Shown: positions 1 through 28,145 of the stretch, piece after piece
Numbering within the stretch: the stretch's first letter is position 1
How the letters are laid out: every line of letters begins with the position of its first letter
Virus record (IMG/VR): IMGVR_UViG_3300026196_000020
Coordinates: 1-28,145 of that record
Origin: a virus
Lineage: Duplodnaviria; Caudoviricetes
DNA length: 28,145 nucleotides
Reading direction: 5' to 3' (one strand)
The notes under the pieces: generated by a model
Seen by the model: the letters and a program-made list of their open reading frames with translations, nothing else
Databases searched by the model: none
What the model was told of the DNA's origin: nothing
Program-made: the position numbers and the translations under genes

Positions 1-1
1 G

Positions 2-109
2 CAGCGCGACCAGGGGCAGAAGCAGGGCAAGCCGAATCCTGCTTTCGATGCAAATAATCCTTTCAGCGACAAGGTTGATTGCGATGATGACCAGGATTTG
101 CCCTTCTGA
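2..109 (+). CDS. ssb: single-stranded DNA-binding protein, C-terminal fragment (truncated by window start)
   Basis: Frame 2 reads QRDQGQKQGKPNPAFDANNPFSDKVDCDDDQDLPF*, the acidic D..PF tip of SSBs; TGATG overlap with the next gene. Confidence 0.7.
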   Translation, partial: QRDQGQKQGKPNPAFDANNPFSDKVDCDDDQDLPF

Positions 110-495
110 TGAAGAGATTCATCTTCCGCCCCGACAACCGCTCGCAGATATTGCAGGTGATTGCCAACTACTTATCAGCGCAGGGTGACGCAGCCCTGCC
201 GCTGGAGGTGGTGGTGAAGCCATACAAGCGCAAGAGGACCGTTGAGCAGAACGATCTATACTGGACGCTTGTTTCAGCGATTGCCAATGAGACAGGGCAT
301 AGTCGAGATGAAATCCATGACTTATGCCGATACCGCTTTTTAGGCATGCGTTCAAAGGAAATAGCAGGCGTGACGGTTGAATATCTGCCGTCAACGACTA
401 AACTAAAGGTAGCGGAAATGTCGGACTACTTCACACAATGCGAGGCATGGGCTGCCGGTATCGGGGTCTATTTGCCGCCAAGAGGGTATGAGTGA
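109..495 (+). CDS. ninB: NinB/Orf-family recombination protein
   Basis: KRTVEQNDLYW and STTKLKVAEMSDY..CEAWAA motifs, 128 aa, next to ssb. Confidence 0.7.
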   Translation: MKRFIFRPDNRSQILQVIANYLSAQGDAALPLEVVVKPYKRKRTVEQNDLYWTLVSAIANETGHSRDEIHDLCRYRFLGMRSKEIAGVTVEYLPSTTKLKVAEMSDYFTQCEAWAAGIGVYLPPRGYE

Positions 496-827
496 TGTTG
501 AATGATTTGTTAGCTTTCCCGTGGTGGGCGCTGGCGCTAATGCTGGCAGGAGCTGCTGCGATCATTTGGTTGGTGGTGTGGCCCATTGCGTGGGTGGCGA
601 TGTACGGGGTTGGGAGCACCATCTTCCATGCACTCACGGTTGATTGGAGTAAAACAAAAACGAAGCCATTGACGCTGGCAAAGTACCTGCTATGGAAGTG
701 GCCGATTGCCGGAATGAAGGAGGCGTTGATTTGGCCAGCAGAAAGCGTTACTTCCGGTACGTGGAAGTGGACACCACTGTTTGGATACAGCAAAAGGGAA
801 AGGCTGATGGAGGTAGATGATGAGTGA
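492..827 (+). CDS. hypothetical membrane protein (probable domesticated cassette gene)
   Basis: Hydrophobic N-terminal segments; GTGA overlap with ninB; N-terminus LNDLLA is encoded by an attC-arm remnant. Confidence 0.6.
   Translation: MMLNDLLAFPWWALALMLAGAAAIIWLVVWPIAWVAMYGVGSTIFHALTVDWSKTKTKPLTLAKYLLWKWPIAGMKEALIWPAESVTSGTWKWTPLFGYSKRERLMEVDDE
497..515 (-). other. attC remnant (R''-spacer-L'' arm only)
   Basis: Minus strand AGCTAAC AAATC ATTCAAC, nearly identical to the arm of the complete site at 24909 (AGATAAC AAATC GTTCAAA). Confidence 0.55.
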
Positions 828-1185
828 ATTGAGAAAGCTGGCGGCGGAACTGGCTGAAGCTGCAAGAACGCATGATGAGACGCATCTATTCGATTCGGAG
901 ATAGTTGCAGTCGAGAAAGCCCTAGCCACCGAGCAGGAGCAAGAGCCTGTGGCGTTTGATGTTCGAGTTGGGCAATTAAAGGCATCTAATGGGACAACGC
1001 ATGTTGTGTCAGTAAATCACCCAATGCGAAGCAAGGATGCCGAGCCTTGGGATTATTCTGGCCACATTGAATTGTGGAATCTCGACGATAAAGAGCAGGC
1101 TGAACAAATGGCCTCAGACGTTCGCAAGGTGCTGAACATGGCTCCACTCTACGTCCACCCACGACAGGAGAACGGTGATGAGTGA
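817..1185 (+). CDS. hypothetical phage protein with EPVA...PLY modules
   Basis: GGAGG RBS; EQEPVAF and PLYVHP motifs typical of lambdoid early accessory proteins. Confidence 0.65.
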   Translation: MMSELRKLAAELAEAARTHDETHLFDSEIVAVEKALATEQEQEPVAFDVRVGQLKASNGTTHVVSVNHPMRSKDAEPWDYSGHIELWNLDDKEQAEQMASDVRKVLNMAPLYVHPRQENGDE

Positions 1186-1447
1186 CTTGAGAAAGAACGT
1201 GACGAAACAAACAGAAAACACTGAAACAGAAACCCGCGCCGACCTATCAGGTAAAAACGAGCGCCTTGTTATGCGCTGCCGCCTTGAAGTGATAAACGAG
1301 ATTCTTGGCGATTCGGTATTTTGGGAAGGGACTAAAGACGAAACCCCAGGCATTCGTAACATCCCGGGACGAATGGTTGCCGAAGCGGTGTTCAGGACCG
1401 GCAAAGAACAAAATATGGGCATGTGGCACGGATTTCCGTGCGCATAA
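1175..1447 (+). CDS. hypothetical protein, cassette-derived
   Basis: AGGAG RBS; stop TAA lies in the core GCATAAC; NERLVMR is encoded by an attC arm. Confidence 0.6.
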   Translation: MMSDLRKNVTKQTENTETETRADLSGKNERLVMRCRLEVINEILGDSVFWEGTKDETPGIRNIPGRMVAEAVFRTGKEQNMGMWHGFPCA

Positions 1448-1448
1448 C
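1268..1448 (-). mobile_element. gene cassette-like unit with truncated attC
   Basis: Perfect 9-bp inverted cores GTTATGCGC (1268-1276) and GCGCATAAC (1440-1448). Confidence 0.55.
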
Positions 1449-1464
1449 GAGAGGGGTAATTTGC

Positions 1465-1743
1465 ATGAATGAATTAGAAGTGATTGTAATTAGCGGGTTC
1501 CTAGCAGTGGCAGTGGCACTAATCATTGCCGTCATTGGTGGTATTGCGAATAGGCTTGAAGAAGATCGTGACGCAGCTCTAGAACGCGTCGCAGGACTGG
1601 AGGAGCAATTAGCTATCGCGTATATGTCCGGCGGCGCGGACATGCGGGAATCTTTACATAAGGAAAAGCAGCGCAATAAGGAACTGGCGTACAAGTTAAA
1701 CAGTGCTACCCGAAGGTTAAAGGAGGTAGATGATGCCAAGTGA
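1465..1743 (+). CDS. hypothetical membrane-anchored coiled-coil protein
   Basis: GAGGGG RBS before ATG 1465; one TM segment then a charged helix. Confidence 0.6.
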   Translation: MNELEVIVISGFLAVAVALIIAVIGGIANRLEEDRDAALERVAGLEEQLAIAYMSGGADMRESLHKEKQRNKELAYKLNSATRRLKEVDDAK

Positions 1744-2353
1744 TACCGAACAGCAGCGAATGAACATTGCGGCAGCGCGTGTGCAAGGTTGGGGTAAAGC
1801 GTTCGCACACTTAATTGTAGATGATGGGACGTTCAACATATTTGATGAGTCCAAACCATACTTAATGCGCGTGGTGAAGAAATTGTTCGATGAGTATGAG
1901 TTGGATATAAAGAAGCAGAACGGACAGTTTCTGTGGAGTGTTCGTTTCGCCGTTGGGCAGGGGTTTTGTGATGGTGTGGCGGACACGCTAGAACAAGCCG
2001 CAGGTGCAGCGGCAGAGTATGTGGCGGATACGCTAGGACAAGGACCGACTCAAGAAGTGTACGAGCAACGCATGGATGAGCTTGAGGCAGACAAGGACGA
2101 CCTGCTCATCCGCATGCAGAAAGACGCTGGAACATTAGATGAGGCATTGCATTGCCTGCGCCACATGGAGAGGCGCAACAAGGATCTGAAGGCGCATGTT
2201 GAGCGGCAGAAGAAAATCATATCTTCACTCCGGCACGCACTCCTAGGCGTACTTCAAGACAACCTGCCGATGGATGCTTGTCGAATGGAGCAGGTGAACA
2301 GAGCGCTAGATGATGACGAAGAAGCCGCCCCTGGCTCCAGCGCAGCGGCATAG
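1730..2353 (+). CDS. hypothetical protein with C-terminal coiled coil
   Basis: AGGAGG RBS, 207 aa, overlaps the previous gene. Confidence 0.65.
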   Translation: MMPSDTEQQRMNIAAARVQGWGKAFAHLIVDDGTFNIFDESKPYLMRVVKKLFDEYELDIKKQNGQFLWSVRFAVGQGFCDGVADTLEQAAGAAAEYVADTLGQGPTQEVYEQRMDELEADKDDLLIRMQKDAGTLDEALHCLRHMERRNKDLKAHVERQKKIISSLRHALLGVLQDNLPMDACRMEQVNRALDDDEEAAPGSSAAA

Positions 2354-2633
2354 ATTGATAAAATCATGTAAGATAAGTAAGTCTGTAATAGATTGCTCAA
2401 GGGAACAAGGAACGTCCGCTGGAGTACACGTTATGCAAAATTTTGTATTTGTTTACATCTTTAACGGTGATTACCGCTGCCTTGGAATTAATGAGGCGCA
2501 GACAATCGGGAAACAATTAATAAAAGAAGGCTGGAAGCACACTGCCACCTTGAACCCTGAAACATGGATAGAATTTATGTTAAATGGCAACGAAACACAG
2601 AGATTTGAGGCTATTGAGTCTATCTCTGCATAA
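2310..2633 (+). CDS. hypothetical cassette protein (start uncertain; in-frame ATG 2433 lies in the core site)
   Basis: AT-rich; GGAG before ATG 2433; stop lies in TGCATAAC. Confidence 0.55.
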   Translation: MMTKKPPLAPAQRHRLIKSCKISKSVIDCSREQGTSAGVHVMQNFVFVYIFNGDYRCLGINEAQTIGKQLIKEGWKHTATLNPETWIEFMLNGNETQRFEAIESISA

Positions 2634-2634
2634 C
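2430..2634 (-). mobile_element. gene cassette-like unit
   Basis: Perfect inverted cores GTTATGCA (2430-2437) and TGCATAAC (2627-2634); minus-strand arm GCATAAC GTGTA CTCCAGCGGAC resembles R''-spacer-L''. Confidence 0.6.
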
Positions 2635-2667
2635 ATATATTACACGTCAGATGTGGCGTATAGTCTG
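2630..2667. repeat. 38-bp direct repeat copy 1, putative attI/dif-like cassette entry site
   Basis: ATAACATATATTACACGTCAGATGTGGCGTATAGTCTG, 37/38 identical to 3413-3450. Confidence 0.9.
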
Positions 2668-2758
2668 GCCGGCTGTTATCCGCTCTTGGTGCGGGATTCA
2701 TCTTATTTTAGCAACCCGATCACTAGCGCATTGAATCACTGAGACAGAGGGAGAAGGA

Positions 2759-2911
2759 ATGACCGTAATAGAGTTGCAAGAAAAGCTGAGCGACCTGCCT
2801 CCAGATGCCACCGTATCTTGTGGCACGAATGGAAATGACGTGATTATTGTTTTCGCCATTCTTGGCTTTGTTGCCTTCGTCATATGGCTGGCACTGAGGG
2901 GTGATGAGTGA
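2759..2911 (+). CDS. small hypothetical membrane protein (50 aa, not in ORF track)
   Basis: GAGGGAG RBS; MTVIELQEKLSDLPPDATV followed by a TM segment; TGATG coupling to the next ORF. Confidence 0.55.
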   Translation: MTVIELQEKLSDLPPDATVSCGTNGNDVIIVFAILGFVAFVIWLALRGDE

Positions 2912-3063
2912 TGAGTGAAGATTACAAAAGAGCGAAAACTCTTGGGCTTACCGATAAATATAGGTTTATCGACGCTTGGAACTCACAGGCAGACGAATCC
3001 AATCAGTGGCACGAACTTGACACCGATGAAGGATTGGGAAAATACAAACATCTTCCTGAGTGA
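2911..3063 (+). CDS. small hypothetical protein (50 aa, probably a truncated chimera)
   Basis: MSEDYKRAKTLGLTDKYRFIDAWNSQADESNQWHELDTDE...; coupled start. Confidence 0.5.
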   Translation: MSEDYKRAKTLGLTDKYRFIDAWNSQADESNQWHELDTDEGLGKYKHLPE

Positions 3064-3088
3064 CTTCGAGGCTACGGATTGGGTTTAC

Positions 3089-3168
3089 GTATAACGAATT
3101 AGCTTAGCGGCTGGCGCTTTCTGCCAGTCCGAGCGACCAAAGGGAGCGCTTATAGCGCCTTATTATAC
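3089..3168 (-). other. attC-like recombination site (80 bp, one core degenerate)
   Basis: Minus strand GTATAAT AAGGC GCTATAAG...CGGACTGGC-loop-GCCAGCCG CTAAGC TAATTC GTTATAC; imperfect hairpin with extrahelical bases; R'' reads AAT instead of AAC. Confidence 0.65.
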
Positions 3169-3185
3169 GTTTTTTGGAGATAGCA

Positions 3186-3416
3186 ATGAAACTCAGAATT
3201 AAGCATGTAAAGAATGTTGGCTACTTTGGGCAGGTGAAAGATGGTTTTCTTTCTGGCTGGAAAACTATTGGCAAACACACAAGCGGTTACGGGCTTTACC
3301 CAAACAATCACGCGGCGCATCCGTTAGAGACTCAGCACGCGGCGCTTGAGAGGTGTAAGTTATATGAACAATGGGCTTACCACAACGCGCAGGAGCCGAC
3401 ATATTTTTACGTATAA
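3186..3416 (+). CDS. hypothetical cassette protein
   Basis: GGAGA RBS; bracketed by TTATACGT (3163-3170) and ACGTATAAC (3409-3417). Confidence 0.65.
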   Translation: MKLRIKHVKNVGYFGQVKDGFLSGWKTIGKHTSGYGLYPNNHAAHPLETQHAALERCKLYEQWAYHNAQEPTYFYV

Positions 3417-3450
3417 CATATATTATACGTCAGATGTGGCGTATAGTCTG
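3413..3450. repeat. 38-bp direct repeat copy 2, putative attI/dif-like site at the convergence of transcription
   Basis: ATAACATATATTATACGTCAGATGTGGCGTATAGTCTG; internal hairpin TATACGTCA-GATG-TGGCGTATA. Confidence 0.9.
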
Positions 3451-3471
3451 AACTGTTCGATTGTCTTGACG

Positions 3472-3843
3472 CTACTTGCCTAGTTTGCCGACCATGTGCG
3501 CAGCAAAGTAAAAACCGATGATAATCATAAACGGCGTAGTCACTACATCTGCCATGTACTGAGCAGCGAACTTTGCAAATGTGGTATGCTGTAGTGCCTG
3601 CGCCGCTAGAATTGCAAGACCCACTGCCATCCACATAAAAGTAACAACAATGGCGATGATGCGCCTAGCAATGTTCTGACCTTGCGTCGCCTTCATCCAC
3701 TCCAGCTTGAAGTCCAGTATCTTCTGATTGGCAACGGACTTTTCCTCATCAGTAAAGAACAGGGCATCAGCCCCCTTCATTACGCCATCAACAATCTTGT
3801 TGGTCGTGTCTCCACCACCGAATAAACTTGCCAGCCATCCCAT
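3472..3843 (-). CDS. holin-like membrane protein (GTA 3TM holin-like)
   Basis: DALFFTDEEK motif, two C-terminal TM helices, directly downstream of the endolysin. Confidence 0.65.
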   Translation of the reverse strand: MGWLASLFGGGDTTNKIVDGVMKGADALFFTDEEKSVANQKILDFKLEWMKATQGQNIARRIIAIVVTFMWMAVGLAILAAQALQHTTFAKFAAQYMADVVTTPFMIIIGFYFAAHMVGKLGK

Positions 3844-3844
3844 A

Positions 3845-4297
3845 TCAGCCTCCCGTACTCATTATTCCATGCTCATAGTGTACGCCATCCTTGGAAAAGA
3901 AAGCGGTCTTGCATTCTCTGCGGTTGCGGCCTTCCTTGTGCGATACATGCACCCATTTACCCTCATAGATCAGTTGGTCGTACTCAATATCGCTTGTAGC
4001 AATCCACTGAGCAACTTCTAAAGGGGTATGTCCGAAAATGTGGAAGTCTGCCGCCTGACCCCTGGTGTGCTGTGATGCCGGATGACTTCCGATAGCTGCA
4101 TTCAATTCCTGCGAGCGGTAGCCGGATGTGATGATGATAGGCTTGGCATAGTGCGCCCTTACTTTCTCCAGCACATTCTTGCACAATGATTCTGCTGCCG
4201 GAAAGAACTGCGGAGGCAAATGGTTATCAATGCACTTCCTTTCCGCTGTCTCGCTTGCTTCAAACTCTGCGATTGTGATGTGTGGTGATAGATGCAT
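3845..4297 (-). CDS. endolysin, peptidase M15 family
   Basis: ITSGYRS..LN, SQH..GQAADF and WVHVS zinc-binding motifs. Confidence 0.85.
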   Translation of the reverse strand: MHLSPHITIAEFEASETAERKCIDNHLPPQFFPAAESLCKNVLEKVRAHYAKPIIITSGYRSQELNAAIGSHPASQHTRGQAADFHIFGHTPLEVAQWIATSDIEYDQLIYEGKWVHVSHKEGRNRRECKTAFFSKDGVHYEHGIMSTGG

Positions 4298-4298
4298 A

Positions 4299-4619
4299 TT
4301 AAAACCCCATCTTTGCGCGTAGCCAGTGGAATGCAGATGGAATAATAAAGGCTAATGCTGTGAAGATAAGACCAATAACTGCCATTACACCAGCCCAAAA
4401 ACTAAGCTGGCTGGCTTTCCATTTTTCCAGTGTGGACACACGTTCTTGAATTTTATCTGCGAACTTCTTGAAATGCGCTATCGCTTCAACTATGTCATTA
4501 GAGATTGATTCATCCCTGCTATCCATAGCGATTATTTTTTCTTTCATAACAGCAACGTCAACGCGAATGTCTGAGATTATTACGTCGGATGATTTATGCT
4601 CATGACCTTCATTTCTCAT
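4299..4619 (-). CDS. coiled-coil protein with C-terminal TM helix, lysis-module membrane protein
   Basis: RVSTLEKWK followed by a hydrophobic helix; upstream of the endolysin. Confidence 0.6.
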   Translation of the reverse strand: MRNEGHEHKSSDVIISDIRVDVAVMKEKIIAMDSRDESISNDIVEAIAHFKKFADKIQERVSTLEKWKASQLSFWAGVMAVIGLIFTALAFIIPSAFHWLRAKMGF

Positions 4620-5247
4620 CGCGCAAACCCCACCACAGAGTCACACAGTTATTTCTCCATGCCCACATTTCACCCACCTTAGCATTCAATTTATTTTCAA
4701 CCTTTTCGCTGAACTTTTTGCCAGTTGCAATAATCAATGAATCGGATGGAACGCGATTTACTACGGTGAACTCACCATGATGGAAGCCATACACCTTACC
4801 ATTGCACCAAACAGCCGATCCTTGAGTAGCGCGACCCCAAAGCGATAAGATGAATCCTAAGAGGCTATGAGGCTTTTTCGTTACCCTATACAGCATTCCG
4901 GCCTTCGGCTTCACTGAGGCTATATCGTAGCTTCTGAACCATGCATACAGCAGCCACGGCATGAAGATTGCCACGTTTGCAATCAGCAATGCCGTATTGA
5001 ACGCGCCATTAGTGAGATATTGGACTAACTCCCACCATTCAGACAACATGAAAATGAAGGCAATATTTTTTGCAAGTAAAAAAGTGTACGGAACCAGCCA
5101 AACGATAAGCATAGAAATCACGGCCATCTGTAACAGTAGGCCAATCACATAAGCATCATATTCATTCAGGCCAATGCCTGAAAAATGCAAATTGCCTAGA
5201 GTCGTGTCCAGGATAACGAAACAGGCAAGCGCATATTTATGGTTCAT
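4609..5247 (-). CDS. multi-TM membrane protein with soluble C-terminal domain
   Basis: About four hydrophobic segments then a domain ending WAWRNNCVT. Confidence 0.65.
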   Translation of the reverse strand: MNHKYALACFVILDTTLGNLHFSGIGLNEYDAYVIGLLLQMAVISMLIVWLVPYTFLLAKNIAFIFMLSEWWELVQYLTNGAFNTALLIANVAIFMPWLLYAWFRSYDIASVKPKAGMLYRVTKKPHSLLGFILSLWGRATQGSAVWCNGKVYGFHHGEFTVVNRVPSDSLIIATGKKFSEKVENKLNAKVGEMWAWRNNCVTLWWGLRDEK

Positions 5248-5318
5248 TTAAACCGGCCATCTTTGCCGCGTTTTATCGGCTTCTTTGGCGGGCGGGGTTT
5301 AGTTGCTCCTACAGACAT
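5244..5318 (-). CDS. 24-aa basic Pro-rich peptide (not in ORF track)
   Basis: MSVGATKPRPPKKPIKRGKDGRFK; RBS TAAGGAGGTGATC; TAATG and ATGA overlaps on either side. Confidence 0.65.
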   Translation of the reverse strand: MSVGATKPRPPKKPIKRGKDGRFK

Positions 5319-5428
5319 TAGATCACCTCCTTACCAAGTAATAGCATTGTGCTTTTAATTTCATGCACATCTTGGCTCATTGCATTCTGTGTGGCTTCCA
5401 TCGCTGCTATCTTTGCTTCCATTTCCAT
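5318..5428 (-). CDS. 36-aa hypothetical peptide (not in ORF track)
   Basis: MEMEAKIAAMEATQNAMSQDVHEIKSTMLLLGKEVI; TAAGGA upstream; fills the gap in the operon. Confidence 0.45.
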   Translation of the reverse strand: MEMEAKIAAMEATQNAMSQDVHEIKSTMLLLGKEVI

Positions 5429-5460
5429 TTCATCTGATCCTTATCCAGTAGATTTATCGT

Positions 5461-5919
5461 TTACGGCCATAGGGCATTAGTCGCGATGTCATACGCATCG
5501 ACTGACGCAACATCGGGTAGCGCCGCAATCTCGGCTTCGATTGCATTGCTCGCATCCCTGATCGGTTGCAATGTTGACTGGTCATAGGCTTCTATGGCTG
5601 CGGCTTCATCGAGTTCGGCTTGCGTCGCCGTTCCGTTGGTTTTGTGATTAAGAAGCAGCGCTGAGCGGGCAAGCGTGTGCATCTGCCTGCTTATAGGCAT
5701 CACGGACCCAATGCGCTGGAAAGCCTCGTCCTTAACCACAGCATGCTTGGCTGCGATGCTTGCGGGTAGTAGTGCCGCGTCGATATCAACCTGCAAAGGC
5801 TGCGGCCCGAGTTTTACTTCGTCCCAATACTCGATGTATGGTCCGTTACCATCATCCCGTAGCCCAAAATCATTTTCAGTTGCTGTGGGGTATAAATATT
5901 TAATTGAGAGATACATCAT
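5461..5919 (-). CDS. tail fibre assembly/chaperone protein (XkdW-like N-terminus)
   Basis: IKYLYP..F.LRDDGNGPYIEYW...GPQP motif; follows the fibre gene; AAGGAGG RBS. Confidence 0.65.
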   Translation of the reverse strand: MMYLSIKYLYPTATENDFGLRDDGNGPYIEYWDEVKLGPQPLQVDIDAALLPASIAAKHAVVKDEAFQRIGSVMPISRQMHTLARSALLLNHKTNGTATQAELDEAAAIEAYDQSTLQPIRDASNAIEAEIAALPDVASVDAYDIATNALWP

Positions 5920-5925
5920 GCCTCC

Positions 5926-7101
5926 TTAGGCCATCATAAAGCCTGAAACTTGGGTTTCACCATTTCCAGCCACGAGGCCTCTATTGAGAGTTGTTGATTG
6001 GTAAACGTAGAACTCGAAATAGTCAGATGCATTCGTGACGTTGAGGCTAAATGTAGCGCTGAACCCTTGAGCTGAGGTGACACCAGATACATAATCTACG
6101 TGCTTATGTGTAGAGCCGTTCTTATAGATAAAAAGTTTAGAGAACGAGCCACCATCGAACGAGTTCCACTTAAGGTTAATTGTGACTAATCCGTGTCCAG
6201 TAACTCCGGGTGTCCACCTATAATTTGTAACACTATCAAATGTCGCATCGACATCGTACTCTTCGGTCGCCAGTTGCAGCTTAGTATCTGTGCCTACGCT
6301 AATGGTCTGAGCAGAAGAGAGATATGCAGAAAAATGCTTTCTGGTTCCAGCAGCATCAGCATATGCCGTTGTAGCGAGTTTAGTTGAATTGTCACCGGAG
6401 GTTTGCGTCGCGCCAGTGCAATTATCCATCGCTCCGGATGCTGCGGTGCCGAGGGCAGGGGTTACAAGTGTGGGGCTGTTGGCGAATACGGCAGAACCGC
6501 TTCCAGTCTCATCAGACAGCACACCTGCCAACTGGGCGGAGGTAGTTGCGGCGAATTGGGAGAGGGTGTTGGTGGTTAAAGCGACATTGCCAAGGTTGAT
6601 AAGCTGAAACCTTGACCCATCATAGCGAACAACATGCACCATTCCTGACTTAATATCTCCAGCCGCAAGAGCGGTTGTGCCTAGCTTGGTGATAGACTTA
6701 GCACCTAGCGAGCTGATGTTGATCGTTGCCGCTCCTGTGTTATCTCCAGCAGCGATAAACCCAAACATCTGACCAGCAGCATAAGCGGCAGGCGTGGGGG
6801 TAGAAGTAGCCGTGATGGTGTCAGTTCCAGCAACCGTTGATAACTCAATCAAGCCATTCTGTATCTGCGCTAATGTTCCGGCATCCGTTAGGTTCGTCCC
6901 TGCTTTCAATCCGGTCAGTTTATTCGTACCCATCGGGATATCAGATGTTGCGGCAGACTGCCCATCACGGTTAAGGCAAAGATTTAGCGCGGTCTGAATG
7001 TCCGCCATAAGCGTGTTGTGCGTTGTAGAGGATATAGTAGTGCCTGTTACAACTGGTTGCCCTGCTGGAAGGCTGTATGTTCCCGAACCGTTAAATGCCA
7101 T
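5926..7101 (-). CDS. tail fibre protein with C1q-like C-terminal domain
   Basis: MAFNGSGTYSLP anchor typical of podovirus fibres, Thr/Ala/Gly-rich shaft, FSAYLSSAQTIS...FD...YRWTP C1q-like pattern. Confidence 0.8.
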   Translation of the reverse strand: MAFNGSGTYSLPAGQPVVTGTTISSTTHNTLMADIQTALNLCLNRDGQSAATSDIPMGTNKLTGLKAGTNLTDAGTLAQIQNGLIELSTVAGTDTITATSTPTPAAYAAGQMFGFIAAGDNTGAATINISSLGAKSITKLGTTALAAGDIKSGMVHVVRYDGSRFQLINLGNVALTTNTLSQFAATTSAQLAGVLSDETGSGSAVFANSPTLVTPALGTAASGAMDNCTGATQTSGDNSTKLATTAYADAAGTRKHFSAYLSSAQTISVGTDTKLQLATEEYDVDATFDSVTNYRWTPGVTGHGLVTINLKWNSFDGGSFSKLFIYKNGSTHKHVDYVSGVTSAQGFSATFSLNVTNASDYFEFYVYQSTTLNRGLVAGNGETQVSGFMMA

Positions 7102-8622
7102 TTACTTTCTCCTTAATTGCTCTGCGAGGAGCCTTTGCCTGTTTATCTCGTCTATGGTTGCACCTTTTGATGCTGCGCGAACCAACTCAGGAGTGATGCC
7201 AATGGCTCTACCGCCTCTTGATAATGCGCCTGCGAGTTGCCCTCCCTTGACAGCCGCCTCACCCATAAGTCGAGGTGACATGAAAGGTATTGCTGTGGCA
7301 ACCATCGGATTCATTGTGCTAGCGCCAATCGCCGCACCCTGCGCACCGATCCTGCTTAATCCTCGCGGAGTCCATGTAGCAGCAGACTGTCCGGCTAGCC
7401 TATCAATGATATTAGAGCCGCCACCTTCCTCTAATGACTTCACCATATCTGCCCTGTTGCCGTAGTTGGTGTTGGCGTTATTCCTGGTAACGGATTGCAG
7501 CTTCCTTAATGCCGTTCCAACAGAAGCCCTATCGCTTAATGAAAGTTCTTTCTCTATTTCCTTAGTTGACTTAATTGAGGTCTCAAAGTCTTTCATTACC
7601 TTGGCGTATTCTGGACTTTCTTTTGTGATAGTGTTTTTGATCGCGTTATACATCTTTGTCACAGCCATGCCGCTTTTTCCTGCATCTAGCTTATTTGGCA
7701 TAAGGTCATTGATTCGCTGCTTTAGTGCATCAAACCCCATTGTAGTATGAAGTTCCGGTTTATTTCTCCAGTCATCAACTGTTTTTTGTATCTCGCTGAT
7801 TTTTGCCTGAGTCTCTTTTCCGACCTTCCATGTTCCCTTGTACTTGAATGAATCAACAATATCCTTAAACGCGCTATCAACTATCTTAAAGTCTAGCGGC
7901 TTGTCAGCACCTTCAATGTTCTTCATTCCTGCAAGATATTCGGCTGTGCGCCGCTCATTCATATTTTTAAGGGCAGATTTTGCATCCATAACGACAGATT
8001 CCATATCGCCTTTGTTACGCATTGAACTAAGGGCAGAAGCCATGCGCTTTCCGCCAGCCTGACCAGCAGCACCAAGCTGTCGCATAGTTTCGCTGCCCAT
8101 CCCTGTGCCAACATCGCCAATCAAAGATGATGCGGCAACCTTTCCGCCTTCGTAAAGTGCCTTTGCAGCAGGCACAACGGATTGACCTCCCATCTCAATA
8201 GCAGAACCTTCCGCCACGTTTCCAGCAGCATTCCTAAGTTGGTCTGCAAGCCCTTGCTGTGGCGTATTGCCAAGGGCAACATCAGCCTTTCCTGTAAATT
8301 CTTTTGCCGCTCCATAGCCCAATCCAGCACCAATCGCACCTCCAACAGGGCCAGCCGAAGCCGTGCCTACCATTGCCCCTCCACCTAGTCCTAATGCCTC
8401 GGCAACAGGTCCAAGCGTTTCCCTGGCGGCACCAGCAGCCCCATACAAGTTAGGGTTATCCCTTCCCCATTGTGGAACTGATTCTTCGGGGGACATTTCC
8501 CTTGAATCCTGTGTCTTGAAGCTCTGCTTAGCGTAAGACATAACATCAGACTCGGACGCATCATCAGGGGCGGTAATCTCATAGCGACTGCCATCAGGGG
8601 CGGTAATCTCATACCTGGCCAT
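7102..8622 (-). CDS. internal virion / DNA ejection protein
   Basis: Duplicated RYEITAPD N-terminus, Gly/Ala-rich hydrophobic stretches, position after tail genes. Confidence 0.65.
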   Translation of the reverse strand: MARYEITAPDGSRYEITAPDDASESDVMSYAKQSFKTQDSREMSPEESVPQWGRDNPNLYGAAGAARETLGPVAEALGLGGGAMVGTASAGPVGGAIGAGLGYGAAKEFTGKADVALGNTPQQGLADQLRNAAGNVAEGSAIEMGGQSVVPAAKALYEGGKVAASSLIGDVGTGMGSETMRQLGAAGQAGGKRMASALSSMRNKGDMESVVMDAKSALKNMNERRTAEYLAGMKNIEGADKPLDFKIVDSAFKDIVDSFKYKGTWKVGKETQAKISEIQKTVDDWRNKPELHTTMGFDALKQRINDLMPNKLDAGKSGMAVTKMYNAIKNTITKESPEYAKVMKDFETSIKSTKEIEKELSLSDRASVGTALRKLQSVTRNNANTNYGNRADMVKSLEEGGGSNIIDRLAGQSAATWTPRGLSRIGAQGAAIGASTMNPMVATAIPFMSPRLMGEAAVKGGQLAGALSRGGRAIGITPELVRAASKGATIDEINRQRLLAEQLRRK

Positions 8623-9638
8623 TACGGAAGCCTCTTAATGCTAAATCCGCCTTGAGATTGCGTCGGATCATCAGAGATTGCTTTCTCTAAATCTCCAATA
8701 GTTACATCTTTTCCCTTCCATCCCTTTAGCGTTCCATTCTGCTGAAAATAATTAGATGCGCCCTCCTTAGCTTGTGCTGCTTGCTCGATAGCTGTTATAA
8801 GCCTATCAACGCGCTTTAAGTTCTCAGATTCATCTAGCTTGGGATTGTAAGCTCTTGCAATCAGCCGCTCGCCTTCTTTCTCGGTAAACTGTGCGCCCAG
8901 AATGAGACGCAGGTTCCTCTGCACAACTTCCTCTACCATGTCTCGCGCAGCCATTGCTTTAGGGTTTGCGAACTGATTGATAAAGTCGGGCATATTGCCA
9001 GTCATCGGGCCTGTCAATTCTTGACCACTAGCAAGCATGTTCCGAACTTCTTTTAACTGTTCGATGTTCTTCTGTGCGTCTGCATAACCGCCCCTTGATT
9101 TCCAATCAATATATTCCTTTCCGAAACCCTTATCAACGGCCTCCTCGCCCTTACTTAGATTTATGTCCGACTTTCCTGCCGCTCTGATTTGCTTCTGCGT
9201 TTCAACCCATTCTGGATTCTTCCAGTCAGGCTCAGGCTTAGGGTTGTTGAACATCACGTTGCCATCTGGGCCATAGGCTACCTGCCCTTGATTTAGTATT
9301 GTTGGCTTACTTGCCGCCAATGAATCAGCCTTGTCCTGTGACTGTTTCTGCATTAGCAGCTTACCTATTTCTGGATTTTCTGCGTATGCCGGATTGATGC
9401 CAGAATCACTTAGCAGTTTTGCCATTTCAGCATTACGCTGCGTTTCCATCGTGTCCGCTTGATCGGCATTCTTCTTCCCTGCCCATGCGTTCATCAACTG
9501 GGCGGCGTATTGCGTGGCTTGTGGGGGAACATATACACCACCAACCATTTGACCTTGCTGGCCCTGCATACTCTTATCGCGCAGAAGTTGCGCCATTTCT
9601 CTTTTGCGTTTGATTTCAGCTTGCGTTGGCATCTGCAA
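8622..9638 (-). CDS. internal virion / DNA ejection protein
   Basis: GQMVGGVYVPP motif, Q/A-rich helical composition, synteny. Confidence 0.6.
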   Translation of the reverse strand: MQMPTQAEIKRKREMAQLLRDKSMQGQQGQMVGGVYVPPQATQYAAQLMNAWAGKKNADQADTMETQRNAEMAKLLSDSGINPAYAENPEIGKLLMQKQSQDKADSLAASKPTILNQGQVAYGPDGNVMFNNPKPEPDWKNPEWVETQKQIRAAGKSDINLSKGEEAVDKGFGKEYIDWKSRGGYADAQKNIEQLKEVRNMLASGQELTGPMTGNMPDFINQFANPKAMAARDMVEEVVQRNLRLILGAQFTEKEGERLIARAYNPKLDESENLKRVDRLITAIEQAAQAKEGASNYFQQNGTLKGWKGKDVTIGDLEKAISDDPTQSQGGFSIKRLP

Positions 9639-10899
9639 CCTCCACTACTCGGCTATAGTTGACCATCATGTAGCCGCTTTCGTGCGTCATTACGGCATCA
9701 GGGATAACATCAACAACCTCTTGAGCCAGCACGCCAATCTCAGAGATGCCGAACTTGTCATAAAGATAGATGCCAATGCCCTTCATCAGGTCTCCAATTT
9801 TCACTATGTTGCGCTTGAGCCGCATGTCAGAGAAAGCCCCTATCCCAGCAGAAGCAAGGCCAAACAATCCACTAGTCATGCCTGCATTAGCTGCATTCTG
9901 AGCGTTAGCGTTCTGTAACTGCGCGTTGTATGTTGAGTTAGCTGCGCCCAATAAGTCAGGGCCACCCACGTTCGCCAGCCCTGCCGGATTGGATGCTCCA
10001 ACCTGCGGAATATTGGCAACCTGCATCTGCTGACCGGAGCGAACAGCGTTTAGCATGTTGATTGGGTCTTGGCGCAAGGCTTGAGCCTGTGCAAGATTCT
10101 GTGCGCTTGCCTGATTACCAAACTGCGCTCCGGCAAGATTCTGCCCGAACATCTGAGAACCCGCTTGATTGCCGAACTGAGCCGCGCCAAGGTTCTGTCC
10201 ATACTGCTAACCGAGAGCCTGATTTCCTGCCTGCATTCCGGCCAGATTCATGCCGTACATCCCTTGCGATGCTCCTACGCCACTTTGAATAGCAGCGTTT
10301 CTTGCAGACTCGTAAGCCCTCTGCTTGTCTAGCCCGAAGTTGCCAAGGGCTGTATTCCAAGCCTCAGTGCCGCGCTGCAATCCCTGATTGGAAAGCTGAT
10401 TCTCAAGGTTTGCCTGGCCTTGTTGAAACTGAGGGTCGAGATACTGTGTGTTCTGATTGTAAATGGCATCAGTGACGTTCTGCTGCATAAGCGATGGGTC
10501 GCCTGCATCAGTCCTGATCTGCCCTGCGTTGTTGTCAAAGGAAGTCTGAACAGGCTGATTCGCCACGCTTGTAGTTAGAGGAACATCGCTTGTCAGAGGC
10601 TTACCCAAAGCGGACTGAACATAGCCAAGCCCCTGCTGCGCGACTCCGCCGAGTCTCTGGTTTATCTGCTGATTCTGGTTGAACATTGACTGCTCGGCAG
10701 GAGACAGCGATACCGTCTGCGTCCACTGGTCAGGGCTTTGTGCAGTTCCTTTAGTGTAGTAAACTCTCCCGTATGGCGTGTTCTGATTAACCATGCTGCC
10801 TGTTTGTGCAAGCCTAGCTGTCTCTAAGTCGCCTGCTGCCGTAGCTTGTGCAGCAGCCTTATAATCTGGTGGCGGCGGCGCTGATGGTGATTTACCCAT
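9616..10899 (-). CDS. ejection/pilot protein with C-terminal peptidase S74-like domain, interrupted by one in-frame TAG (10207-10209)
   Basis: ORFs 10207-10899 and 9616-10152 are in the same frame and the GNQA..Q..GQNL repeat continues across the stop; MGKSPSAPPPPDY N-terminus; SD.RLK.NI...IGVLAQEV...PDAV..V.Y motif. Confidence 0.75.
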
Positions 10900-10902
10900 G
10901 TG

Positions 10903-11316
10903 TTACTCCTTTACCCATTTACAATCATTTTTTGTGAGCGACATAATGATCATGTTTCCGTCGGGATAGGCATTATCTATTTCCGCTTGTCTCTTGAATC
11001 CAACCTTTTCGCATAGCCTCAATGAAGGCTCGTTAGCACTTGAAATCATCGCCATGACTACATTCACCTTGGCTTGATTAAAGGCGTAATCGAATATCAT
11101 CCATAGCAGCCCTTTTGTAATCCACCGCTTGCCCTCTCCGGCAGTAGTGATCCGCATAGAGGCTCCGTTCCAGCCGTCATAAACAACGCCACCTGTTATC
11201 TTGCCGTCCTGGACTACACCAAAGCATACAGACTCTAGAGCGATGTATTGACCACCAATCCTGTCCATTACCCATAGGCCAATTTCTTCGTTGGCCTGTG
11301 GAGAGCAGACGATCAA
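10903..11316 (-). CDS. GNAT-fold acetyltransferase-like protein
   Basis: FDYAF...N.PSLRLCEKVGFKR motif; usual podovirus position after the nozzle. Confidence 0.8.
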   Translation of the reverse strand: MIVCSPQANEEIGLWVMDRIGGQYIALESVCFGVVQDGKITGGVVYDGWNGASMRITTAGEGKRWITKGLLWMIFDYAFNQAKVNVVMAMISSANEPSLRLCEKVGFKRQAEIDNAYPDGNMIIMSLTKNDCKWVKE

Positions 11317-12842
11317 AGTACACCGCCCTTTTCTACGGTATAATCAATCGAGTAAACCCTCACATCGGATGCGCTGGAAGATGTTTTGAAGTGCAAACTG
11401 GCCCAATATCCGATACCGAACACCGACTGCCAATCTCGCGCAATCACCAAGTCTCCGCCCCATATCGCTGCATCCCATACGCCTGTATCCCATGTTCCGT
11501 AAACCGTAGGGGAAAAGGTCGGGGTGCTAACAGGAGTTGCCATATCAAAGTCCATATTAACGTCAGCCACCACACCAACAGACGAGTCATATCCGAGAAT
11601 AATCCTAGCCATTGCAATGCGCTTAATCTGCGATTGAGTGCCGAAGTTATTGAAGGCAGGGAGAACGTCAGTAACAATATCAGAACCGTTATCATCCGTT
11701 CCTGTCCATGCTTTATAGACCGTTGAAGCCCCTCCGAAATAGAGTTCATTGGCTAGCACATACCAGCATTTAGCATTCCATCCGGTGAACCTAGACCATG
11801 CCCCTGTAATGGTGTTCATAACATATTGGTAGCTTTTGGTTGTGCTAATAGGAACATTCACAAACATGACATTCTTTTGAGGGAATGTGATAATATCCCA
11901 TCCATAGATGCTGCCATAATTAGCCGTATCGGATGCCATCTGAGGGTTTATCTTGTCCGTGATGGCTAGGTTGGTCTTATCCTTAGTCTGCATTGCATTG
12001 GTCAGAGATACTAAACCTCCGCGAGTCAATACAAGTGTGTCGCCGCCGAACTTGCGCGTAAAGTTTGTCCCAATGGGCGCACCAATGAAAAACACACCCA
12101 CTAGCGTCCATGTTGAAGCTGTAGCAGGGTTTGTTCCTCTATATAAAGCCACTTCCCCTTCGCTGGAGATGAAAGCCAGGTGGTCATCCATGCCGTAGCC
12201 AGCGTCAATAGTCAGTGTGGCTAGCTTGGCAATCTTGCCGCCCCTATGGAATACGGCACCGATATTAAACTCAGTAGCAGAACCAGAGATGGCATCCGTG
12301 GCAAGATACCATGCGCTCATGCTGTTCTGCTCCACGAACCACATACGCCTCATGTGCAGGGCTACATCGTCTAGGGTGGCAGTATCAACACCTGTGATGG
12401 CAGGGGTAGAAACTCCGGTTATGGTGGCCCATGTTGCGCCATCATATAGCAGTAAATTATCAGCACCGTTGACAAAGTGAGCATAAGTGCCGCCAGTGGT
12501 ACTGATGTGCGAATGACGGAACCTTGCAGAAGTCAATCCGGACACAACTGAAGCACCAACAGATCCAGTACTAGTTACATCGTAAATAGCGCACGCTCCG
12601 CTATTGTCAGCCGCCGCAAATAGCTCAGTCGTACCAGAAGCCGATTCGTAGTCCATTAGCGTCTCTACGTTGCCTGTGATGCCTGTAACATGCTCCGAAT
12701 GACCACCACGCAGCTCTAACTCTGTCGGCTGGCAAAAGAAGTTATCCAGAATGACAGCATCGACATCCTTCATCGCAGCCAGTGGATCTCGCTTGTTCCA
12801 CCCACCTATAGGGGCGGCAACCGAATGAACACTAACTGCCAT
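11313..12842 (-). CDS. tail nozzle / head stabilisation protein (P22 gp10 or T7 gp12-like)
   Basis: 509 aa beta-rich protein, APIGGWN start, WD...WD...WG C-terminal motif, follows the adaptor. Confidence 0.75.
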   Translation of the reverse strand: MAVSVHSVAAPIGGWNKRDPLAAMKDVDAVILDNFFCQPTELELRGGHSEHVTGITGNVETLMDYESASGTTELFAAADNSGACAIYDVTSTGSVGASVVSGLTSARFRHSHISTTGGTYAHFVNGADNLLLYDGATWATITGVSTPAITGVDTATLDDVALHMRRMWFVEQNSMSAWYLATDAISGSATEFNIGAVFHRGGKIAKLATLTIDAGYGMDDHLAFISSEGEVALYRGTNPATASTWTLVGVFFIGAPIGTNFTRKFGGDTLVLTRGGLVSLTNAMQTKDKTNLAITDKINPQMASDTANYGSIYGWDIITFPQKNVMFVNVPISTTKSYQYVMNTITGAWSRFTGWNAKCWYVLANELYFGGASTVYKAWTGTDDNGSDIVTDVLPAFNNFGTQSQIKRIAMARIILGYDSSVGVVADVNMDFDMATPVSTPTFSPTVYGTWDTGVWDAAIWGGDLVIARDWQSVFGIGYWASLHFKTSSSASDVRVYSIDYTVEKGGVL

Positions 12843-13725
12843 AATTTATTTCTGGGGTGTTCCGGTTGCCGAGCAATGGGGAAACGTAGTCGGATGACAT
12901 ATTTAGGTTGGGGGCAGGGGTGTCGTTACCCTTCGCCAATTCTAAAGCCTTCATGTAGTCCATACTCAAGGCGGAGGCATCCAATCCTTTGGCCTCGTAA
13001 AACTTAACCTTGGTCAATAGTGTGACAAGATGCTCTGGAATGTTGGTCACATCGTCATCTGCTGTAAACTTGGCCTTGTCCGTTCCAGCTGCACTCTGCG
13101 CCCAATATCCGGTGACATACTCGAAACCGAATCTAAGACCATCGCTAGGGAAAGGATAAACAACAAACTGGTTTCCCTGCTGCCGGAACTTGTAATATGG
13201 GGAAGCTGTAAAGCCTAGAGCCTTCAAGTCCTGCCAATACTGCGGAGACTTGTTGCCATAAATCCTATTCTCGCCCGACTTGTCAAACTCGGTATTTGAG
13301 GTCATGCGGTTGAAGCCTGTTGGCATATTATACTTGCACTGTGCGAACGTCAGGGTAGGGGTTCCAGACGCGCTAGCCTGCGCTGTCATGGTGAAAGTCG
13401 TAGGGCTATCAATCGAGGAAATCAGCGAGTCGGCTAGTATTCCTGTGCCGCTCACACCGTAATTCGTCGATATATCAGAAGTATCCGCCACGGTGACCGA
13501 GGCAGACGATGCTGTCACCGTGGCGGACTTGGTGGTAGTAGTTGTGTAGAAACGATGTTCCTTCTGCAACTGCTGCCAATCGTGGAGCCTCATCAATTCA
13601 TCTCCAGCCCTGTTAGCCAAAGCTAGAAGCTGGATTATCTGCCTGTCCTGAGATGTAACAACGGCAGTCGGCTTAACAATGCCCAACTCGTCGCATACAT
13701 CTTGAATTGATGTAAGTAGCGTCAT
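12832..13725 (-). CDS. head-tail adaptor protein
   Basis: MTLL..IQDVCDELG start, Y.MP..F and F.VYP.P motifs, synteny. Confidence 0.7.
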   Translation of the reverse strand: MTLLTSIQDVCDELGIVKPTAVVTSQDRQIIQLLALANRAGDELMRLHDWQQLQKEHRFYTTTTTKSATVTASSASVTVADTSDISTNYGVSGTGILADSLISSIDSPTTFTMTAQASASGTPTLTFAQCKYNMPTGFNRMTSNTEFDKSGENRIYGNKSPQYWQDLKALGFTASPYYKFRQQGNQFVVYPFPSDGLRFGFEYVTGYWAQSAAGTDKAKFTADDDVTNIPEHLVTLLTKVKFYEAKGLDASALSMDYMKALELAKGNDTPAPNLNMSSDYVSPLLGNRNTPEINYGS

Positions 13726-14313
13726 TTACTTGCTCCTTGGTTTCCTTGTCTTAGGTCGGGCTAATTCAGCCACCTGACGCTGTAACTCGACAATGTCATT
13801 CTTTAAACGCTCATTCTCAACTGCGTACTTCTGCGCTTCTGCCGATCCTGCGCTGGCCTCAAGGAAAGCTTTGGCCTTGGTGCGAAGCTCAAAAGCTCCC
13901 ATACCAATCTTCTGCAACTGCATATCACTTGCGCTAGCCAGCATCTCAACTGTCATAAAGCTCATAGCCTTAAGTGCTGCTTTCTGTGCTAACGGAATTG
14001 CAGGCCATTCATCAATAGGTGTGCCGGATACGCCGTCGCCTTCTCCAGACCGCTCATAGTTCGACCACTGTTTGTAAAACCGCTGCTTGTCGTTCTCTGT
14101 GGCTTTGCGCTCAATCTGGTTGGTCGCATCGCCAGGAACAATAATCGAGATGTAATCCACCTCAACAAATATCGGCCTGCCTTCTTCAAGGCTCTTTGCC
14201 TTGCTCTCAATAGCCTGTTTGTAGAACTTGACGTACAAATTGCCGTCAAGTGAATTGCTACCATCTAACGGCGCGTTGTCGTTCCCGAACCCTTGCATTG
14301 CTGCCTGTGTCAT
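13726..14313 (-). CDS. conserved hypothetical phage protein
   Basis: AGGAG RBS before ATG 14313; GTPIDEWP and TVE.LA..SD motifs seen in podovirus structural clusters. Confidence 0.7.
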   Translation of the reverse strand: MTQAAMQGFGNDNAPLDGSNSLDGNLYVKFYKQAIESKAKSLEEGRPIFVEVDYISIIVPGDATNQIERKATENDKQRFYKQWSNYERSGEGDGVSGTPIDEWPAIPLAQKAALKAMSFMTVEMLASASDMQLQKIGMGAFELRTKAKAFLEASAGSAEAQKYAVENERLKNDIVELQRQVAELARPKTRKPRSK

Positions 14314-14332
14314 CGTCTGTCTCCTGTTTTCT

Positions 14333-15157
14333 CTACCTTTCGCTGTTGAGCGAAGCTTGTTTGGCCTTGAACATATCAGGGAGTAATCCCTTTCCATGAA
14401 CTGATATGTCCATGCCTTTTGCCTGTAATTCCTCAGCTAATAACATGAAAACTCTAGCCTGCTCCTTCATATCATAACTGGTCTTATACAATGCCCCATT
14501 AAAATCCACATCGAAACGCATCGCCAATGGGTTCTGTTCCTCTTGCTTGCTGCAATCAGCATGAAAGTTTTTCTCGTAGCTAGAGTCCGCCCCAAATACT
14601 TCAACGCGCCTGTAGCCTAGAGTAAACAGCATGCATAAAGTGCTTACTAGCGCAGTAACTCCGCCTCCGATGTAGCAAAATGACCTATCGCAATCGGCAT
14701 ATATTTCGTCAATCCATGACAGGTCAGGAACCCACTTGATAGGGTTCTTCGACAGTTTGAAGAAATCAGGGTGCGCTGTTGATGCAATAAGATGCCCTTT
14801 CGCATTACCCTCTATTCTAGAAGGCGGAAATGCAGGGTCAAACACAACCTGATAATCAACATCAATACCATTTTCTACCAGTGAAGTTGCTCCGCTATTC
14901 GTAGCGAACACATCACCATTAATTCGTTTTATTTCTTCAAAAGATTCAACAACACTTGGAGCATTACCGCACAAAACAGCAGCCCTTCCATGTTCGGGTT
15001 TTCTATCAACCCACTCTCCTGAGAAATGTCTATTACATTTCGCATGCTCTTTTCCACTATCACTATCAACTGAGCTTATTACCAGGATAGGAACCTCAAG
15101 CGATGATGTTGCCTGTGGGTTATGGAATGTTAAATGCTGAGCATCAATGTCCATCAT
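14333..15157 (-). CDS. Maf / DUF115 (MptE-like) family protein, putative glycosyltransferase
   Basis: AVLCGNAPSV, FATN.....L...GIDVDY.V.FDP and LGYRRVEVFGADSSY motifs. Confidence 0.7.
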   Translation of the reverse strand: MMDIDAQHLTFHNPQATSSLEVPILVISSVDSDSGKEHAKCNRHFSGEWVDRKPEHGRAAVLCGNAPSVVESFEEIKRINGDVFATNSGATSLVENGIDVDYQVVFDPAFPPSRIEGNAKGHLIASTAHPDFFKLSKNPIKWVPDLSWIDEIYADCDRSFCYIGGGVTALVSTLCMLFTLGYRRVEVFGADSSYEKNFHADCSKQEEQNPLAMRFDVDFNGALYKTSYDMKEQARVFMLLAEELQAKGMDISVHGKGLLPDMFKAKQASLNSER

Positions 15158-15169
15158 TTGCCTCTAAGT

Positions 15170-15201
15170 AAAAAAGAAAGGGGCCAGCCGAAGCCAGCCC
15201 C
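15170..15201 (-). terminator. intrinsic terminator after capsid/decoration genes
   Basis: GGGGCTGGC-TTCG-GCTGGCCCC followed by TTTCTTTTTT. Confidence 0.9.
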
Positions 15202-15208
15202 AATCCAT

Positions 15209-15709
15209 TTAGGTGATGCGACCCTGCATATGAGGGCGATCAATAGACAAAAGAACAGTAGTTCCAGTGCCTGTGGTTAGGGTTGTATTTACAGAAGCCC
15301 CTTCCATTTCCTGACCAGTTACACTTGCAATAACCAAGCCGGCAGTCGAAACACCAACTGCCGTACCTGCGGTCATCACAGTGCCAGTATTGGCTGCTTT
15401 GGCTGCTGTAGCGATACCAGAAATCTGATACCAACCATACTGACTTGCCACATTAGCGGACATTGCAACAGCAACGCTCTCAGGAACATTAGAGCCTGCT
15501 GGAGCAAGTTCAGTAACGAACGAGCCAGTGTTATAGCAAACCACAGAGCCAACTGCGGTAGATGCGACACCAGGCAGATAAATAAACTCACCTACACCAT
15601 ACGTCGGGTCTTTTGCGCGGACGATGGTGCCAAGCGGGTGATTCTGCGTGGTGTCAGTCACAGCAATGGGCTGTGCGCCAATGAGGGTTTCAGTAATTAC
15701 GTATGCCAT
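15209..15709 (-). CDS. capsid decoration/auxiliary protein
   Basis: Small T/A/V/G-rich protein between MCP and the terminator; YGWYQISG motif; AAGGAGG RBS. Confidence 0.7.
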   Translation of the reverse strand: MAYVITETLIGAQPIAVTDTTQNHPLGTIVRAKDPTYGVGEFIYLPGVASTAVGSVVCYNTGSFVTELAPAGSNVPESVAVAMSANVASQYGWYQISGIATAAKAANTGTVMTAGTAVGVSTAGLVIASVTGQEMEGASVNTTLTTGTGTTVLLSIDRPHMQGRIT

Positions 15710-15722
15710 TTTAGTACCCTCC

Positions 15723-16727
15723 TTAATCTTTCAACACGCCCTGGTAGCGAGCACCAGAGCAAGTGAGGTTACCAGCAACACCGATCAGTTTAACAACGGC
15801 ATCCTGATTCGTGGACTGACGATCTCCACCGATAGCAACAAAGTTGCGGTCACGGTGAGGACGCCACATGAGATACTTCGTGTTCAGGAAGTACATGTGG
15901 TTGGTCGGGCAACCGCCGCCAATGCCACCGTCGAGAACAACATCAGCCGGACGGCCTGCACCATAATACTTAAGTGAGGCAAAGCCAGCACCAGCCATCT
16001 TTTCGTCGGTGACACGCTGAATAGCCTGCAAAGACTCAAGATAGAGCTTGTAATAGTTGTTATCGCATGCAATCAGGTCAGGGCCATCATTACCGCTTAC
16101 GATATTGACCATAATCTGATTCATGTAGCTCTGAATGTTTGCGCTTGTTGCAGCAGCGCCACCTTCAGTGGTTGCGTCATAAGCGTAGTTTCTCCAGAAG
16201 CTCCATGTGGCACGATTGATGCCACCTACAGTACCAGTGGAAGGCGCGTCAGCAACGATAGACTGCAAGCCAGTGATAGCCTTGCCGCCGGAGCCTGTAC
16301 CATCCGAATAGATACCATTGGTGGAATCACCAATCAGGTTTGCAAGCTGTGATTCTGCAACATCGATACGAGACTCAAGCAAATCAATGATCTGCTCTTT
16401 GCCGCTGTTCTGGAGCATTTCCAGACCAGAAATCGTAACTGCTGATGCAGCCTGCTTAATATCCCAGCTAGATGCGCTGATGGGGCTGTTTACACCGATG
16501 TTCAATGTGTCGTAGCCGGAATACATCATTGCGTTGCTGGTGTTGGTGTCATTATACGACAGTTCCTGCAAGATTACATTACCACCGCTAAACGGTTTTA
16601 CATTGCCACGCTCTTTGAGCTTGTAGAGCAATGCGTTCTGATTAGCGACGTTATCTGCAATTTCGCCGGATCGTGACTGAATAGTAGTCGCGATAATGTC
16701 CGAAATGGACGAGTTAGCGAAAGCCAT
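15723..16727 (-). CDS. major capsid protein
   Basis: 334 aa, follows the scaffold, AAGGAG RBS, MYFLNTKYL and GNLTCS.ARYQGVL motifs. Confidence 0.85.
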   Translation of the reverse strand: MAFANSSISDIIATTIQSRSGEIADNVANQNALLYKLKERGNVKPFSGGNVILQELSYNDTNTSNAMMYSGYDTLNIGVNSPISASSWDIKQAASAVTISGLEMLQNSGKEQIIDLLESRIDVAESQLANLIGDSTNGIYSDGTGSGGKAITGLQSIVADAPSTGTVGGINRATWSFWRNYAYDATTEGGAAATSANIQSYMNQIMVNIVSGNDGPDLIACDNNYYKLYLESLQAIQRVTDEKMAGAGFASLKYYGAGRPADVVLDGGIGGGCPTNHMYFLNTKYLMWRPHRDRNFVAIGGDRQSTNQDAVVKLIGVAGNLTCSGARYQGVLKD

Positions 16728-16742
16728 AACTTTCTCCTTTCA

Positions 16743-17675
16743 TTAAATTTTATCGTCGTAAGCTGCTTCAAGAGCGGCCCTTAACGATTTTGGCTTTGCC
16801 TGTGACGCGACTGAGCCTCCCTGAGTGGACACACTTGCCGAAGCCTTTTTAGCTTTTGCCGCTGCTTGTTTCGCTGCTGCTTTCCGCTTGGCTTCTGCTT
16901 CCTTCTGCTGTTGAGATAAAAGGTTGCTGCGTGTTTCTGGGTTTAGCCATAATGCTTTGTCATAGGCATCTTGTAACGATGAGGCTCGGCCTTCTTGTAA
17001 AAGAACCGCCATATCCTCGCGCACAGCTTCAAAATCGCTATGCTCTTGTGCAAAAGCCTCAATCTCGCTGTTGAGCGACTGAGACTCTTGCTGCTTCTGC
17101 TGTTCTACAGACTGCTGCAACTGTTGAAGCTGCGTCTGCAAAGCTTGATATTGAGGGTCTACCTTCACAGGCTCCTCAATGCCTTCCAAGTCAACGCCAT
17201 ACTGCTGCGCGATGGACTGCAATGCCTGCTTCTTCTCAAATGGCTGTCCATACCTCAACTTGTGGTCTGCACCTAGAAGCCCCTGAATAGCTGCTTCCGG
17301 CGTAACGCCAATCGAGTTGATGGTTGCCATGTAAGGCTGAATAGCCGCTTGCATCTTGTCAGCGTAGCTAGCCTTTTCCTTGAAGCCCTCGATACCCTTA
17401 TGGAAGTCTGCTTCGCGCCTCTGAATCTCGCTGTAGACTTCATCGGGGATCTTGTTAAACGCATCAGTTAGCGTTTCATTCTTCTTCCACGATGAGGGAT
17501 ATTCGCGGCTAACAACTTCTTCCGGCTCTGCTGCCGCTTCCGGCTCTGCTGCCGCTTCCGGCTCTGCTGCCGCTTCCGGCTCTGCTGCCGCTTCCGGCTC
17601 TGCTGCCGCTTCCGGCTCTGCTGCCGCTTCATCATAAGCCTTTTCTAACGCCTGCCTTGTGCTATGGGTAGCCAT
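16743..17675 (-). CDS. capsid scaffolding protein
   Basis: Acidic helical protein with P.SWKK, READF and L.DAYDKA.W.NP motifs, directly before MCP. Confidence 0.75.
   Translation of the reverse strand: MATHSTRQALEKAYDEAAAEPEAAAEPEAAAEPEAAAEPEAAAEPEAAAEPEEVVSREYPSSWKKNETLTDAFNKIPDEVYSEIQRREADFHKGIEGFKEKASYADKMQAAIQPYMATINSIGVTPEAAIQGLLGADHKLRYGQPFEKKQALQSIAQQYGVDLEGIEEPVKVDPQYQALQTQLQQLQQSVEQQKQQESQSLNSEIEAFAQEHSDFEAVREDMAVLLQEGRASSLQDAYDKALWLNPETRSNLLSQQQKEAEAKRKAAAKQAAAKAKKASASVSTQGGSVASQAKPKSLRAALEAAYDDKI
17519..17630. repeat. 18-bp tandem repeat, six perfect copies (AAAEPE)
   Basis: CTTCCGGCTCTGCTGCCG x6 plus CTTC. Confidence 0.95.
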
Positions 17676-17684
17676 ATCGCACTC

Positions 17685-18017
17685 CTATTTTAGTTTTTCG
17701 TTTACCAACTCTGAGACTATCTTCTTCCTAGTTTTAGATGGGGCTTTGTACTCTCTGTTTTCTCCAGGCATCTTTTCATTGCCTACCTCAATTAGCCCAT
17801 TGTCCTTGAGGTGATTTCTGTGCTGAGATCGCGATGTGATCATCTGCCCTGTAGCCTGTGAAAAGTAAGGCTGGATATCAGACAAGACTCTAGGAGCGCA
17901 GAACTTGCGCGTAGTCCTCTCGCCGCAACAATCCGGCAAGTCATCGTAGTCCTCGAACTTTCTAAATATCTCCTGAACCTTACCGCACTTATGACACTCA
18001 ACGTCATATAATGGCAT
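17685..18017 (-). CDS. FmdB-like zinc-ribbon protein
   Basis: MPLYDVECHKCG...CCG; ITSRSQHRNHLK...EVGNE. Confidence 0.75.
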   Translation of the reverse strand: MPLYDVECHKCGKVQEIFRKFEDYDDLPDCCGERTTRKFCAPRVLSDIQPYFSQATGQMITSRSQHRNHLKDNGLIEVGNEKMPGENREYKAPSKTRKKIVSELVNEKLK

Positions 18018-18020
18018 TCA

Positions 18021-18278
18021 CTACTCCCAGAATACGGTGCAGTTGATGGTGTTAGCGACGGTCAGCGTCAACCCTGTGCAATTAGCAGGAATCGGGATAT
18101 ATGACCCTGCCGATGGTGTCAACGTGCCAGTGATAGCGTTGCCTGCCGTATCGGTGATGGTCACAGTGCCGGATGCCGTTGTTGCCGTAAGCAGTCCGAT
18201 GATGCCCTTTGCCTGCGTGATTGATGTGGTTGCGGTGAAGTTGGTGAAATTGCCGCGCTCTGAAACTGGATTGCTCAT
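18021..18278 (-). CDS. small putative virion protein
   Basis: Thr-rich beta protein in the head module; AGGAG RBS. Confidence 0.6.
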   Translation of the reverse strand: MSNPVSERGNFTNFTATTSITQAKGIIGLLTATTASGTVTITDTAGNAITGTLTPSAGSYIPIPANCTGLTLTVANTINCTVFWE

Positions 18279-18286
18279 GTTGTCTC

Positions 18287-18661
18287 CTATATTGCCATTA
18301 GCAGTACGAGTACCGCTTCATCTTCGTCTATTTGCTCCTGCAACATCTTCATGGCGTAGGCTTCAATCTCTAATTCAAGCGATTGTAAGGCGTTTTCAAT
18401 GCGTTGGAGTTCGTATGCATCAACCCTCGGCCTAATGCGCTTTCTAGCGGCATAGTCAGGCTCTATAGCTACCTTTTGTAGCCTTGTTTCCAAGACCTCA
18501 CGCTTAACAACTAGCTTCTTGTACTTCTTGCTAGCTGATAACTCGCGCTTTCTCAGGCTTTCCCATAGTTCCAGGTAGAAAGGGGAAACAACATCATCCC
18601 AAAAGTGACCTACGTCGTAACCGCCGCCTGCTTGCCCAAGGTTTTTAAGCCATAGCAGCAT
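18287..18661 (-). CDS. hypothetical protein
   Basis: Abuts the upstream stop; C-terminal DEDEAVLVLL motif typical of genes after podovirus portals. Confidence 0.6.
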   Translation of the reverse strand: MLLWLKNLGQAGGGYDVGHFWDDVVSPFYLELWESLRKRELSASKKYKKLVVKREVLETRLQKVAIEPDYAARKRIRPRVDAYELQRIENALQSLELEIEAYAMKMLQEQIDEDEAVLVLLMAI

Positions 18662-19585
18662 CTATATCACCTTCGCCAGAACGCCTTGAAAGCCGCCCGC
18701 TACAACTGTGCTTGCACCATCAGCGATAGCAGACAAGCGAATGTCAGCGTTCTTTGGAATCACTAGATAAGGCATAAATATATGCTCTCCGCGTGCGCCC
18801 GTGTTGGCAGAAATAGTAACCTTGTCCCTGAACACCTTGCCGACCTCACGCACCTCTAAATGAATGTCCACGAATGCCGCAGTCTTTTCCAAGCAGTCGG
18901 CATAAAATGATGTTAGAATAAGGTAGTCGGTGTTGGAAATGGTTGTAGATGCCTTTTCTGAATTGTTCAAGCCAGCTACTTGTATGAGGTGAACCTTCGC
19001 GGCGGTGTCTGGTACGCCTGCTGTGTCAGTATCTGTTTCATACACATAGATATTGCCAACAGAATCAACAGCGCCACCGTTATAGCTTCTGCTCCCCCTA
19101 GCTAAAGGCGGTGTAAGGGCGACCTGAGTTTGACCTTTAAGCGTCACATCCTGCGTAACGAAGGTGAATACGCCACCGCTTACAGTGTGGCCTTCAACCG
19201 TCAATACATAGGTGTCGGATGCGCTGGATGAACTCACTGTGTTGATTAGGTTGCTGGCGACATAAGTCTCATTCAGCACCCCAGCAGGAAGCGTCATAAT
19301 AGTTGCTTGGCTTGTGCCAACCAATGAATTGCGCCCGAACTTCAATAGGTCTTTGTTCTTGCTGTAAACGCTCACTGTGTCGCCATAGTCAGCTAGAATG
19401 TTGTTTATGGCATGCTGCATCCAGTAGTCATTGACCGGTAACGGGCTGGCAACACTAACGTCTGTCGCGCTACCATCGACCCCGTGCTGAATCTTTACCC
19501 TCTGATGCTTAACTCCGCCAATGTCATCAGTGGCAATAATATCGCCGCCGGATGAGTTTTTGTTAAGTTGAGTATTGTCAGGCAT
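18662..19585 (-). CDS. putative virion structural protein
   Basis: TAATG coupling to portal; DVS...PLPV, KFGRN and SSSSASDT motifs; beta-rich. Confidence 0.6.
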   Translation of the reverse strand: MPDNTQLNKNSSGGDIIATDDIGGVKHQRVKIQHGVDGSATDVSVASPLPVNDYWMQHAINNILADYGDTVSVYSKNKDLLKFGRNSLVGTSQATIMTLPAGVLNETYVASNLINTVSSSSASDTYVLTVEGHTVSGGVFTFVTQDVTLKGQTQVALTPPLARGSRSYNGGAVDSVGNIYVYETDTDTAGVPDTAAKVHLIQVAGLNNSEKASTTISNTDYLILTSFYADCLEKTAAFVDIHLEVREVGKVFRDKVTISANTGARGEHIFMPYLVIPKNADIRLSAIADGASTVVAGGFQGVLAKVI

Positions 19586-21783
19586 TAGCTAGACACAGCC
19601 CCGATAATACGCCCTGTCTCGTCGCGCTCAACAGAAATGGCTTTAGGCTGACGCATTTGCTCCATCATGGCGTTAATCATCATCATGGGGTCGGGCTTAT
19701 CTTCCATATCGTCGCCTTCTTCCATGTCGCCTTCCATATCATTCTGCTTGCTCATCTGTGCAATCAGTACCTTGGTGGCGTTCTCCAGTTCAGTTTTCCA
19801 GCGATCAAACTCTAGCCTTGCAGCCTCACGCTGAGCCTCATGCTGCATCTTAATCTGCTCCAACTGAGCCTTGTTAGCCTCGGCCTGCTGAGATACTTGA
19901 GCCTTGCCCATCTCAACCTGACCATCAGCCTGCACCTTCATCTGCTCAATCTGCGACTTGGCTTGAATGTCGGCACTAGCCTGTACTTGCTGCAACTGCT
20001 GTTGATGCTGTGCCTGCATTTGCTCCATCTGCTGCTGCATCTGCATCATCTGAGCCTGTCCGCCGTCGCCCTGCTGCTGTGCGTTCTTTGCCTGCTCCAT
20101 AGCTTCATCAAACGCACCCTCGATCGTTCGGCCAACCTTGAAACCCCTAACGCCGAACATCAGCATCTCGCCAAGCAACGGGATCATTGCCGGAGCCTGC
20201 GCCCCAACCTCTGCCGATTGCTTCAGGAATGAGCCGGCTGCCGTAAGGAACTCCATGCGCGACTGCTTCTCTTTCTCCTGATCCATCGCAACCAGCGTAT
20301 CAACGTCAATCTCGATGCGGAAGTTACGCATAGGCTCATCAGCGATAAGCTGTAACGCTGCCATGATAGCCTCAGGGCTTTCCGTCTGGTCAACGCCGGA
20401 CATGGATACCAAAGTCTCGGGCTGGTACTTGGTGCAAATAATCTCTGCCTTGATGCGTAGCAGGTCTTGAGCGAAACGCCCTACATCAGCCTGCATCTCT
20501 TTCAATCGTAGCGAGGCATAGTTGGTCTTAATCTGCTGTGCCGTTGCTGTCTCGTTTGCGTTGGTAGCACCACGAATAACGTCGCTGATACCTGTTATCT
20601 CGTAAATCGTCTGCTTGACCTGCTCACGCATTGCGGTCAACTGAGTGACTACAGTGATAACCTCGCCCAATGGCATGAAGTCAACAGCACCCTTAAGCCC
20701 ACCCTTCTCGCCAAACGCAGCCCATGAATCAACAGGGATAAGCTGATTCTCAATGCCTTCATCCAACATGCGCTTCAAGCCTGTCTGCGTGGAGTCGTAA
20801 ACACCTATAACCTTCAACGCTTTCATCAGGTTATTGATGCGTGATGTTAGCTCGTTAAGCTCACGGTCTTGGTCTTGATACAGGATGTAATCAGCAACCG
20901 GAGTCATGCAGTCAGTCGTGATGGTGGCATACAAAGGTTTAGGGCAAGGGAAAAAGCATTCCAACTCTAGCGGATCGTCACGCCTGTCCAGGAACTTAGG
21001 ATAGCCCTTGCTTACCCAATACACCTTTTTACTGGTCTTGCACCATATCTCCCATACTTCGGCGCGTTTGTTCTGCGTGGAAACCAGCTCTTTGTCCTCA
21101 ACGCCCTTCTGAGCGACAAGCAGCGGCACATCGGCAAACTCAGGACCAAACCTCTCGATGCCCTTGTCTCTCGACATATACACGCGCCGAGCAACCCACT
21201 CAACTTCTTCCCAAGTCCGAGCCGGAGAACAGAGAAAGTCTTTCCAGTAGACATAATCACAAGGGGATGATTCATTGGAAACAGTGGGGTAATTCTCATC
21301 CTCAACGTCCTCGCTGATCATCGCTTCGCCATCTGCCTGAGTCTCGTCCAACTCCATGCCGTCGGCTTCCATTACATCAGCGTGGAAGCGTACCCATGCC
21401 GTGCCGCGACCAGGCAACAGCCTGTCTAACACCGCAGACCTCATCGCTGTGTCATAGTCGCTGTTCTGCTCTACCTCAAACTCAAGACATCGCTCGATAA
21501 TTAAAGATGCTACCCTTGCAACAGGGTCGCGGTCTTTGAATCTACGGCTTACGTCAGGCTTCGGAAGATTCCCATATAGTGCGGACTTGAGCGTGTTGAC
21601 ATTGCTCCACAGGATATTAAAGCGCGTTTCATCGCGAGCACCATCCCTGTCATCACGATACCGCTTGACAATCTTGGTTCCCTTCTCACGGAAAGAGGCT
21701 TCCTCCTTCGTGGCACGCTCAATCTCTTTTGTCCAATGAGCAACGGTTAAATTCTTTGACTTGCTTTCGGTTGACTGGTCCAT
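19585..21783 (-). CDS. portal protein (P22-like, long Q-rich C-terminal barrel)
   Basis: 732 aa after TerL; FNILWSNV, EITGISDVIRG and ETATAQQIK motifs. Confidence 0.9.
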   Translation of the reverse strand: MDQSTESKSKNLTVAHWTKEIERATKEEASFREKGTKIVKRYRDDRDGARDETRFNILWSNVNTLKSALYGNLPKPDVSRRFKDRDPVARVASLIIERCLEFEVEQNSDYDTAMRSAVLDRLLPGRGTAWVRFHADVMEADGMELDETQADGEAMISEDVEDENYPTVSNESSPCDYVYWKDFLCSPARTWEEVEWVARRVYMSRDKGIERFGPEFADVPLLVAQKGVEDKELVSTQNKRAEVWEIWCKTSKKVYWVSKGYPKFLDRRDDPLELECFFPCPKPLYATITTDCMTPVADYILYQDQDRELNELTSRINNLMKALKVIGVYDSTQTGLKRMLDEGIENQLIPVDSWAAFGEKGGLKGAVDFMPLGEVITVVTQLTAMREQVKQTIYEITGISDVIRGATNANETATAQQIKTNYASLRLKEMQADVGRFAQDLLRIKAEIICTKYQPETLVSMSGVDQTESPEAIMAALQLIADEPMRNFRIEIDVDTLVAMDQEKEKQSRMEFLTAAGSFLKQSAEVGAQAPAMIPLLGEMLMFGVRGFKVGRTIEGAFDEAMEQAKNAQQQGDGGQAQMMQMQQQMEQMQAQHQQQLQQVQASADIQAKSQIEQMKVQADGQVEMGKAQVSQQAEANKAQLEQIKMQHEAQREAARLEFDRWKTELENATKVLIAQMSKQNDMEGDMEEGDDMEDKPDPMMMINAMMEQMRQPKAISVERDETGRIIGAVSS

Positions 21784-23081
21784 AATTCGTCTAGTGTTTG
21801 CTCCTCAAAGAATTTTGCCTTATCGGCTTCCGGCTCATCAGGTAGTTTCTCGGCTACAATCTGGCAGCCATAGCTGAATGCATCAGATGGGTGACTTGCC
21901 CAATTATGCTTCGGGTCGCGACTGAATACGCCAGAATCATCATTGTATTCATATTCCCATGCCCTAAGACCGTCTAATCCAGCCTCGCACTCATGCTCAT
22001 GGAATGCGCAGCGCTTGATAACGTCACGCGCTGCCTCAATCCGATCCTGCTTGCTTGTCTGAGGCACGATGCCAATCTTGTCGCCACCGAACCCCTTTAT
22101 AAATTTCTCTTGCGTGGTGTGCCTGCTTTGGAATGTCTTGGCCCTTGCGTCATGCGGTAGCCATATCCTGCCTAGCTTACAGTCCAGTGTGCCAAGAACG
22201 CTCTGAATGCGTGGTATCCAATCGTCAGCATCTAGCCCTGTGTCATGGTCGTACTTGAGGATATTGAAACCACCAAGCAAAGGCTGCCAGAACCACCAGC
22301 TAGCCGTATCCCTAAAGCCAATGTCGCTCGATACAAAGATTGGCGAGCCTTTAACGTCCGGCACAATCTCATCAGATATGCGACCATCCCTTGCAGCCTT
22401 GTTTACATGCTTGGCTAGGATAGCGCCCTGTGACTGACCGTACTCGCCACCCCATACATGGTCAGCCTTGTCCTCGTCATTGAGGTAATCAGCGAGCATA
22501 TCATCATAAAGCTCTGTATCACGAAACCAAGGGTTATCCTGCCAGCCTATCCGAACCGATATGGCATTATCCGGCGGACTATCGCGAAAGAACCTGTCTA
22601 CAGCGTCAGTCTTGTATCTAGGGTTCCAACTAAACCACATCTCAGAGCCTGGCTTGCGAATCGTAGGCCGTAGCAAATCAAGTGAGTGCTGCGAGAATGT
22701 CTGCGCCTCTTCCACCCATGCAAGGTCATAACCTTCAAGTGACTTGATGTTGTCCGCATTGTAAGTCTGCATACCTTTGAAGATGATAACTGAGCCATTG
22801 TGACCTCTTATCTCATCCTGCATGATGGTGAACATGCTCTCAACGCCAAGTGATCGTATCTTGTCCTCAATGAGTAGTTTTACTGAATCCTTGATCGAGT
22901 TCTGCACTTCGCGAATACAGACGATGCGCGTCTTTTCAGTTAGGCACCGTACAACACATTGCTCAGCATAGAAATGTGACTTAGCACCACCTCGCCCACC
23001 GTAAGCCCCTTTGTAGCGGCTAGCCTGCAATAGCGGCTTTAGCTTCCTAGGTACTTGTATCCGTAGGGTCGATGATTTCAT
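21747..23081 (-). CDS. terL: terminase large subunit (PBSX-type)
   Basis: YGGRGGAKS Walker A, AWVEEAQ Walker B, SWNP coupling motif, H.SDAFSY nuclease motif. Confidence 0.95.
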   Translation of the reverse strand: MKSSTLRIQVPRKLKPLLQASRYKGAYGGRGGAKSHFYAEQCVVRCLTEKTRIVCIREVQNSIKDSVKLLIEDKIRSLGVESMFTIMQDEIRGHNGSVIIFKGMQTYNADNIKSLEGYDLAWVEEAQTFSQHSLDLLRPTIRKPGSEMWFSWNPRYKTDAVDRFFRDSPPDNAISVRIGWQDNPWFRDTELYDDMLADYLNDEDKADHVWGGEYGQSQGAILAKHVNKAARDGRISDEIVPDVKGSPIFVSSDIGFRDTASWWFWQPLLGGFNILKYDHDTGLDADDWIPRIQSVLGTLDCKLGRIWLPHDARAKTFQSRHTTQEKFIKGFGGDKIGIVPQTSKQDRIEAARDVIKRCAFHEHECEAGLDGLRAWEYEYNDDSGVFSRDPKHNWASHPSDAFSYGCQIVAEKLPDEPEADKAKFFEEQTLDELWTSQPKASQRI

Positions 23082-23316
23082 GTACTACCTTGCTTATAAT
23101 TGGGCTGTCGGGATCGCCTGATATCTGCGTCGGCAGAATCTTGCCTACAAGCGTCAGGAATGCGTTAGGGTTTGCTTGGGATTGCTCCCATAGGTAATCA
23201 ACTCCACCAGCCCTATCAAGCGCCTTGAGTACCATCGCCTTAACATCAGCAGTCAGCTTGTTTGGCGTTCCCTTCTGCCTTCCGCCAACCTTTGGCTGTC
23301 CCTTTGGCCTAGCCAT
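23047..23316 (-). CDS. terS: terminase small subunit
   Basis: GGRQKGTPNK motif, FLTLVGKILP; overlaps the terL start. Confidence 0.8.
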   Translation of the reverse strand: MARPKGQPKVGGRQKGTPNKLTADVKAMVLKALDRAGGVDYLWEQSQANPNAFLTLVGKILPTQISGDPDSPIISKVVHEIIDPTDTST

Positions 23317-23332
23317 ACTAAATCAACCTACT

Positions 23333-23410
23333 TTAGTTTTGAGCCAAATATGAAAACAACACGCCGAAACCTATGCCGATAATGAACGCTGCCTGCATCT
23401 TGTCTTCCAT
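23333..23410 (-). CDS. 25-aa hydrophobic peptide (not in ORF track)
   Basis: MEDKMQAAFIIGIGFGVLFSYLAQN; TGATG coupling to the upstream gene. Confidence 0.4.
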   Translation of the reverse strand: MEDKMQAAFIIGIGFGVLFSYLAQN

Positions 23411-23643
23411 CACGAAATGTTAGGGTCTACTGGCCCTGGAGTAGCAAGCGCTACCAGAATCTCTGCTGCTTGGTTAGCTGCTGTCTCTGCTGCTGTAGTC
23501 CTGCACCAACATGATTTGCCTGCATATCCTGCCCCGCCAACTGTATAGTGCCGGTCATAAGTGCTGCCGCTTACTTCGCTCTTGGTAATTCGTGCGACAT
23601 TGATCGCGCCGAGTGCTGTTTGAATAGCTGGTGTAGTTGCCAT
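23410..23643 (-). CDS. hypothetical protein, first gene of the late operon
   Basis: AAGGAG RBS, 77 aa. Confidence 0.65.
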   Translation of the reverse strand: MATTPAIQTALGAINVARITKSEVSGSTYDRHYTVGGAGYAGKSCWCRTTAAETAANQAAEILVALATPGPVDPNIS

Positions 23644-23720
23644 ATCAACTCCTTGTAAAAAGTCCCGCCTCCGCAGTCCTGTATGCTAACTAGCAGAGTG
23701 TGTTTTTGGCTGGGGTCGGG

Positions 23721-23748
23721 AAACGAAAAAAGCCACCTTTCGGCAGCT
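23721..23748 (-). terminator. intrinsic terminator (tR'-like)
   Basis: AGCTGCC-GAAA-GGTGGCT followed by TTTTTCGTTT. Confidence 0.8.
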
Positions 23749-23781
23749 CCGGTAAAATGTAGAGTCAGTTGTTCAAGCGCA

Positions 23782-23810
23782 ATTCTAAAGATTTCCGGCG
23801 GATTTGTCAA
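23782..23810 (-). promoter_or_regulatory. sigma70 late promoter (pR'-like)
   Basis: TTGACA-17 bp-TAGAAT. Confidence 0.85.
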
Positions 23811-24328
23811 ACATTACGTTCGACATGCTGCAAAGCACTTTCCAACGCTTCCGCCAGTTCACCTTGTATTTTATCCCGCCACTCTCTCTCTGTTCGGTCT
23901 GCCTTACCCGACAGGGCGACCAATAGCGACGGCTTAACACGTCTTGATTGCCGCCACGAATGCGCCACAAGTTGAAAGTATGGGTATGGGTATCGCTGGC
24001 CTATCCGATCTCTCACCGCCTCAATAGCCCTGAGTCGCGCCTCATTGTCGAAACTGTAGGCTATCTCCAGCATCGGCCAATCAATGCCTGGTATATGCTG
24101 CGCATCGTGTAATACCCTGCTTGCCTCAACCTCATAATCGTCACCGTCGAAATCAGCCAGTGCATGATGCGGTTCGTTATGGATCATCGGCTCAACGTCT
24201 GGAGTGTGCAGCATGCGGAAACACGGAGGGTCAGGGTAGTGTGATCGTGATATGTGCTTGAATGCCCATGACAAGGCAGAGTCAGCGCACCCGAATATAT
24301 CAATCAGCCATGATAGACCTCTATTCAT
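23807..24328 (-). CDS. putative late-gene antiterminator (Q-like by position)
   Basis: GAGGAG RBS; ends at a promoter-terminator pair preceding the terminase genes; HTH-like C-terminus LVALSGKADRTEREWR. Confidence 0.5.
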   Translation of the reverse strand: MNRGLSWLIDIFGCADSALSWAFKHISRSHYPDPPCFRMLHTPDVEPMIHNEPHHALADFDGDDYEVEASRVLHDAQHIPGIDWPMLEIAYSFDNEARLRAIEAVRDRIGQRYPYPYFQLVAHSWRQSRRVKPSLLVALSGKADRTEREWRDKIQGELAEALESALQHVERNV

Positions 24329-24421
24329 CGTATATACTCCTCTACCTCTTCGCCGATAACCTCAAATATGCAATGCCTGTTTTTTATGCAAGTTGGGGGC
24401 TAACTTACATTGCACTTAGGG

Positions 24422-24437
24422 CGTATAATATATGTTA
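24422..24437 (+). other. third copy of the attI/dif-like entry site core
   Basis: CGTATAATATATGTTA, exact reverse complement of 3414-3429. Confidence 0.8.
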
Positions 24438-24926
24438 TCTGCCTAGTGCCTCTAGCGGCCTATCGGCTTTGATATACAGAGGGTGTCTTGGCTTGCCGTA
24501 TTTCGTAGTCCCGAGGCACATCAAGTCATGTGCTGCCAGCAAAGCCATTACCAGCTCATCACGTTGCATGTGTCCTCCGTGCGCTCCCCAAGCTCCCACT
24601 ATCACCCCTGCACCACGCGCCAAATCCATAAGCCACATATCATTGTCTAGCCCTATCGGTTCATCATGCGCCAGCATTGCTTTCGGGTCTGTTGCGCGTA
24701 GTGCGAACAGGTTTGCCATGTATACAGCGCCGTACCCCCAATCCGCCGCAAAACGCTTGCAGCGCCTTATTGTTGGGTCGTCCTCCCGTTCGTCTGCTGT
24801 GGACGGGTTCAGACCAATAAATAACGCATAGGGCGCGTTCTGCTCCCACCTGCGCCAGAGCGCATAGCGGTAGTTTCTGTCTGGAGAAAAAGCCGCCCCA
24901 ACATCGGCAGATAACAAATCGTTCAA
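24435..24926 (-). CDS. DUF1643 family protein (cassette gene)
   Basis: YRY.L.RRW, FIGLNPSTAD...DDPTIRRC, NLFALRATDP, AWG and PRHPLY motifs; AGGAGGT RBS before TTG. Confidence 0.9.
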   Translation of the reverse strand: MNDLLSADVGAAFSPDRNYRYALWRRWEQNAPYALFIGLNPSTADEREDDPTIRRCKRFAADWGYGAVYMANLFALRATDPKAMLAHDEPIGLDNDMWLMDLARGAGVIVGAWGAHGGHMQRDELVMALLAAHDLMCLGTTKYGKPRHPLYIKADRPLEALGR

Positions 24927-24969
24927 AATCGACCTCCTTTCAGTCGGCGCTTTAACTCAGCCGTTAGCT
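24909..24969 (+). other. attC site (61 bp)
   Basis: R'' AGATAAC, spacer AAATC, L'' GTTCAAAA with extra C, TCGAC/GTCGG stem, L' CTTTAAC, spacer TCAGCC, R' GTTAGCT. Confidence 0.85.
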
Positions 24970-25200
24970 GCCAACTTCTTCATGACTTTCAAGTGTTGAT
25001 TTAATCCCGTCATTATCTATTTGGTTAAACCGAATAAATGGAAATATATATTTTAAGAAATCCCCCTCAAACCAATAATATTTCCCGTTCAGTCTTACGC
25101 GTATATCTATCATGTGGCTTTGCGGGGCAATGTCTTTTAAGAGCTGGTTACTACCAAAGTTATCATCGCAGCTAACAATGCTATCAATCGGATTGCTCAT
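24964..25200 (-). CDS. hypothetical cassette protein (AT-rich)
   Basis: GAGGAGG RBS and ATG inside the attC; stop lies in the core GCAGCTAAC. Confidence 0.7.
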   Translation of the reverse strand: MSNPIDSIVSCDDNFGSNQLLKDIAPQSHMIDIRVRLNGKYYWFEGDFLKYIFPFIRFNQIDNDGIKSTLESHEEVGS

Positions 25201-25244
25201 TCGTCGTTCCTCCTCATTCTCAACCGCTTATAGCGGGGTTAGGT
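25170..25244 (+). other. attC site (75 bp)
   Basis: R'' AGCTAAC, AATGC, L'' TATCAATC with extra C, CGG-A-TTG/CAACCG with extra A, L' GCTTATA, GCGGG, R' GTTAGGT. Confidence 0.8.
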
Positions 25245-25257
25245 TGCGTTGTATTGT

Positions 25258-25533
25258 TCAAACCCACCCTCGATCTCGGATCTCGCGCTTTATCTTGCGC
25301 AGTGCTGACTCTCCACCTTTGATGGTGAATCGGACTTTCTCCGTAAACCAGCCCTTATCAACTTCCATCTCAAGCTCAAGACCTAGCACATAGCAGCGAT
25401 TCCGAAGGATGTTCGGAAACTTTGCCCAACGAGGTCCTTCTGCAACACTTCTCAAAGTACCAATTCGTTCTTCCATAACCTTACCCGCAGACGGTGCGCC
25501 AGCGGGGCTTTTTGCATCTTCAGTGTGTTCCAT
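25258..25533 (-). CDS. hypothetical cassette protein
   Basis: GGAG RBS and ATG inside the loop of the attC at 25473-25590. Confidence 0.65.
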   Translation of the reverse strand: MEHTEDAKSPAGAPSAGKVMEERIGTLRSVAEGPRWAKFPNILRNRCYVLGLELEMEVDKGWFTEKVRFTIKGGESALRKIKREIRDRGWV

Positions 25534-25590
25534 GTTTAGTTCTCCGTTTCTGGTGCAGCAGGCGCACCGCTGGTTAATTTCGCGTTATAA
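25473..25590 (+). other. attC-like site (118 bp, L'' degenerate)
   Basis: CCATAAC...AG-A-CGGTGCGCC pairing with GGCGCACCGCT, then GGTTAAT TTCGC GTTATAA. Confidence 0.65.
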
Positions 25591-25592
25591 CG

Positions 25593-25793
25593 CTAATCCC
25601 AATACCCACGGGTGCATGGTTTCCCCCCGTTCAGCGCAATCTGCACGTCTGCAAGAGCCTGCGCATATCCCCCGGCGTATCCCTCGCCACTTAGCCCACG
25701 CGCGAACTTTCCGCCACTTTTGGCTGACGACTCGATCTCCTTTTGAACATTCGTCTGTGCCCTGTCTAATGCTCTCTTTATTCCCGTTGCCAT
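25593..25793 (-). CDS. hypothetical protein (66 aa)
   Basis: GAGGAGG RBS before ATG 25793 (MATGIKRALD...); EGYAGGYAQAL motif. Confidence 0.65.
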   Translation of the reverse strand: MATGIKRALDRAQTNVQKEIESSAKSGGKFARGLSGEGYAGGYAQALADVQIALNGGKPCTRGYWD

Positions 25794-26008
25794 AATCCCT
25801 CCTCGCTTGATAAATCTTGATCTGAATAATGCGACCCATAGCCTGCAATCCACTCCAGAGCCATGACGAATTGCACCGTGCCGCCGTACTTGCAATACCG
25901 GCGCACCGTCCGATCGCTGATCTGCATCCGGCGTGCTACTTCGCGTTGAGAGATTCCGGCCCTCGCAATGAGGGCGAGGATGTGGTTAGTGGTGGTGTCG
26001 ATGATCAT
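25778..26008 (-). CDS. Cro/XRE-like helix-turn-helix protein
   Basis: LIARAGISQREVARRMQISDRTVRRY. Confidence 0.8.
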   Translation of the reverse strand: MIIDTTTNHILALIARAGISQREVARRMQISDRTVRRYCKYGGTVQFVMALEWIAGYGSHYSDQDLSSEEGLWQRE

Positions 26009-26020
26009 GCCGTCGGTTTC

Positions 26021-26368
26021 CTATTCCCAGCAGCCCGTGCAGCTCCAGCAGTCCGTGCAGCGCGAGCAGCGCGAGCAGTCCGTGCAGTTCGTGCAGTTCG
26101 TGCAGTTCGTGCATTCCGTGCAGCCTGTGCATTCCGTGCATTCCGTGCATTCCGTGCATTCCGTGCATTCCGTGCATTCCGTGCAGCTCCAGCAGCCCAG
26201 GCATTCCGTGCAGAGCGTGCAGTTCCAGCAGCCTAAGTTGTTTTTGTTCTGTTCGACGTAATCAGGACGCTTAACCGCGAACGTTTTGCTTACACCGTTG
26301 ACGCGCTTGTCAGCACGTTCCCGGAATGCTTTAAAGCTCTCAAATATCTTTGTTTCAGCCGTCATCAT
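26021..26368 (-). CDS. cysteine-rich (Cxx)23 repeat protein
   Basis: GGGAG RBS, promoter upstream, 23 Cys at 3-residue spacing. Confidence 0.8.
   Translation of the reverse strand: MMTAETKIFESFKAFRERADKRVNGVSKTFAVKRPDYVEQNKNNLGCWNCTLCTECLGCWSCTECTECTECTECTECTECTGCTECTNCTNCTNCTDCSRCSRCTDCWSCTGCWE
26127..26185. repeat. 9-bp tandem repeat, six perfect copies within a longer degenerate array
   Basis: GTGCATTCC x6, encodes CTE. Confidence 0.95.
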
Positions 26369-26421
26369 ATCAATCTCCCTTTTGGTGTTTTGCGGCTCGG
26401 CTATCTGCCTGCCATATGGTG

Positions 26422-26450
26422 AGTGTAGGGCATAGCGTCCTACGTGTCAA
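26422..26450 (-). promoter_or_regulatory. sigma70 promoter with overlapping operator-like inverted repeat
   Basis: TTGACA-17 bp-TACACT; GTAGGAC-N5-GCCCTAC at 26425-26443. Confidence 0.8.
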
Positions 26451-26770
26451 GCATTATTTGCATTATTTATCGCGTCCCCCATCAACCTTATGGCTGTTCC
26501 ATTCTGCACCATCTTTGTGCTGAACTTGAACACTCGCCATCCGAGCAGAGCTGCTTCATTGTATTTCTCGTAATCCTTCTCAATGCTTGAGCCTCTGTTG
26601 TGCCTGCCCTGAATCCAGGTGCCGCCTTCGATCTCGCAAGCAATCATCATGTCCGGCCATGCGAAATCGAAGCGCCAGCGCCTATCGGGATGAAACTTAT
26701 GCTCCCTGACCGGCTTCGGCAATTGGTCAATTCGACAATGCAGCGCAAATGTTTCTTCGCCTTCGCTCAT
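26447..26770 (-). CDS. PD-(D/E)xK endonuclease-like protein (DUF559/Vsr-like)
   Basis: EHKFHP.RRWRFDFAWP, EIEGG.W..GRH and D.EKYN.A..LGW motifs. Confidence 0.8.
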   Translation of the reverse strand: MSEGEETFALHCRIDQLPKPVREHKFHPDRRWRFDFAWPDMMIACEIEGGTWIQGRHNRGSSIEKDYEKYNEAALLGWRVFKFSTKMVQNGTAIRLMGDAINNANNA

Positions 26771-26798
26771 GCGGACTTCTGATGATCGTGTTCAGTGT

Positions 26799-27065
26799 TC
26801 ACAGTACCGGTTCCTTACCGCACATTGAGCACATTATCTTTGTGGCCGATATGATGTAGTGATAGTTGCCGCAATCGCACTGAAAATGCTCCTCCGGCTC
26901 TACTAACCCTTGCATCACGCCTTGAGCGCACCCGCATTCAGGGCAATCAAACACTCGTGTTCCGACTGGAGCAACACCGACCCACTCATGTTTGCAGCCA
27001 AGGCATACCATCGGGCCTGCCAAATGAGGGCGCATTGCTGATAGGTCTATTACGTTATCATTCAC
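26799..27065 (-). CDS. double zinc-ribbon protein
   Basis: CLGCKHEW, CPECG, CDCG and CSMCG. Confidence 0.7.
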   Translation of the reverse strand: MNDNVIDLSAMRPHLAGPMVCLGCKHEWVGVAPVGTRVFDCPECGCAQGVMQGLVEPEEHFQCDCGNYHYIISATKIMCSMCGKEPVL

Positions 27066-27089
27066 TTCTCACACTCCAGACAGGCGTTA

Positions 27090-27184
27090 TGGTACTCGTG
27101 GCTGGACTCGAACCAACATCGCGCCCTAATCTGGGGCATTTTACAGGGTATAAATCTGCCGCTCTACCATTGAGCTACACGAGC
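27090..27184 (-). tRNA. tRNA-Ile (anticodon TAT) with long variable arm, CCA encoded
   Basis: Acceptor GCTCGTG/CACGAGT, D-stem GCTC/GAGC, anticodon loop TT-TAT-AC, T-arm GTTGG-TTCGAGT-CCAGC, discriminator A, 95 nt. Confidence 0.85.
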
Positions 27185-27185
27185 T

Positions 27186-27347
27186 TTAATCATCGTCCAT
27201 TATATCACATGCGCGGCAAACTTCATCTTTTGAAATCCCGCCACCTAGCCAGAACCCCTTAGCCCACGCCAGCGCGTCCTTGTAATCCTTGAACGTGCCG
27301 CACTTTTTGCAGGTTCCAGCCATCATGTAATTGTGATGGTTAGCCAT
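27186..27347 (-). CDS. 53-aa zinc-finger-like protein (not in ORF track)
   Basis: MANHHNYMMAGTCKKCG...VCRACDIMDDD; two CxxC pairs; overlaps the upstream stop. Confidence 0.5.
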   Translation of the reverse strand: MANHHNYMMAGTCKKCGTFKDYKDALAWAKGFWLGGGISKDEVCRACDIMDDD

Positions 27348-27561
27348 CTTGCATATCCAACATATCTGCCGATATTAAATCAGCCATCGTAATTAAATTT
27401 ATTTCTATCCCCATAGCATTCGCCATTGCTCTCAGTTGTTTGCCTCTAGCCGCACAAGGAGCTATTATAATTGCTTTGTTATCAGCGCATTCTTGCAGCA
27501 TTCTCATTGTTCTTCCTTCGCGTCTTCCATAAAAAACACCAACCTTCATTGCGTCACCCAT
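27340..27561 (-). CDS. hypothetical protein
   Basis: GRREGRT resembles a degenerate P-loop fragment; co-oriented in the operon. Confidence 0.5.
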   Translation of the reverse strand: MGDAMKVGVFYGRREGRTMRMLQECADNKAIIIAPCAARGKQLRAMANAMGIEINLITMADLISADMLDMQDG

Positions 27562-27630
27562 TGCCCTTGCAGCCAGATTGCCAGCTTAGCATACCTGAAA
27601 CTAGTCGGCCTATTGAGCCTTGCGCCATTG

Positions 27631-27840
27631 TCATTGCCTTTCACCGATAATATCTGAAAGTAGTAGAGTTAGCTGGACGCAAAAGTCCCCGCCGTATTCG
27701 TCCCTGCCGATTGCATCAAACTTTGTTTCAGCCTCGAAGTAAGTTTTAGCTTCTACCTTCCGTACATCCACCACACAGCCGTTTGTTAGATGCTCTCCAA
27801 TCGATATTACACCGATATATGTATTTTCTTTTTTCATCAC
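27631..27840 (-). CDS. hypothetical protein
   Basis: GTGA overlap with the DUF1364 gene, AGGGGG RBS. Confidence 0.55.
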   Translation of the reverse strand: MMKKENTYIGVISIGEHLTNGCVVDVRKVEAKTYFEAETKFDAIGRDEYGGDFCVQLTLLLSDIIGERQ

Positions 27841-28145
27841 TTAACAACCCCCTTTATAGTTATGATTCCCTTTTCAATCAGCCTCCGCCATGTGCGAACC
27901 ATTGCGCGGCGAAAGTACCAATCCTTGTGCTGCTGAAACTCGCACCAATCATCATCAGACCATAAACCAGCCTTGCGTGAATCGGCAGCATCATGGCATG
28001 ACGCGCAGGCGTAGCAGGCAGATATATCGTCTGACTTCTTCCCCATTCCGTGCGATTCGTCGGGCAAATGCGCGAGGACGGTTGTCTCAGGCTGGCCGCA
28101 GCATATTCCGACGATCTGCAAAGTGCATTGCTCGCCCCTGGCGCT
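27837..28145 (-). CDS. DUF1364 (YbcO-like) nuclease-fold protein, truncated at the window end
   Basis: SARGEQCTLQI.GIC...PETTVLAH, GMG.KSDD and ACASCHD motifs; frame open to the window edge. Confidence 0.85.
   Translation of the reverse strand, partial: SARGEQCTLQIVGICCGQPETTVLAHLPDESHGMGKKSDDISACYACASCHDAADSRKAGLWSDDDWCEFQQHKDWYFRRAMVRTWRRLIEKGIITIKGVVK

Follow-up and report, generated by a model that had tools for sequence, protein, structure and literature searches.

The window, that is, the whole stretch of 28,145 bp that was analysed, is the entire virus record, a linear contig estimated to be 77% complete. Its minus strand codes for terminase, a P22-like portal, the major head protein, virion proteins and an endolysin, and a plus-strand arm headed by NinB occupies positions 1-3450. 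An array of three genes separated by imperfect palindromes is situated upstream of the terminase in a group of small minus-strand genes, at a distance of 2.5 kb from the end of the contig. Its left neighbour is a gene of 173 aa (23807-24328), and upstream in transcription stands a resident 66-aa gene (25593..25793, minus strand), which is devoid of cassette ends and whose frame is backed by 14 Stenotrophomonas phage records at 36-39%. Further along, at 26021-26368 (minus strand), a 115-aa protein consists of about 20 tandem Cys-x-x repeats encoded by a 9-bp repeat (phrog_15341, E 1e-8), and a tRNA-like sequence is found at about 27090-27185, positions 27142-27178 of which are matched by contigs of other organisms. 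A promoter-like match on the plus strand (24310-24338) reaches only 9/12, the promoter scan as a whole giving a total at chance level, and no RNA data set is listed as containing the window sequence.

Genes of the array

All three genes of the array are encoded on the bottom strand and the top strands of the attC sites lie on the plus strand, on which the position profile and the covariance model described below agree; none of the genes thus has the canonical placement of a cassette gene, on the top strand and upstream of its attC. The first (24435..24926, minus strand, 163 aa) was assigned to DUF1643 in the preliminary description, an assignment borne out by a match to PF07799 (E 1.8e-46). 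It starts with a TTG inside L'' of attC1, preceded at 5 nt by an AGGAGGT in the attC1 loop, and ends in a TAA formed by the R box on its bottom strand. Gene 2 (24964..25200, minus strand, 78 aa, no assigned function) is built in the same manner, with ATG and GAGGAGG in the attC2 loop and TAA in the R box. The 91-aa gene 3 of probable cassette 3 (25258..25533, minus strand) has its ATG in the attC3 loop, and its TGA stop lies 17 nt before the R box, unlike the R-box TAA stops of genes 1 and 2.

We infer from the sequence that these starts within attC sites are used for translation. Protein-family comparisons agree with such predicted starts: the domain of the gene 3 family begins near residue 20, most of the best matches among its 109 relatives (E<=0.001) running from residues 15-33; some of the 23 members of the gene 2 family carry an attC-type N-terminal extension that is absent in others; and close DUF1643 homologs have a common xxLLS start and variable leaders. 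As to function, the cargo genes are without a match in PADLOC and have only weak matches in PHROG, DUF1643 has no relative in the PDB, and the structure model of gene 2 is of low confidence (pLDDT 63, pTM 0.41). Six more distant DUF1643 loci (42-69%) and 6/7 distinct loci with gene 2 homologs show no attC matches, and these genes therefore occur outside cassettes too.

attC sites and their folding

The three palindromes had been described as having the anatomy of attC sites, and this is confirmed in the sequence for all three, with model support for attC1 and attC2. In attC1 (24909..24969, top strand plus), R'' ending in TAAC is followed by a 5-nt spacer, L'' with the extra C, L', a 6-nt spacer and R' from G24963; attC2 (25170..25244, top strand plus) has the same anatomy with both spacers of 5 nt and R' from G25238. 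Each of the two has 6/7 Watson-Crick L-box pairs and an extrahelical base, and the likeness of the arms of attC1 to the aadA attC, also proposed earlier, holds. R'' (..AAC) and R' (GTT..) boxes are present at all three sites. The degenerate L'' reported for attC3 (25473..25590, plus strand) was found again, this site having kept its R boxes and a long inner stem together with only 1-2/7 L-box pairs, which fall short of an attC L box.

The position profile was trained on 33 canonical attC sites scoring 27.6-54.5, drawn from class 1 integron plasmids, a P1 phage-plasmid and two prophages with captured Vibrio and Shewanella integrons (two of the Shewanella sites coming from a second, integrase-less array of that prophage). 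With this profile, attC1 scored 38.3 and attC2 36.5, with the top strand on the plus strand only, and no score above 26.0 was reached in 200 dinucleotide shuffles of the window. A covariance model check, which had been suggested earlier, was carried out with a model built here from 24 of the training sites rather than with that of IntegronFinder; it recovered attC1 (26.7 bits, E 3e-4) and attC2 (33.5 bits, E 1e-5), the next match in the window having 11.9 bits, but attC3 was detected neither by this model nor by the profile. On the same model, two TJE1 sites validated with IntI1 score 24.0 and 27.3 bits, and attC1 and attC2 stand at or above this level. A crude box-pairing rule alone does not exceed chance (3 matches against a mean of 1.3 in 30 shuffles). 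A candidate fourth attC, 'site 0', was ruled out (profile left arm -6.6, 2-3/7 L pairs), and an inverted match between 24390-24404 and 24963-24977 (13/15) is equalled in size by several others among 147 pairs. We conclude that attC1 and attC2 are genuine attC-type sites and that attC3 is decayed. The two former are 200 bp apart, CALINs being defined from a threshold of 2 attC sites (PMC9024848), and the search of the 28,145 bp of this incomplete genome for PF00589 tyrosine recombinases gave none, so that no integron integrase is nearby. By definition the array is a CALIN; it is neither a complete integron, which would comprise intI, an adjacent attI and Pc and of which intI is absent from the window, nor a set of canonical cassettes.

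Folding of the bottom strand, another check proposed in the preliminary description, gave a mixed answer: the recombinogenic hairpin is structurally possible for attC1 and attC2, but it is weak. Their pfold values (1.7e-4 and 4e-3) lie in the low tail of the 33 references (median 0.13, range 2e-8 to 0.72), the TJE1 sites reaching 0.5-0.8, and attC3 has a pfold of <=1e-7. Folding z-scores of -0.08, -1.35 and -1.73 for sites 1-3 are not significant, compared with -3.8 to -7.4 for three reference sites. Natural attC sites reach down to a pfold of 1e-7, low values being associated with reduced or no excision, and a cassette flanked by sites with pfold values of 3e-3 and 8e-6 showed no excision (both from the portion of PMC5371416 available). 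Excision from hairpins this weak would be infrequent, and the array is thus likely to be a slow-changing store of genes and not a fast shuffler.

Cassette ends and their occurrence in other DNA

Read on the plus strand from the TT to the G of the next R', cassette 1 spans 24435..24963 and cassette 2 spans 24964..25238; the perfectly complementary cores claimed for these two units were confirmed, with lengths of 10 and 9 bp. Probable cassette 3 (25239-25584) has cores of 4 bp. Complementary cores of at least 9 bp are found in 3/134 GTTA..TAAC pairs spaced 150-700 bp, all three of which bound genes, the third being a left-arm gene at 1268-1448. An 8-bp complementary pair at 11032-11531 lies inside structural genes and is probably due to chance.

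That cassettes move with breakpoints at G^TT, as was proposed from the sequence alone, finds natural support for units 1 and 2 in comparisons with independent DNA. Contig L003, which has Mu-like terminase, portal and head genes according to its open reading frames and belongs to an unrelated phage, carries cassette 1 alone, between a gpF-like gene and the next head gene. Its homology to the window is restricted to 24433-24931 (85%) and ends at G^TT on one side, but the other boundary falls within L'', beyond which a different attC body follows (23.3 bits); this body swap is left unexplained by plain R-box recombination. Sequencing run X3, which comes from another study, contains a 694-nt contig that aligns with 24433-24952 at 5 differences (a 99% identical unit) and has a different left flank, which ends before cassette 1 like the entry site of L003; a 69-nt contig of the run follows 24923-24967 and then diverges, and could be a sister attC. 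A 283-nt contig of run X4 passes from an unrelated flank into a match to 24963-25210 that begins with G24963 (4 differences, 98%). The X3 and X4 junctions are at G^TT as loose ends of single contigs with a depth of 2-5, not as spanning joints. The near-identical copies of cassettes 1 and 2, with other neighbours and joined at G^TT, imply recent precise movement. A gene 2 homolog (56%) also lies between inverted attC-like sites in the contig L035. Run X2, from a near-identical phage, has no cover over 24587-25229, which is not evidence of cassette loss, no contig joining across the gap. The search for close phage relatives yielded none with an empty site, and the DNA compared showed neither an excised circle nor an empty site.

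A putative entry site, attI-like and dif-like

The first cassette of the array begins not at an attC but at a distinct site (24404..24440, plus strand), which consists of a XerC-type arm (24418-24428), a 6-bp centre (24429-24434) and a crossover at G24434^T24435, with a degenerate third box further to the left. The window contains three copies of its 16-mer core, which was absent from all of 100 shuffles. The two other copies, at 2631..2660 and 3414..3443 (both minus strand), each follow the TAA of a plus-strand gene, the former directly after a gene with 8-bp cores (2430-2634) and the latter after a 76-aa gene (3186-3416). The arm agrees with two dif XerC arms, taken from a table of PMC2731167, at 9/11 and 8/11 bases, and G^TT falls at the border of the 6-bp centre and the XerD arm. 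The site is nevertheless not a dif, as XerC arm and centre fit and the XerD arm agrees at only 5/11. The left arm is mirrored by the bases that follow the final R-box G (5/8 pairs, or 8/8 with one base skipped), a pattern that insertion into a palindromic target would leave.

The plus-strand arm holds further mirror-image cassette remnants at 489-515, 1268-1448, 2430-2660 and 3089-3443. These include a half attC at a gene start (489-515), the genes with 8-9-bp complementary cores (1268-1448, 2430-2634), the two further entry-site copies and a decayed attC-like hairpin before the 76-aa gene (3089-3168), whose 7.5 bits are not significant.

Outside this phage, the exact 17-mer was found at nine viral loci: this genome, L016 and L018, which share the same sequence and a cassette layout, and six others without that layout. 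In L016 and L018 the entry-site core ends an inverted array; L016 (3100-4020) belongs to an AT-rich phage with long inverted attC-like sites that are missed by the profile. Scans of viral contigs with a loose entry-site pattern, which are dominated by chance, found a same-polarity attC downstream in 0/120 and 0/121 loci. L003 uses another entry site, its own motif occurring twice (1-30 and 4580-4615, one copy just before the terminase gene), so that the motif of the window is not universal.

The 17-mer is matched 61 times in genomes of bacteria and archaea, and 22 of these matches run on into a XerD-type arm (at least 8/11 bases, 3 of them forced by the pattern). The combination of the 17-mer and a XerD-type arm in L165, L169, L170, L175, L180, L185, L187-L189 and others resembles the Gemmatimonadota dif site, and in Paenibacillus (L166, L172, L179, L181, L183, L212, L216, L219) a near-perfect palindrome is based on the 17-mer, a mirror arm replacing the XerD-type arm. 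In a member of the Mariprofundaceae (L198) the motif stands at the head of a canonical array of three attC units (2800-4035), the first of which is a very short cassette; the 8 kb fetched contain no intI, and no IntI over the cut-off is present in the incompletely assembled genome. Across the order to which L198 belongs, the entry motif is present in 8/121 genomes (4 for a backwards control), and at 6/10 motif loci an attC of the same polarity (scores 31.7-38.8) follows downstream within 1.5 kb, whereas no locus has one of opposite polarity there. A third box, TATAC/T-N-N6-arm, is seen in 8/10 of these loci and also in the two left-arm copies of the window. IntI exceeds the family cut-off in 47/121 genomes of the order, and a putative attI beside intI has a similar CGTATT/CATATT-N5-6-GTTA layout in 4/10 loci. 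Stand-alone three-box dif-like sites also start attC arrays in chromosomes of the same order at L356, L361, L363, L364 and L365, and one of its genomes (G037) has three copies of such a site. The entry site has the position and geometry of a candidate attI, the double-stranded L-spacer-R site at which IntI would insert, but in the bacterial loci as fetched it is not beside intI.

How the array may have been assembled

We consider that this is probably an integrase-less, mirror-image array whose cassettes were inserted by a host IntI at an attI-like entry site carried by the phage. IntI cleaves the folded bottom strand of attC at the A/C step of AAC, and insertion takes place in a double-stranded site at its R box (PMC4792948, PMC7439510); the enzyme also inserts attC cassettes at dif-like attG sites (bioRxiv 2022.09.11.507474). 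A circular cassette with its attC bottom strand folded would accordingly be recombined at G^TT by the host enzyme acting in trans, and each new cassette would land at the entry site, where the phage transcript is farthest from its promoter. With ribosome-binding site and start codon provided by the attC and the TAA by the R box, every unit would bring all its translation signals along and would depend on a phage promoter for read-through alone. Older acquisitions that have become fixed would account for the decayed and half sites in other parts of the genome, and turnover of the array would be slow. IntI is the likely enzyme for attC1 and attC2 by analogy with phage PH101, where two sites, likewise numbered attC1 and attC2, were recombined by IntI1 (PMC9892861, text and Table S3); against a host IntI speak the low pfold of these two sites, the failed attC3 and the failure of the inverted P12002L attC1 with IntI1 reported in the same source.

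It is unlikely that the same cassettes are instead moved by host XerC/XerD or a Xer-like recombinase at the dif-like entry site, as in IMEX with their folded single-stranded attachment sites. Such an enzyme would account for the XerC-type arm and 6-bp centre, for the position of G^TT at the border of the centre and the XerD arm and for the run of the 17-mer into a XerD-type arm in 22/61 genome matches, but the sites carry the extra base typical of IntI substrates and fit the attC model, the XerD arm of this phage is poor (5/11), and, from the sources as available, IntI1 handles the inverted PH101 sites (PMC9892861) and IntI can insert attC cassettes at dif-like attG sites (bioRxiv 2022.09.11.507474). 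Weak folding, the decayed attC3, the half site at 489-515, the attC body swapped in L003 and loop sequences common to attC copies in run X1 could all be the traces of a fossil array, acquired en bloc from a different phage or host through homologous or illegitimate recombination at common attC arms, in which site-specific movement has ended. Against this history, which we judge decidedly unlikely, stand the copies of cassette 1 (99% identical) and cassette 2 (98%) that are joined at G^TT to other neighbours.

A phage-encoded recombinase located in the missing quarter of the genome is conceivable given that the record is linear and 77% complete, that a protein database places two of the genes on a 44,191-bp contig and that three copies of the entry site suggest dedicated use. 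PF00589 proteins are, however, found in 0/4 of the complete published CALIN phages ctTUS972, PH101, TJE1 and P12002L, one of which has the same site family, and, as a weaker argument, in 0/3 partial viral records, and a phage enzyme of this kind appears very unlikely. The idea that chance palindromes or transcription and translation signals simply lie between ordinary phage genes draws on the non-significant z-scores and on the ease with which the crude box rule is satisfied by chance; it is extremely improbable in the face of model scores beyond all shuffles, complementary cores at gene ends and G^TT junctions in independent DNA, and for sites 1 and 2 chance palindromes are refuted by the profile, the covariance model, the cores and these junctions.

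Relation to known systems

The preliminary description took cassette arrays to be normally described in chromosomes and plasmids and not within phage transcription units, and the novelty seen in this has to be abandoned because integrase-less attC clusters of phages have been published: Qi, Rajabal, Ghaly, Tetu and Gillings (2023) report 17 phage CALINs, with IntI1 activity in 5/6 tested sites (PMC9892861). As in the window, these are attC clusters between small genes, with no intI. The text of that paper calls the PH101 and TJE1 arrays typical and, in the portions available, is silent on inversion, on start codons within the sites, on any entry site and on cassettes moving in nature. On re-reading the genome records, all four attC sites of PH101 oppose the GenBank-annotated genes, the array of the circular phage ctTUS972 is inverted, and that of TJE1 is canonical in polarity. 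Inverted phage attC sites are hence already in the published set as far as it is accessible, and two of them are IntI1 substrates. ctTUS972 comes closest to the window, with a P22-like layout, the same site family, inverted polarity and the same design of loop and start at attC1, and the entry motif is absent from it. The PH101 array is inverted too, but its genes start outside the sites; TJE1 differs in that its sites fold far better. In open-licence PMC and bioRxiv, no paper on an inverted layout or on starts within attC was found, and the parts of PMC13323075 and PMC9024848 that were available contain nothing on either.

With bacterial integrons the array has in common R and L boxes, the extra base, the G^TT crossover, complementary cores and an attI-like first position. 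It differs from them in lacking intI and in having genes antisense to the top strand, and expression would come from the far end of the array, leaving the newest cassette promoter-distal. Insertion at attG, which produces SALINs (bioRxiv 10.1101/2022.09.11.507474), likewise takes place at non-attI, dif-like double-stranded sites and explains single cassettes such as that of L003 and small CALINs; attG sites have almost no consensus beyond GWT, whereas the entry site of the window is a conserved, repeated three-box site. The XerC-type arm, the 6-bp centre and the crossover at the centre border are shared with dif/XerCD (PMC2731167) and IMEX attachment sites, from which the window differs by a XerD arm replaced by the cassette core, by three copies per phage and by an attC hairpin as partner. 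The earlier account had missed the inverted genes starting inside the sites, the repeated entry site, the decay of attC3 and the poor folding. What the present analysis adds to the published phage arrays are cassettes that recur almost unchanged in independent data, with junctions at G^TT, and an entry site that is conserved and repeated.

Significance for phage biology

We see an even chance that phages own an integrase-free integron platform, made up of a conserved three-box attI-like site, a host IntI and a phage-specific pool of mirror-image cassettes. Surprise at such arrays is limited, because attC clusters in phages have already been published. Translation signals in attC have so far been shown for synthetic coding attC sites (PMC7439510, in the part available), and the window would mean that natural attC sites can hold them as well. 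A further consequence would be wrong assignments of phage genes to cassettes in integron surveys, and integrase-less attC clusters may persist because they are served in trans at stand-alone entry sites. If the platform is real, mirror-image cassettes that would be silent in a normal host integron would allow unrelated phages to swap single genes through a common pool, providing a precise route for single-gene mosaicism between unrelated phages.

Follow-up and report, generated by a model that had tools for sequence, protein, structure and literature searches.

Bottom-strand gene cassettes in a phage genome, with probable translation starts inside their attC sites

Can an integron-type recombination site also serve as the start signal of the gene beside it? 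The question is raised by three small open reading frames (ORFs) in a tailed-phage genome (Duplodnaviria; Caudoviricetes; IMG/VR record IMGVR_UViG_3300026196_000020). The record is linear, is estimated to be 77% complete and was analysed whole, as a single window of 28,145 bases. Its cassette array lies among small minus-strand genes, upstream of the packaging genes, with the terminase large subunit gene at 21747–23081. From the sequence alone, the original prediction held that the plus strand is the top strand for the attC sites in this array while all three ORFs lie on the minus strand, each behind its attC, and that the attC provides the Shine-Dalgarno (SD) sequence, the start codon and the first residues of the protein. 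The account that fits best, and that is probably correct, is that of an integrase-less phage cassette cluster in which the genes lie on the bottom strand behind their own attC sites, genes 1 and 2 start inside the attC, and the cassettes are read together with the phage operon.

attC sites and cassette genes of the array

Site 1 (61 bp, 24909–24969) and site 2 (75 bp, 25170–25244) share one layout: R'' is separated by a 5-nt spacer from L'', which is 8 nt long and carries an additional C as its fourth base on the plus strand, and L', a spacer and R' come next. In site 1, R'' reads AGATAAC, the extra C is at 24924 and R' reads GTTAGCT; in site 2, R'' reads AGCTAAC and R' reads GTTAGGT. Site 3 (25473–25590, plus) is a long, degenerate attC-like hairpin with a strong inner stem, a broken L box and GTTATAA as R'. 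Sites 1, 2 and 3 all open with TAAC and close with GTTA, in line with the RYYYAAC/GTTRRRY type. When the minus strand is taken as the bottom strand, L'' pairs with L' at all but one of 7 positions in each of sites 1 and 2 (6 of 7), as against 3 of 7 when the plus strand is so taken, and the inner stem of site 2 is paired at 5 of 5. At site 3, L'' and L' fail to form such a box (2 of 7 positions paired), and R'' lacks complementarity to the next core. Because site 3 is degenerate, its polarity rests on the neighbouring sites. The strand convention used here agrees with the published aadA7 bottom strand and, when applied to phage TJE1, gives classical sites with ORFs on the top strand for both attC sites detected. 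Minimum-energy folds of sites 1 and 2 in isolation lack the full attC hairpin, as expected from the imperfect arms of attC sites, and were left out of the evidence. An automated attC scan of the window detected site 2 only, and neither GenBank phages nor PLSDB plasmids contained a match to site 1. Two sites on the same strand, 200 nt apart (the limit is 4 kb) and with no integrase, make the locus a CALIN. Judged by their sequence, sites 1 and 2 have the canonical attC form, plus being the top strand; the predicted polarity thus stood at these two sites, through their pairing, but was not borne out by the L box of site 3.

Each of the three ORFs is encoded by the bottom strand and follows an attC; none is on the top strand upstream of one, as it would be in a classical cassette. 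The first (24435–24926, minus; 163 aa) encodes a DUF1643 protein (PF07799, E 1.8e-46; phrog_3230) and has a TTG start in L'' of site 1, the G of this codon being the extrahelical base (C24924). Its predicted fold is confident (pLDDT 90.5), with an alpha/beta domain and invariant NPSTA and HPLY motifs; no PDB match was found at E ≤ 0.001, either by sequence or with Foldseek. The second ORF (24964–25200, minus; 78 aa) has its ATG inside site 2 and belongs to a family of unknown function with 23 homologous proteins. The third (25258–25533, minus; 91 aa) may start at ATG 25533 or at ATG 25476 in R'', and its protein had no homologue among 3 candidates. For the 78-aa and 91-aa genes, viral contigs yielded only a near-identical copy of the present phage.

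The predicted positions of the start signals were all correct. AGGAGGT (24932–24938, minus), in the variable terminal region of site 1, is spaced 5 nt from TTG 24926; GAGGAGG (25209–25215, minus), in the loop of site 2, is spaced 8 nt from ATG 25200; and GGAG (25545–25542, minus), in site 3, is spaced 8 nt from ATG 25533. The site 1 SD, which is partly paired in the predicted mRNA fold, is retained in L285, L473, L475, L480 and L489, and a motif related to the site 2 SD occurs in 13 viral attC sites. The location of the starts is further constrained by protein conservation. In DUF1643, invariant residues run from A11, and in the 78-aa family the invariant positions are D13 and G16, with no further ATG before residue 30. 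Since no start codon (in frame, for DUF1643) lies between R'' and these conserved cores, both starts must be inside the attC. The idea that the N-termini are translated attC arms is supported for ORFs 1 and 2, while for ORF 3 the observation is that both candidate ATGs fall in site 3.

The stops of ORFs 1 and 2 are likewise the TAA of the far core, as had been proposed, and the cores that carry them are exact 7-mer complements of R'' (GTTATCT at 24434 and AGATAAC at 24909; GTTAGCT at 24963 and AGCTAAC at 25170). In the first of these far cores, the R' of the target site (24434–24440, plus), TTA corresponds to the DUF1643 TAA stop and the crossover falls at G|TT. ORF 3 stops at TGA, 20 nt short of the next core. 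Units with complementary cores number 4 in the window, while 200 Markov-resampled windows averaged 0.51 and reached 5 at most.

The array starts 5 nt past the TAG of a co-directional upstream phage gene (25593–25895, minus), so read-through transcription is likely. Between 24200 and 26600, promoter-like sites (4, versus 2.6 in shuffles) and terminator-like sites (4, versus 2.2) were within the shuffle range. A perfect palindrome, GCGTTATAACGC, lies at 25579–25591, just after the stop of the upstream gene and at R' of site 3; it may be the original target site.

Cassette borders and mobility

The DUF1643 ORF recurs in unrelated flanks, with 99% identity in locus L285 and 85% in locus L002. In one of them it presumably follows a DNA polymerase gene and in the other a Mu-like head gene, as judged by eye from motifs. 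In both loci, identity to the window ends 2 nt past the DUF1643 stop. Upstream, L285 shares 26 nt ahead of codon 1, SD included, after which the L'-spacer-R' arm differs; unlike the right border, which is at the core, this junction falls inside L'. In L002, the whole loop and arm differ from site 1, forming a distinct attC that again has an SD and an ATG in frame. With the arm replaced in L285 and both loop and arm different in L002, a plain R-box crossover does not explain the upstream borders. A contig from run X3, which belongs to another study, has the L285 form with both borders (24433 and 24952), and in run X4 cassette 2 is joined to a foreign flank that begins exactly before 24963. Exchange at the core G|TT is thus seen at the right border of DUF1643 in L285, L002 and X3 and at the cassette 2 border in X4. 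L284, which is as long as the window, and L001, L283, L302, L359, L470 and L499, which share one near-identical contig, were not counted as independent; nor were L002, L286 and L430, which are one contig. On these comparisons the units appear as mobile ones, and the upstream part of the hairpin as travelling with the DUF1643 gene.

In L002, a single cassette, that of DUF1643, sits at a phage gene's stop codon; L285 contains two further antisense units that have complementary cores and an SD and start downstream of the attC. A search for a cassette-free allele of the window array found none; R' of site 3 offers GTT 5 nt after the upstream stop. In L285 (about 1470–1500) and in contig 16 of X3, the attC is a hybrid in which the loop, L'' and R'' are those of site 1, the spacer and R' are foreign, and the joint lies inside L'. 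The L285 hybrid is compatible with an L-box crossover or a slippage deletion.

Orientation and start signals in viral and prokaryotic sequences

Orientation was surveyed with two bottom-strand attC patterns in partial scans of viral contigs and with one attC pattern in 2 of the 64 parts of GTDB, a sample rich in Xanthomonadales arrays. A filter for the L box, the stem and at least 400 nt of flank reduced the viral matches from 242 to 83 and the genome matches from 217 to 125. Classed by the longer ORF, and hence by length only, the viral sites comprised 41 antisense, 13 sense and 25 ambiguous cases and 4 with no ORF, whereas the prokaryotic genomes gave 5 antisense, 101 sense and 16 ambiguous cases and 3 with no ORF. 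Counted per locus, antisense, sense and tied cases numbered 37, 12 and 28 of 77 in viral contigs and 2, 53 and 9 of 64 in genomes. A bottom-strand ORF that ends at TAA|C with a full core complement was found at 27 of the 83 viral sites, compared with 4 of the 125 genome sites. The pattern was the same under a first, looser filter; Fisher values for the survey overstate certainty, as the sites are not independent. The survey, one of the checks suggested with the prediction, supports the view that the antisense layout is the usual one at phage attC sites and uncommon in prokaryotic genomes.

A start inside the attC is not the general rule. Among 53 viral antisense cassettes with short sites, 1 has its SD and start inside the attC, 40 have them downstream, with the start 20–60 nt past R'', and 12 have neither, although SD-bearing sites are under-sampled in this set because the search patterns limit loop length. 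The proposal of a distinct phage cassette class is supported as far as the prevailing antisense layout goes, but not for SDs within the attC as a general rule. In unbiased viral sets, a TTG-frame ORF of at least 50 aa accompanies 4 of 9 SD-positive attC-like sites. Frames +1 and +2 were tried as a control and dropped, since the attC consensus itself closes them.

Pattern scans aimed at SD-bearing sites yielded 34 and 26 viral loci. From these 60, 25 with attC-like context were picked, L442 being excluded because it is cut by the contig end; among the 25, L470 is a copy of the present phage and L430 shares a contig with L002. The first scan gave 13 distinct matches that represent one attC type with an SD, an ATG and MLNDLL-like N-termini, and the type of site 1 precedes unrelated ORFs in L468, L473, L475/L480 and L489. 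N-termini of the NDLL kind, a survey of which had been proposed, recur at further viral sites. At 24 of the 25 loci the site is followed by an ORF of 51–205 aa, and these ORFs fall into 19 blastp families; in the other (L464), the ORF stops after 5 codons. Sixteen of the 24 ORFs end at TAA|C, 14 of them with a 7/7 core complement, and 20 of the 24 have no later in-frame start that bears an SD. Searches for the same motifs found 1 match, outside any attC, in 401 genomes of one class and none in 251 genomes of one phylum. The notion of the attC as a portable translation-initiation hairpin is supported for the SD-bearing types, which stand before 19 families, but not as a general rule, given the 40 of 53 cassettes that start downstream. 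Taken together, the SD-bearing attC is a genuine though minority subtype that probably launches translation.

An LNDLL-like N-terminus alone is not proof of attC origin, because SD-plus-LNDLL matches without an attC arm open long ORFs in 8 of 14 cases and the attC-free DUF1643 genes in L293 and L296 have the similar N-termini MNNLFS and MDDLLM. Such attC-free N-termini hint at a capture route. In L441 (1198–1245, minus), the SD/ATG half of an MLNDLL-type attC lies before an 89-aa ORF and the other arm is deleted, a possible domestication of the start signal.

Recombination, rival explanations and related systems

No tyrosine recombinase (PF00589) was found in the present record, which is linear and 77% complete, and the array is thus not a complete integron with intI beside it. 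The integrase would be supplied in trans or encoded in the missing part of the genome. Among 24 records with SD-bearing attC sites, a single one has an intI gene (TIGR02249), which makes 1 of the 7 near-complete ones; so does one of 29 further viral attC records, and none of the 6 near-complete among these. The complete phage G456 combines intI, an attI-like site (plus) and a first, classical cassette with subsequent minus-strand ORFs, of which five end at TAA|C, and with an MLNELL cassette. Within this phage, all of this lies in L493 (G456:C1:11000-19500) at 611–4800, along with two near-identical attC sites whose long loop, as in site 3, contains an SD and an ATG; the sites were read by eye, the automated scan having detected none there.

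It is established that the attC bottom strand folds and is cut as a single strand at the core (PMC5027507). In the favoured account of an integrase-less cluster, an integron integrase acting in trans, from the host or from an intI-bearing phage, would recombine the bottom-strand hairpin at TAA|C. As the cut falls in the previous stop and each cassette has its own SD, start and stop, any cassette could follow any co-directional gene with frames intact and no promoter needed. Since L'' holds a TTG (TTGAA) and attC bottom strands are described as purine-rich (PMC5027507), the addition of an SD, either to the loop or as a bulge of the 3ʹ arm would suffice as a start signal. Crossover at the L box or slippage may act as well, as the hybrid and vestigial sites suggest. 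In a host integron, the antisense ORFs would face Pc and would need read-through from the opposite side or a promoter of their own. Some toxin-antitoxin cassettes also point backwards. Toxin-antitoxin cassettes are reported to have their own promoters (PMC13108822).

Clusters of attC sites in phages are already known. Five of six phage attC sites recombined with IntI1, with the bottom strand preferred (Qi et al. 2023, PMC9892861), and like the phage CALINs described there, the window has at least two attC sites on one strand, no integrase and small accessory ORFs. However, at the two sites checked, the TJE1 array of that study follows the classical order, its ORFs being top-strand and upstream of the attC; the orientation result for the phages of Qi et al. 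is that for TJE1, P12002L not being resolved by the scan. The main text of PMC9892861 mentions neither antisense ORFs nor ribosome sites. With classical attC sites, as described by Nivina et al. 2016 (PMC5027507) and Cury et al. 2016 (PMC4889954), those of the window share the R''/L''/L'/R' order, the extrahelical base in its canonical place, the G|TT crossover and an R'' complementary to the upstream core. Unlike the classical cassettes described there, the window cassettes have a bottom-strand ORF behind the attC, a stop in R' instead of R'' and an SD and start inside the attC, on a contig without Pc, attI or intI.

Other recombination sites are known to influence translation. In classical arrays, ORF-11 and ORF-17 in attI1 and short ORFs within attC are described as aiding re-initiation (PMC8876359). 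There, too, a recombination site gives translation signals to a neighbouring gene, but it does so through top-strand leader peptides and coupling, whereas the bottom strand of the window sites would give the SD, the start and the opening residues of the very protein that the cassette encodes. SALINs and attG sites (Loot et al., bioRxiv 10.1101/2022.09.11.507474) place cassettes outside integrons at short GWT-type targets, comparable to the cassette in L002; that work concerns classical cassettes in bacterial chromosomes and is not known to describe phage arrays or bottom-strand ORFs. A paper on a DUF1874 motif (PMC5737381) concerns, as described, a different element. The sites are of the attC kind, the cassettes are not classical ones, and no description of phage bottom-strand ORFs or of starts inside attC was found in the literature searched; supplements may show such cases unremarked.

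Such an arrangement reverses the textbook cassette layout. A single 60-bp element would be the site of recombination while also ending the preceding gene and signalling the start of the following one, and part of phage genome mosaicism would be site-specific cassette exchange. Annotation tools that seek ORFs upstream of the attC, or that drop ORFs overlapping it by more than 50 nt (PMC7370490), would misassign or miss these genes. A protein-level signature, LNDLL-x with a last codon complementary to x, could be used to find them, and the units themselves would be small substrates on which the making of new cassettes can be studied.

A broader reading, with somewhat less than an even chance of being right, is that phages maintain a cassette system in which an attC subtype with SD, start and MLNDLL/LNDLL makes gene bodies self-translating plug-ins that integrases acting in trans shuffle between unrelated phages. 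A bare gene body would be fused in frame at R'', its stop would lie in R', and the integrase would come from the host or be phage-borne, as in G456. New genes would enter through natural starts of phage genes that look like L''-spacer-R''. If this reading were true, it would offer a route, open to testing, by which cassettes arise, a matter that has long been an open question.

It is unlikely that the hairpins, although derived from attC, are no longer integrase substrates and that phage recombinases or replication slippage at short shared sequences move the cassettes and the SD/start module. Such a scenario would suit the lack of an integrase in the contig and the few in related records, the degenerate site 3, the hybrid site in L285 with its junction inside L', the SD/start half without the other arm in L441, and the vestigial arms at 24408–24433, 2631 and 3414. 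However, TAA|C is the right border of DUF1643 in three contexts and of cassette 2, the 7/7 core complement is kept in 14 of the 24 ORFs of SD-bearing sites, and the L285 junction would also fit an L-box crossover. Moreover, in an alignment of 21 SD-bearing sites, in which the SD appears as an insert in the loop or the 3ʹ arm, the extrahelical base is kept and 97.5% of L-box cells are paired, compared with 26–46% in slid controls. Both-side changes occur in 17 cells at 2 L-box pairs (0 of 500 shuffles), a compensatory pattern to be read with the caveat that the search patterns fixed part of the 3ʹ arm and that the sites were chosen for an attC-like arm.

Still less probable is the view that the antisense cassettes are real but the SD-like purines and the TTG or ATG are by-products of the attC consensus and purine skew, with translation by re-initiation past the stop of the upstream gene or from other starts. 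The TTG and ATG do belong to the L'' consensus, bottom strands are reported to be purine-rich (PMC5027507), most antisense cassettes have a downstream SD, and the site 1 SD is partly paired. Against this, DUF1643 and the 78-aa family leave no start between R'' and their conserved cores, 20 of the 24 ORFs behind SD-bearing sites lack a later SD-bearing start, and a TTG-frame ORF of at least 50 aa follows 7 of 7 SD-bearing attC-like sites of the second scan versus 7 of 29 SD-less viral sites.

That minus is the functional top strand, and that these are ordinary cassettes in which the attC comes after the ORF and nothing but the bulge is unusual, is very improbable: core complementarity is symmetric and does not fix polarity, and inverted extrahelical bases are reported to switch strand choice and some wild-type sites to recombine the top strand at a low rate (PMC5027507), but the DNA past DUF1643 changes 2 nt after its stop while the upstream part of the hairpin is retained, the same patterns give sense ORFs at 101 of 125 genome sites, and in G456 the attI-like site and first classical cassette set plus as top, with further ORFs on minus.

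The cluster under study is accompanied by other cassette-like material in the window. Beside the far core, a vestigial attC-like right arm lies at 24408–24433 (plus), and the same motif follows cassette-like ORFs at 2631 and 3414; the site at 24408–24440, examined as a possible attI/Pc head of the array, resembles a vestigial attC arm. The sequence TAACATATATTA follows three cassette stops, at 2631 and 3414 (plus) and 24437 (minus), and looks like such an arm; two of the copies include a TATAAT-like hexamer that points back into the cassette. The TAACATATATTATACG motif has 20 viral matches, mostly unrelated to cassettes; matches in two other records, which represent one phage sequence, look cassette-linked. 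Further antisense cassette-like units lie on the plus strand at 1268–1448, 2430–2634 and about 3090–3417. The first two have GTTATGC...GCATAAC each, with an ATG in R'' and the R'-L' arm missing, and the third sits behind a full bottom-strand attC (about 3090–3150) with a mutated R''. An Rfam scan of the window matched a tRNA only; this tRNA-like match (27093–27184, minus; RF00005, 58 bits) is, at 92 nt, longer than usual. A 115-aa ORF at 26021–26368 (minus) is built from 9-nt tandem repeats that encode Cys-rich CTE/CTN/CSR triplets. Finally, two adjacent ORFs share nearly identical first 18 nt (820–840 and 1178–1198), which encode MSELRK and MSDLRK, and the second of them runs into half an attC.
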